Shown here piece after piece: positions 1 through 64,000 of a stretch of 64,000 nt of DNA. Origin of the DNA: an uncultured archaeon. GTDB lineage: Archaea; Asgardarchaeota; Lokiarchaeia; Sigyniarchaeales; SOKP01. A program made the position numbers and the translations under genes. The notes below the pieces were generated by a model. It was not told the origin of the DNA. It did no database searches and saw only the letters and a list, made by a program, of their open reading frames with translations. Every line of letters starts with the position of its first letter. Position 1 is the first letter of the stretch. The stretch spans positions 1-64,000 of the forward strand of contig CAZGJX010000009.1 of NCBI GenBank assembly GCA_964525635.1, in the 5' to 3' direction.

Positions 1-243
1 AAAATTTATTTCAGGAAAGGAGGGGATGTTTAACAATTATAGGACACTAAGAAATTTTTTAATTCTTTCATAATAAATCCTTTACTCCCTCAGGTATGAA
101 GTAATATAATCTAATATAGCCCTTCTCGGTTGATGGAGCTGATTGAAGAAAGTAATTATTCCAGTTTTAATTGAAAAATTGGATAAAATATGATTTGGCG
201 ATATCACTGTGATATCACTTTTAGGTGGTTCCCGTCAAGTCCA
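1..243 (+). tRNA. Possible 3' part of an intron-rich tRNA gene (Ala-like); 5' end lies before the window
   Basis: Ends CCCGT-CAAGTCC-A followed by a T-run, like archaeal tRNA-Ala 3' ends (U70, A73). AAGGAGG at 17-23 resembles an Ala anticodon-stem 3' strand, and several hairpins lie between. Exons could not be fully parsed. Confidence 0.3.
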
Positions 244-410
244 TTTTTTAAAATCATTTATTAATTTAATAATGAAAGTTTTTCTCATCCAATCCATTCT
301 CAACATAAAAAAACAAGAAATTATTTTTAAGATATTACATAATAAAATCTATAAAATAAAAAAATTAAAAATTCTTTTAAAGTTTTAAATATTTCAAGGT
401 GTTAATTAAA

Positions 411-509
411 TTGGATGAAGAATTATTTCGATTTGGTATTACTTCTTTAGGAATTATCTTATTAATTATAATATTAGCTTATATTCTTGTTACATCGAAA
501 GAAGAATAA
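411..509 (+). CDS. Small single-pass membrane protein (32 aa)
   Basis: TTG start with AAGGTG upstream; MDEELFRFGITSLGIILLIIILAYILVTSKEE; not in ORF track. Confidence 0.5.
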   Translation: MDEELFRFGITSLGIILLIIILAYILVTSKEE

Positions 510-517
510 TTATTTTT

Positions 518-1729
518 TTATTTAGCAGAAACAATTTTTATTATATCATTATGGGACAATTCATAATTTTCTCCTAATCTTTTTTTAGTTTTTGCGTCAA
601 TTCCATGAATAAAATGATCTGCTAATTCACTATGTATTTTATCTCTAACAAAATCAATTAATTTAGTACCTTTTCTAACTAAAAAAACATCTGGTAAGAT
701 ATTTTCATTATTATCTGAAAATTTATTTATATCTGAAACAGGATAAACACATATCTGTTCTAAAACATCAAAAATAGCATGTTCAAATACTTTCTGAACT
801 CCTGTACCCTCAAATTGATCTAAAATCCTCTTTTTTATTTTATCTAAAGTCTCTAATTCTTTTGAATGAAGTTTAGATGGGTCAAGGATTTCAAAATCTT
901 TTGATCCAGGGATGTACCTTATAATTTTATCTTTATCATATTTTCTTAGTAAATATTCTGCTAATGCACTGCAAGGAATTATTTTCTTCTTATATTTTTT
1001 TATTATATTATCTAAATTATCCATACTACTCTCTTTATCAATCTTATTAGCAACTATTATTATAGGTTTTGCTAATTCTCTCAATATTTTTGAATAAAGA
1101 AAAATATCTTCATCTGACCAATCGCTTGGGTTTTTATTTTCTAGTTTAGACTCTTTCAGAGCTAATTTTATTTGATAAGTTGTAATTTTTAATCCTGAAA
1201 GACGGTCAGTCAAAGCATTGATAAAATCCTTCTGAACTCTAGAGAATGCACGTGTAAATTTATTCCAATCCTCTCTTTCTAATATATTTTTAAACCATAA
1301 ATTGATCTCTTCTTCTAAAAAGAGAATATCTTCATAAGGATCTTGAACTCCTGTAGATATTCTTTGACCCGCTTTATCAAGAGAACCTGTTGCATCAACA
1401 ATGTGAATTAATATGTCTGCTCTACTAAGATCATTTAAAAATTGATTGCCCAAACCCTTTCCTTTATGTGCATCTGGAACAAGCCCCGCAACATCTAAAA
1501 TATTTATTGGAATTAACCTTATACCATCAATACACAAAGAATTTTTTGGATTATCCTTTAGATTAAATTCTTTGCATACACATTTACTTCTAACGCTCGC
1601 AACCCCCTTATTAGGTTTTATTGTTGTGAAGGGTAACTCACTCATTTCCGCATTTGTTAAACAAGAAGCATTTAAAAAAGTCGATTTCCCAGAACTTGGT
1701 TTACCTACTATTCCAAGTAATAAAGTCAT
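518..1729 (-). CDS. ychF: YchF/OBG-family ATPase/GTPase with C-terminal TGS domain
   Basis: GIVGKPSSGKST, PFTTIKPN, DVAGLVP, GLGNQFL, NKID motifs. Confidence 0.9.
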   Translation of the reverse strand: MTLLLGIVGKPSSGKSTFLNASCLTNAEMSELPFTTIKPNKGVASVRSKCVCKEFNLKDNPKNSLCIDGIRLIPINILDVAGLVPDAHKGKGLGNQFLNDLSRADILIHIVDATGSLDKAGQRISTGVQDPYEDILFLEEEINLWFKNILEREDWNKFTRAFSRVQKDFINALTDRLSGLKITTYQIKLALKESKLENKNPSDWSDEDIFLYSKILRELAKPIIIVANKIDKESSMDNLDNIIKKYKKKIIPCSALAEYLLRKYDKDKIIRYIPGSKDFEILDPSKLHSKELETLDKIKKRILDQFEGTGVQKVFEHAIFDVLEQICVYPVSDINKFSDNNENILPDVFLVRKGTKLIDFVRDKIHSELADHFIHGIDAKTKKRLGENYELSHNDIIKIVSAK

Positions 1730-1837
1730 ATTTCATCATTAAGATTGGACTACCTTAAAACTTATTTATTATTAAGATTACAAATTTTTTATTAATTGTA
1801 TTAATTCATTATTACAAAACTGATTTTATAATTCTAA

Positions 1838-3340
1838 ATGTTAGAGGATGTTGTCATGAAAAAAGACTTCTATAGGAGTAGAATTAAAGATTCTATGGAC
1901 AAAAATGTTCTAGATTTTTTATCATCATTAAAAGATGATTTATGGATTATTGATGAGGACATAATTGGAACGGAAGCTCATGATATAATGTTATTTGAAC
2001 AAGGTTTAATAAATGAAGATGAAATAAAAAAAATACTTATTTCACTTGAAAAAATTAAAGATAAAATTAATAAAAAACAGTTTAACATTGGTGAGGATTT
2101 TGAAGATATTCATCCCTTAATTGAATATCTTGTTATTGAAGATATTGGGATGGATATTGCTGGCAAAATTCATACTGGTAGATCAAGAAATGATCAAGTT
2201 TCTGTTGATTTAAGATTAAAAATAAGAGGTGAACTAAATAATTTATCGAAAAATATCTTCACTTTTTTGGATATTTTATTCAAATTAAGTAAAGATTCTA
2301 TGGATTATTATCTCCCATTATACACTCATTTTCAAAGAGCTCAATTAGGACAATTTTCTCATTATATAAATTATTATATTGCTCAAATTCTTCGTATTGA
2401 AGAAAGAATTAATGAAATATATAAGAGAATAAATAATAATCCTCTAGGTGCATGTGCAATTGGAGGAACGAGCATAAATATTAATCGAAATAGAACAACT
2501 GAGTTACTAGGATTTGATGGAATAATTGAAAATTCACTTGATGCTATAAGTTCTAGAGATTATATTATTGAAACTTTAATGCTTTTATCATTATTAGCTC
2601 TCCATATTTCGAGAATTTCTGGAGATTTATTAATTTGGTCAACAAAAGAATTTGATTTTATTGATTTGAATGATAAATTTTGTTCTGTTTCTAGTGTGAT
2701 GCCACAAAAAAAAAATCCAGATACCCTTGAATTAATCCGTGCTAAATCATCAATAATTACATCTAACGCTTTTAAAGCTTCTATGATAATAAAAGCAATT
2801 CCTTCTGGATATTTTAGAGATTTTCAAGAATTAAAGCCAATAATTCAAGAATCATTCTGCTTAATAAATTCAATAATTGAAATCCTGAATGGAATTTTTT
2901 CAACTTTGAAAATAAATCAACAAAAAATGAAGAAAGCAATAAGTGAAAGTTATATTTTAGCTCTGGATCTGGCTGAGATACTAGTTAATGAATATAATAT
3001 TCCATTTAGGGTAGCTCATCAAATTATTGGAGATTTAGTTAGAAATTCTGAAGAACCAGAGGATTTATTTAATAATGAAAAAATTGAAAAAATCTTATTG
3101 GATAATGGTTTTAATAATATATCTATTTCATTAGACCTCATTAAATCTTTAAAAAATCTAAAAGCATGCCTAGATAAAAGAATAAGTAAGGGTTCTCCAT
3201 CAACTATGAATATAAAGGTATATTATAAACGTCTATTTGATGAAAAGAGTAATTTATTTGAATCTTATAAAAAAAGAATTGAAAAAATTAAAGAAGCAGA
3301 TACTTTAAGAAATAAAATAATACAAGATCTAATTCAATAA
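1838..3340 (+). CDS. argH: Argininosuccinate lyase
   Basis: HTGRSRNDQV and SSVMPQKKNPD signatures. Confidence 0.95.
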   Translation: MLEDVVMKKDFYRSRIKDSMDKNVLDFLSSLKDDLWIIDEDIIGTEAHDIMLFEQGLINEDEIKKILISLEKIKDKINKKQFNIGEDFEDIHPLIEYLVIEDIGMDIAGKIHTGRSRNDQVSVDLRLKIRGELNNLSKNIFTFLDILFKLSKDSMDYYLPLYTHFQRAQLGQFSHYINYYIAQILRIEERINEIYKRINNNPLGACAIGGTSININRNRTTELLGFDGIIENSLDAISSRDYIIETLMLLSLLALHISRISGDLLIWSTKEFDFIDLNDKFCSVSSVMPQKKNPDTLELIRAKSSIITSNAFKASMIIKAIPSGYFRDFQELKPIIQESFCLINSIIEILNGIFSTLKINQQKMKKAISESYILALDLAEILVNEYNIPFRVAHQIIGDLVRNSEEPEDLFNNEKIEKILLDNGFNNISISLDLIKSLKNLKACLDKRISKGSPSTMNIKVYYKRLFDEKSNLFESYKKRIEKIKEADTLRNKIIQDLIQ

Positions 3341-3403
3341 TTTTTCTTTATTTTTGTTTTAAATATATTTTCATAAAAATTTTTTTATGACTTAGAGATC
3401 TAT

Positions 3404-3832
3404 GTGAACTAAACACGGTCTAAAGACCATGGCTTCCTACGAGTACGCAACCGCTTCTACTACGGGATGGCCTGTTTATCGTAGAAAACCATTTCAATGT
3501 GATTGAAATGACTCCTCGCTCATGGAGGATTCAAGTGATAAGAAATTGATGTATTAATTATAATCAACTTCTATACTAAGATATTAGCACAGAAATATTT
3601 AAAAAATATGAGAGTCTAATAATTTATTAAATTTTTTTTCAAACTCAATTCATCACCTCCCTGAACAGTACTAAGTATTTTTTTTCTCATTCTGAAACCT
3701 TTAAATCCTCAGTACTAGAAGGAAGTTGTTTTCTTGATTAATTATGATAAAAAGAAGAAAAGTATAATCATTTACGGATTTCATTTTTGTGGTCAATTCA
3801 TTCCCCCACTAAAGGAAAGGGTCTTCTTGAGC
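3404..3832 (-). mobile_element. Non-autonomous IS200/IS605-type element (ends only, no tnpB)
   Basis: GTGAACTA..CACGGTCTAAAGACCATG hairpin at 3404-3431 and CAATTCATTCCCCCACTAAAGGAAAGGGTCTTCTTG at 3794-3829 resemble the two ends of the tnpB element at 9015-10403; degenerate extra end at ~3646-3667. Confidence 0.65.
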
Positions 3833-3927
3833 TAAAATATGTGAATTTATAGGTCAAAAACTTTTTATGATATAGAGTTCTTTATATATAAAGAACGAAA
3901 TAAATTTAAATTAAATGTGATAAAAAA

Positions 3928-5532
3928 ATGGCACAATTATCAGGAGTCCCTATATTAATTTTAAAAGAGGGGACTGAGAGAAAACGAGGAAAAGATGCTC
4001 AAGGAAATAATATCGCTGCCGCTAAAGCAGTTTCAGAATCTGTGAGAACGACATTAGGTCCAAAAGGCATGGATAAGATGATTGTAGATTCACTTGGAGA
4101 TGTAACAATAACTAATGATGGAGCTACTATATTAGATTCAATTGATGTTGAACATCCCGCTGCTAAAATGATAGTTGAAGTAGCAAAAACTCAAGATAAA
4201 AAAGTTGGAGATGGTACAACTACAAGTGTTATAATTGCTGGAGAATTATTGAATCTAGCTCAAGAATTAATGGAACAACAAGTTCATCCTACCATAATTT
4301 TCAGAGGATATAGGAAAGCTTTAGTTAAAAGTAAAGAAATCTTACAAACTCTCGCTAAAAACATTCAAATTGATGATAAAGCAATATTAAAAAAAGTTGC
4401 TGAAACTTCGATGAATAGTAAATTAATTGCGGGAGCAAAAGGCCACTTTGCTGATATAGCAGTTTCTGCAATTTCACAAATCAAAGAAAAGAGAGGAGAA
4501 AATGTTGTTATTGATTTAGATCAAATTCAAATAATTAAAAAAGAAGGAAAAAGCTTACTTGATACAAAGATAATAGATGGAATGATTGTTGATAAAGAAA
4601 TTGTCAGTCCAATGATGCCTAAATCAATAAAAGAGGCTAGAATTGCATTGATAAATTCCGCCTTAGAAGTGGAAAAGACAGAATTTGATGCTGAAATAAA
4701 AATTCAAACCCCTGATCAAATTAACCAATTCTTAGCTGAAGAATCAAATATTCTTAAGAAAAGAGTATCTAAACTAAAAGAAATTGGAGCTAATGTTGTT
4801 TTTTGTCAAAAAGGTGTTGATGATAAAGCTCAAAACTTTCTTGCAAAGGAAAACATTGTTACAGTAAGAAGAGTTAAAAAATCTGATATGGAGAAATTAG
4901 CTAGGGCTACAAATGCAAATATTGTAAACAATATATTTGAAATTAGTTCAGATGATCTTGGAAATGCAGGTTTGGTAGAAGAAAAGAAGGTTGGGGAAGA
5001 CAATATGATTTTTGTATCACAATGTGCTTCTCCAAAAACAGTTAGTATTTTAATAAGAGCAGGAATTGAACATGTAGTTGATGAAGCAGAACGAATGATA
5101 CATGATGCCTTGTCAGTTGTTAAAGCAGCTATTGAGGTTCCATATATCTTACCTGGTGGTGGAGCAACTGAAATCGAATTAGCTAAAAGATTAAGAACTT
5201 TTGCTCGAACAATTGGAGGAAGGGAACAATTAGCAATTGAAGTTTATGCAAATGCTCTAGAAATTATTCCAAAAACATTAGTTGAAAATGCTGGGTATAA
5301 TCCTGTTGATTTAGTTGTTGAACTAAGATCAAAACATGAATCTACTGAGGGATCTTCTATTGGAGTAAATATAGATCAAGGAAAACCGGATGATATGGAA
5401 AAATTAGGTGTCGTTGAACCATTGGCAGTCTTAACTCAAGCCATTCAGTCTGCGACGGAAGTAGCAGCAATGATATTAAAAATTGATGATGTAATTGCCG
5501 CTTCTGGCCTCTCTAAAGGTAAAGAGGATTAA
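3928..5532 (+). CDS. ths: Thermosome (group II chaperonin) subunit
   Basis: [24 protein letters not shown] motifs. Confidence 0.97.
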
Positions 5533-5613
5533 ATTATATCTTATTTTTATTTTTTTTTTTTTAAAAGTTAGGGTGAATATATTTTTAAAAAGAGAATTAA
5601 ACAGTATTTTTTC

Positions 5614-6090
5614 TCAATAAAATTTTAGATTATTAATTTTAAAAAACTCATTTCCCCATGAAAATTTTGAGAGTATTTTTTTTGCATAATCATAGAATTC
5701 ATTAATATATAATGCTGCTGCTAATGCTTCTACTGAACTTAATTTTTCCCATTTACCATAATTTACGGGATTTGCAGCAATTAATGGAGGTAACTTTCTT
5801 GAATTATCAATATTTATATTTTTAATTGTAAAAAAATATTTCCAAGAACAATCAATTACAATTAAACCATATTTTAAAACAATTTCTTTATCATTTAAAG
5901 TTATTTCCTTTTTAGCTAATGGATTTAATATTAATGCATTCTTTAATAAACCATCAATTTTATGAATAATCTTCACTAAATTAAATTTCTCTAATTTTAT
6001 AATAGTGCACTTCTTTTTAGAACATCCCCCTTTTGTATAACGTATAGAATAAATCTTTGGAATCCGTTTTTTTGATTTTATTACATCCAT
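5614..6090 (-). CDS. tsr3: rRNA aminocarboxypropyltransferase Tsr3
   Basis: IDCSW, RKLPPLIAANPVNYGKWEKLSSVEALAAAL, FSWG motifs. Confidence 0.9.
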   Translation of the reverse strand: MDVIKSKKRIPKIYSIRYTKGGCSKKKCTIIKLEKFNLVKIIHKIDGLLKNALILNPLAKKEITLNDKEIVLKYGLIVIDCSWKYFFTIKNINIDNSRKLPPLIAANPVNYGKWEKLSSVEALAAALYINEFYDYAKKILSKFSWGNEFFKINNLKFY

Positions 6091-6318
6091 ATTATAATTA
6101 ATACCATCAATTTATATATTTCAATCTTTTATCTTCTAAATCTAAAAATAATTTTTTAATTTTATCATAAACTCATTAGAATTTCTTCTTTATAATCTAA
6201 AATTAATTTTTTAAAGGTTTTTTTAAATACTGAATCTAAAATAGATAGTAGCTATAAATATATAAAAAATTGAAAAATTTCCTCAGAATAAAGAATATCA
6301 ACCAAAATAGAGATTATA

Positions 6319-7878
6319 TTGAAAATCTTATATATTCATCCATATGCTTATTGGGCAAACTCTCATTTATTGTTAAATTTCTTAAGAATTTCAAATTATC
6401 TTAATTCAAGAAAAAATATGTTAAAATGTCCAATAGAGGAGAGATATTTAGATTTAAGACATGAAGACTTGCCTAACTTTTCACCTAATAGAATAGATGT
6501 ATATAGAAAAGTACTACAAACATTATTATTAGATATATATACTAAATTTAAATTTAATATTATTGCTATTTCTTGTTATACTTCTTTTAATTATTTAAAC
6601 ACTGTTGAAGTTGCCTTTTTAGCAAAGAAAAATTTCCCTAATTGTATTATTGTTGTTGGAGGAGTACATCCAACTATAATTCCTGATGACTTTCAAATAG
6701 GAAACTTTCCTGAATTATTATATGAGGTCTATTCAAGAAATGAAACTCCTTTCGATTATCTAATTAAAGAAGAAGGAGAAATTCCTTTCTTTAATCTATT
6801 AGCAGGATTAATCGATAATTCAATTAAAAAACGCAATAATGCAAATGAACCTTGTATTATATTGAAACCGGAATTAATTGAAGATCTTGATGAATTACCT
6901 CTAATTAATTTAGATCTCTATAAAAGCTACAGAAAATCTATCAATAAATTATATATAGATTTCTCTAGGGGGTGTATTTATAGATGTAGTTACTGTGGAA
7001 CATCAGGAAAGATATCATGTTATAAAAAGATAAGAACTAGGCAAATTAGAAATTGTATCAAAGAATTGGAAATCATAAATAATCTCTCATGGTTATCAAT
7101 CAATCAAATACATATCTCTGATATGTTTTTTCTTCCAAAAAGATCTAAGAGAGAGGAATTCTTTATAGAATTAAAAAAGTTAATTAGTAAAGAAGGTAAA
7201 TTTCCATTTAAAATTATAGTATATGATAGGATTGAGTTTTGTTCTTTAAAAGATCTAAAGAATTATAAAGATCTTGATATAATTCCTCACTTTGGATTTG
7301 ATTTCAGCTCAGAGGAAATGTTATATAAAATGGATAAGTTCTATGGAAAAAGCAAAGAAATTATCTATAATAGTATAAAAAATTATCTAGAAAAAGCAAC
7401 AGCTTTAATTATTGAATCAAATAGAATTGGTTCAAAAATTGTTTTTTATTATATGATTGGGACTCCTGGGGAGGATCATTTTACCTTATTACAAGGAAAA
7501 AGATTTTTTTTAGAAAAACGATTTAATGACCATTCTTTAGTTGAAAAATATAATATAAATCTAGATTTCTCAAAATACATGGCTTTTATTGGATCAAATT
7601 TGTATGAAAAAGCAGAAAAAAAATTTGGAGCGAAAATTTATTATAAGAATTGGTGGAAAATTTTCCATGAAAAACAACCTATTTATGGTCTATTGGTAAA
7701 ACCAAGTAGGAATTTATCCCTAATTGAATGTATAGATCTCAGTTATAACTATATGAAAGAAATTTTAAAATATCAATTGAAACGTAAAAATAAATTTTAT
7801 TCATTTCAATTAATAATTTTTTGGAAAGATATGTTAAAACAAATTTTAAATTTATATCAACATAATATCAAAAATTGA
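6319..7878 (+). CDS. Cobalamin-binding radical SAM protein
   Basis: IVVGGVHPT B12-binding motif; SRGCIYRCSYC (CxxxCxxC). Confidence 0.88.
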   Translation: MKILYIHPYAYWANSHLLLNFLRISNYLNSRKNMLKCPIEERYLDLRHEDLPNFSPNRIDVYRKVLQTLLLDIYTKFKFNIIAISCYTSFNYLNTVEVAFLAKKNFPNCIIVVGGVHPTIIPDDFQIGNFPELLYEVYSRNETPFDYLIKEEGEIPFFNLLAGLIDNSIKKRNNANEPCIILKPELIEDLDELPLINLDLYKSYRKSINKLYIDFSRGCIYRCSYCGTSGKISCYKKIRTRQIRNCIKELEIINNLSWLSINQIHISDMFFLPKRSKREEFFIELKKLISKEGKFPFKIIVYDRIEFCSLKDLKNYKDLDIIPHFGFDFSSEEMLYKMDKFYGKSKEIIYNSIKNYLEKATALIIESNRIGSKIVFYYMIGTPGEDHFTLLQGKRFFLEKRFNDHSLVEKYNINLDFSKYMAFIGSNLYEKAEKKFGAKIYYKNWWKIFHEKQPIYGLLVKPSRNLSLIECIDLSYNYMKEILKYQLKRKNKFYSFQLIIFWKDMLKQILNLYQHNIKN

Positions 7879-7905
7879 TAAAAATAAAGAATAAAAAACT
7901 AAAAA

Positions 7906-8904
7906 TTATTTATATTTACCCTTCATTAATACATTAGCTGCTTTAATAAACTGTTCTGTTGTTTTTTCAGCACCTAAGATTTCTAAAATTGAATAAACTA
8001 CATTTCTCGATTCTCCAATTACAGGGATTACACCATAATCCAAATTAAATAATCCAATAAAAGAGATTTCCTGAATATTACTATGATCTGCCATTTTTGA
8101 AAAACCTAATTTTCCAGATGGACATGTTATAAGACCATAAAAATTTTCCGCCTTTTGACCAGAAATTGCGATATAACACAATAATTCACCTATAGAACTT
8201 TGAGAAGATTCTTCTTTCATTTTTTGAAAAGCAACTGTTGCATTTGCAGAAAAAGCTTCAATTGAAATCGGTAAGTTTTCCCCGCTGACTTCTTTTGCAT
8301 CAAGCATTAATCCAGAGGGATTAGCAAGACTATATCTTATGAATATGGTATTTTGAATTGATTCAAGAACAGCTGTTATTCCAGATAGTAGATTTGAATG
8401 ATCATAAGTTCCTGGAGTATAGGATAAAAAAGGTACTTCTGTTCCCATTCCACTTAAATAAATTGCACTTCTAACTTTATTGGAAAATTCTTCCAATTCT
8501 TTTACAGATGCTTCATTACCCCCAAAAAATTCTCCTAATTTCTCTTTTAAGTAATACATTGAACTTGCTAAATTATCTGCATTTAAGGGCCAATCTGTAT
8601 AATAATTATGTGCAATTGTTAAAAGTGTCTGATTTATCTTTATTGTAATTAAACATACTTTATCAAAAAATATAAATGATATAACTTGATCTTTTATATT
8701 TAGATCATCCCAATTTTCCTCACTAACAGAAAAGGCAGCAGAAGCAAGACTAGTAATTTGATTAGGGTTGATCTCAATATCGCTTTTTCTACCAATTTTT
8801 GCTATTGAAAGCCCATCTAAATCACTTAATACTACTAAAAGTGTCCCCTCAGACGCTCTTAATATTGATGTTAAATGTTTTATTAAAGATTCTCGAACGC
8901 TCAA
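7906..8904 (-). CDS. Tandem Roadblock/LAMTOR-domain protein
   Basis: VLSDLDGLSIA..ITSLASAAF and LANPSGLML..EAFSANATVAF: two Roadblock-like units. Confidence 0.7.
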   Translation of the reverse strand: MSVRESLIKHLTSILRASEGTLLVVLSDLDGLSIAKIGRKSDIEINPNQITSLASAAFSVSEENWDDLNIKDQVISFIFFDKVCLITIKINQTLLTIAHNYYTDWPLNADNLASSMYYLKEKLGEFFGGNEASVKELEEFSNKVRSAIYLSGMGTEVPFLSYTPGTYDHSNLLSGITAVLESIQNTIFIRYSLANPSGLMLDAKEVSGENLPISIEAFSANATVAFQKMKEESSQSSIGELLCYIAISGQKAENFYGLITCPSGKLGFSKMADHSNIQEISFIGLFNLDYGVIPVIGESRNVVYSILEILGAEKTTEQFIKAANVLMKGKYK

Positions 8905-9014
8905 TATTATATCAATCTCATATATTACATTTTTTTATATATATATAAATCTAAGTGAATTTTTAAATTCCTATCATTTTATAAATAATCTATATTATTT
9001 CAATTTTATAATTA

Positions 9015-10403
9015 TTGAACTATTACTACCTAAAGGTAGTAGATTTGTAGTCCCTAAGACTCAATGAAAATCTTAGACACTAAAGGATAGTTCTCTACCC
9101 TTATATCATAAATACACTGATTATGAATATGGTTATTTAAGATATTAATGCTTCCTACCACATCTCTATCTTGTTCATATCCACAATGAGAGCATCGAAA
9201 GAGCCTATCATGTGGAGTAACTTTCTCATTACAAATTGGACATGTAGAAGAAGTATAGGATTAATTCATCATGAGTAAGTCGATTCCAAATTCCTTACAT
9301 TTATCGCACATTTTCTTAAGAAAAAGATTATAAGACCAGAAATTGTGCACCATATTATTAATTTTCCTCTTCTGGTAATGTTCTGGAAGTCTGGAATCTC
9401 GTATTCCTTTTAAATCTCCAATTATAACCATAGAAATATGATATGTTTTCAGTTTTCTAAAAAAATGAGCTAGAATGTTATTAAGATAATTGCTAAGGTT
9501 TCTTTTTCTCTTAAGATAGAGTCTTCTAATTCTATGAGTTGAATAACTATTATTCTCGATTTTTGCGATTGCTTGATAATAAGTTATTATTTTGGTTATA
9601 TTGAGATATTGCTCAAAAAAATGTTCTGATTCATATAGAAGACAAAAATCTTTAGAATTCTTAGTATAAGCTGTTATATATCTCTTAATACTTAAGTCAA
9701 TAGCGCATATTTTCTCTTCTTTAGAGTCAATAGGTATAAGGCTTACTTCTTCAGTTTGATAAGCATAGAATTTCTTACTATATGGAATATATTTAATTTC
9801 CATAGATTTTTTAGTACCTATCCATTTTCCTATTCCATTATAGTCTATTTTCAATAATCCTTTTATTCTATATTTTTTTTTAAATCCTTAGAACAAGAGA
9901 TATAGATATTGTTATCATTTATTCGGTAACAATCATTCCTACAAATTAATAATTTAGGGAGTGTTTGATTGGTCTTATAATTCTTAAAATAAGAGGGGAT
10001 AGAAACTTTATGCTCTCTATTTTCTGATCTAAGGGAGTTCCAAAAAGATTGCCATGATTTATCTAACTTTTTGAGCATTTGTTGAGAATAGGCCTTCCTA
10101 AGGATATATAATGTTCATGAGATTTTAAATCCTTACATAAAATAGCATAGGATGGAATATTTTTGTCATTGCTAAACATAGCTTGTCGTTTTTTGTAATT
10201 ACCTACATTCCAGATATCACTACTTCTTACTAACATTTCTCTTAGAATCCGTTGTTGTTGTTTAGTAGGTTTCAATTCTAATGTATTAGTCCGAAGCATT
10301 AAAATGATTATTATACCTATTAGATTTATAAATGAAGAGTGATTAAATTTAATAAATTACAATATGCGATTCATTCACTCCCTAAAGGAAGTGACCTTCT
10401 CGC
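9015..10403 (-). mobile_element. IS200/IS605-type (tnpB-only) insertion element, decayed
   Basis: Subterminal hairpins TACTACC-TAAA-GGTAGTA (9024-9041) and CACTCCC-TAAA-GGAAGTG (10376-10393) bracket tnpB; minus-strand right end terminates in TCAA. Confidence 0.8.
9054..10299 (-). pseudogene. tnpB: TnpB RNA-guided nuclease pseudogene (frameshifts plus internal stop)
   Basis: Fragments 10063-10299, 9863-10078, 9261-9854; after the TAA at 9261-9263 the frame continues SYTSSTCPIC..FRCSHCGYEQDRDVVGSINI to TAG at 9054; AIDL (RuvC-I) and IIGDL motifs. Confidence 0.9.
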
Positions 10404-10465
10404 ATTTAAATGGTAAATTTAATTAATTTAGAGTAGTTATAATAATATATATAATGTTTATAAAA

Positions 10466-10568
10466 GCGGGAATTGCCAAGTTTGGTCAAAGGCGGTGGAC
10501 TTAGAAGAGATTAATCTCGAAGAGATCCATTCTCAAGGAGTTCGGGAGTTCAAATCTCCCTTCCCGCA
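10466..10568 (+). tRNA. tRNA-Leu(UAG) with 19-nt canonical 37/38 intron (10506-10524)
   Basis: GCGGGAA/TTCCCGC-A acceptor, long variable arm, GGGAG-TTCAAAT-CTCCC T-arm; relaxed BHB CTTA/GAAG with GAGAT/ATCTC intron stem. Confidence 0.88.
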
Positions 10569-10821
10569 TGAACTTTTCATTTTCTGAATAATTGATAAAT
10601 AGAAATAACTATTTCTCATATATCAATGATATTTATAATATTAGTGATTCTATAACTTTACTATTATTTATCATTATATATTAATTACTTTTATAAATCG
10701 AGTTTTTCCTTAATTACAATATGGAAAAATATATAATTTGCAATTAATTATCAAAATAAAAAAAATAATATTTTTAATTGTATTCAATAGTATAAATTAT
10801 TAGTATTATTTGTTAAAATAT

Positions 10822-10924
10822 GCTTCTGTAGTGTAGTTCGGCCAAACTTAATATATTATATATTAAGGACTAGGCATGCGGGGCTTTCACCCCCGTGACC
10901 CGGGTTCAAATCCCGGCAGAAGCA
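10822..10924 (+). tRNA. tRNA-Glu(UUC) with 28-nt D-arm intron (~21/22; 10846-10873)
   Basis: GCTTCTG/CAGAAGC acceptor, anticodon loop CT-TTC-AC, CCGGG-TTCAAAT-CCCGG; intron hairpin CTTAATATA/TATATTAAG. Confidence 0.88.
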
Positions 10925-10938
10925 TACACATATGATAT

Positions 10939-11136
10939 GCCTCCGTAGCTCAGTTAGGTAGAGCATCAGGTCAATTGTAGACTGATCCACCCACAGCACC
11001 CGGCTAAGGTATTTGGATATTACAATACCTCCGGAAGTTAACCGGGTGGTCGCATGTTCGATATTATGCAAAAGTTCTGAGCATAACGAGTCCCATATAA
11101 TATTTGATTTACAGATATTAGAGAAAGCCGGGGGCG
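10939..11136 (+). tRNA. tRNA-Asn(GUU) with four non-canonical introns (10962-10994, 11006-11036, 11063-11092, 11097-11126)
   Basis: Exons join to a 74-nt cloverleaf GCCTCCG TA GCTC AGTTAGGTA GAGC A CCCGG CTGTTAA CCGGG TGGTC GCATG TTCGATC CATGC CGGGGGC G; each intron has an internal stem and BHB-like geometry. Confidence 0.85.
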
Positions 11137-11247
11137 CTATATTTTTTTTAATTATCTTGATTTAAACTCAATTATATTATTTTGATAATTATATCTAATA
11201 ATTTCTATAATAAGTTTTAATAAATTTGAATATCATATAATAATTAT

Positions 11248-11664
11248 ATGGTCTATAAGGTAATATTTAAAGGTTCTAATAAGATTGAAAAAGAAAAGTT
11301 GAGTTTGACTTTTAAAGAAATATCTTTTAATTCAACTCTTAAAATACCTAATAATTATTTAAAAGAACTAAAGAAAAAAAAAAATCAACAAATTATTACT
11401 TTTCAGAATATTGATGCCGTATTAAAATTTGGATCAGATAGTTCTATTCCTAATTTTAACTATTATCATGTAGTTCTTTTTTTACATAAAAAAAGAAGAT
11501 ATGGATTTTTAATTGGTAATTTAATACAAAAAGGAGACATTATAATTGGAGTTTGGCCTTTTAATAGAGAATTAACCCAAGATTCTTTAAAAAATTTAAT
11601 TAATACTTATGAAGATCTTATAGATAATCCACAGAATTATCAAGAAATTTGCATAATTAATTAA
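11248..11664 (+). CDS. Hypothetical protein
   Basis: 138-aa ORF with normal gene spacing; no motif recognised. Confidence 0.6.
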   Translation: MVYKVIFKGSNKIEKEKLSLTFKEISFNSTLKIPNNYLKELKKKKNQQIITFQNIDAVLKFGSDSSIPNFNYYHVVLFLHKKRRYGFLIGNLIQKGDIIIGVWPFNRELTQDSLKNLINTYEDLIDNPQNYQEICIIN

Positions 11665-11687
11665 TATAGGATTAAAAAATTGAGAAA

Positions 11688-13418
11688 TTAGACATCAATT
11701 TCATTTATCATTCTTTCCAGTTCCTCATTTACATCTAATTCTTTAAAATCATATACAGAGATCTCATAAGAATTGGAAAAATCACTAAATTTTGCTTTTC
11801 CTCTTATTATTATATCCATGCCAACTAGTTTATTCGATAAAGTTTCTAAAAAAGTGTTAAAATCAGGTGTATTAATAATTTTACAAATAATTTCTGTTTT
11901 TTCTTTAATTAATTCTTCTGCTTGTTTTCCTACGAATACTGTCCTAATTGTACTTGTACCATCATCAATAATTAAATTAAAAATCATTCGATTTACTGAA
12001 TCTCCTATTTCTTCACAAACACAATTACTTGTTTTTCTATTACATTTTGAACATGCTTGATAAATTGTGATATTATTGAGATCTTTTACAATAACTCCTT
12101 TGATTTCATATAATCCAGGGGAATTAATATCTTTAATACTTATATATTCTCCAGTATAAGAGGATGTGATACTTTGTGTTTGTTCTAATTCTAATTCCTT
12201 AAGATTTTTAATTTCTAGATTTATAAATTCTAATTCTGAATTTGGTAAGAATGATATTTCCTTTCTCTTTGAATAATCATTATATTTTAATAATACATTT
12301 TTCAAAAAAACGCCTTGACCCATTTCGAGAAGATTTGAATATTCTTCAGCAGAATCTCTCCACAATGTTATTCTAATCCCATCTGTGTCATCACTTACCA
12401 CAAAACTTAATAATGAGACTTCATCTCCTGATCTTAGATTAATTTTCTTTAGATTATCGATTGATGAGATGATACCTTTAAAGGAAACCATATCATTTCT
12501 CTCTTGTAGTAATTTTATTTTTTTCACAATATTTTCATTAATTTTAATTTCTTTTTCTATTTTTGAAATTTCTGAATTAAAAGTTGCCATAAGGTCAATT
12601 TGATTTGGATCTAATCTATTTTGTCTTGGATTTAGATTTGTAATACAAATAACATCATTTACTTTAATATCATTTAAGATTTCTGTCTTATCATCCCAAA
12701 AAGTAATTCTCATACTCTTTGTAGGATCACTCAAATATATAGAAGATACTTTTCCTATATTTCCATCTTTTTTCTCAAATTCATTAATTTTATTTTTTTG
12801 AATAACTATTCCCTCAACAGAAATTAATCTTTGTGATAGATTTATTTCACCTATGGGAACTATTTGTTTATTAGTTATTTTTGGATATTTCTTGTAATCA
12901 ATATCATTTGGAGATAAAATAATCTTTCCTAATTTACCTATATGTACTTCTACGCCAAATTTACCTTCTTTAGCATATCCATTTATAATCTTAACTAGTT
13001 CATTTATATTAAAATTATTATTTTTTAAGATTTCTGCTTGTTCATCCCATAAGACTATTCTGATATCTCCTGATTTATCATTTAATAGAAAAGATCCCAC
13101 TTTTCCTTCTTCTCCATCTTTTTTGTTAAAAGTGGATATTCTATAAACATCTTTAATTCTTCCAATTAAAGCAATATTTCTCATGTTTGGATTTATATCT
13201 TGAATATTTATCTCTATATCTTCTAAAAATTCACTATTTTGATCCTTAACATCTACTCCTAGCTCTTTTGCTATAATAAATAGAGCACCCTCATCAGAAA
13301 TTAATCCCTTTAACTCTTCTTTCTTTTCTTGGACTTTTTTTTCTATTTCATCTTTGTGTAATCCAGTTTCTTCAATAATCTTTCTAACATAAACATCAAT
13401 TTTCATATTTACTCCCAT
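11688..13418 (-). CDS. rpa: Replication protein A (multi-OB-fold ssDNA-binding protein with Zn finger)
   Basis: N-terminal GLISDEGALFIIAKELGV, repeated OB folds (D.SG.IRIVLW), YQACSKCNRK..C.C. Confidence 0.9.
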   Translation of the reverse strand: MGVNMKIDVYVRKIIEETGLHKDEIEKKVQEKKEELKGLISDEGALFIIAKELGVDVKDQNSEFLEDIEINIQDINPNMRNIALIGRIKDVYRISTFNKKDGEEGKVGSFLLNDKSGDIRIVLWDEQAEILKNNNFNINELVKIINGYAKEGKFGVEVHIGKLGKIILSPNDIDYKKYPKITNKQIVPIGEINLSQRLISVEGIVIQKNKINEFEKKDGNIGKVSSIYLSDPTKSMRITFWDDKTEILNDIKVNDVICITNLNPRQNRLDPNQIDLMATFNSEISKIEKEIKINENIVKKIKLLQERNDMVSFKGIISSIDNLKKINLRSGDEVSLLSFVVSDDTDGIRITLWRDSAEEYSNLLEMGQGVFLKNVLLKYNDYSKRKEISFLPNSELEFINLEIKNLKELELEQTQSITSSYTGEYISIKDINSPGLYEIKGVIVKDLNNITIYQACSKCNRKTSNCVCEEIGDSVNRMIFNLIIDDGTSTIRTVFVGKQAEELIKEKTEIICKIINTPDFNTFLETLSNKLVGMDIIIRGKAKFSDFSNSYEISVYDFKELDVNEELERMINEIDV

Positions 13419-13528
13419 TGAAATTTATACTCTTCTTTTTTGTAAAGGATACTAGAATTTATTACTTAAAAATCCAATTATTTATTTGTTAATTAAATTA
13501 AACTATTTTTAATTAGAAAGTGTGTGCC

Positions 13529-13800
13529 TTGAACTACCCCCACCTAAAGGTGTTGGATTCGTAATTCATCGAAACGAGCTCAATGAATTGTTTGAGTCTT
13601 ATAGTTTCTCCAAACGTTTGACATCCCGTAGTTCCTACGGTAGAATTATGATGCATTATTGGTTATCTAATTTATCATCACTATTTATTACAGAGAATTA
13701 CTTTTATTTAAAGATAGGGTGTGAGAGAAATTACTGATTTTCAAATCATTTTACTACAAAATTCATCCCATCCCTAACTAATGAAATGTGTATTCTTATG
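13529..13800 (-). mobile_element. Non-autonomous IS200/IS605-type element (ends only)
   Basis: TTGAACTACCCCCACC-TAAA-GGTG end like that at 9015; degenerate AATTCATCCCATCCCTAA..TATTCTT other end; internal hairpin CCGTAG-TTC-CTACGG. Confidence 0.6.
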
Positions 13801-13924
13801 TTTTTATGAAAAATATAATATGATAGAATAAATTAATTTTTTAATACATATAAAGATTAAAATTTGAAAATTTAATGATTTACTATATTAAAAATACTTT
13901 TAATTAAATATATCACCAAATATT

Positions 13925-14662
13925 ATGTCAAACTTTGAAATTATTCCTGTAATTGATATATTAAATTCTAAAGCAGTCCATGCAGTTAAAGGAGAAAGAT
14001 CAAAATATAAGCCACTTAAATCTTATTTATTTAATTCTAATTATCCCAAAGAAATAATTAAAATACTTAAAATTAAAGTTAATTTTCCTAAATTTTATAT
14101 TGCCGATTTAGATGCTATTATGAATAAGAGACCAAACATAGAATTAATAACCGAAATCTCTATGGACTTAAAAATAAAGATATTATTAGACTCTGGTATT
14201 GAAAACAGGGGTGATCTTAAAAAATATATTAATTTAGGAATCCATAAATTAATATTTGGTTTAGAAACGATTCTAGATTATAATACAATAACGGCAGGGC
14301 TTCAAATTTTAGGAAAAAACCGAATAATTGTTAGCATTGATATGTACAATGGAAAAATCATCTCAAAAAATGAAGAAATAAAAAATAGAGGAATTATTAA
14401 GGTTATTCAAAAAATAGAAGATTTAGGTGTTAGAGAGATCATTCTTCTAGACTTATTTAGGATTGGTCAAAAATTGGGTGGAATTCCAAAATTATATGAT
14501 AATATCAAAAGAGAATTTCACGGAAAGATCTATGTTGGAGGAGGTATTAAAGATATAAATGATATTAAATTATATATTCGAAGAGAATTTTCAGGCGTAT
14601 TGATTGGAACGGCTTTATACGATGGAACAATTAATATAAATGAACTAAAATCTATTATGTAG
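13925..14662 (+). CDS. HisA/HisF-related TIM-barrel protein
   Basis: IIPVIDI..AVHAVKGER..YKP, YIADLDAI, VGGGIK, GVLIGTAL. Confidence 0.85.
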   Translation: MSNFEIIPVIDILNSKAVHAVKGERSKYKPLKSYLFNSNYPKEIIKILKIKVNFPKFYIADLDAIMNKRPNIELITEISMDLKIKILLDSGIENRGDLKKYINLGIHKLIFGLETILDYNTITAGLQILGKNRIIVSIDMYNGKIISKNEEIKNRGIIKVIQKIEDLGVREIILLDLFRIGQKLGGIPKLYDNIKREFHGKIYVGGGIKDINDIKLYIRREFSGVLIGTALYDGTININELKSIM

Positions 14663-15199
14663 TTAATCGATAATTATTTGTCCAATGGATGAGAGATCTA
14701 AAGATTTTTTGCAAACGGGGCAATTATGTTTCATTTTAATCCAATCCAAAATATGATCTTTATGAGCTTTAGCTCCACATAAAGGACAACCTGAAACATC
14801 GTCAAAAATCTCAATATTTTTTCCACAGACTGAACATTTTGCTTTAGATTCAGTAGAGATTAAAACAGCGTTCTTTCTTAAGTCTAAATATACACTTTCT
14901 GTATTTTCTGAAGTAGGATTTATGTTCTTCAATTCAGACCTAGTATCTACACAAAAAATTGTCCCTACTGTGTCATCTTTTCTATTTCCTATCCATACTA
15001 TTTTTCCCTTGAAATAAGAAGACCCTTGTTTTAATAACAATAATTCTAAAGATCTATCTTCCATTACATAGGTTTGTATCACTTTAGTATAAGGAAGATT
15101 TAAATGTGTAGATATTTTTTTAATTACTTCTATAGGTTCCTTAAAAACCTCCTCAGTAATATCAATTTTTGTTTCTTCTTTGGGTGACATAATTACCAA
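14663..15199 (-). CDS. RING-variant zinc finger protein
   Basis: C-terminal CSVC..CPLC..H..H..W....NCPVC. Confidence 0.75.
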   Translation of the reverse strand: MVIMSPKEETKIDITEEVFKEPIEVIKKISTHLNLPYTKVIQTYVMEDRSLELLLLKQGSSYFKGKIVWIGNRKDDTVGTIFCVDTRSELKNINPTSENTESVYLDLRKNAVLISTESKAKCSVCGKNIEIFDDVSGCPLCGAKAHKDHILDWIKMKHNCPVCKKSLDLSSIGQIIID

Positions 15200-15459
15200 A
15201 AAATTGTTATAATTATTTTAAAAGAATTTTATATATAATAATAATGATAGAATTTAAATCTTTGAGAAAAATATATTAAAGTTTTTTTTCAATTAATTAT
15301 TTGTTAAAATAACTTATTGATTAAAATACATCTCAATATATTAATTTGTTTTAGATTTTTAAGAGAAAAAGTCTCATAGTAAAAGTATTTCTTTAATATA
15401 TAATATAATATAATATAATAATATTCTAATATTTCAATTACCTTCATTAATGAGAATTT

Positions 15460-16191
15460 ATGGATAAAAATATTAAATTATTGGTTAGTCCAGAAAATAC
15501 ATATGAAGCAAGGATAGTAATTAATGCTGGTGTGGAGTATATTGATTGTAAAAATCCAAAGGAGGGATCACTAGGAGCAAATTTTCCATGGATTATTCAA
15601 GAAATGAAAAATCTTATTCCTAAAAATAGTATACAATACTTAAGTGCAACTATTGGAGATTTTCCAAATTTACCTGGTTCAGCATCTCTAGCGGCATTAG
15701 GTGCAGCAGTTTCTGGAGCAGATATTATAAAAATAGGATTAAAAGGGCCAAAAAATAAAGAACAAGCTATCTACCTTATGCAAAAAGTTATTAAAGCAGT
15801 AAAAAATTATAATAACTCAATTAAAATAGTAACCGCAGGTTATGCAGACTATACCAGATTAGATGATGCATTGGATTTTCTAGCTATTCCTGAAATTGCG
15901 GGCAAATCAGGTTCAGAAATTGCTATGCTTGATACCTACATAAAAGATGAAAAGAATATATTTAATTTCTTAGATGTTAATCAATTATTAAAATTTGTTG
16001 AAGAAGCAAAGAAATATAATCTTGAAACCGCTCTAGCAGGAAATTTAAGAATTACTGACATATCTAAAATAAAAAAGATATCCCCAAATATTATTGGTGT
16101 TAGAAGTGCTGTTTGTGATGGATTCGATCGCAATAATGGAAAAATTCAACATGACCGCATAATAGAATTAAAACAGGAACTTATGAAGTGA
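15460..16191 (+). CDS. mfnB: (5-formylfuran-3-yl)methyl phosphate synthase (methanofuran biosynthesis)
   Basis: LLVSP, DCKNPKEGSLGANFPW, SATIGD, MLDT..KD, GVRSAVC. Confidence 0.92.
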   Translation: MDKNIKLLVSPENTYEARIVINAGVEYIDCKNPKEGSLGANFPWIIQEMKNLIPKNSIQYLSATIGDFPNLPGSASLAALGAAVSGADIIKIGLKGPKNKEQAIYLMQKVIKAVKNYNNSIKIVTAGYADYTRLDDALDFLAIPEIAGKSGSEIAMLDTYIKDEKNIFNFLDVNQLLKFVEEAKKYNLETALAGNLRITDISKIKKISPNIIGVRSAVCDGFDRNNGKIQHDRIIELKQELMK

Positions 16192-16197
16192 TTAACA

Positions 16198-16731
16198 ATG
16201 GTAAATGAAAAAAAAAATAAAAAAATAGAAATAAAAATGGCAGAAAATGAAACTTTATATGATCTTTATTTATGTGCAAAAGATCATCTTGACGTAATAG
16301 ATGACTTTAAAATAAAATTCTTAAAAAAGGAATATTTTATTTTGACTGCTTATAATAATAACATATTAGTTGGAATTTTAATTGCTGAGGATAAAAGTAA
16401 GAAAATAGATTGTCTAAGAAAAATTGTTCCTAATTTATGCATCCATCTATTATATGTTAATAAGAATTATCGTAATGAGGGATTAGGAAAAAGATTGATA
16501 AATACACTTATTATGATTCTTATTAATAAAGGATTTGCCTCAATTTATGTTAAATTGCCAGAAAAAAATAAAAAAGGAATAAATTTTTTCTTAAATAATG
16601 AATTTTTAGAGAATCATTTTCAACAGGTAGGTAAAATGAATAATAAAGTATTATTAGAACTGCATTTATGGAATGATTATGGAGTATCAAATTGTCAGAT
16701 GATCCAATTGGATTCATTTGCTCTATATTAA
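16198..16731 (+). CDS. GNAT acetyltransferase
   Basis: LYVNKNYRNEGLGKRL acetyl-CoA motif A. Confidence 0.8.
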   Translation: MVNEKKNKKIEIKMAENETLYDLYLCAKDHLDVIDDFKIKFLKKEYFILTAYNNNILVGILIAEDKSKKIDCLRKIVPNLCIHLLYVNKNYRNEGLGKRLINTLIMILINKGFASIYVKLPEKNKKGINFFLNNEFLENHFQQVGKMNNKVLLELHLWNDYGVSNCQMIQLDSFALY

Positions 16732-16769
16732 AATAATTTTAAAATAAAAAAAGTTGAAGTGATTTAGTA

Positions 16770-17570
16770 TTGTTTGAAAAAGAACTTGGAATAATTGGTA
16801 TTGGAAAAATGGGAAAAACATTGTTAGAAGGAGCTTTAAAGATAATTGAAAAAGAAAACATAATTATATATGATATAAATAAAAATCTTCTTGAGCAACA
16901 GGTTAGTAATTATAAGGTTACTCAAGCAACTTCTAATTCTGATTTAATTAAAAAATCAAAAATAATTTTAATTGCTGTACTTCCACAAGTAATAGATAAT
17001 GTATTAAAAGAAATTGCTGCTGATCTACAGGATAACCATATTATAATTTCTATTGCAGCAGGGATTTCTATTGATTATATATATAAATACATAAAAAAAG
17101 AAATAGGAATTGTCAGGGTCATGCCAAATACTCCTGCATTAGTAGGAGAGGGTGCAACTGCTTTAAGTCATAATAATAAACTATCTGAAGTAGATTTAAA
17201 TTGGGTAAAACAACTTTTCCAAGCAGTAGGTATTGTAGTACAATTAGATGAAAAACATTTGGACGCCGTTACTGGATTATCTGGTAGTGGTCCTGCATAT
17301 ATATTTATTATAATTGAGGCTTTAGCTGATGGAGGGGTCAAAATGGGGCTTCCTCGTGATACTGCTATAAAACTGGCAACTCAGACGGTTTTGGGTGCGG
17401 CAAAAATGGTATTAAGTACAGGAATGCATCCTGCAGCGTTAAAAGATAAAGTTGCAAGTCCAGGAGGAACTACTATTACTGCAATACATCAACTTGAGTT
17501 ATCAAAATTAAGAGCAGCATTAATTTCTGCTGTTGAGGCTGCAACATTAAAATCAAGATCTATGAAATAA
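16770..17570 (+). CDS. proC: Pyrroline-5-carboxylate reductase
   Basis: GIGKMG, RVMPNTP, TGLSGSGPAY, SPGGTT. Confidence 0.96.
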   Translation: MFEKELGIIGIGKMGKTLLEGALKIIEKENIIIYDINKNLLEQQVSNYKVTQATSNSDLIKKSKIILIAVLPQVIDNVLKEIAADLQDNHIIISIAAGISIDYIYKYIKKEIGIVRVMPNTPALVGEGATALSHNNKLSEVDLNWVKQLFQAVGIVVQLDEKHLDAVTGLSGSGPAYIFIIIEALADGGVKMGLPRDTAIKLATQTVLGAAKMVLSTGMHPAALKDKVASPGGTTITAIHQLELSKLRAALISAVEAATLKSRSMK

Positions 17571-17574
17571 ATTA

Positions 17575-18528
17575 TTATAAAATCCTTAATCCTTGATCAT
17601 TGATTTCTAGATTATATATTTTATCTATTTTTTGAAATGAATTAATTTGCTCTATTACCTTCTTTTCATCCTTTTTTTTACAAATTGCAAAAATAGAATT
17701 TCCTAATTGATTCATACTAGCTCCTAAAATATTTTGCTTATTAAGAAGTGAAATTAATTCTTTTATTTTGGGTAGATCTAGAATATCAAGAAGGTTAGTT
17801 TTTTCAATAAATTCTAATGATAATTTCATAAATGTTTTTATATTGGAATTCTTTAAAAATTTTATAAATACTTCATTTCCAATATCTATAATTAGAGAAC
17901 GTACAATTTCATCAGATAAAATGGACTTTGTTGAAATCTTACCAAAGGAAGTTGTGATAATCCTAATATCCTTTGGTATAACAATTCGTTGGCAAAGACA
18001 AGGATATCCCGCTTTCTTTAAAATAGTTAATCCTGGATTTAATTGACCACAAACCGTTCCTAAACCTGTCTTATTTATAACTTCAGAAATATGAGCTATT
18101 CTTCCACATTCAAGAGGAGGTAAATTTAAATTCAATAGTTTATTTAATCCAAATATGGCTCCTAAAGCACCTGAACCACTGGCACCATAACCACATTCCA
18201 CAGGTAACTCAAATTCATGATAAATTTCTATTATCTTTGGATTAATTATTAGATTTTTAATATAATTAAAAATAAAATATGATGTTCCTGCTCTCTCATC
18301 CAATTGTTCATTATTAATATATATATAACAAACTGAATCTTGATCTTGCTCTAAAGGTTTGCAAATTATTTTTGTAGTACCATTTACACTTAAGGTAAAA
18401 CCTACTCCTCGAGAACCTTTAGCTTCTGGATTATTAAATTTAAAATGTTCTCTCTCATTAACGATTTCAAAAAAACCAGTTATTCTATGTGGAACTTTAA
18501 CAATTATTTCTTCAGTTTGCTCTTTCAT
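17575..18528 (-). CDS. Pantoate kinase (GHMP family)
   Basis: VPHRITGFF, GSRGVG, LPVECGYGASGSGALG, TGLGTV, SMNQLG. Confidence 0.85.
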   Translation of the reverse strand: MKEQTEEIIVKVPHRITGFFEIVNEREHFKFNNPEAKGSRGVGFTLSVNGTTKIICKPLEQDQDSVCYIYINNEQLDERAGTSYFIFNYIKNLIINPKIIEIYHEFELPVECGYGASGSGALGAIFGLNKLLNLNLPPLECGRIAHISEVINKTGLGTVCGQLNPGLTILKKAGYPCLCQRIVIPKDIRIITTSFGKISTKSILSDEIVRSLIIDIGNEVFIKFLKNSNIKTFMKLSLEFIEKTNLLDILDLPKIKELISLLNKQNILGASMNQLGNSIFAICKKKDEKKVIEQINSFQKIDKIYNLEINDQGLRIL

Positions 18529-18598
18529 GAATCTTAATAAGTTATATTAAATAATTTAATATAATTAAAAGAAAAATCAATTTAAAATAAGGATATCT

Positions 18599-19309
18599 AT
18601 GGTTAAAAATAATATTGTCATTAAGATTGGAGGTTCTTTATTATTTAATCAAAATAAAAATATCGATGCGGAAAAGATAATAAATATCTGTAACATTATT
18701 AAAAACAATGAGAATTATGATATAATTGTAATAATTATAGGAGGAGGAATTATCGCAAGAGAGTATATTAATTTTATTAGAAAATCTACTCAAAATGAAG
18801 CATTATCTGATCTCATTGGAATTAAAGTTTCTAGACTAAATGCAGAGCTAATTATTTCCTATTTAGGTAATATAGCCTATCCTATTGTTCCTCAAACATT
18901 GGAGGAATTGTCTATAGCTTTATTACATAATAAAATAGTTGTGATTGGAGGACTTCAACCAGGTCAATCTACTACATCCGTAGCTCTAGAAGTTGCAGAA
19001 TTTATTAACTCGAGTCAAGTTGTTATTCTTACTGATGTCGATGGGATCTATAATAAAGACCCTAAAAAAAATAAAGATGCAGAAATAATTAAAACTCTCA
19101 ATTATAAGGAATTAAATAATTTAATTATCAATAATTCAAAAAGTAGTCAAGCAGCTGCTGGGGAATATCGAATTCTTGATGCTGTATCTTTACAAATTAT
19201 AAAAAGGAGTAATATTAAAGTATATCTTGGTTCAGGATTAAAATTAAATAAGTTTAAGAAATTCTGGAATGGAGAACTTGAAAATTTCGGAACTATAATT
19301 TCTAATTAA
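18599..19309 (+). CDS. pyrH: UMP kinase
   Basis: KIGGS, GGGIIAREY, GGLQPGQST, TDVDGIY. Confidence 0.93.
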   Translation: MVKNNIVIKIGGSLLFNQNKNIDAEKIINICNIIKNNENYDIIVIIIGGGIIAREYINFIRKSTQNEALSDLIGIKVSRLNAELIISYLGNIAYPIVPQTLEELSIALLHNKIVVIGGLQPGQSTTSVALEVAEFINSSQVVILTDVDGIYNKDPKKNKDAEIIKTLNYKELNNLIINNSKSSQAAAGEYRILDAVSLQIIKRSNIKVYLGSGLKLNKFKKFWNGELENFGTIISN

Positions 19310-19386
19310 AAATTATAATAAATTTTTTTTAGCATTTTAGATTTAATCAAATTAGAATAAATCTTATATAATTGTGATATTAAGTT

Positions 19387-19623
19387 ATGTCTCATTCCTC
19401 ATGGAAAGATCAAATTGAAAAGAAATGGGGCCCTCATAGACATTGTCCAATATGTGGAAAAGCGATGGCCTCTGAAAGAAGATTTTGCAGTCAAGGTTGT
19501 AATGATAATTATTTAACTCAAGAAAAAAAACATAAAAAGAAAGGAAGAACTCAAATGATTTGCCTTGTTGCTATGATTGGAGTGCTAGTTATTTTTATGA
19601 TCATACCAATGTTTTTTGGTTAA
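19387..19623 (+). CDS. DUF2116-like Zn-ribbon membrane protein
   Basis: PHRHCPICG..FCSQGC followed by a C-terminal TM helix. Confidence 0.75.
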   Translation: MSHSSWKDQIEKKWGPHRHCPICGKAMASERRFCSQGCNDNYLTQEKKHKKKGRTQMICLVAMIGVLVIFMIIPMFFG

Positions 19624-19681
19624 GATAATTACACATAAGCAATCTATCTAAATAATTTTTAAAGTTAATCTATTATTTTTA

Positions 19682-19826
19682 GCAGGGATAACCAAGCCTG
19701 GTCAACGGTGCCGGACATTATTGAGAATTTCTATTCTCTCGAACTGGATTCAAGATCTATTAATTAAACCGTTGATGAGACATCCGGTCTTATAGAAGTA
19801 CGTGGGTTCGAATCCCACTCCCTGCA
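19682..19826 (+). tRNA. tRNA-Leu(CAA) with two introns (32/33: 19717-19749; 37/38: 19755-19781)
   Basis: GCAGGGA/TCCCTGC-A acceptor, CCGGA/TCCGG anticodon stem, BHB helices CCGG/CTGG and CTCA/TGAG, T-arm GTGGG-TTCGAAT-CCCAC. Confidence 0.88.
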
Positions 19827-19905
19827 TTCTAAAATCTCTAATTATAAAATATTCTAATTCATTTTTAATTCTTATTAAAAGAATGAATTAATATTATCTC
19901 TGAAA

Positions 19906-20265
19906 TTAATTTACTGTTATTTTTTTTAATTTATTATCTAAAACCTCTATAATCGGTTTAGTAATCTCTACTTCTTCCTTCTTAGTTTTTAAAAATAATA
20001 AAACCAAGACAGGAGCTTTTAAAATATATGAAATTTTTTTAGAAATAATAGAACTCAATAACCTTTTATGCATTCCAAATAAATTGTATGATGATGATGT
20101 AGATTTTAATCCTTCCATAGCTGGTGGACTGCTTAAAGTAACATCTCCAATACCAAATTCTTTTTGATCAGATACTAATGTTAGATAACTTTTATATAAG
20201 TGAAAAATTTCAATATATATAGTCACATCCTCTATTTGAACACTTTCACTAAGGAGTTTTTTCAT
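19906..20265 (-). CDS. Proteasome assembly chaperone PAC3/PAC4-like protein (tentative)
   Basis: Size and pattern (GIGDVTLSSP..SSYNLFG..KKIS...KAPVLVLL) resemble the PAC4 family. Confidence 0.45.
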   Translation of the reverse strand: MKKLLSESVQIEDVTIYIEIFHLYKSYLTLVSDQKEFGIGDVTLSSPPAMEGLKSTSSSYNLFGMHKRLLSSIISKKISYILKAPVLVLLFLKTKKEEVEITKPIIEVLDNKLKKITVN

Positions 20266-20288
20266 CTTAACATGTATTTTCTTTTTAG

Positions 20289-21092
20289 TTATAATTCTAA
20301 TTCTTTCATTGCTTCATTAACTTCATAATTTTCATGTACAATTAAGTATAATGCTTTTACAACTTTAGTTGGATTTTCTGCTTGGAAAACATTTCGCCCA
20401 TAAGCTACACCAGCGCCCCCAACTTCAAGAGATTGTTTGGTAATTTCCAATATATTTTTAATCCCTCCTTTTTCACCTCCGGCTATTATCACGGGAACCA
20501 TGCATCCATTAACAACTTCTTTAAAGGAATCTGGATCACCAGTCCAATTTGTCTTCACAATATCTACACCTAATTCCGCGGCAACTCTTGCAGCTATTTT
20601 AACGACCTCCACATCATGTTCATCTTCAATATTCTCTCCTCGAGGATACATCATAGCAAGAAGAGGTATTCCATATTCTCTACATTCTCTTGAAACATTA
20701 CCAAGTATTTGGAGCATTTCTGGATCTGATTTTGTTCCAATATTAATATGAAGGGAGACCCCATCCGCGCCTATTTTTACAGCCTCTAGTACTGTGTTAA
20801 CTAATATCTTATAATTTGGTGAAGGACTTATTGAAATGGAGCCTGAAAGTTGTAAAATTAATCCTATATCTGGACCATAACCTCTATGAGCATATAATGG
20901 TATTCCGATATGTCCTAATACAGCATTTGCTCCTCCAAGTGCAATGTTATTAACCATATTCCCTAAATCACTCTCCAAACCCTTAATTGGACCAGCAGTA
21001 AGTCCATGATCCATTGGAATAATTATTGTCCTTCCGTTTTCTCTATTCATTATTCTTTCTAATCGGATACTTTTGCCAATATAACCAGAAAT
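20289..21092 (-). CDS. 2-amino-3,7-dideoxy-D-threo-hept-6-ulosonate synthase / DhnA-type class I aldolase
   Basis: PMDHG, AMMYPRG, ARVAAELGVDIVKT, GRNVFQ; N-terminus GKSIRLERI lies upstream of the ATG at 21050, so start placed at ATT 21092. Confidence 0.85.
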   Translation of the reverse strand: MSGYIGKSIRLERIMNRENGRTIIIPMDHGLTAGPIKGLESDLGNMVNNIALGGANAVLGHIGIPLYAHRGYGPDIGLILQLSGSISISPSPNYKILVNTVLEAVKIGADGVSLHINIGTKSDPEMLQILGNVSRECREYGIPLLAMMYPRGENIEDEHDVEVVKIAARVAAELGVDIVKTNWTGDPDSFKEVVNGCMVPVIIAGGEKGGIKNILEITKQSLEVGGAGVAYGRNVFQAENPTKVVKALYLIVHENYEVNEAMKELEL

Positions 21093-21227
21093 ATTAAATA
21101 ACCTCTTTATATATTAATTAATTTTTCAAACTGAAGAATTAAACTTATTAACTTAAATAATCGTAAGAAATATAAATTTGTTTTGAATAATAAATTATTT
21201 CAATTAATCTGATATATTTCTTAAAAC

Positions 21228-22310
21228 CTATAAAGGAAAATATCCTATAAATTCAAGACCCATTGTTTCAGGAAAATTATACATGATATTCATGCATTGA
21301 ACTGCATTTCCCGCCGTTCCTTTAATTAAATTATCAAGAGTACATAAAACAACTATTCGATTTAAATTATCATCTAATTGAAAACCAATATCACAAAAAT
21401 TAGTACCAATTATTATTTTTGGATCTGGTAATCTAAATAATCCTGTATTTTGGGTGATTAATCTTAAAAAGGGTTCGTTTTTATATGCTTTTCTATATGT
21501 TTTAAACAAAGTTTTCTCATCTAAGTTTAAATCTTCACGATAAAACACATGCGATGTTGATAATATCCCTCTAACTAAATTAATACCATGAGCAGAAAAG
21601 CCAACTTTGACATTATTATTTTGGAAAATATCTTTATTTACTAAATTTGATAATTCTTGTTCTATTTCTGCAGTATGACGATGACCTGTCATTTTATATG
21701 GACGAATACTATTAGCTCTTATGGGATGATGTGTTGATTCATTGATATGTGCACCTGAACCAGAAGACCCTGTTTTTGAATCAATTATTATATTGTTGAT
21801 ATAAATTAGACTATCTTTTATAAGTGGATATAATCCATATATAGCACTCGATGCATGACACCCTGCAACTGCAATTAGGTTTGATTTTTTGATTTCTTCT
21901 CGATGTAGTTCAGGTAAACCATATACAGCTTTATCAAATAATTCGGGATTACTATGCTCTTTTTTATAATACTTCTTATATATATCTTTATTGTTTAATC
22001 GAAAATCAGCACTTAAATCTATAACTTTTAGTCCAACATCTAATAGAGGGGGAACTATTTCCTGTGATATACCATGTGGGGTTGCGATAAAAACAACATC
22101 ACATTTTTCTTTCACTTTTTCTATATTGTAATCCTCAAATTTAAGATTTGATATTTTTCTAAAATTAGGAAATACAGAATGAAAATATTTTCCTATTAAT
22201 CTTCTGGATGTTATGTAATTTAAATTAACATTTGGATGACTACTTAATAATCTTACAGCTTCTCCTCCCGCATAACCACTCGCAGCAATAACCCCTACAT
22301 TAATCTTCAT
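21228..22310 (-). CDS. argC: N-acetyl-gamma-glutamyl-phosphate reductase (ArgC/LysY family)
   Basis: ASGYAGGE, IDLSADFRL, YGLPE, DNLIKGTAG. Confidence 0.92.
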   Translation of the reverse strand: MKINVGVIAASGYAGGEAVRLLSSHPNVNLNYITSRRLIGKYFHSVFPNFRKISNLKFEDYNIEKVKEKCDVVFIATPHGISQEIVPPLLDVGLKVIDLSADFRLNNKDIYKKYYKKEHSNPELFDKAVYGLPELHREEIKKSNLIAVAGCHASSAIYGLYPLIKDSLIYINNIIIDSKTGSSGSGAHINESTHHPIRANSIRPYKMTGHRHTAEIEQELSNLVNKDIFQNNNVKVGFSAHGINLVRGILSTSHVFYREDLNLDEKTLFKTYRKAYKNEPFLRLITQNTGLFRLPDPKIIIGTNFCDIGFQLDDNLNRIVVLCTLDNLIKGTAGNAVQCMNIMYNFPETMGLEFIGYFPL

Positions 22311-22476
22311 TGTTATCGATAGTATCTTAAAGATTTTAAATGTTTTGAATTATTTGCTAAAAAAGGTTTTTTTTTACAGCAACTCTAAAAATTAGTTCAA
22401 ACTTATGATTTCTTACAGAAATATTAACAAAGAATTTTAATAATTCTAAAATGAAATTAGGAGGATTAAAAGTAAT

Positions 22477-23085
22477 TTATATACCAAAAATTGTTTTTAG
22501 TTCTATATATACTTTTGATAGATTTGAAATAATTTGCATATTATTTTGTTGTAAATAATATCTTATATATCCAGCTAAACCCTCATTATCTTTAACCCAA
22601 TCTAAGAATGATTGAACTTCTGACTTTAATCCCGGATCAACATTTTGAGCAGTCCCTGGTGTTGGGGACCCATATTCCTTCCCAAGTTGTGCTGAAGTGT
22701 CCATATAAACTTGTTTTGTACTCATTTCACTTAAAGCTCTTGATGTATCCATCATGGCACCCCTCATATCTCCATCAGGAGAAACATAAGCTATTAATTT
22801 ATATTCATCATCTTTGGCTCCGACAATACTTCCTTCTCCTCTTATGGAGATTGCTGTCATTCTTTCACCAGTACATTGCAAAATAGAATATTTCACTCCC
22901 GAAATCTTTATAAACTGAGCATTCTGTCCAGTCCAACTTGAAATGACTTGACCTATTTCGGAACTGACATCCCAATTATCTGTTTGATATACTATCGAAT
23001 TCTTTCCTGTTACAACTACAGCGGCTATTATTGTAGGGTCCTTTTGCATCAAATTATAAACTGCTTGTTCTGGGCTAGTTGTCAT
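22477..23085 (-). CDS. Profilin-like protein with C-terminal extension
   Basis: IVYQTDNWDV, ISGVKYSILQCTGERMTA...GEGSIV pattern typical of Asgard profilins. Confidence 0.65.
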   Translation of the reverse strand: MTTSPEQAVYNLMQKDPTIIAAVVVTGKNSIVYQTDNWDVSSEIGQVISSWTGQNAQFIKISGVKYSILQCTGERMTAISIRGEGSIVGAKDDEYKLIAYVSPDGDMRGAMMDTSRALSEMSTKQVYMDTSAQLGKEYGSPTPGTAQNVDPGLKSEVQSFLDWVKDNEGLAGYIRYYLQQNNMQIISNLSKVYIELKTIFGI

Positions 23086-23182
23086 AATTATATTTTTATC
23101 CTCATATTTTAATTACAATATCTAATTTTATATTATTAAAACTTTCTATGAATATAATTTTAAAATTTTTATAAAAAGTTTG

Positions 23183-23638
23183 TTATTTATTCTTATTTCT
23201 AAAATTCAATTTTCCAAAAACTGGTTTATAGCCATTGATTTTTTCTTTTTGGGTTTGGTCTAATAAATTTTTTTCTAAGTCTTTATTTTCAGTATTAACA
23301 ATATGATGAAAATAATCTGTTTTCTTTAGTTGATTTATATGATTGTTGAGATTTTCTTTATTTTTAAAGATTTTACCACATATAGAACAAATGATATGTT
23401 GTTTAAACATTAATTTCTTGGGATTTTTTACAATAACTTTATATTTGTTATTACTGATTTTTTGTCTGGTTTTTTGACAAATATGTTTTATCAATTTTCC
23501 ATAAGGGGGGTAATTAAAAAAAATCTTCGATCCATGCGTACACTCCCAATATAATACATCTCCTCCACACTTAGAGCAATTGGTTTTAAAAGATCTAAGA
23601 TGGCAATGCTTTCCATGGCTTCTATAAAAATGTCGCAT
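23183..23638 (-). CDS. Zinc-finger protein (CxxC plus C2H2-like)
   Basis: CSKC..C.H..H.C and CSICGKIF....NLNNH. Confidence 0.65.
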   Translation of the reverse strand: MRHFYRSHGKHCHLRSFKTNCSKCGGDVLYWECTHGSKIFFNYPPYGKLIKHICQKTRQKISNNKYKVIVKNPKKLMFKQHIICSICGKIFKNKENLNNHINQLKKTDYFHHIVNTENKDLEKNLLDQTQKEKINGYKPVFGKLNFRNKNK

Positions 23639-23808
23639 TATATAAGAAGAAAGAATAAATGTATTAAAATCTTTTTATTATATAAGAAATAAAAAGATCA
23701 AAAAATCTTATTTTATTAATGGAGCAATCTTTATAACGCAAACATTTAAAAGTATAATGTTATTTATACAAATTAAAGAATTGAATTTTTTAAAGGATAG
23801 ACATATTT

Positions 23809-24717
23809 ATGTCTCAAGAAGATTCTAATTTATGCCCAGAATGTGGAAATCAAAGTCTAATAATAGATCTTTTTAGAGCTGAGTGTATTTGTAATGACTG
23901 TGGACTTGTTATATCTCAAAAAATGATTGATTCTGGCCCAGAATGGCGTGCTTTCTCCTCTGAGGAGACAAATAGAAAAGCTCGTGCTGGAGCCCCAACC
24001 ACACTAACATTACACGATAAAGGATTAAGTACAATTATCGGATGGAAAAATGAGGACGCATTTGGCAAAAAAATAAGTCCAAATATGAAAGCAGAGGTCT
24101 ATAGATTAAGAAAATGGAACGTTAGAACAAGGACTAATAAATCAATTGACAGAAATCTAGCTTATGCAATGAATGAATTGGATCGGTTATCTTCTCAACT
24201 TAATATTTCTAAAGATTTAAAAGAAGCTGTTGCTCATGTTTATAGAAAAATGGCGAATAAAAATTTGATAAGAGGAAGATCTATTGAAGCTATGCTTGTT
24301 GCTTCAATTTATTTAACTTATAGACTTAACAAAATCCCTAGAACTTTAGATGATTTTATTGAATATACATCTGTAGATAAAAAAAAAATTGCACGATGTT
24401 ATAGGTTGATAATAAATGAGCTTAAAATAAACATGCATGTTTCTTCTCCACTTAACTTTATACCTAGATTTTGTGCTGAATTAAAATTATCTGGAAAAAC
24501 TCAAAATAGAGCAGCTGAACTTTTAAATATAGCTAAAAAACATAGAATTACTGCTGGAAAAGCACCAACTGGTCTTGCTGGGGCCGCATTATATGTTGCT
24601 GCTATGCAAGAGGGAGAAAGAAGAACTCAAAAGGAGATATCTAAAGCAGCTGGTGTCACTGAAGCAACTATTCGTAATAGATATAAAGAATTAATAGATC
24701 ATATCAATCTAATCTAA
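23809..24717 (+). CDS. tfb: Transcription initiation factor B
   Basis: CPECG Zn ribbon, PEWRAF, HDKGLST, two cyclin repeats ending VTEATIRNRYKEL. Confidence 0.97.
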   Translation: MSQEDSNLCPECGNQSLIIDLFRAECICNDCGLVISQKMIDSGPEWRAFSSEETNRKARAGAPTTLTLHDKGLSTIIGWKNEDAFGKKISPNMKAEVYRLRKWNVRTRTNKSIDRNLAYAMNELDRLSSQLNISKDLKEAVAHVYRKMANKNLIRGRSIEAMLVASIYLTYRLNKIPRTLDDFIEYTSVDKKKIARCYRLIINELKINMHVSSPLNFIPRFCAELKLSGKTQNRAAELLNIAKKHRITAGKAPTGLAGAALYVAAMQEGERRTQKEISKAAGVTEATIRNRYKELIDHINLI

Positions 24718-24814
24718 AAAAAATACTCTAAAAAGGAATCAATTCTCATAGATTTTGGTCAACATCCAAAAAATAATTTGAGTTTGTAAAAAAAGCATTA
24801 AATTAAAGAAAAAA

Positions 24815-24958
24815 TTATTCCACTTTAATTCTTTTTATAACATCTGGACGTTTTTTATATAATATACGATATCCACAATGAGAACATTTAATTCCAGGTA
24901 AAGCATTTAATTCTTTTTTAGTAACTTCTTTTCCACATCGTGCACATATATATTTCAT
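24815..24958 (-). CDS. rpoP: DNA-directed RNA polymerase subunit P (Rpo12)
   Basis: 47-aa ORF below the track cutoff: MKYICARCGKEV..GIKCSHCGYRILYKKRP. Confidence 0.93.
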   Translation of the reverse strand: MKYICARCGKEVTKKELNALPGIKCSHCGYRILYKKRPDVIKRIKVE

Positions 24959-25053
24959 ATTTAAAAAAGTGTTTTTTTCCTAAAATATTTTATTATTGGA
25001 TTTAAATCTATAAAATTTTTTATTAAAAAATAGGAATAATAAGGAACTAATTA

Positions 25054-25878
25054 TTAGATATAGAGTGATTTTCTTTTATCTTCTGTGTCTACAATTTTTA
25101 AGGTTTCTAAATTCTTTTCTAATTGTTCTCGTTTAATTTGGAGATTTTTTGAAATATCATCTAAATTATCCAATGAATATTTCTTTTTAATTGGTAATGA
25201 GAATGAATCTTTAAGTAATTCTAAAAGAGTTATAGAAGCTTTTAAATCTGTTATATCTTCATTAATAATCGCAATATTATCTGTTTCTGCTAACAATACC
25301 AATCCATCTATATCAAACCTTGCCTTCGCTAATGTTGGGATTAAGCCATTCGCTCCAATTATGACTCCTTTTTGTATTTTTTCACAATTATTTTTGGAAA
25401 GAAAAGTACTCAATAGGTTTTTACAAGTTGAGGTTATATAAATTTTTGGAATTTTAGACTTTAGATTATTGCTATTTATAGGATAGGCACCTAAAGCAAC
25501 AATCATTTTAATTCCATTTTGAAAAATAATCTCACTCAGAAAATTAGAGATTTTATATATCCCTTTTGGAGTTAAACTTTGTGCATCAGCAGTTATTAAC
25601 ATTATATCTCTAATTTTATTAGGATCCTTCCATATCAATATTTCTGCTTTTGGAGCCGAAAGAAGACTATCATCAACAATTGCTCCTGCAGGATAATCAT
25701 CAAATATAATATCTATATAATTTTTAGCATCTAACTGCCCGATTAATGTATCTATAGCAAATTTACCTACATCTGCAATTCCAGGCATACCTAAAATACA
25801 AATAGGATTCATTAAATCTTCATGTGGATCTTTTAAATAATTTATTATTCTAATTCCAGATATAGCAGATTCATTCAT
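25054..25878 (-). CDS. PAC2-family proteasome assembly chaperone
   Basis: GMPGIADVGK, ALGAY, IIGANGL, LLAET. Confidence 0.82.
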   Translation of the reverse strand: MNESAISGIRIINYLKDPHEDLMNPICILGMPGIADVGKFAIDTLIGQLDAKNYIDIIFDDYPAGAIVDDSLLSAPKAEILIWKDPNKIRDIMLITADAQSLTPKGIYKISNFLSEIIFQNGIKMIVALGAYPINSNNLKSKIPKIYITSTCKNLLSTFLSKNNCEKIQKGVIIGANGLIPTLAKARFDIDGLVLLAETDNIAIINEDITDLKASITLLELLKDSFSLPIKKKYSLDNLDDISKNLQIKREQLEKNLETLKIVDTEDKRKSLYI

Positions 25879-26136
25879 TCTTTTAACCTTATATTTTATT
25901 TTCTCTCTAATTACTAATTTTCTTCATTTGTATTAAATTCAAATATTATTGAGATGTTCTTAAAAGAACATTACTACTCATATATTAAAAATCAACGATT
26001 AAATAAGATTGTAATATCCTCATAGACTTATGATTTAGTATAATTTAAAATTAAAAACCGTTATTTGTGAATACAAATAGTAAAATCACACGGATGTAAT
26101 TAGAAAAAAAAAATTATTTTAATAAATAAATTAAAA

Positions 26137-26853
26137 CTAGAGTTGCTTTTTATTAAAAACTAATATACTTATCATTAGAAAAACCGTAGTTACTATTGCA
26201 GAAAGAATTAAACAAAAAACAGCTAAAGCCAAATTGGGGTCGTTTATAGGACCAAATATATTTTCCACCCATACAGTAAAAAATGCAAAACCAATAATAA
26301 ATATAGATAATGCTTGTTCTCCAATATACAAAGATAAGATTGCTGAAGCTATTATACTTGATAATAACATTCCCAATAAAATTCCTATTGAACATGAAAC
26401 TGACATAATTGATAAAGTAATGACAATATTTTGCCAAGTTCTATTAAGATTATCAAGAGTTAGTGGTCCTGTATAAAATAAATCAATTAAATTAACAATA
26501 CTATAACTAAAAACAGTAGCAAGAACTAAGCATGTAAATACAGCAAAATATTTGCTTAATATTATTTCATATCTTTTTACAGGTCTTATAAGAAAAAGAT
26601 CATATACATGTTTATTCTTTTCACTGGTAATTGAAGTACCTAATATAACTGCTGCTAATGCTCCAGCAAGACCTGAAATTATAAAAATAGCAAAAAGCTC
26701 AAAAGAATCGTAAAATTGTACGGTATTTGGAGTAATTATATATAAAATACGCATTAAAATTACAAGAGCGGGAAGGCCAACCCATAAAATTATCATTATT
26801 TTAGATTTATAATAACCTTTTAATTCATCTTTATATAATAACCATACATTCAT
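26137..26853 (-). CDS. ABC-2 type transporter permease
   Basis: ~6 TM segments; SEK..VYDLFLIRPVKR.EIILSKY. Confidence 0.85.
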   Translation of the reverse strand: MNVWLLYKDELKGYYKSKIMIILWVGLPALVILMRILYIITPNTVQFYDSFELFAIFIISGLAGALAAVILGTSITSEKNKHVYDLFLIRPVKRYEIILSKYFAVFTCLVLATVFSYSIVNLIDLFYTGPLTLDNLNRTWQNIVITLSIMSVSCSIGILLGMLLSSIIASAILSLYIGEQALSIFIIGFAFFTVWVENIFGPINDPNLALAVFCLILSAIVTTVFLMISILVFNKKQL

Positions 26854-27797
26854 TTAATATCACCCTCCATAAGATTCATATAAATATCTTCTAAACTGGG
26901 TTTATGTACATTAAAACGACGAATCTTTACTTTTTTTTCCAAAGTATAATTTAAAATTTCTGAAATAGAATAGTCTAAATCAGATTCTTCCGTCAAGTGA
27001 ATTATTTGCATATTATTTTCTTGTTCAATAGAATCTATAAAAGAAAAATTATTAAAATTGGGGATCTCCTGTGTTTTAGCAGAATATTCAATTTTTAGGA
27101 TTTTACTATTATCTAATTCCTCTCTGAAAGCGTCTGTCGATATTATCCTCAATATCCTCCCTCTATTAATAATTGCTATCTTTGTAGCAAAATCTTCTAC
27201 ATCACTTAATATATGTGAAGAAAAGAATATAGTTACTTGCTTTTTAGCAAAATCTTTAATCATTTGCTTCACTTGAAATCTACTGGATGGATCTAGACCA
27301 GATAATGGTTCATCTAATACTAATATCTCAGGTTTATTTATAATGGCTTGTGCTAATCTTAATTTTTGTTGCATTCCTCCAGAAAGATATTTTACTTTTT
27401 TATATCTTGAATCATCTAAACGAGCTAATTTTAAACTCTCGTTTATCCTTTCATCAATAAATTCTTTTTTTATCCCCGAAAGCCTTCCAAATGTTTTAAG
27501 AGTGTGATCTACTGTACGCCACTCTTGAAATCCTACTTCTTGAGGTAAATAACCTAAATTTTTATGTAATGATCTTTCAGCTTTTACTATAGGAATATTG
27601 TTTATTAATACTTCTCCTTGAAATTCAGTTATCAATCCAACTAAAATTTTAATTGTAGTAGTTTTTCCTGCCCCATTTGGACCAATATATCCAAAAATAT
27701 CTCCTTTATCCATTTCAAATGATAAATTGTCTAAAGCTAATGTATCTTTATAGTTTTTAGTAAGATCTTGAAATCTAATGAATGATTTATTGCTTAT
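26850..27797 (-). CDS. ABC transporter ATP-binding protein
   Basis: GPNGAGKTT, LSGGMQQ, LDEP; N-terminus IRFQDLTKNY..ALDNLSF lies upstream of ATG 27713, so start placed at ATA 27797. Confidence 0.9.
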   Translation of the reverse strand: MSNKSFIRFQDLTKNYKDTLALDNLSFEMDKGDIFGYIGPNGAGKTTTIKILVGLITEFQGEVLINNIPIVKAERSLHKNLGYLPQEVGFQEWRTVDHTLKTFGRLSGIKKEFIDERINESLKLARLDDSRYKKVKYLSGGMQQKLRLAQAIINKPEILVLDEPLSGLDPSSRFQVKQMIKDFAKKQVTIFFSSHILSDVEDFATKIAIINRGRILRIISTDAFREELDNSKILKIEYSAKTQEIPNFNNFSFIDSIEQENNMQIIHLTEESDLDYSISEILNYTLEKKVKIRRFNVHKPSLEDIYMNLMEGDIK

Positions 27798-28080
27798 TTT
27801 GTATCACTTTTTAACTAATAAATGGTTCTTGTTATATCTCAATATGACTTATTTTTTAAATTTTCTGTCTTTTTAAAATCCTCTTTGTTTCACTTTATAG
27901 TCTCATAATTTATACATAACTCAATATATATAGGAATATGATTTAATGAAAATTAAATTGGAGATGAATGCTCATCAGTAAAGGCTTTTATAAATTAATC
28001 TTAAAATTCTTAATTTAATTTACTCTATTAATTAATATTAAAATGATAATTTCTTTCCTATAAGATTTAGAGTTTTTTTC

Positions 28081-28677
28081 ATGGTAAAGTTGATATATAA
28101 TTGTATGAAATGTGGGATTTGTTGTTTTGAGATTCCAGGTGCTTATCAAAAGAGGATTCCCCTCTATCCAGAAGAAGTAGAAAAATTAATAGAAGTCTCA
28201 AAACAAAGAAATATAAAATTTAATGTTATTGAAGATTTAGTATTTCCCGATATTTTAAATGAAAAAATCTTAGTAATTACTTACAAAATAAAACTAGATA
28301 ATAAAGATGAATGCTGTCCATTTTATAATAAAGATGCGGGATGTACAATCCAAGAAATAAAACCAATTGCATGTAAAGCATATCCCTTATCATTAAAACA
28401 AGAAGACGCTTTTCATTTTCAAATAAGTATCGATCCTCTGTGTAGTTTTGTTGTAAAAAATTATGATAATTTAACTAATATTGATTGGAATCAAATAAAA
28501 GAGATTTTTCAAGAAGAATACAGAAATGCAGAACTTCATTTACGTAAAAACAAGAAATTAATCCTTAAAATTAAACAATTAGAACATCTAAAAAAAATAA
28601 AAATTTCAAGAGAGATAACAATAGAAGATTTTAATTATTATTTAAAGAACTGGGAACGAGTTGAGATAACTATATGA
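28081..28677 (+). CDS. YkgJ-family cysteine cluster protein
   Basis: CMKCGICC, CPF....CTI...KP.ACKAYP. Confidence 0.85.
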   Translation: MVKLIYNCMKCGICCFEIPGAYQKRIPLYPEEVEKLIEVSKQRNIKFNVIEDLVFPDILNEKILVITYKIKLDNKDECCPFYNKDAGCTIQEIKPIACKAYPLSLKQEDAFHFQISIDPLCSFVVKNYDNLTNIDWNQIKEIFQEEYRNAELHLRKNKKLILKIKQLEHLKKIKISREITIEDFNYYLKNWERVEITI

Positions 28678-29312
28678 CTGATAAGATAGTAACCCTTCTA
28701 TCTGATGGTTTTGATAGTCCTATTGCTGCTTATTTAATGATTAAACGCGATTTTAAACCCATTTTTCTTTCATTTATTACTACAGAGCCATATAAGAACC
28801 AAATGAGAGAGAAAATAATTCTCATTATTAAAAAATTATCTAAATATTCGAAAGAAGAGTTTAAAATTTATTTTATTCAGCATTATTCAAATTTGGAGAT
28901 TATAAAAAGAAATTGTATGAGAAAATTAACTTGTATCCTTTGTAAAAGATTAATGATGAGAATAGCAATGAAAATCGGTGAAATAGAAGGAACTAATATT
29001 ATTTTAACTGGAGATATATTAGGAGAACAAGCAAGCCAAACATTAGATAATCTATATTCCTATAATGATTTGTTTATTAATTATATTAAATTAACACCAT
29101 TAATTGGTTTTAACAAATTAGACATAATAAAAACTAGTAAAAAAATAGGCTTATATGAGGTATGCTCTCAAAAATTTGAATCTTGCCAATATTTTCCTCA
29201 ATATCCAGAGACTAGAGCAAAAGTAAATGAGATCAGAATAGCGGAAGAAAATCTAGATTTTGATTATTTAATATCAAATATGTTAGAAAATATGGAAACA
29301 TTAAAAATCTGA
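28674..29312 (+). CDS. ThiI-like PP-loop sulfurtransferase (no THUMP domain)
   Basis: LLSDGFDSP, CILCKRLM, TGDILGEQASQTLDNL, PLIG. Confidence 0.8.
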   Translation: MTDKIVTLLSDGFDSPIAAYLMIKRDFKPIFLSFITTEPYKNQMREKIILIIKKLSKYSKEEFKIYFIQHYSNLEIIKRNCMRKLTCILCKRLMMRIAMKIGEIEGTNIILTGDILGEQASQTLDNLYSYNDLFINYIKLTPLIGFNKLDIIKTSKKIGLYEVCSQKFESCQYFPQYPETRAKVNEIRIAEENLDFDYLISNMLENMETLKI

Positions 29313-29693
29313 TTTTAATTCCTCAATAAGAGTTGGAAATTCATTATCTTCTAATTCTTTCTCCATATAATTATTTAAAGCTTTACTAATTACTTGTGCA
29401 ATAATATGTTTACAAAAGGGGCGTTTTCTTTTTATAATGGTATTTTTATAAAAATCATGACAAGAACAAAAGATTTTTGGATATAATAAATATTCATCAT
29501 TTTCTCCTATTGCCCTCCAAACAATTCGATTTGATGGTTTATAAATATATTTTGTTATCCCTCTTTCTATAACTTGTAATATTTTATTAGATTGTTCAGG
29601 TAAGACTTTTTCTAAATGTTCAACAAAATGCTCATTTATACATCCAATTTTTTTTCCATAATTATAAAGTTCTTTTAAAAATTCTTTTGACAT
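29301..29693 (-). CDS. SWIM zinc-finger protein
   Basis: FCSCHDF....CKHIIA. Confidence 0.8.
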   Translation of the reverse strand: MSKEFLKELYNYGKKIGCINEHFVEHLEKVLPEQSNKILQVIERGITKYIYKPSNRIVWRAIGENDEYLLYPKIFCSCHDFYKNTIIKRKRPFCKHIIAQVISKALNNYMEKELEDNEFPTLIEELKSDF

Positions 29694-29869
29694 TTTTATA
29701 TATATTTATTATCATGTACTTATAATAATACAGGTTAAAATTTCTAATATTTTAATTATTGAGTTAAAATAAAATAAATCTAATAAAAATACAAGGATTT
29801 CTATAAATCATAAAAAACATATTTTATCTATTTTATAATTAAATAAAAGAAATAAAAAAGATTTGAATT

Positions 29870-31162
29870 TTGTATAACATTCTATATTTTCCAACTAGAT
29901 ATTTTCCAGCTATTTCTGGTGCTGAATTTTATCTGCAGCGGATGGCTGAAATTCTTTCATCAAACTATAATTATAATATTGATATATATACTTCTGATGC
30001 TGTTGATTTCAAAGCATTGAGAGATCCTACCGGTAGAAAAATAAATATATTTAATAAATACTTCGAAAATGTAAATGGTTTAAATATTAGAAGATTACCA
30101 ATAAATTATCATAAGCCTATTTCAGATAAAATAGATCAAATTAAAAATTTAATTGAATTTACAAATTTAAAGATATCTGATGATTGCTTAATTAATTTAA
30201 TGAAAAATGGTCCTTTCTTAGAAGATTTAATTTTTGAAATAAGAAATAACTCAATACCAAACTATGATTTAATCCATACAACTTTTTTCCCGTATTTCAA
30301 TCTTTTATTGGGATTATTAATTGGAAAACATATAAAAAAAACAACAATATGCACCCCTTTCTTCCATTTTTCAAATCCTAGATATTTAAATGCTTCACTT
30401 ACTGAAATATTAGAACATTATGATTTAATAATTGCTTGTACAAATATGGAAAGAAAAATACTTATAGAAAACTTTGGTTTGAATAAAAATAAGATAAGAG
30501 TTATCCCTATGGGTGTAGATTATAATAGATTTGATAATATTCATGTTTCAAAATTTAATGATTACTATTTTAAAGAGACATTTTTCAACGAAAAAGAAAA
30601 AAAATTTAAAATGATTCTTTATTGTGGATATAAAAATTATGAAAAAGGGGCAATATCAATATTAAAAGCAATACCAAATATTATTGAAAAAGAGAAAAGA
30701 GTATATTTTGTATTTATTGGACCATCAACAAGAGCATTTAATAGAGAAATATCAAAAATAAAAAGAATAAAAGATACACGAATAATTAATTTTACACCAG
30801 ATAATTTAACTGGATTTTATGATAAGAAAAAATTAACAGCTTTTAAAGAAACGGATATCTATCTAATGCCAAGCAGAACTGATGCGTTTGGGATTTCATT
30901 CTTAGAAGCATGGGCCTCTGGAAAACCCGTTATTGGAGCAAATATCGGTGCAACACCCGAAATTATTAAAGATAATCAAGATGGATTATTGGTGGAATTT
31001 AATAATCCAATTGATATTGCTAAGAAGGTTATTAAATTATTGCGGAATAAAAGATTAAGAAAAAAACTTGGTAACCATGGTAGAAATAGAGTTATACATA
31101 ATTACACATGGGATATTGTTGCCAAAAAAACACATGAACTTTATAATGAAATAATAAATTAA
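29870..31162 (+). CDS. Glycosyltransferase family 4
   Basis: MPSRTDAFGISFLEAWASGKPVI. Confidence 0.9.
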   Translation: MYNILYFPTRYFPAISGAEFYLQRMAEILSSNYNYNIDIYTSDAVDFKALRDPTGRKINIFNKYFENVNGLNIRRLPINYHKPISDKIDQIKNLIEFTNLKISDDCLINLMKNGPFLEDLIFEIRNNSIPNYDLIHTTFFPYFNLLLGLLIGKHIKKTTICTPFFHFSNPRYLNASLTEILEHYDLIIACTNMERKILIENFGLNKNKIRVIPMGVDYNRFDNIHVSKFNDYYFKETFFNEKEKKFKMILYCGYKNYEKGAISILKAIPNIIEKEKRVYFVFIGPSTRAFNREISKIKRIKDTRIINFTPDNLTGFYDKKKLTAFKETDIYLMPSRTDAFGISFLEAWASGKPVIGANIGATPEIIKDNQDGLLVEFNNPIDIAKKVIKLLRNKRLRKKLGNHGRNRVIHNYTWDIVAKKTHELYNEIIN

Positions 31163-31176
31163 GAAAATGAACAAAA

Positions 31177-32397
31177 ATGAAAAAAATTTCAGGAAATCCT
31201 TATCTAAAGGTAGATAAAAAAAAGATTTTCGTAGATTTCGTAGATTTGGATAAATTATTGAATCTTTATCCTACACCTTTCATGATATTTATTGAAAATA
31301 GAATTAGAGATAATATTAGAACATTTAATAGAGTTTTTAATGATATATTTGAAAATTTTGAAGGATATTATTCTATCAAAGCAAATTTTCTTCCCTCTAT
31401 ATGCAACATTATACAAGAAGAAAAAGTTGGAGCAGAAATTATCAGCTTACCAGAATTGGAATTATGTTTGACTATGGGATTTAAACCCAATCAAATTATT
31501 ATTGGGGGACCATATTTGCCAAATAATTTAATTAAAACATCTATTCATAATTCATTAAAAGAGATAATTGTATATGATTTAAAGGATATTGAGAGGATTG
31601 ATTTAATTGCAAAAGATTTTGATATAATTCAAAATATTTGTTTAAGGATAAATTCAAATAAATATGATAGCAAGTTAGGAATTGAGATAACATATGAAAG
31701 TGCTAACCATTTAAAAAAAATATTAGAAAAATGTCAAAATGTTAGAATTTCTACTATTCTTTCCCATTATGGTTCTCAAATGAATAATATAAATCAATAT
31801 CTTTTTAATCTCAAGATAATCTTAAAATCCTTGAATATATTAAAAGAAAATGGAATTAATATAAAGAATATAAATTTAGGAGGAGGTTTTCCCGAAGCTA
31901 CAGTTATGCCTGAACATCAATTAAAATTAATCGCAAGGGAATTAAAAAAAGAAATTGATATAAATCAACTTGAATATGAAAAGATTATTTTTGAACCTGG
32001 TAGATATTTTGTTGGTGATGCGGGAGTTTTTATTGCAGAAATAATAAAAACCACTGAAAAAAGATGGATCTTTTTAAATTTAGGTAATCATATTTGTCCA
32101 AAATTTGCTCGATGCTCATTAAGATTTTATAATATATCTCAAATAGATTCTCCTCATAAATATAAGACATCTATAGCAGGGATTATCCCCTCGGAACAAG
32201 ATGTACTTGCGAAGGGCTATTTTCTAACAGAAAAAATAAAAGAAGGGAATCATATTCTTATAAATAACGTAGGAGCATATTGTCTAACATTTTCTAGTCG
32301 CTTTCCTTATCTTTTACCACATATCCTTCTAGTTAAAAATGATGAATTTGAAGAGATTTTTAATCCAAAAGAAAATAGAGATTTTTCACTAAATTAA
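31177..32397 (+). CDS. lysA: Diaminopimelate decarboxylase family PLP enzyme
   Basis: YSIKAN, SKLG, HYGSQ, NLGGGFP, FEPGRY, VGAY. Confidence 0.75.
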   Translation: MKKISGNPYLKVDKKKIFVDFVDLDKLLNLYPTPFMIFIENRIRDNIRTFNRVFNDIFENFEGYYSIKANFLPSICNIIQEEKVGAEIISLPELELCLTMGFKPNQIIIGGPYLPNNLIKTSIHNSLKEIIVYDLKDIERIDLIAKDFDIIQNICLRINSNKYDSKLGIEITYESANHLKKILEKCQNVRISTILSHYGSQMNNINQYLFNLKIILKSLNILKENGINIKNINLGGGFPEATVMPEHQLKLIARELKKEIDINQLEYEKIIFEPGRYFVGDAGVFIAEIIKTTEKRWIFLNLGNHICPKFARCSLRFYNISQIDSPHKYKTSIAGIIPSEQDVLAKGYFLTEKIKEGNHILINNVGAYCLTFSSRFPYLLPHILLVKNDEFEEIFNPKENRDFSLN

Positions 32398-32637
32398 ATT
32401 TTGAATGATGTTTTTTTTTTATTTTTAAATATAAATAGATTCTATAAAGATGATATTTAATATTATCAGAAAAATTCATAATTTAATTAACATACATTTT
32501 TAATAAGAGGATTTAGAGATTCATATTATAAACAATAATTATAAAATATTCCCTATAATATACAGATATTATAAAATTTCTAATTTTTATTGAACTTCTC
32601 TTTTTTTAACTACACATTAAAATATTAACGTGATTTT

Positions 32638-33744
32638 ATGGATTCATTTATAAAAAATGCTCGTAATAGAGTTATCACTCGACCGGACCGACATAATATA
32701 GGATATGCTAATATAAAAATAGTAGGTGCTGGAGGCGCCGGAAATAATACAATCAATCGATTAATGAATATAGGGATTAGAGGAGCAAAATGTGTAGCTA
32801 TAAACACTGACCATCAACATCTTGATATGATTGAATCTCATATTAAGATATTAATTGGTAAAAACTTAACTCGTGGATTAGGTGCTGGGGGCAATCCTGA
32901 AATTGGTAGAGCTGCAGCTGAGGAAAGCCGTGAAGAATTAACAAAAATATTAAGAGAATCTGATTTAGTCTTTATAACCTGTGGTGAAGGAGGAGGTACT
33001 GGAACAGGCAGTGCACCAATTATAGCGGAAATCGCAAAAAAAGAAAATGCAATTGTAGTCGGAGTAGTTACACTTCCTTTTAATTCAGAAGTTGGTAGAA
33101 TTGATAAAGCACAAAAAGGACTAAATCAATTAAAACAATTTGTAGATACATTAGTAGTTATTGATAATAACAGATTATTAGAGATTGCTCCCGATCTTCC
33201 AATTATTGAAGCATTTAGTGTTGCTGATGAAGTTTTAGCAACAATGGTAAAAGGTATAACAGAAACTATTTCATTACCTTCATTAATAAATTTAGATTTT
33301 GCAGATGTTAAAACAATTCTAGGGACGGGTGGAGTTACCCTTGTTGGTATAGGAGAATCAAGTAATAAAGAAAATCGAGTAATTGAAGCTATAGAGGATG
33401 CTCTTAGTTCTCCTTTATTAGAGGTGGATATAGAAGGGGCTAAAGGGGCTCTAATTCATATTTGTGGGGGCAATGATATGACTTTAGCAGAAGCTAATGC
33501 TGTAGCATCAAAAATATCTGAAAAAATGGCGATGAGAGACTCTATGGTGATCTGGGGAGCACGGGTAAGTGATGAATTTGAAGGATATCTAAGGGTTATG
33601 TTATTAATCACAGGTATAAAATCTCCACAAATATTCGGTAATGATCATACTCAACAACCCTTAAAATCCCATGGATCGTTCCCAAAAAATAAGATTGGAT
33701 TATCTAATGAAATATTTAACATTAATGAAATCAGATTTGACTAA
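32638..33744 (+). CDS. ftsZ: Cell division protein FtsZ
   Basis: GAGGAGNN, GGGTGTG, INLDFADV. Confidence 0.97.
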   Translation: MDSFIKNARNRVITRPDRHNIGYANIKIVGAGGAGNNTINRLMNIGIRGAKCVAINTDHQHLDMIESHIKILIGKNLTRGLGAGGNPEIGRAAAEESREELTKILRESDLVFITCGEGGGTGTGSAPIIAEIAKKENAIVVGVVTLPFNSEVGRIDKAQKGLNQLKQFVDTLVVIDNNRLLEIAPDLPIIEAFSVADEVLATMVKGITETISLPSLINLDFADVKTILGTGGVTLVGIGESSNKENRVIEAIEDALSSPLLEVDIEGAKGALIHICGGNDMTLAEANAVASKISEKMAMRDSMVIWGARVSDEFEGYLRVMLLITGIKSPQIFGNDHTQQPLKSHGSFPKNKIGLSNEIFNINEIRFD

Positions 33745-33872
33745 TTTAAAAGTAATTACCTATATCTATTTTTATTGAAAAACTTAAAGAGAGTTTTTTT
33801 TTAGTAATTATTATCTTGAATATCTCCAACTTTTCAATAAATGTTATATATATTAATTTAGAATAATTATTT

Positions 33873-34433
33873 TCAAAATTCTGGTTTATATAATTGCTTA
33901 AAGCGTTCTTTTTTCTTCTCACTATATTTATTTTCAAGGAATTTTAGAACGACATGATGAGGCATCCCTTTAATTATCATATTTATTGCTTTTCTGGCAA
34001 TTAGAAGATTTTCATAATCTGCAATTACTGATATAGTTTTACCGAAAACTGAGATAACACATTCAGCATACTTTTCGATTGCTTTACGTATTTCACCATT
34101 TCTTCCAATAAGTCTACCTTTTATCCTTTTTATTTTTTTATCTGATTTACCCAAAACCGAAATAAGATTAAATATTTCTAATTCATATTCTTCATCCATT
34201 AATCTAAATGCTTTATTTGGATTGAATCCTCTATTAATTGCTTCGATTATTTTTTGAGCTATTAAGATATTCAATGGATCAAAATTTTCATTTTTTAGAT
34301 CTTGTTTAATTTCAACTTCTCCATTTTCACTCTTAATATCTATAATTATTCCCAATTTCTCTTCTATCTCTTTTTTAGTTTCTCCATTTTTTCCGATTAC
34401 AACAGCTATCCTTGAATTGTTTAATTTCAACAT
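33873..34433 (-). CDS. KH-domain pre-rRNA processing protein (Dim2/Pno1)
   Basis: IGKNGETKK, AINRGF, RIKGRLIGRNG. Confidence 0.9.
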   Translation of the reverse strand: MLKLNNSRIAVVIGKNGETKKEIEEKLGIIIDIKSENGEVEIKQDLKNENFDPLNILIAQKIIEAINRGFNPNKAFRLMDEEYELEIFNLISVLGKSDKKIKRIKGRLIGRNGEIRKAIEKYAECVISVFGKTISVIADYENLLIARKAINMIIKGMPHHVVLKFLENKYSEKKKERFKQLYKPEF

Positions 34434-34739
34434 TTTTCCTCTTTTAGCTATTTTTAAATTTAATTATAAAAATCATCATCTATAATATCTTAATCATTGA
34501 TTATTTATGAAATCTATATATTACAAATCAAATCAAATAAAAATATTTAAATATACATCAGAAATCTTGGATTCTAATAATATTAAATTATATTTATTAA
34601 TTTAAATAATATTCAAATTAAAATTTTAGAAACTCATTATAATCTATAAAATTTTTATGATAACTCCAATTTTAATAAGATTTTTTAATATATCCTTCAT
34701 ATAATAATTCTAAGATTTGAATATGAAAAATGATCTAAA

Positions 34740-35765
34740 TTGAATTCTGAAGATATTAATTTTTATGAACTTGGTTTTAGTTTTATTGAAACAAAACAGA
34801 TTTTTATTTCTAATTTTAAAAATGGTGAATGGGATGAAGGTAAGTTAATACCATTTAGTCCAATCGAAATTTCTCCAGCAGCTTGTATATTAAATTATGG
34901 ACAAGGTGTTTTTGAAGGAATGAAAGCATTAAAAGCAAAAAATGGCGACATTGTTTTATTCCGACCAACTGAAAACGCAAAAAGGCTAAACTTGAGTGCT
35001 AAACGATTATTAATGCCTACTTTTAATGAGGAGAAATTCATAGATGCTGTGAAAAAAGTAGTAAATGGAAATAAAGAATATGTCCCTCCTTTTGATAGTG
35101 GTGGTGCTTTATATATTCGCCCATTAATGATTGGAAGTGGACCAATATTAGGAGTTTCTCCTGCTGATGAATATATCTTTATAATATTTACAGTTCCAGT
35201 CGGACCTTATTTTCCAGAAGGATTTAAAGCAATCAACTTAGAAATATCAAAAGAATATACAAGGGCCGCTCCTGGAGGTACGGGGTTTGCAAAAACCTGT
35301 TGTAATTATGCTGGAACCATGAAACCTGCTAAAGAAACAAAAGCTAAAGGATTTGCTCAAATAATTTATTTAGATGCTGCAAATATGAAATATATTGATG
35401 AAGTTGGTACTGCTAACTTTTTTACTGTTATTGAAGATAAACTTGTCACACCAAAATTAAAAGGAACAATACTCCCTGGTATTACAAGAAAATCTGTTCT
35501 AGAAATTACAGAGAAGAAACTAGGATTGAAAACTGAGGAGAGAGATATTTCATACGAAGAATTATTTCAAGAATCTTGTTCTGAAGCTTTTTGCACTGGT
35601 ACTGCCGCAGTTATTACACCAATTGGCTCAGTTGCAATCAATGATAAAAAAAGAGTATTTAATAATAATGAACCTGGAGAAATTACAAAGAAACTCTATA
35701 AACTTTTAACATCTATACAAAGATTAGAAATTGATGATGAATTTAATTGGATAGTTAAAATTTAA
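34740..35765 (+). CDS. ilvE: Branched-chain amino acid aminotransferase
   Basis: NYGQGVFEGMKA, LYIRP, LPGITR, GTAAVITP. Confidence 0.95.
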   Translation: MNSEDINFYELGFSFIETKQIFISNFKNGEWDEGKLIPFSPIEISPAACILNYGQGVFEGMKALKAKNGDIVLFRPTENAKRLNLSAKRLLMPTFNEEKFIDAVKKVVNGNKEYVPPFDSGGALYIRPLMIGSGPILGVSPADEYIFIIFTVPVGPYFPEGFKAINLEISKEYTRAAPGGTGFAKTCCNYAGTMKPAKETKAKGFAQIIYLDAANMKYIDEVGTANFFTVIEDKLVTPKLKGTILPGITRKSVLEITEKKLGLKTEERDISYEELFQESCSEAFCTGTAAVITPIGSVAINDKKRVFNNNEPGEITKKLYKLLTSIQRLEIDDEFNWIVKI

Positions 35766-35842
35766 AAATTAAATTTTTATTTCTATTTAATTTAGCTTTT
35801 AAACTGATTTGATTTTTTTGTATATTTCTAAAAAAACTATTA

Positions 35843-36154
35843 TTATTTAATTTTCAATGAAGGCCAATCAATTCTCTGTTCTTTACATTTTGGACATTTT
35901 GAAGGGATTTTTAATTCAAAACCTTTCTGTCTAAAAATATAACCACAAGCTGAACAGGAAGCAGGAAGTACAAAAATCTGTCTTCCTTCACTTATTATTG
36001 TTTTTGCAATGTGAGCAATATCATTTATTAATGATTTTTTATTTGGATATTCCATTTGTGTCATTAGAGCTTTTAGATCGTTAATTTCAACAGTATCCTC
36101 TAATATACTTAAAAGTCTCTGACGTCGAGTTTTCCATTTATTAATCTCACTCAT
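35843..36154 (-). CDS. HTH plus Zn-ribbon transcriptional regulator
   Basis: TRRQRLL..L, DIAHIAKT, PASCSACGY.F..PSKCPKCK. Confidence 0.8.
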   Translation of the reverse strand: MSEINKWKTRRQRLLSILEDTVEINDLKALMTQMEYPNKKSLINDIAHIAKTIISEGRQIFVLPASCSACGYIFRQKGFELKIPSKCPKCKEQRIDWPSLKIK

Positions 36155-36518
36155 TATTAATTTAAATTAATATTGAATTTTGAATATAACTTTTATTTTT
36201 TGGCCAAATTTTTAATGATATAGTCTTAAAGCTTCTTAAAATTTCTATAAAAACTTATGAAAATCATTAAATTCCAATTCTTATTGCATTTGTATCTCAT
36301 TTTTATTATTAATCTTATAGTTCTTTTAATAAATATTATATTAATGTTCTGAAATCTAAATATTTATGATTTTTACAATGATTTGACAAATTATTAATAA
36401 TTTGATATAAAATTAAAAAAACAGAGTGAGCCTTATAATATAAATAGTAACTGCATTTTTTGTTTAAAAGTATTTGAATATATTATAATCTAAAAAAAAG
36501 GATTTTTAAGGATAAAAA

Positions 36519-37019
36519 TTGAGTGTTATAAACATTATAAAATTTAAAAAAATATGTGATTTCTTAGGTATAGAAACTGAAGCAAAGGAAGATTTTACCA
36601 AAAGATTAGTACTACAAAAATTATTTTACTTCATTCAAAAACTTGGAATAGATCTAGACATTAAATATAATTTCTATAAATATGGACCATATTCACCAGA
36701 TTTAACAGATATATATTATTCAGTTATGAACTTAACTAAACAAGAATTTAATTATTTTCCAGATATTACATTCACCAAACAGGAAAGAATTATAATTGAT
36801 AAATTAAATAATATCTATAAAAAATGGGGTAATGATATTGATAAATTAGAATTCTATGCCAGTGTCTTATATATTTATAAGGATATGTACATAAAAAACA
36901 CAGATAAAGAGGGCGTTAAAAAAGTTGTCAACAAATTAAAACCAAAACTTTTTAGTAAGTTTAATTTTGAAGAAGTATTAGAAGAGTTAAAATTCCAAGG
37001 TTTTTTGAACTTGTGTTAA
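36519..37019 (+). CDS. YwgA/Panacea-like winged-helix protein
   Basis: RLVLQKLFYFIQ..Y.FYKYGPYSPDL..LEFYAS. Confidence 0.65.
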   Translation: MSVINIIKFKKICDFLGIETEAKEDFTKRLVLQKLFYFIQKLGIDLDIKYNFYKYGPYSPDLTDIYYSVMNLTKQEFNYFPDITFTKQERIIIDKLNNIYKKWGNDIDKLEFYASVLYIYKDMYIKNTDKEGVKKVVNKLKPKLFSKFNFEEVLEELKFQGFLNLC

Positions 37020-37038
37020 AAACTTATGATTCAAAAAA

Positions 37039-38436
37039 ATGTACCGAAAAATTAATGATCCAGTGTTTGGATTAATAGAATTAAATAAAGTAGAATCTCA
37101 TATTGTAGATACACCTATTTTTCAGAGATTAAGATATATAAAACAATTAGCTCTCGCGAATTATATATATCCATCTGCAAATCATGATAGATTTTCCCAT
37201 TGTTTAGGTGTTTTTCATTTAACCAATAGAATTTGTAAAGTATTAAACAAAAAGAATAATAATCTCCTTGATGATTTTAATGTTAGAAACTTAAAAATGG
37301 CCGCATTATTACATGATTTAGGTCATTCTCCCTTCTCACATGCCCTTGAATTTCATAGTAAAAGAGATGACTTCAATATAGATAAATTCCCTTTTTTTTT
37401 AAAAATACCTCATGAAGAATTTGGATCTTATTTAATTAAACATTCCTATATTAAAGATATTTTAGAAGAGCATAATTATGATGTCAAATTAATATGTAAT
37501 TTAATTGAAGGTAATGATATAGAGAATTTGATTTTAAGTAGGATTATAAATTGGGAATTAGATTCTGATAGACTTGATTATATTTTAAGAGATTCGTTTT
37601 TTACTGGAGTTGGATTTGGAAATATTAATTACCATTATCTATTAAATAGTTTCAAATGTTATAAGAATAAAAGAATAGTAATTGATAGTAAAGCAATTAG
37701 AGATATTGAACATTTCATTATTTCAAGATTCTCCTTACATGATAGGGTATATACACATAAAACAGGATCATACTTTACATTTATGTTGACATATTCTGCG
37801 CATTATTCCATTATAAACGAATATTTTCCTCCCTTTAGGAGTAAAAATGAATTAAATAATATCATTTCAGACAAGGATAGTTCCAAAGAATTTCTTAAAT
37901 TCTCAGACTTTTATTTATTCAATATTATATACAACTTATATTCTAAATTTAAAGAATCTACCAAGCAGGATAATATCAAATTATCTCGACTTATAGAAAC
38001 AATAATTTATCGAAAAAAGAATTATAAGATATTGAAATACTCAATATTTACTTCTAAATCTGAATCAGAAACAGATATTTTAAAGTTTAAAATTAGAAAT
38101 CTCCTTAAAGATCTTATGGAGCAATATCCATATGAGATATTTGTTCATACACCAAAGAATATATTTACAAAGTATTTATCCACTAAAATACCTCCCTCTG
38201 ATGCTATCGATGAAAATGAAGAGAAATTAAAAGAGGAAAAGGAACGGACAATTTGGATTCAAGAAAAAAATAAAAATCCTGAGATTTTTTATAGAAGTAA
38301 TGAAACATTTTTCAGAAAAATACATGAATTTGGAATTACGAAAGTTTTAATTTATCTCAATAAAGATAATGATGATTTGATAAAAAAATATAAAGCTATT
38401 GAATCAAAAATAACAAAAATAATCTTTAATAATTAA
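37039..38436 (+). CDS. HD-domain phosphohydrolase (SAMHD1/YwfO-like)
   Basis: DPVFG, FQRLRYIKQL, HDRFSHCLG, LLHDLGHSPFSH, DSDRLDY..RD. Confidence 0.9.
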   Translation: MYRKINDPVFGLIELNKVESHIVDTPIFQRLRYIKQLALANYIYPSANHDRFSHCLGVFHLTNRICKVLNKKNNNLLDDFNVRNLKMAALLHDLGHSPFSHALEFHSKRDDFNIDKFPFFLKIPHEEFGSYLIKHSYIKDILEEHNYDVKLICNLIEGNDIENLILSRIINWELDSDRLDYILRDSFFTGVGFGNINYHYLLNSFKCYKNKRIVIDSKAIRDIEHFIISRFSLHDRVYTHKTGSYFTFMLTYSAHYSIINEYFPPFRSKNELNNIISDKDSSKEFLKFSDFYLFNIIYNLYSKFKESTKQDNIKLSRLIETIIYRKKNYKILKYSIFTSKSESETDILKFKIRNLLKDLMEQYPYEIFVHTPKNIFTKYLSTKIPPSDAIDENEEKLKEEKERTIWIQEKNKNPEIFYRSNETFFRKIHEFGITKVLIYLNKDNDDLIKKYKAIESKITKIIFNN

Positions 38437-38625
38437 AACATATATAAAATCACAAATTCTTACCTAATATTTATTTGAATGATAAAATAAGAACTCCATA
38501 TCATTAAATTTTGGAGATTTAAATCGATATATTTTTTATTTTTTTACATAACAATAAATTAATTCTCTCTAATCGTTTAGATGTTATTCTTAAAATATAA
38601 TAAATATTAAAATTTAAATTATCAG

Positions 38626-39570
38626 TTGATTTTTAAAATGCAAATGGTTGATTCATATTCAAATTTCATGATATTTAAATTAAAAAATAATGGTGAAAGA
38701 GTCAAACTAAGTATAACCGAAGATGAATTCATTAAAGACAATGCAGCTGAAACATTAGATTCTACGCAAGTATTGATAATAATCAAAGAAGAAATTAGGA
38801 GAATCTATATCTGGAAAGGTTATGAATCATCTGTTAGGAAGAAATTTATCGCATCTAGAGTTGCAAGAGATTTACAAAACGAGTTAATACAATATGCACA
38901 TTATCACCGATGCAAAATAATCTCTGTAGATCAAGGTGATGAACCAGATGAATTTCTTAAAACTTTCAATCTAAAACAACAAAAAATAGAAAGAATAGAA
39001 GAAAAAGTTCAAGATATTCAAGAAGATATAATTAAGAGCTCAGTACCTATCTCAAGATATTTTCCTCAAAGAAAAATTAAAACTACACCTCCTCCTAATT
39101 ATAGTCATAAATCTACTGAAAGTAGAAAAAAAATGACTGGTATTAATGATACTGAATTACTTGAAAAAATCCTAAATATTGAACAAACACCAAACTATAA
39201 GAGAAAGCACATTTTAATTGGAATAGCTAAATTATATGGACTTATAAAAAAGAAATCTGAAGTATTTGGACAACAAATAGAAAAAGAAGAATGGGAAGAA
39301 ATAACTAAATTTCCAAAAGAAATCATTGAATTAAATAATTATAAATTACGCATCCATATTAATCCTCAAAATAAAAATGTAAATGCTATTGAAATTTTAA
39401 AAAATATCTCTAAAGTAGCAGAGAAGAAAGTAAAAATAGAATATGATTTTGAAAAATGGACAGTCGCCTACTTAAGACAATTCTGCAAAGAACATAATAT
39501 AAAAATTCCTTCTGGATGTAAAAAAAATGATATTTTAAAAAATATTAGAGATTATGTTAAATCTCAATAA
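38626..39570 (+). CDS. Gelsolin-domain protein with C-terminal HeH/SAP-like motif
   Basis: LD..QVLII....RIYIWKG..SSVRKKFIASR..VDQGDEP.EF; C-terminal WTVAYLRQFCKEHNI..SG.KK.DIL. Confidence 0.7.
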   Translation: MIFKMQMVDSYSNFMIFKLKNNGERVKLSITEDEFIKDNAAETLDSTQVLIIIKEEIRRIYIWKGYESSVRKKFIASRVARDLQNELIQYAHYHRCKIISVDQGDEPDEFLKTFNLKQQKIERIEEKVQDIQEDIIKSSVPISRYFPQRKIKTTPPPNYSHKSTESRKKMTGINDTELLEKILNIEQTPNYKRKHILIGIAKLYGLIKKKSEVFGQQIEKEEWEEITKFPKEIIELNNYKLRIHINPQNKNVNAIEILKNISKVAEKKVKIEYDFEKWTVAYLRQFCKEHNIKIPSGCKKNDILKNIRDYVKSQ

Positions 39571-39669
39571 TTTTTTAATTACTTACAATATTTTAACTTA
39601 TTTTAATAACAATATGTTTCTATCTATATTTATTCACTAACTTTTTGATATAATAATAGTTAAAATAAT

Positions 39670-39758
39670 AAGAAAAAAAGGATCTTAGGAACTACTCCCT
39701 ACTTGTTATGTTTTCTTTTTCATACATCATTAAGCCATTGCGTTCTAAGCCTGAACCA
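39670..39758. repeat. Conserved non-coding element, copy A (core only)
   Basis: AAGAAAAAAAGGATCTTAGGAACTACTCCC..TTATGTTTTCTT.TTCATACATC..CCATTGCGTTCTAAGCCTGAACCA; shared with copies near 43344 and 63618. Confidence 0.9.
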
Positions 39759-39817
39759 TAATATTTTTAAAGAGAAAAAAATATTAAGGAAGATCATATT
39801 GGAATAACAAAATCAAA

Positions 39818-41452
39818 TTATAATCCCAATAATTCACTCTTTATTTTTACTGAATCAATAAAGTTATTGATTAATTTTGTGTCTTTTATAGGAAAATATA
39901 ATCTAATATTTTTATCAATAATTTTAATGGTTTCTTGATTCAAAAGTAAAGATTGGGAATAATATTTTTGAGCTAAGGGATAATTCTTTGATTTTAGATA
40001 ATGATCTCCTGCAGATATCAAAGTTTGAATAATTATCCTATTCTTTTTATTTAATATTTTTTTCTTATATTTATCAGTTATTTTAATAGGAGGTAGTCTT
40101 TTAATATATTCATCGATAGTATCTGGATTTAAATTATCCTTAATTCTTTTAATTTTATTATTGTCATTATCATGTTTCTTTATTAATTTTAATTTATTAT
40201 CCTGATTATCTGGATATCCTTCAATAAAATGTTTCAGTACTAATTCAATATCTTCTTCTAGGGGAAGTTCTTTTTTTATTTCATGAAAAAAAATATTAAA
40301 AAGAATATAATCCTCAAAAACGCCCGATTCTTTATTGTATTTCAAACTAGGAATATATCCTCTAGGTTTAAATCCAAATTTGGTAAAGATTCTTTGATGC
40401 GTAGGTTGATATGCTGAAACATAACCCTCACAATATCTAATATTATATTCTTTAATAAAGGAGTACAATTTTTGAAGAAATGCATGTAGTTCTTCTAATC
40501 TCGATACTTTATATTGTATATCATCCACATTCCTCAATTCTGAAGTGTATACATATGATAAATATGAATTAGAATCATTTATTGATAACTTGACATTAAT
40601 ATGACCAAATTTATCTTTTTGTTGTGTTTTTATTATATTTTTTTCTAATTCAAGAACTATATTATTTTCTAGTCTTAGATTTGGTTCAATAACTTCTATC
40701 TCATTTAAATTATATTTAATGGATGAATAAATAAATGGTTTCATTACTTCAATTATTATTTTGGGTATTTCTTTACTTCGAAATTGAGTTATTGCTTTTT
40801 TATTATATGCTACTTGTAGAAATTCACTTATTCCTTCTAATTTTTCAAATTTATCTTTATTAGGAAAAAAACCCAAAGGTTCGACGTTACAATGTTTGAA
40901 AAGATATTGGCTTTGAGAACTATTATTAAGTGTTTCAGAGATCCAAAGAAAAATTCGATCTTTATATTTTTTATAAATATATAAATAGATTGCAGTAGTA
41001 GCATTCGTAATATCTGATTTTTCCCAATATTTTTTTAAAATAGCAAAACTTCTTATATAGCCTTTTTTTAATTCAAAATCTATTATAAATGTAATTGTTC
41101 CCATTATCTCATTTTGTTGATTTTTAAATATAAAGACTTCATTATTTTTTGACCTGATTAAATTTTCAACATACTCAACATCTAACATTTCATAAAAACG
41201 AAATTTCACAAAACTATCATTTATTATTTGAATAATATTTTTTGCGTCATCTGGTTTAGCTATTTCAACATAAATATTTTCTTTTTTATCTTGATAAATT
41301 TGTTGTTCCTGATGAGTTATTTCTTGAGATTTATTATCCAATTTTTCACTATAAAATATTATAAACTCTTCAATATAATTTGGTGATAAATCAATTCTAC
41401 TTAAATTTAGAAATTGCTTTTCCTTTTCATTTGTTTTAAAATTATGTTCCAT
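39818..41452 (-). CDS. GNAT-fold protein with helical C-terminal extension
   Basis: AKPDDA..I, KGYIRSFAILKKYW, HQRIF...GFKPRGYIP. Confidence 0.6.
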   Translation of the reverse strand: MEHNFKTNEKEKQFLNLSRIDLSPNYIEEFIIFYSEKLDNKSQEITHQEQQIYQDKKENIYVEIAKPDDAKNIIQIINDSFVKFRFYEMLDVEYVENLIRSKNNEVFIFKNQQNEIMGTITFIIDFELKKGYIRSFAILKKYWEKSDITNATTAIYLYIYKKYKDRIFLWISETLNNSSQSQYLFKHCNVEPLGFFPNKDKFEKLEGISEFLQVAYNKKAITQFRSKEIPKIIIEVMKPFIYSSIKYNLNEIEVIEPNLRLENNIVLELEKNIIKTQQKDKFGHINVKLSINDSNSYLSYVYTSELRNVDDIQYKVSRLEELHAFLQKLYSFIKEYNIRYCEGYVSAYQPTHQRIFTKFGFKPRGYIPSLKYNKESGVFEDYILFNIFFHEIKKELPLEEDIELVLKHFIEGYPDNQDNKLKLIKKHDNDNNKIKRIKDNLNPDTIDEYIKRLPPIKITDKYKKKILNKKNRIIIQTLISAGDHYLKSKNYPLAQKYYSQSLLLNQETIKIIDKNIRLYFPIKDTKLINNFIDSVKIKSELLGL

Positions 41453-41528
41453 AGTTTTTTCTCTTATATTATTATAGTTTTATGTTAAAAGATAAATACT
41501 AAATCATTTCAATTCTAATACATTCTAT

Positions 41529-43028
41529 CTACCATATTTCTAAAATTCCATCTGTCAAATCATCTTCTATATCTTGTTTTATCAAATCTGTGATATGATC
41601 AATTAGTTTTCTTTTGATATCACTTTTTTTATAAGTAGATAATTCGATCTTATTATCTATTTTTTTTATTATCATATCTTGTGAGCACAAAATTCGTTCG
41701 ATTTCTTCTTTTAATCTATGGATATCCAATTTAGCATTACCACTACTAACTAATATACCCAATGCTGCATTACCAATTGCTTGAAATAACTCTTTCTTCT
41801 TGTCAATGTCTATACCTAATAGAATATTTAGTTCCTTTTTTTTATTTTTATTTAATCTGATTATATCATTTGCTATTTTATATTTCCTAATTATATCTTG
41901 GAGATCATCATGATTATTTAAGTTGTCATTTTTATTAATAAATGTATTATAAGAATATTGTTGATAATTCATTTCATCATTATCATTACCAATACTATAA
42001 TTATTGGTATTAATAGTTTCAATGAATTCTATTAATGATCTAGTATAAGCTGCAGCCACTATTGCAGCATAATCTTGCCAATTATCATTTTTATCTAAAT
42101 TAGCATAATCACATATTCCCCTAATTGTAAAATAATATTTTCCTTCACTATATGTAGCATCAACAATTCCAGCGCTCTCCATTTCAATAGCTTTTATACC
42201 ATGCTTTCGTCTTAATTTATCTCTAAGGATCTCATCACGTAAAACAATATTTGCTGACGCGATAGGACCAAAATGAATCATAGGATATCCTTTTATTCTC
42301 CCACAATTTTCTTGATCTGGATGATTTTTTGGAATTAATTTATACTTAAATTGTTCAGTTATCTTTTTTTTTGTAATTTCATGGTTTTCCTCAATAATCT
42401 TACACACCTGCAATATATATTCCTTCCATTTCATTTCAGGTTCAAATCTTTTTAAAATATCTGTTTTTTCATCTGGTCTTTTTTTGTTTAATTGTTGGCA
42501 AGCAGTATTAATATGTTTTACCCAAGGATTTATTCCATTTAATTTTGATTCGGTCTCTAAATAATTTGCATATTCAAGTAATTTTGGATCAGGTCTATTT
42601 GAAACTAATTTTATTTCTTCATCCCTAGTAATGTAATTTCTTAATTTTATATAATCATATTGAATAATTCCCTTTTCATCTGAAACAACAATATCACCTA
42701 GGCGTACATGCTTTTCTATATCATCTTCATTTGGAACACCTGCGGCTATACCCACCATGATTATATGTTCAATTGTTTTATAATCATTTAACATGTTATT
42801 TGCTCTAATTGCTGCTCTATTATTACCTTCGGAAGCCTTAGCGAATACTATATTGCATTTATGATTATTATTTAAATTTATTGTTGCTTCATAATATAAG
42901 TGTCCTCCCCCTTTTTTCTTCTTTGATCTAGGTTTAGCTTCATTAAAGATTGTCCTTAATGCTAAGAGTTCTTTATCTAAAGCAGTAATTAATCCATATT
43001 TAGGTCTAAAATATTTCACTATAATCAA
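41529..43028 (-). CDS. PNP_UDP_1 (Pfs/MTA-SAH nucleosidase-like) domain protein with C-terminal extension
   Basis: MVGIAAGVP, VRLGDIVVS, HFGPIASAN, AIEMESAG, IRGICDYA..KND.WQ.YAA. Confidence 0.85.
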   Translation of the reverse strand: MIIVKYFRPKYGLITALDKELLALRTIFNEAKPRSKKKKGGGHLYYEATINLNNNHKCNIVFAKASEGNNRAAIRANNMLNDYKTIEHIIMVGIAAGVPNEDDIEKHVRLGDIVVSDEKGIIQYDYIKLRNYITRDEEIKLVSNRPDPKLLEYANYLETESKLNGINPWVKHINTACQQLNKKRPDEKTDILKRFEPEMKWKEYILQVCKIIEENHEITKKKITEQFKYKLIPKNHPDQENCGRIKGYPMIHFGPIASANIVLRDEILRDKLRRKHGIKAIEMESAGIVDATYSEGKYYFTIRGICDYANLDKNDNWQDYAAIVAAAYTRSLIEFIETINTNNYSIGNDNDEMNYQQYSYNTFINKNDNLNNHDDLQDIIRKYKIANDIIRLNKNKKKELNILLGIDIDKKKELFQAIGNAALGILVSSGNAKLDIHRLKEEIERILCSQDMIIKKIDNKIELSTYKKSDIKRKLIDHITDLIKQDIEDDLTDGILEIW

Positions 43029-43143
43029 AAAATTTTATTTATTAAGTTTGAAAAATTTTGTGGATAAAATTTTTATCTTTCTTTAAAAAATAGGAGTTAT
43101 TATATTTAATTTTTTTTTAAATATTATTTATCTATAGCATGAA

Positions 43144-43407
43144 AATTCTTATAGAATTAATATTTATTATTTCTTTTTTAATCTCCATTATGTTTATAGT
43201 AATAATTTAAACCAGACATAATAATTTCAAGATTTTATAAATTATAATATTTTATCGGTTAAATGAACTTATTTGATTTAAGATTATTCAATTTAACTCT
43301 GCTTAATTTTATCAATATCATTTTAAATTATAATAAAAATAAAAAGAAAAAAAGGATCTTAGGAACTACTCCCATCATATTATATTATGTTTTCTTCTTC
43401 ATACATC
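43144..43407. repeat. Conserved non-coding element, copy B (AT-rich arm plus partial core)
   Basis: Aligns with 63424-63681 from AATTCTTATAGAATT through TTCATACATC. Confidence 0.9.
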
Positions 43408-43449
43408 CAAATTTAAAAAAAATTTTTATTATTAAAATTAAATATGAAA

Positions 43450-43905
43450 TCAAATCTCAAATTCTTTTTTTACCCATTCTCTATATACAGGATCATCAAA
43501 ATCCTCGTGAGTCATCTCACCATACCTACCCTTCTCAAAATCATCAATACAAATCCATTCCTCAAGCCAGGGTATCCATACAAGATCGAGATCTATTGGA
43601 CGGTCCTGCGGATTAAAACCATGCTTTTTTGCCTCTTGAAACGCAGAACAAGCCGCTCCACAAGCACATTGTAATGTACTTTGTCTATATCTGTGATAAA
43701 GACTGTTCCATTTTTCACTTAAACATTGCCATCTTTTCTTTTGAGAGGGAGTTAATTTCTTTTTTAATATATATAGTCTTTTAAACTTACCTAATCTATC
43801 CAGCTCTTCATTTATTGCTAATTTAAGCACGGTTCTTAAATTATTTCTTATTTGCCTCAAATGCGGATTTTTTAAGATAACCTTGTGGATTTTTTTTGAT
43901 TTCAT
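43450..43905 (-). CDS. Hypothetical Cys-containing protein directly downstream of the giant gene
   Basis: 151 aa; basic N-terminal half, LQCACGAAC and WIPW..WIC motifs. Confidence 0.7.
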   Translation of the reverse strand: MKSKKIHKVILKNPHLRQIRNNLRTVLKLAINEELDRLGKFKRLYILKKKLTPSQKKRWQCLSEKWNSLYHRYRQSTLQCACGAACSAFQEAKKHGFNPQDRPIDLDLVWIPWLEEWICIDDFEKGRYGEMTHEDFDDPVYREWVKKEFEI

Positions 43906-43992
43906 TATAACTCAATTCTTTTTTTAAGTATTTATTTTTTTTGACTCACTTGGTTAAGTAATTTCTATTATTATAATTAATTAAAATAAAAT

Positions 43993-46900
43993 TTAGATTA
44001 TTGGATATATATTATCTCGTAAATACACACTTAAAAACCATTCCCAAAATTTATCCCGTTTATTTTCATCCAAAAATAATCTCGCATTTACAGGACGCCT
44101 TCCCTGCAAAAATAGTTCATAGTCCTCTTCTATTGGTAAATATCGATACCTGTAAAAATCAGGATAACCATTCTTATCATCATTTAGAAAAACTTCATAA
44201 CCTTTTATCTTTACAAGTAACCATCGATCAATCCAATCATTGATTTTATTTATATCTAAATCTTGCCATATTTTAATCTCTTGTCCATCAATCATAACTG
44301 TCTTGCTTCGGAATTCACTTAATAATCGCGATTGATAATCAATCCCATCACTGAAGGGAATTTGAATCAACTCATATAAATGCATTAAACGATGCATCGC
44401 TAACTGCATATTAAAATTAAAATTTGTCGAAAATTCAATTTGAGTGTGGGAACCTCGCATTAATGGAGCTAGAGCAATTACAAAATCCTCAAAAGGTATC
44501 AAATTTTCAGAGAAATCTGCATTTTCTAATTTAAAGATGGTATAGATTGATTTAATTTTCTCTAAATGGTGTCTACTCAGATCCATTTTATACGTTTGAC
44601 CATCCAAAACCGCATCTTTTATGAAATCTAAACCCCAGATATCCAATCCTAAGGTTATTCTTATAAGCTCCATCACCTGAATCTCATAAAGATATCCCCA
44701 ATAAAACTGGATATAATCGTCTTTAATTTCTTCTCCGTTTCTATCAATTATAGCTTCAAGATGATCAAGAGCAAGCTGAGCATATTCAGGAACTATCGTT
44801 GAAATTTTCCTAATTTCGTCAATCATAAGTTTAGCTTGAATATTATTTATGATTCGTCCATTAACCATCTTGCGAGTAAAAAAATTGCGATGATCCTGAG
44901 GAGAGATTGCTATAGCTAATTTGGTTAATGGATATAAACCATTCTGAACTTCTGGAGTGCTAATTTTCGCTTTAGTTAGAGCTAAGAGACTATAAAAGAT
45001 TGCATCAAAATCTAAACGATAACTTTCATCCTTAATCTTACCCTGTAAAATCATTGTCTTAAAAACCAAATCATGTACCTCTTCCTTTAATTTCTTAAAA
45101 TCATCAATATTTCTTAAATTGAAATTCTCTGGATTTGATAAATATACATTAGTAAGTAGTCTAAAATATTTTGAATGCTCTTCCTCAACATCAAGGCCCG
45201 CTTTAAATTTATATAAATATGTCTTCCCCATTCCAAGCTGTGTTGAAAGTCTTTGAATAGTAAAACTATCATCGCTGTATTTTGAGAAAATATACTGCAA
45301 ACTACTAACAATATCATTAAAAATAAAATAATCTAAAGCATGAATCATTGAATTCTGAACTGTCTTAATTGAGTTATAGAAAGGGTTAGTCTCTATGAAT
45401 AATTTTATCTTTATAAAAACATTAACTTGAGGATTAAATGTTGTTTTTTCAATATTGGTTGATTCAATATTTTTTATCCAATATCCTACTATATCAGGAG
45501 TAATTCCAAGCAATTTTGCCAGATTTATATTTGTAATTTTATTTTCATCTTGATTAAAACAAGCAAATTTGTCCTCACCTTCAACAAAAGTAAAATCAAG
45601 CTGATTTCCTGTATTTCGGGCATTAGATACAAGTTGTTCTTGATATGTATATATAATATTTAATAATGTCTTTATAGATTTTGTCTTTAAATTATCATTA
45701 TCATTTATTCCATAATGCAAATTTGGACTGTATGGATCGAAAGAAGGAGCAGGAGATCCCATAATGAAGGAACCCACACCATAGATTTCACGCTCCAACT
45801 CTGTTAGAGTTTCCATATCATCTATCTTCTTAAATATTGCTTTTAAAACATTAAAATTTATAGAACCATAAGCCCCAGCAGTCTTTTCATAAACAATATA
45901 TCCTTCATATTCTGTTTTACTTAATTTTTCTAAGGTATTATCTAATCTTTGTAAATCAAAATAAGAATACTTATCAATCAATTGAAGTAGTCTTTTGTTG
46001 TAGAAACCTTGAAATTTAGACGCAGTTTGGATATTATAATTTATTGTTTCAAATTTTTCTTCTTTTTCTTTAACTTGGTCCCATATTAATTCATTCCTTT
46101 CTTTAATCCAATTACCTATTCGAATTTCATTAAATTTATCTGCTAATTCATTCCTTTTAACGTCTTTAGGATTTGGATTTATTTCTGGAAAAGTAATACA
46201 AATTGGTATATCATCAATGTCTACTTCTTGTTGTCCTCTAAACCGAGCGTTAAGATCTGCGCCATCCAATTCTGAAGGAGTTTTCATTTGTCTCTCTAAA
46301 TTTTGAAGGAACATATTCTCTGATGAAAATGTCCTATCAATATCAGAAACTACTGATGTATAGGTAGAGACTTTATTTTTTCTATAAGCTTGGATTTTCG
46401 ACTGTATTTTTCCATATATTTTAGGAGAGTTTTCAGAAATATCTTTTCCTATATTGTTAAAGATTTTATTTATTGTTCCTAATCCTAATGGGGCATAGAA
46501 GATAGTTGGAATTGCAAGAAGAACACATTTAAAGAGGTTTGATCCAAGTATTTTTTTCCAAGTTGATTTTTCTTTTTTATTTTCATTTTCTAAGGCAATT
46601 TGTTGTTCACGCTCTTGTGCAAGTCTCTGTTCTATTTCAAGAATAGTATCAATATCTCCTTGTTCTATAGCTTGAATGAGTGCAATTTGCGTCTGAAGAT
46701 TTGAGTTATCACCGAAAATAAGCTGTCCTATGGGACCTGTAATTTCCCTAAATGAGGTTCCTAGAGAAGATAACCAATAAGCCATATCTTCTGTACCACC
46801 CATAAAATCAACAAAACTTTCTGCCAACGTCTCTATTAATCCATCTTGTATTATTTCCTGAAAGACTTCTTTAATTGGTGCTGTAATAAACATGCTAAAA

Positions 46901-49900
46901 ATACTTTGAACAATAGATTTTTTAAAGGAAGCCATTAAGGAATCTAAAGCTGATTTTGCCAACATATTTCCTGCAGAAGATAATCCTGATAGAACGCCCG
47001 CTGAAGCTGCCATTGAGCCTAGATAGGCGGCGGGAGCACTAATTAATGTAGACCAATATGTTAGAGTCTCAGTATATGCAATTTCGGCAATCATGTTAGC
47101 AGATACTGAAGCGTATGTATATTGATTAAAAAAATCCATAATCGCATAGGTAGTCCCTTGAGTTAAAGCCAATCTATGAGTATCTATTGAGGTATCTGGT
47201 ACAATTATATCAAAGATTATATGTACTTTAAAGTAAATTTGATTTTCTTTCAAATTATATAAATCATCAAAATTAGAATACTTCTCATAAATAATATCTT
47301 CCAATGATCTCATAAAGTAAAGATTTCCATTCTCTATAACAAAGTAAGAATTATTTACTTCAATGTATTGATAAATATAATAATCATCGCAATCTAGTAC
47401 TCTTTGAATAACATCAATATATATTTCTTTAATAGGATAATCAAAACCATTTTCATTAATAGGAATTTTAGCTTCATAAAATTGGGATTCTATTAGATCA
47501 AGATTACTCGTATATACTCCCAAAGAACTGTTATTATTAATATTCTGAGCTTTAATCGTAAGATGTCCGACTTTTGGGTTAATTTGTTGATATCTCGTCT
47601 CACTTACGACTATTGGTCTATATAAAGAAGATAATGGTAATATTCCTTGATATTGGAGGGAATTTCTATCAATAAATTCATATTCAGGTATTCCATTTAT
47701 GCAAGTAGGTAAAATAGAATTGAACTTTCCATTAGATGCTGTTCTGACCATATCTTGAAGTGCTCCAAGTGTATTTTCTCGATAATCATTATAAGTAAAG
47801 GAACTAGCATCAACTAAATCAAATGAATAATGAGACATTCCAGATCTACCATTATAAGCAAATAACTCATTTGTGAGTAAGAAATAATCAATATTAATAT
47901 CATCAAAATCAAGAGCAGTAAAAGTATCTGGATCTGATTCTCCCATATAGTAGAAATTTTCATATAATAATTCAAAAAATCCTCCAAAGGAATCAGACAT
48001 TCGATTATCATTACTAGGAGATACTAATAACATAGCGGTATATTGCTCTTCTGGTGATCCACCAATTACTTTTGTATAATATCCCCCAGGGTGACCTATT
48101 AAAGCAGCTACAGTTGAATCTTTAAGAATTCTATCAAACCACATTCTTTCATTTAATGAAATTGGATTGTTCTTCTCTTTATCGATTGGATAATAAGTGA
48201 CAGCACGGTTTATCGAATCAGATTCATGAACCTCTAAATCGATAAAGAATTTAGTAAGTAAAGTGTATATTCCAAAATATGCTGCCATTGCCCCAACTTG
48301 AGCGAATGCTGCTAAATATACTGAAGCAGTCATAGCTGATTGAACCATTTTAGATATTATGGATGTTGTAGTGACTATAAATGTCTGCTCAACAATATCT
48401 CGTGATAATTGGTCTTTATAAATTTTCCATGTATCTGAGTAAGTTCTATGTCTTATCTCATAAAACAGAGTTGAAAATTTTGGATTAGAGGATATATCAA
48501 CTAGTTTATAAATTTCAAAGATATGGTCTTTAGGTTTATATTTTTCCCATATTTTATCTTCTTTGGGAAATAATAAATCTTCATTTCTGAGCTTACCAAA
48601 ACGATAAATCCAATCTGAACCAAATTTAACTTTTTCTGATGATAAATCATAGAAATCAGTTCTATACGTTTCATATCCATTTATCTTTTCATAAGGTACA
48701 AGATCATGAATTCCATCATAATTAAGTCCTATGGATATAACATCATATATAGGAATTCCATCCTCTTTAGTCGAATTCTCAGCACTAAGAATATAAACAG
48801 TCTCATAAAAGTCATCAAGATTAGAATCAACATAGAAATAATGGCCATCTGTTTTTGCATTATTATTACTAAATAATTTTATATCTCCTGAATAGTAAAC
48901 TTGACCATCTTGGGGAGTTAACATAATTCCTTCAGTTAAATATTCAACATAACCGTTATCGTATGTATTTGCTCTTGATTGAATACCATAATCATTATAT
49001 AAGCTGAATCTATTTGGAATTCTAATATATATTTCTCTTTCAAATATATTTGTTGTGTAGGTGTAATCTTCTCCAATTATTTGAAGAGAATCCAACTTAA
49101 GAGGGACATTATCAGGTCCCCACGTCTCTCCTATCCATGATATGTTCATAGGATCTGTAAAAGATAAATTTGGATCAAAACTAATTACAATTTGTTCTCC
49201 TGTTATAGTATTAGTTATGCTATGTTCTGATATTCTTGTTTTAAATAGCTGATTAATATCATATGATTCACTATTTTTAAAATCATCAGAATAGATTCGT
49301 TGTTCTTCAATTTCACCTTCATTATCAAAATCAATAATAGTTAATCTTTCTTGAGTGAAACTTTCTTTATATATTGAAGTTATATTTTCTTTAAATTTCC
49401 TATATGTCGCTCTTAAATATTCTTCATTATTTTTTACGTGATCTGTACAATTACTAAAATCTCCTAAATCGAGGATATCTTCTGTTAATGCCTCATTGAA
49501 GACTAAATCTTCACGTGAATTAGAAGTAAAACTATCAATACTTCTTTCTATATATTCACCTAAATAAGAATAAATATCTTGATACTTTGCCGATAATATC
49601 GTCTTTTTAAAAGTTGTTACTTCGTATTTCGTTAAAATTTCATTTCTTTCATAATCTAATTGTTTATCATTTAATCCATCTAGATTTTCATCGATTATAA
49701 TACTATAATATTCATAATAATTTGATTCTTCCTTTGATATTTGTCTATATTCAGATTTTTGTGCCCAATAATCCACATCAGGTAACATCATACTTGCAAT
49801 TCCATCTATCAAAGTGGGTATGCATAGAAGCATAGATAGTAATTTTAATACATTAAAATTATAACTTGCAAATACAGTATCATCAATATCAAACCATTTT

Positions 49901-52900
49901 GTTTGGACTTCATCTTCAGAGTCTCTTATAATTTTACTTTGATATCCCTTGAAATTTTGAATTATTGTATGCCAAATGATTTCTCCTTCATTCTCAGAGT
50001 CAGATATACCATATTTAATAACATCAATAATTCCATCTCTATCAAGATCAAGAGTATGCTTATATTCTATTGTTCCATCGAAATCTATATCTGCTTCATA
50101 AATAATTGAACTTTCATCATAATAGAGTTCAAAATTATCATATAATCCTGAATTATATTTCAATAATTCATAATCAATACTTATATCTGGATTTAGACAA
50201 TATGGAATTGAATTAAAACTGGTAAGATCACTTGTTATAAGTTCAGAATTTTCAGCTAATAAAACCTGTCCTGAATAACTTATGTAATTAAAGTTAATAT
50301 CGACATGATTATAAAAACTTTCCGTAGGATCTTGTAAATAGGTTTCATTGAAATTTTCCATTAACTGAATCTCGGAATAGCTTGAAATTGGTCCATAGCT
50401 GTAATTTAGAATTACTGTTATGAGATCAAATTTATTTAATCCCGCACTTTCGAGATTTACAATGGTCAAAGAATTATTATCGGTATTAAAATTAAGATTA
50501 TAATTATCATTATTTGTTAGAATTTCGGTCTCAAACGTTGGGGTTAATCCTACCACTTTATATAAACCTACATTAATAAAATCATCTTGGAAACTGAGAT
50601 CTCCTATATCAAATGTATGAGTATATGTAGTTATATCTTTATACGCGGTAAATGACTCATAATAATATTGGGTAACTCTATACTCTACCTCATCTCTAAA
50701 TGAATAAGCAATATTCTCATAGGAATGGGAAGATTTGAAATAATCTTGATACCAATTATAATGCTCTGGTCGTAAAAGATTGTTATAATTATAAATAACT
50801 CTAATTGATTCAAGATCGATATTTTCCTGTTCTATTCTAATTGGTTTTGTCCATGAGGTGGAGGTACAGTATTGGAAATATAGAGTCTTATTAGGAGCAA
50901 TTATTAGTGGCTCCTCCCATTCCATCCCAAAATACTCTGGAAATTGATTAAATTCTGGATTCCATGTAAATGAATGGTTATCTTGGTTATAAAGAAGTTG
51001 ATATTGATCTCCTATAATTCCTGCACTATAATAATTACCATCCTCATCGAATATGTTTAAATATTCTATCCATTCGGTATTTGGGTAAAAAAGAGGCTCA
51101 TTTTCTAAGGATAGTTGATAACAATCATTTGTAGGATCATTACTCGCTCTAAACATCTCAATTTCACTATATTGCCATACTCTACTTTTATATGATCCAT
51201 ACTCAGAAGTAGGCTCATAAGCATCTTTAACGATAATGATCTCATTAATCGTTAATTCATAACAAGGATTTGGTACGGAAAAGACTATATTGCTGAAATC
51301 TAGAGAATCCTCCCCCATTAATTCATAGAGCGATGTGAAATTAAGATCAATTTTCACTGCTTTAAACCTTCCCGAGATTTCAGTATCAAATGGAGTTGGT
51401 CGTAGAGGTATATTGTAATAATAATCTTCTGTAAATTGTAAATATGATTGGGGTGTATCAGCATTGATAAACATAAGTTGTGCTTTCTCGATATCTGGAT
51501 GATAATTGTTCTCAAAATACATTTTCCCTATTGCCATTGATATTCCTTTTTTAACTGGGGAATTATAACGGATTGCAAGAATTTCTCCTATTTTGAAAGA
51601 TGTTGTCTCATTTGTTATAGGATCTATATATTTCCTTGGTATTCTCAATACATACGATAATATCTTACCATTATCATCATTAAGGGTATCATATACAATT
51701 GGGGTATTTTCTGGAAAAATTAGGTGCTCTAATCTTTCATTAAATACATAAGCAAGTTCATACTCTGAATTAGTATTATTAACTAATAAGTCATATTCTA
51801 AATGAATATCAATATACTCAATATTATTACCAGAGTATGAAAGAGAATCATCATTAACATCAATTGTTTGAACTCTTGCAATACCAATATCATTATCATT
51901 TGAATATTCTTGATCCTCTCTAAAAAGAGGTATAAATACTATTCTTTGTAGTGAATTTAATTCATTAGGTAATTCTACTTTAATATTATTATCATACATT
52001 TCAAGCTCTTCTTTTAAAATATATTGAGTATAAGTAAGCATATTTCCTAAAAGATCATACAGCTCAATCTTTAGGTACTCCAAGCTCTCCAAATTCTTGA
52101 TATTTGTATCTATATAGAGTGCTGTATAATTACCTGCATGAATCTGATCAAGTAGTAAAGAATCATATTCTCCTAATTCTCCTGCTATATCAAATTCTAA
52201 TTCCTTTCCATCATCTAAATATGCGGCAATCTGAGAAGAATGACATACTACTTTGGTTAATGTTGATTCTTCCTCATTAAGATAGTAATAGGCATCCAAA
52301 TTTGGAAAAACATCAACTCCATCAACACTGTCTATATCCCAATATATTAAATCAATTGTTTCAGCGATATTATCTGTTGGATCATATATAAATTTATAAT
52401 TAGCAAATTCTTTATCATCTATATTTGAAATAAAGGATATATAAAATTCCTTGTTAATGAGATCAGGGGATACTAATTCATTTCCATCATCCTTAATTAA
52501 AATATATCCTGTCAATTCCCCATATAAATACTCAACTATATAATGAGATTGATCTAGAAATTTCATTACTCCATTATTATCGAAATAGTATATATTAACA
52601 GATGTAAATCTCTCGTTTGTCATAAGAGTCTCAAGATAAGAATCAAGCTCATCTGGAAAATAATTATATATATATCCATTCTCCCAAGGTACATAGTACT
52701 CCGCTTTTATTTCAAACTTCCTTTCAAAATAATCTCTCTGATTGAGTCGATATGATAAATAGAGACTGTAGGTATCATTTATTGAGACTGAATAATCAAA
52801 TGGCGAAATAATTGATCCCCCACTGAGCTTTCGATATTTCTCCCTATAAATAATATCTGAAGAATTTGAAGCTCCAAATTGGGTATCAAATGTATTGGAA

Positions 52901-61375: not shown

Positions 61376-62341
61376 TTAACGATTAATATCTCGTTTTATG
61401 AAGCGTAAAAGACCAATAATCATAAAGATGAACGCAATAGAAATAATCAGTACAAACGATGCCAGAGGATGCCAATAATTAGTCGGGACTCCATTTTTAA
61501 CCACTCCAAACATATTGAGGAATGTATTGGAATAATCTGAAAAAGAGTAAAATATTTCTATTAAAAAAAAAAATGAATTTATAAAATGATAATTAAGGTC
61601 AAAATGATAGATTTGGTATGTCTCATACTTACTTGGTCCATAATAATCAGACAGAAGTAAAGGTTTTATAACCATAAAAGCTATAAATACAAAAAGAATA
61701 ATCCCCAACGGAATAAGGAAAGCAATTCTTGGTTTATCATATAAACAAGAAATTCCAATAGAGATACTTTCAAAAAAGAATAAAATTATGAGAGAATACA
61801 GAAAATTGATAAAAAAAAATATAAAAATATCCTGAAAAGGACGGATTAGATAAGAGATTATACAAATTATTGACAAAGATATAAAGCTTAAAAACACCCC
61901 ATATACAAATACAGCAAGAAATTTACTTATAAAGATTTGAGTTCTTCTGATTGGAATGCTCACTAAGGTCTGCATTGTACCTTCATAGATTTCACTTGAG
62001 ATTAATGGTGCTGAAAATACCGAGATTAATAAAGGAAATACTAATGAAAAGGAAAAGAAAAAAACAGCATACAAAATTTCTGGAGTTTCTAAAATCGAGT
62101 TTGACTTATTAAGTCGACTTTGATCAATAAAAAGAAAGAGTAGAAAAGGACCGATTAACATAAATAAAAGGGAAAGTAGAAATCTCTTTCTTAAAGTAAT
62201 ATCTTTGAATAAAGTTTTCTTAAATATTGCGATGGATGATGTAAAGAGAGAAGAATTTTTAAAAGATTTATCATCTTTTGATATTTTTGAAGACTTAGCA
62301 GTTTTATTTTCTTCTTCTCGTAAAAACTTGTGAGCAGACAT
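61376..62341 (-). CDS. ABC-2 type transporter permease
   Basis: Multiple TM segments; ISSEIYEGTMQTLVSIPIRRTQIFISKF. Confidence 0.88.
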   Translation of the reverse strand: MSAHKFLREEENKTAKSSKISKDDKSFKNSSLFTSSIAIFKKTLFKDITLRKRFLLSLLFMLIGPFLLFLFIDQSRLNKSNSILETPEILYAVFFFSFSLVFPLLISVFSAPLISSEIYEGTMQTLVSIPIRRTQIFISKFLAVFVYGVFLSFISLSIICIISYLIRPFQDIFIFFFINFLYSLIILFFFESISIGISCLYDKPRIAFLIPLGIILFVFIAFMVIKPLLLSDYYGPSKYETYQIYHFDLNYHFINSFFFLIEIFYSFSDYSNTFLNMFGVVKNGVPTNYWHPLASFVLIISIAFIFMIIGLLRFIKRDINR

Positions 62342-62342
62342 T

Positions 62343-63311
62343 TTATGCTTCCCTCCTTTTATTTAAAATATCCAGAAAGATTTCCTGAAGACTTAACTCC
62401 TCTCTGAAAAACTTACGCAACTGCACGTCAAGGTCTCCTATTATTTTTGGAATACTTTTTTGTAGGAGATCCTCATCTTTTGGGATGATTTTTATATAGT
62501 TAGTTTTATCTTCTATCCAAATATTATCAATAAAATCTCGTTTATCTAATACTTTTATTACAGTATCATTAGAATTGGTATCTAGTACATATCTATTGTT
62601 CTCTTGGGAATGCATTTTCTTTATACTTTCAATAGAATCAGTTAAAACTATGTTTCCAAAATCTATGATTGTAATTCGATCACACATTTGTTCGATCTCA
62701 GATAAGACATGACTAGATACAAATATACTCATCTTCTTTGATAATGATCTTATCTCTTTGATAAACTCATCCCTCCCCATAGGATCGAGATTTGATGTTG
62801 GCTCATCCAAAATTAAGATTTGGGGATCACCAATTAAAGCTGTTGCAAGCGCAAGTCTTTGCTTCATCCCCCCCGAATAATATTTAACAAGTCTATTTTC
62901 AGCGTGTTTTATCCCATACTTAAGGAGTAATTCATCAATTTTTTCTTGATATTCATGTTTTTTTAGCCCTTTTAACTGAGCAATATACGAAATATACTCC
63001 TTCCCCGTTAATGCTCTATAAAATGCGGGATCTTGTGGTAAAAATCCTATTAATCGCTTTGCTTCCATAGAACCTGCTTTATATCCTCTGATCCTTGCCT
63101 CTCCTTTTGTAATTGAAATTGCCCCAATTAACATATTGATTGTGGAGGTTTTCCCTGCTCCATTTGGACCGAGAAGCCCATGAACTCCCTTTTCCATTCG
63201 AATATCGATTCCATCTACCGCAATAATTCTTCTCTCTTCCGTTCTGTAGACTTTTGTCAAATTATTAGTCCAAATCTCAAATGAATCAGAGCTATTATCT
63301 TCTTGAATCAT
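62343..63311 (-). CDS. ABC transporter ATP-binding protein
   Basis: GPNGAGKTS, YSGGMKQR, LDEPT, SSH. Confidence 0.93.
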   Translation of the reverse strand: MIQEDNSSDSFEIWTNNLTKVYRTEERRIIAVDGIDIRMEKGVHGLLGPNGAGKTSTINMLIGAISITKGEARIRGYKAGSMEAKRLIGFLPQDPAFYRALTGKEYISYIAQLKGLKKHEYQEKIDELLLKYGIKHAENRLVKYYSGGMKQRLALATALIGDPQILILDEPTSNLDPMGRDEFIKEIRSLSKKMSIFVSSHVLSEIEQMCDRITIIDFGNIVLTDSIESIKKMHSQENNRYVLDTNSNDTVIKVLDKRDFIDNIWIEDKTNYIKIIPKDEDLLQKSIPKIIGDLDVQLRKFFREELSLQEIFLDILNKRREA

Positions 63312-63423
63312 AACAATATTAAAATCGTTCTATTGCTGTTTATTTGTTATTTATATTTAAATCTTATGTACTAAAACATATCTTTTTTAGATATATTTGT
63401 CCATTAAATAAAAAAAGTAAGAT

Positions 63424-63711
63424 AATTCTTATAGAATTAATATTTATTATTTCTTTTTTAATTTCCATAATGTCAATAATAATAATTTAAAACAAACAGA
63501 ATAATTTCAAGATATTATAAATTTATAAATTTTATAAGCTAAATGAACTTATTTACGTTAAGGTTATTCAATTTATTTGCACTTAATTTTATTTTTTTGA
63601 ATTTTTTTAAAAATAAAAAGAAAAAAAGGATCTTAGAAACAACTCCCATATCATTATATTATGTTATCTTCTTCATACATCTTTTACCCATTGCGTTCTA
63701 AGCCTGAACCA
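63424..63711. repeat. Conserved non-coding element, copy C (complete)
   Basis: Contains the arm shared with copy B and the full core shared with copy A. Confidence 0.9.
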
Positions 63712-63754
63712 CAATGTCCCTTTTCAACACCACAAAAAAAGAAATTTCTTTTTT

Positions 63755-64000
63755 TTAAATTCCAATAAAAGAAAGTATGACAGGAATAATAGTTGAACCT
63801 GCAACAACAACTAATTTAAGAATTTCTGGAAAATCATAACTCCAAGTACCATATTTCTTAACTTCAGCAACAATACCCTTAACTAAATTCACTTCTTCTA
63901 ATAATTCTTTCCGTGAATGCCAAGTATTATCTACCTTACTAAGAATGCTTGGATCTATTAAAGCATGAAAATATATAAATTCAAGTCTAGATGCCATCAT
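63755..64000 (-). CDS. C-terminal part of a membrane protein (runs off the window)
   Basis: TWSYDFPEILKL..STIIPVILSFIGI hydrophobic C-terminus. Confidence 0.6.
   Translation of the reverse strand: MMASRLEFIYFHALIDPSILSKVDNTWHSRKELLEEVNLVKGIVAEVKKYGTWSYDFPEILKLVVVAGSTIIPVILSFIGI

What the first reader, a model, noticed from the sequence alone, without database searches (positions are those of the whole stretch)
10939..11136. tRNA-Asn(GUU) split by four non-canonical introns, with a 4-nt micro-exon
Seen: exons 10939-10961 (23 nt), 10995-11005 (11), 11037-11062 (26), 11093-11096 (CCAT, 4) and 11127-11136 (10) join into a complete 74-nt cloverleaf with anticodon GTT and G73. The introns (33, 31, 30, 30 nt) sit at about 22/23, 33/34, 59/60 and 63/64. 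Each has a 4-bp central helix (AGGT/ACCC, CCGG/CCGG, TTCG/CGAG, TCCC/GAGA; the first and last have one mismatch), 3-nt bulges and an internal stem. None is at the canonical 37/38 site. Established: archaeal EndA cuts BHB motifs, and multi-intron tRNAs are known in Thermoproteales, where I recall up to three introns. Inference: four introns is at or beyond that range, and standard tRNA finders would probably miss this gene.
Basis: partly seen in the sequence, partly recalled or inferred. Interest (0 to 1): 0.85.

Follow-up and report, generated by a model that had tools for sequence, protein, structure and literature searches.

The report
Four-intron asparagine tRNA gene, Asgard archaeon
This is a real asparagine tRNA gene of a Loki-type Asgard archaeon, cut into five pieces (one only four bases long) by four short enzyme-removed introns; it is a clean example, but tRNA genes with four introns are already published for other Asgard archaea.

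Summary
Joining window 10939-10961, 10995-11005, 11037-11062, 11093-11096 and 11127-11136 gives a 74-nt tRNA-Asn(GUU). ARAGORN calls it only after splicing. ARAGORN and the Rfam tRNA model both miss the unspliced gene.

Relatives settle it. Three genomes of the same family carry an intron-less Asn(GUU) gene, up to 72/74 identical to the predicted product and scoring 66-68 bits on Rfam tRNA. Others carry introns at one, two or three of the same four sites. Three congeners and one genome of another genus carry all four, including the CCAT micro-exon. Exons are 97-99% conserved in the genus and introns about 78%, with compensating changes in the intron helices.

The genome encodes a two-subunit (alpha-beta) splicing endonuclease and RtcB ligase.

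The novelty claim does not hold. Four-intron tRNA genes are tabulated for Freyarchaeia and Atabeyarchaeia (2024), and a 2026 preprint reports up to five.

Two things are modestly new. The micro-exon is only 4 nt. The splice motifs of introns 3 and 4 overlap, and the motif of intron 4 borrows two bases from intron 3, which predicts that 63/64 is removed before 59/60.

I obtained no RNA data. This scan has already described three-intron tRNA genes in other Lokiarchaeal genomes.

The parts
10939..10961 (+). Exon 1 (23 nt): acceptor 5' strand, D stem 5' strand, D loop, G22
   Evidence: Identical in three congeners.
10962..10994 (+). Intron 1 (33 nt) at 22/23. Relaxed motif: central helix 3/4 (AGGT/ACCC), bulges AG|A and AC|A, inner stem of 6 pairs plus one C-C mismatch
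   Evidence: The site is occupied in 15 related genes. In congeners a different 26-nt intron sits at the same site.
10995..11005 (+). Exon 2 (11 nt): D stem 3' strand, A26, anticodon stem 5' strand, C32 U33
11006..11036 (+). Intron 2 (31 nt) at 33/34. Central helix CCGG/CCGG 4/4, bulges CT|A and AA|G, 7-bp inner stem, no exon-side helix
   Evidence: The site is occupied in 13 related genes, and the inner-stem pairs covary. This hairpin also forms in the minimum-free-energy fold of the precursor.
11037..11062 (+). Exon 3 (26 nt): anticodon GTT, A37 A38, anticodon stem 3' strand, variable loop, T stem 5' strand, T loop 54-59
11063..11092 (+). Intron 3 (30 nt) at 59/60 in the T loop. Strict motif: exon-side helix is the T stem, central helix TTCG/CGAG 4/4, bulges AT|A and TC|C, 6-bp inner stem
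   Evidence: A G-C to A-T compensating change occurs in the inner stem of congener G002.
11093..11096 (+). Exon 4, micro-exon CCAT (C60, C61, A62, U63)
   Evidence: In intron-less relatives the T arm reads TTCGATCCATGC without interruption. Other relatives are broken only at 59/60 or only at 63/64, which brackets these four bases.
11097..11126 (+). Intron 4 (30 nt) at 63/64 in the T stem. Central helix TCCC/GAGA 3/4, whose first two bases belong to intron 3. Bulges AT|A and AA|G, 9-bp inner stem
   Evidence: The central helix drops to 2/4 if intron 3 is removed first.
11127..11136 (+). Exon 5 (10 nt): G64 C65, acceptor 3' strand, discriminator G73; no encoded CCA
   Evidence: The acceptor stem covaries with exon 1 in G023.
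11142..11149 (+). Run of eight T, 6 nt after G73; likely archaeal transcription terminator
   Evidence: T-rich tracts follow the gene in relatives too. The terminator role is inferred.
10822..10924 (+). Neighbouring tRNA-Glu(UUC) gene, 14 nt upstream, with a 28-nt D-loop intron (10846-10873); probably co-transcribed with the Asn gene
   Evidence: No T run lies in the 14-nt spacer. Co-transcription is inferred.

Best explanation
Window 10939-11136 is the functional chromosomal tRNA-Asn(GUU) gene of a Promethearchaeota (Loki-type Asgard) archaeon.

Proposed pathway:
1. It is transcribed as a precursor of about 200 nt, probably together with the tRNA-Glu gene 14 nt upstream.
2. Four bulge-helix-bulge introns, at 22/23, 33/34, 59/60 and 63/64, are cut out by the genome's two-subunit (alpha-beta)2 splicing endonuclease EndA.
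3. The exons are rejoined by RtcB ligase.
4. CCA is added afterwards.

Introns 3 and 4 are separated by only four bases, so their splice motifs use the same nucleotides and cannot form together. The motif of intron 4 is better formed while intron 3 is still present, because it borrows the last two bases of intron 3. The motif of intron 3 becomes a full strict motif only once intron 4 is gone. I therefore predict ordered splicing, 63/64 first and 59/60 second. This order also means the 4-nt micro-exon is never released as a free fragment.

Shown here: the gene structure, its conservation, the motifs and the enzyme genes. Inferred: transcription, actual cleavage and the splicing order.
For: - Product: the spliced product is a canonical 74-nt tRNA-Asn.
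- Intron-less orthologues: L019, L022 and L024, in three other genera of the family, are 67-72/74 identical to it. The two I scanned, L019 and L022, score 66.3 and 68.4 bits on Rfam tRNA against a gathering score of 29.
- Site occupancy: each of the four sites is occupied independently in relatives. L017, L020 and L021 have 63/64 only. L008 and L011 have 22/23, 33/34 and 59/60. L010, in another genus, has all four with the same CCAT micro-exon.
- Selection within the genus: exons are 72-73/74 identical and introns 95-98/124.
- Covariation: the inner-stem pairs of all four introns covary across 8-15 genes while the 3-nt bulges stay fixed. The acceptor stem covaries between exons 1 and 5 in G023.
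- Enzymes: one EndA paralogue keeps the Tyr/His/Lys triad and best matches the Aeropyrum pernix endonuclease chain 3p1z_B (4e-37), which I take to be the catalytic subunit. The second has Phe and Ser at the Tyr and His positions. RtcB is present at 554 bits. PMC5829648 reports this enzyme type, with the broad-specificity L1 loop, throughout Asgard archaea.
- Splicing order, from energies of the imposed motifs. Intron 3: -5.2 kcal/mol with intron 4 present, -11.5 after its removal. Intron 4: -0.8 with intron 3 present, +3.2 after its removal. In G023 intron 4 gives -5.9 and +5.1.
- Copy number and demand: no second host-type Asn gene was found in the genome. Asn makes up 7.2% of codons in long ORFs.
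Against: - There is no RNA evidence of any kind.
- Introns 1 and 4 have only 3 of 4 central pairs. Introns 1, 2 and 4 lack an exon-side helix, so cleavage depends on an endonuclease with relaxed specificity that has not been assayed for this lineage.
- A second, intron-less Asn(GUU) gene exists in a tRNA array on contig C54 and could in principle supply the cell.
- The splicing order rests on nearest-neighbour energies of imposed structures in two lineages, not on data.
Confidence: 0.9

Rival explanations
1. The four-intron locus is a decaying or silent relic, and asparagine decoding is done by the intron-less tRNA-Asn(GUU) in the 22-23-gene tRNA array on contig C54.
For: An Asn(gtt) gene without introns lies at C54:25170-25242 and scores 64 bits on Rfam tRNA. 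Together with the array on C146 it forms a near-complete second tRNA set.
Against: - The four-intron gene keeps 97-99% exon identity in three congeners while its introns drift, with compensating changes in stems. That is the signature of a gene under selection.
- The array was found only in two of three congeners, at 73-89% identity. It was not found in G002 (98% complete), which still carries the four-intron gene, nor in 37 other relatives.
- The array tRNAs are low in G+C (Asn 42% against 64%) and diverge much faster.
Confidence: 0.06
2. The gene is real but the exon-intron map is different. For example, the T arm might be built without a 4-nt micro-exon, or from one long intervening sequence.
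For: Brute-force removal of motif-like inserts followed by ARAGORN gives many alternative 'solutions' for interrupted genes in this genome, so a motif plus a cloverleaf is not proof on its own. The central helix of intron 4 is imperfect.
Against: - A single 64-nt excision leaves no 3' T-stem strand (read directly from the sequence).
- Intron-less relatives read TTCGATCCATGC exactly as predicted. Relatives with only one of the two T-arm introns place the breaks at 59/60 and 63/64.
- No boundary shift of introns 2, 3 or 4 preserves the product.
Confidence: 0.03
3. The two T-arm introns are removed in either order or at once, so the overlap of their motifs has no functional consequence.
For: Relaxed-specificity endonucleases cut motifs with a single well-formed bulge. 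In Cyanidioschyzon merolae, introns 1 and 3 of a three-intron tRNA are removed in either order (PMC3728597).
Against: Both motifs need C60-U63 in incompatible pairings. In two genera the 3' strand of the central helix of intron 4 matches the unspliced context better than the spliced one: 3/4 against 2/4 in the window, 4/4 against 3/4 in G023. Cutting both at once would free a 4-nt RNA held by three base pairs only.
Confidence: 0.35

Closest known systems
Four-intron tRNA genes of Freyarchaeia and Atabeyarchaeia (Valentin-Alvarado et al. 2024, PMC11291895, Supplementary Data 4: Freya Arg-UCU, Ile2-CAU, Leu-GAG; Atabeya-2 Trp-CCA)
   Same: Asgard archaea. Four short protein-spliced introns in one tRNA gene, mostly at non-canonical positions, partly missed by standard finders.
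   Different: Different class (Promethearchaeia/Lokiarchaeia) and a different isoacceptor. In the part of that table I read the smallest internal exon is 7 nt, against 4 nt here. That paper does not discuss overlapping motifs or splicing order.
Census of Asgard tRNA intervening sequences (Goswami et al. 2026 preprint, 10.64898/2026.10.13.758758)
   Same: Same method as mine (alignment to compact relatives) and the same motif definition. It reports up to five intervening sequences per gene, T-arm introns with strong motifs, repeated gains, and (alpha-beta)2 EndA as a widespread background.
   Different: Its heavily interrupted families are Freyrarchaeaceae, Jordiarchaeaceae and Atabeyarchaeaceae. 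The terms 'Lokiarchae' and 'Promethearchae' do not occur in its main text. It scores each insert in the fully spliced context, in which intron 4 here would have only 2 of 4 central pairs.
Multi-intron tRNA genes of Thermoproteales (Sugahara et al. 2007, 2008; cited from reference lists and my own knowledge)
   Same: Non-canonical bulge-helix-bulge introns in the D arm, anticodon arm and T loop, spliced by (alpha-beta)2 EndA carrying the Crenarchaea-specific (L1) loop.
   Different: At most three introns per gene as far as I recall; a different phylum; hyperthermophiles with G+C-rich genomes.
Three-intron tRNA-Ile(UAU) of the red alga Cyanidioschyzon merolae, with ordered processing (PMC3728597)
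   Same: [quoted passage not shown] Intermediates show that the removal order correlates with the free energy of each motif.
   Different: Eukaryotic nucleus; three introns. There the motifs can fold independently, whereas here two of them share nucleotides.

Membership tests
Archaeal protein-spliced (bulge-helix-bulge, EndA/RtcB) tRNA intron | [quoted passage not shown] | tested here: met
   All four introns have 3-nt bulges in register. The central helix is 4/4 for introns 2 and 3 and 3/4 (relaxed class) for introns 1 and 4.
Archaeal protein-spliced (bulge-helix-bulge, EndA/RtcB) tRNA intron | Flanking helices on the intron side and/or the exon side | tested here: met
   Every intron has an intron-side stem (6, 7 and 9 perfect pairs; 6 pairs plus one mismatch in intron 1). 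An exon-side helix is present only for intron 3: 3 bp, or 5 bp once intron 4 is out.
Archaeal protein-spliced (bulge-helix-bulge, EndA/RtcB) tRNA intron | Excision restores a canonical tRNA | tested here: met
   ARAGORN calls the product Asn(gtt), 74 nt. Near-identical intron-less orthologues score 66-68 bits on Rfam tRNA.
Archaeal protein-spliced (bulge-helix-bulge, EndA/RtcB) tRNA intron | The host encodes a splicing endonuclease able to cut non-canonical sites, and an RtcB ligase | tested here: met
   There are two EndA paralogues, one with an intact catalytic triad and one without it, and RtcB. The broad specificity of this enzyme type is taken from PMC5829648, not assayed.
Archaeal protein-spliced (bulge-helix-bulge, EndA/RtcB) tRNA intron | Cleavage and ligation observed in RNA | not testable with these tools
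[quoted passage not shown] | The genome belongs to the Asgard archaea | tested here: met
   The closest EndA loci in public genomes (up to 89% identity) are titled Promethearchaeota/Promethearchaeia archaeon. NCBI places that phylum in the kingdom Promethearchaeati.
[quoted passage not shown] | Several introns per gene, mostly at non-canonical positions, within the published range | tested here: met
   Four introns, none at 37/38. The published maximum is four in a curated table and five in a preprint census.
Self-splicing group I or group II intron in a tRNA gene | Ribozyme core of hundreds of nucleotides | tested here: not met
   The inserts are 30-33 nt, and there is no Rfam intron match in the window.
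tRNA pseudogene | Broken stems or unconstrained drift of the exon sequence | tested here: not met
   All stems are intact. Exons are 97-99% identical against about 78% for introns among congeners.

The most novel reading that the evidence does not exclude
The 63/64 intron is an intron-dependent intron. Its exon is only 4 nt long, so its splice motif has to be completed by the last two bases of the neighbouring 59/60 intron. The two motifs are mutually exclusive, which enforces a fixed order (63/64 first, then 59/60) and keeps what may be the shortest known tRNA exon from being lost. This arrangement has persisted in at least two genera.
Probability: 0.45. Interest if true: 0.5.

Novelty: new member of a known kind. 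Interest (0 to 1): 0.4.

Why it matters
The gene appears to be the only host-type tRNA for the fourth most used amino acid in this genome (7.2% of codons). Growth would therefore depend on four correct cut-and-join events on one small RNA. That makes it a demanding natural substrate for testing how far the Asgard splicing endonuclease tolerates imperfect motifs.

Within one family the same gene ranges from no introns to four. This gives a compact series for studying how tRNA introns are gained, lost and replaced. It also shows that heavy interruption occurs in Lokiarchaeia as well as in the classes highlighted so far.

In practice, such genes are invisible to ARAGORN and to the Rfam tRNA model, so tRNA sets of these genomes look incomplete.

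The overlapping motifs give a simple, testable prediction about splicing order.

Tried and rejected
- Direct covariance-model scoring of the spliced product was not possible, because the RNA tools take only stored loci. I scored near-identical intron-less orthologues instead.
- tRNAscan-SE and SPLITS are not available here.
- A genome-wide search by removing motif-like inserts and running ARAGORN was tried on one gene. It gave dozens of conflicting 'solutions', so I dropped it as a census method.
- A G+C-island screen missed known tRNA genes and was also dropped.
- In its place I made a partial census using compact tRNAs from three relatives. It covers only 22 loci and is biased towards less interrupted genes.
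- Sliding the boundaries of intron 1 within the AGCA repeat: only 22/23 gives a motif.
- Chance, pseudogene and single-long-intron readings were rejected (see the rival explanations).
- No protein-complex or structure prediction was needed.

Full report
**Observation.** Joining the five proposed exons (23, 11, 26, 4 and 10 nt) gives a 74-nt RNA with 64% G+C, in a genome of 26.8% G+C. ARAGORN calls it tRNA-Asn(gtt) with a full cloverleaf, U33, a TTCGATC T loop and discriminator G73. In Sprinzl numbering the breaks fall at 22/23, 33/34, 59/60 and 63/64. The unspliced gene is invisible to ARAGORN, with or without its intron mode. It is also invisible to the Rfam tRNA model, at the gathering threshold and down to E = 1. 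The 198-nt precursor folds more stably than shuffled versions (z = -3.9). Its minimum-free-energy fold contains the acceptor stem, the hairpin of intron 2 and the stem of intron 4.

**Splice motifs.** I used the published definition:
- The four exon bases upstream of the 5' bulge pair with the four intron bases upstream of the 3' bulge.
- Both bulges are 3 nt, and the cut falls after the second base.

The four introns score as follows:
- Intron 3 (59/60) is a strict motif. Its exon-side helix is the T stem, its central helix is TTCG/CGAG (4/4), and its inner stem has 6 bp.
- Intron 2 (33/34) has a perfect CCGG/CCGG centre and a 7-bp inner stem, but no exon-side helix.
- Intron 1 (22/23) has 3 of 4 central pairs and an inner stem of 6 pairs plus one C-C mismatch.
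- Intron 4 (63/64) has a 9-bp inner stem and 3 of 4 central pairs. This holds only if the last two bases of intron 3 (TC) are counted. With intron 3 removed it has 2 of 4.

The boundaries of introns 2-4 cannot be shifted without changing the product. Intron 1 could slide within an AGCA repeat, but only 22/23 gives a motif.

**Relatives.** A DNA search of 60 related genomes, followed by alignment of each hit to the spliced product, gives a graded series for the same gene.

| Intron state | Genomes (loci) |
|---|---|
| No intron | G012, G006, G021 (L019, L022, L024) |
| 63/64 only | L017, L020, L021 |
| 37/38 only | L018 |
| D-arm site only | L014 |
| 22/23, 33/34 and 59/60 | L008, L011 |
| 22/23, 33/34 and 63/64 | L009, L012 |
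| All four, same CCAT micro-exon | congeners G001-G003, and G023 of another genus |

- The intron-less genes are 72, 69 and 67 of 74 identical to the predicted product. The two I scanned (L019, L022) score 66.3 and 68.4 bits on Rfam tRNA.
- The two T-arm breaks occur separately in other genomes, and the uninterrupted genes read TTCGATCCATGC. The 4-nt exon is therefore not an artefact of the reading.
- Across 8-15 genes per site the 3-nt bulges stay fixed, while the inner-stem pairs change through compensating substitutions.
- Within the genus, exons are 72-73/74 identical and introns 95-98/124.
- In G023 the acceptor stem changes on both strands, that is in exons 1 and 5, and stays paired.

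This is a gene under selection as a tRNA, not a relic.

**Organism and enzymes.** The assembly has 4.45 Mb in 245 contigs. The closest public loci for its endonuclease are titled Promethearchaeota or Promethearchaeia archaeon, the current names for Lokiarchaeota-type Asgard archaea. Earlier notes of this scan say the same.

The genome has two EndA paralogues of about 200 residues:
- One keeps the Tyr/His/Lys triad and best matches the Aeropyrum pernix endonuclease chain 3p1z_B (E = 4e-37), which I take to be the catalytic subunit.
- The other has Phe and Ser at the Tyr and His positions when aligned to the Methanocaldococcus jannaschii enzyme. The identity of the triad residues is from my own knowledge.

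This is the (alpha-beta)2 architecture. PMC5829648 reports it, with the L1 loop that confers broad substrate range, for Asgard and TACK archaea. RtcB is present.

**A second Asn tRNA.** Contig C54 carries an array of 22-23 tRNA genes, and C146 carries five more. Almost all lack introns. They have low G+C (Asn 42%), and some have an encoded CCA. One of them is Asn(gtt).
- The array was found only in two of the three congeners, at 73-89% identity.
- It was not found in G002 (98% complete), which keeps the four-intron gene, nor in 37 other relatives.
- So the array evolves far faster than the exons of the four-intron gene and looks like an accessory, possibly mobile, element.
- No other host-type Asn gene was found.
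- Asn is the fourth most common residue in long ORFs (7.2%). AAT alone makes up 6.4% of codons.

**How it probably works.** Transcription, probably together with the tRNA-Glu gene 14 nt upstream, would end at the T8 run six bases after G73 (inferred). EndA cuts each motif and RtcB joins the halves.

The T arm is the interesting part. The motifs of introns 3 and 4 both need C60-U63, in incompatible pairings, so they cannot coexist. Nearest-neighbour energies of the imposed motifs are given in the table.

| Motif | Other intron still present | Other intron already removed |
|---|---|---|
| Intron 3, window | -5.2 kcal/mol | -11.5 kcal/mol |
| Intron 4, window | -0.8 kcal/mol | +3.2 kcal/mol |
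| Intron 4, G023 | -5.9 kcal/mol | +5.1 kcal/mol |

In G023 the central helix of intron 4 is AACC/GGTT (4/4), using two bases of intron 3, and a 4-bp outer helix also uses intron 3.

I therefore predict that 63/64 is removed first and 59/60 second. That order also never frees the 4-nt exon, which only three base pairs would hold. This is inference from two lineages, and I put it near even odds.

**Comparison with what is known.**
- Supplementary Data 4 of Valentin-Alvarado et al. 2024 lists genes with four introns for Asgard archaea: Freyarchaeia Arg-UCU, Ile2-CAU and Leu-GAG, and Atabeyarchaeia Trp-CCA.
- A 2026 preprint counts up to five per gene and an average of 2.2 in three families.
- Ordered removal of several such introns has been shown in the red alga Cyanidioschyzon merolae.

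The present gene is therefore a new member of a known kind. The following features were not found in the papers I could read:
- An internal exon of 4 nt. The smallest in the table part I read is 7 nt.
- A splice motif completed by a neighbouring intron. The preprint scores motifs only in the fully spliced context.
- A range from no introns to four for one gene within a single Lokiarchaeal family.

**Context within this genome.** I located host-type genes using compact tRNAs from three relatives. Among 22 loci, 2 have no intron, 13 have one, 5 have two, 1 has three (Val-CAC) and 1 has four (Asn). The sample is partial and biased towards less interrupted genes. First-reader notes list further three-intron genes here. 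Only about 20 host-type tRNA genes outside the arrays are found by ARAGORN or Infernal, so much of the set is hidden.

**Verdict.**
- Interest is moderate.

Noticed in passing
window 10822-10924: tRNA-Glu(UUC) gene with a 28-nt D-loop intron (10846-10873; central helix GGCC/GACT 3/4, 9-bp inner stem), 14 nt upstream of the Asn gene. ARAGORN mislabels the unspliced gene as Val(gac) with a 10-nt intron. Removing the D-loop insert gives a 75-nt Glu(ttc).
   Followed up: yes
window 10466-10568: tRNA-Leu(UAG) with a single intron of about 19-21 nt next to the anticodon. It is the only tRNA in the 64-kb window that the Rfam model finds (45.1 bits).
   Followed up: partly
window 19682-19826: A 145-nt class II tRNA gene that ARAGORN calls Phe(aaa) with a 47-nt intron, which is surely wrong. 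By eye it reads as Leu(CAA) with two introns at about 32/33 and 38/39, leaving a 6-nt exon (TCAAGA) that holds the anticodon. Brute-force splicing gave many conflicting solutions, and no compact orthologue was at hand.
   Followed up: partly
G000 contig C54:19098-26273 and C146:5782-7574: Two arrays holding a near-complete second set of about 28 tRNA genes. Almost all lack introns; they have 42-58% G+C and some have an encoded CCA. The array was found only in two congeners, at 73-89% identity, and not in 38 other relatives. It looks like a fast-evolving accessory or mobile tRNA set. An earlier first-reader note (e1-5621004) flagged it.
   Followed up: partly
window 10962-10994 compared with L002-L004, L005, L009, L014: Intron 1 of this genome (33 nt: hairpin plus CCACCCAC) differs from the 26-nt intron at the same site in its three congeners. 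It resembles the introns of two other genera. This suggests replacement or exchange of an intron at a fixed site.
   Followed up: partly
L016 (G014:C199), about 4089-4151 and 4639-4701: Two inverted copies of the Asn gene. One is complete, with a 59/60 intron. The other stops inside that intron and runs straight into a tRNA-Leu gene. This could be a recombination or integration scar at an intron.
   Followed up: no
L005 and L006 (G018, G031): At 63/64 these genes carry a 60-nt insert without a simple motif. It may be two adjacent or nested introns.
   Followed up: no
G000 contigs C18:18795-19022, C105:10281-10529, C119:10187-11494: Genes for the catalytic and the non-catalytic EndA subunits and for RtcB. 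They lie on three separate contigs and are not clustered.
   Followed up: partly
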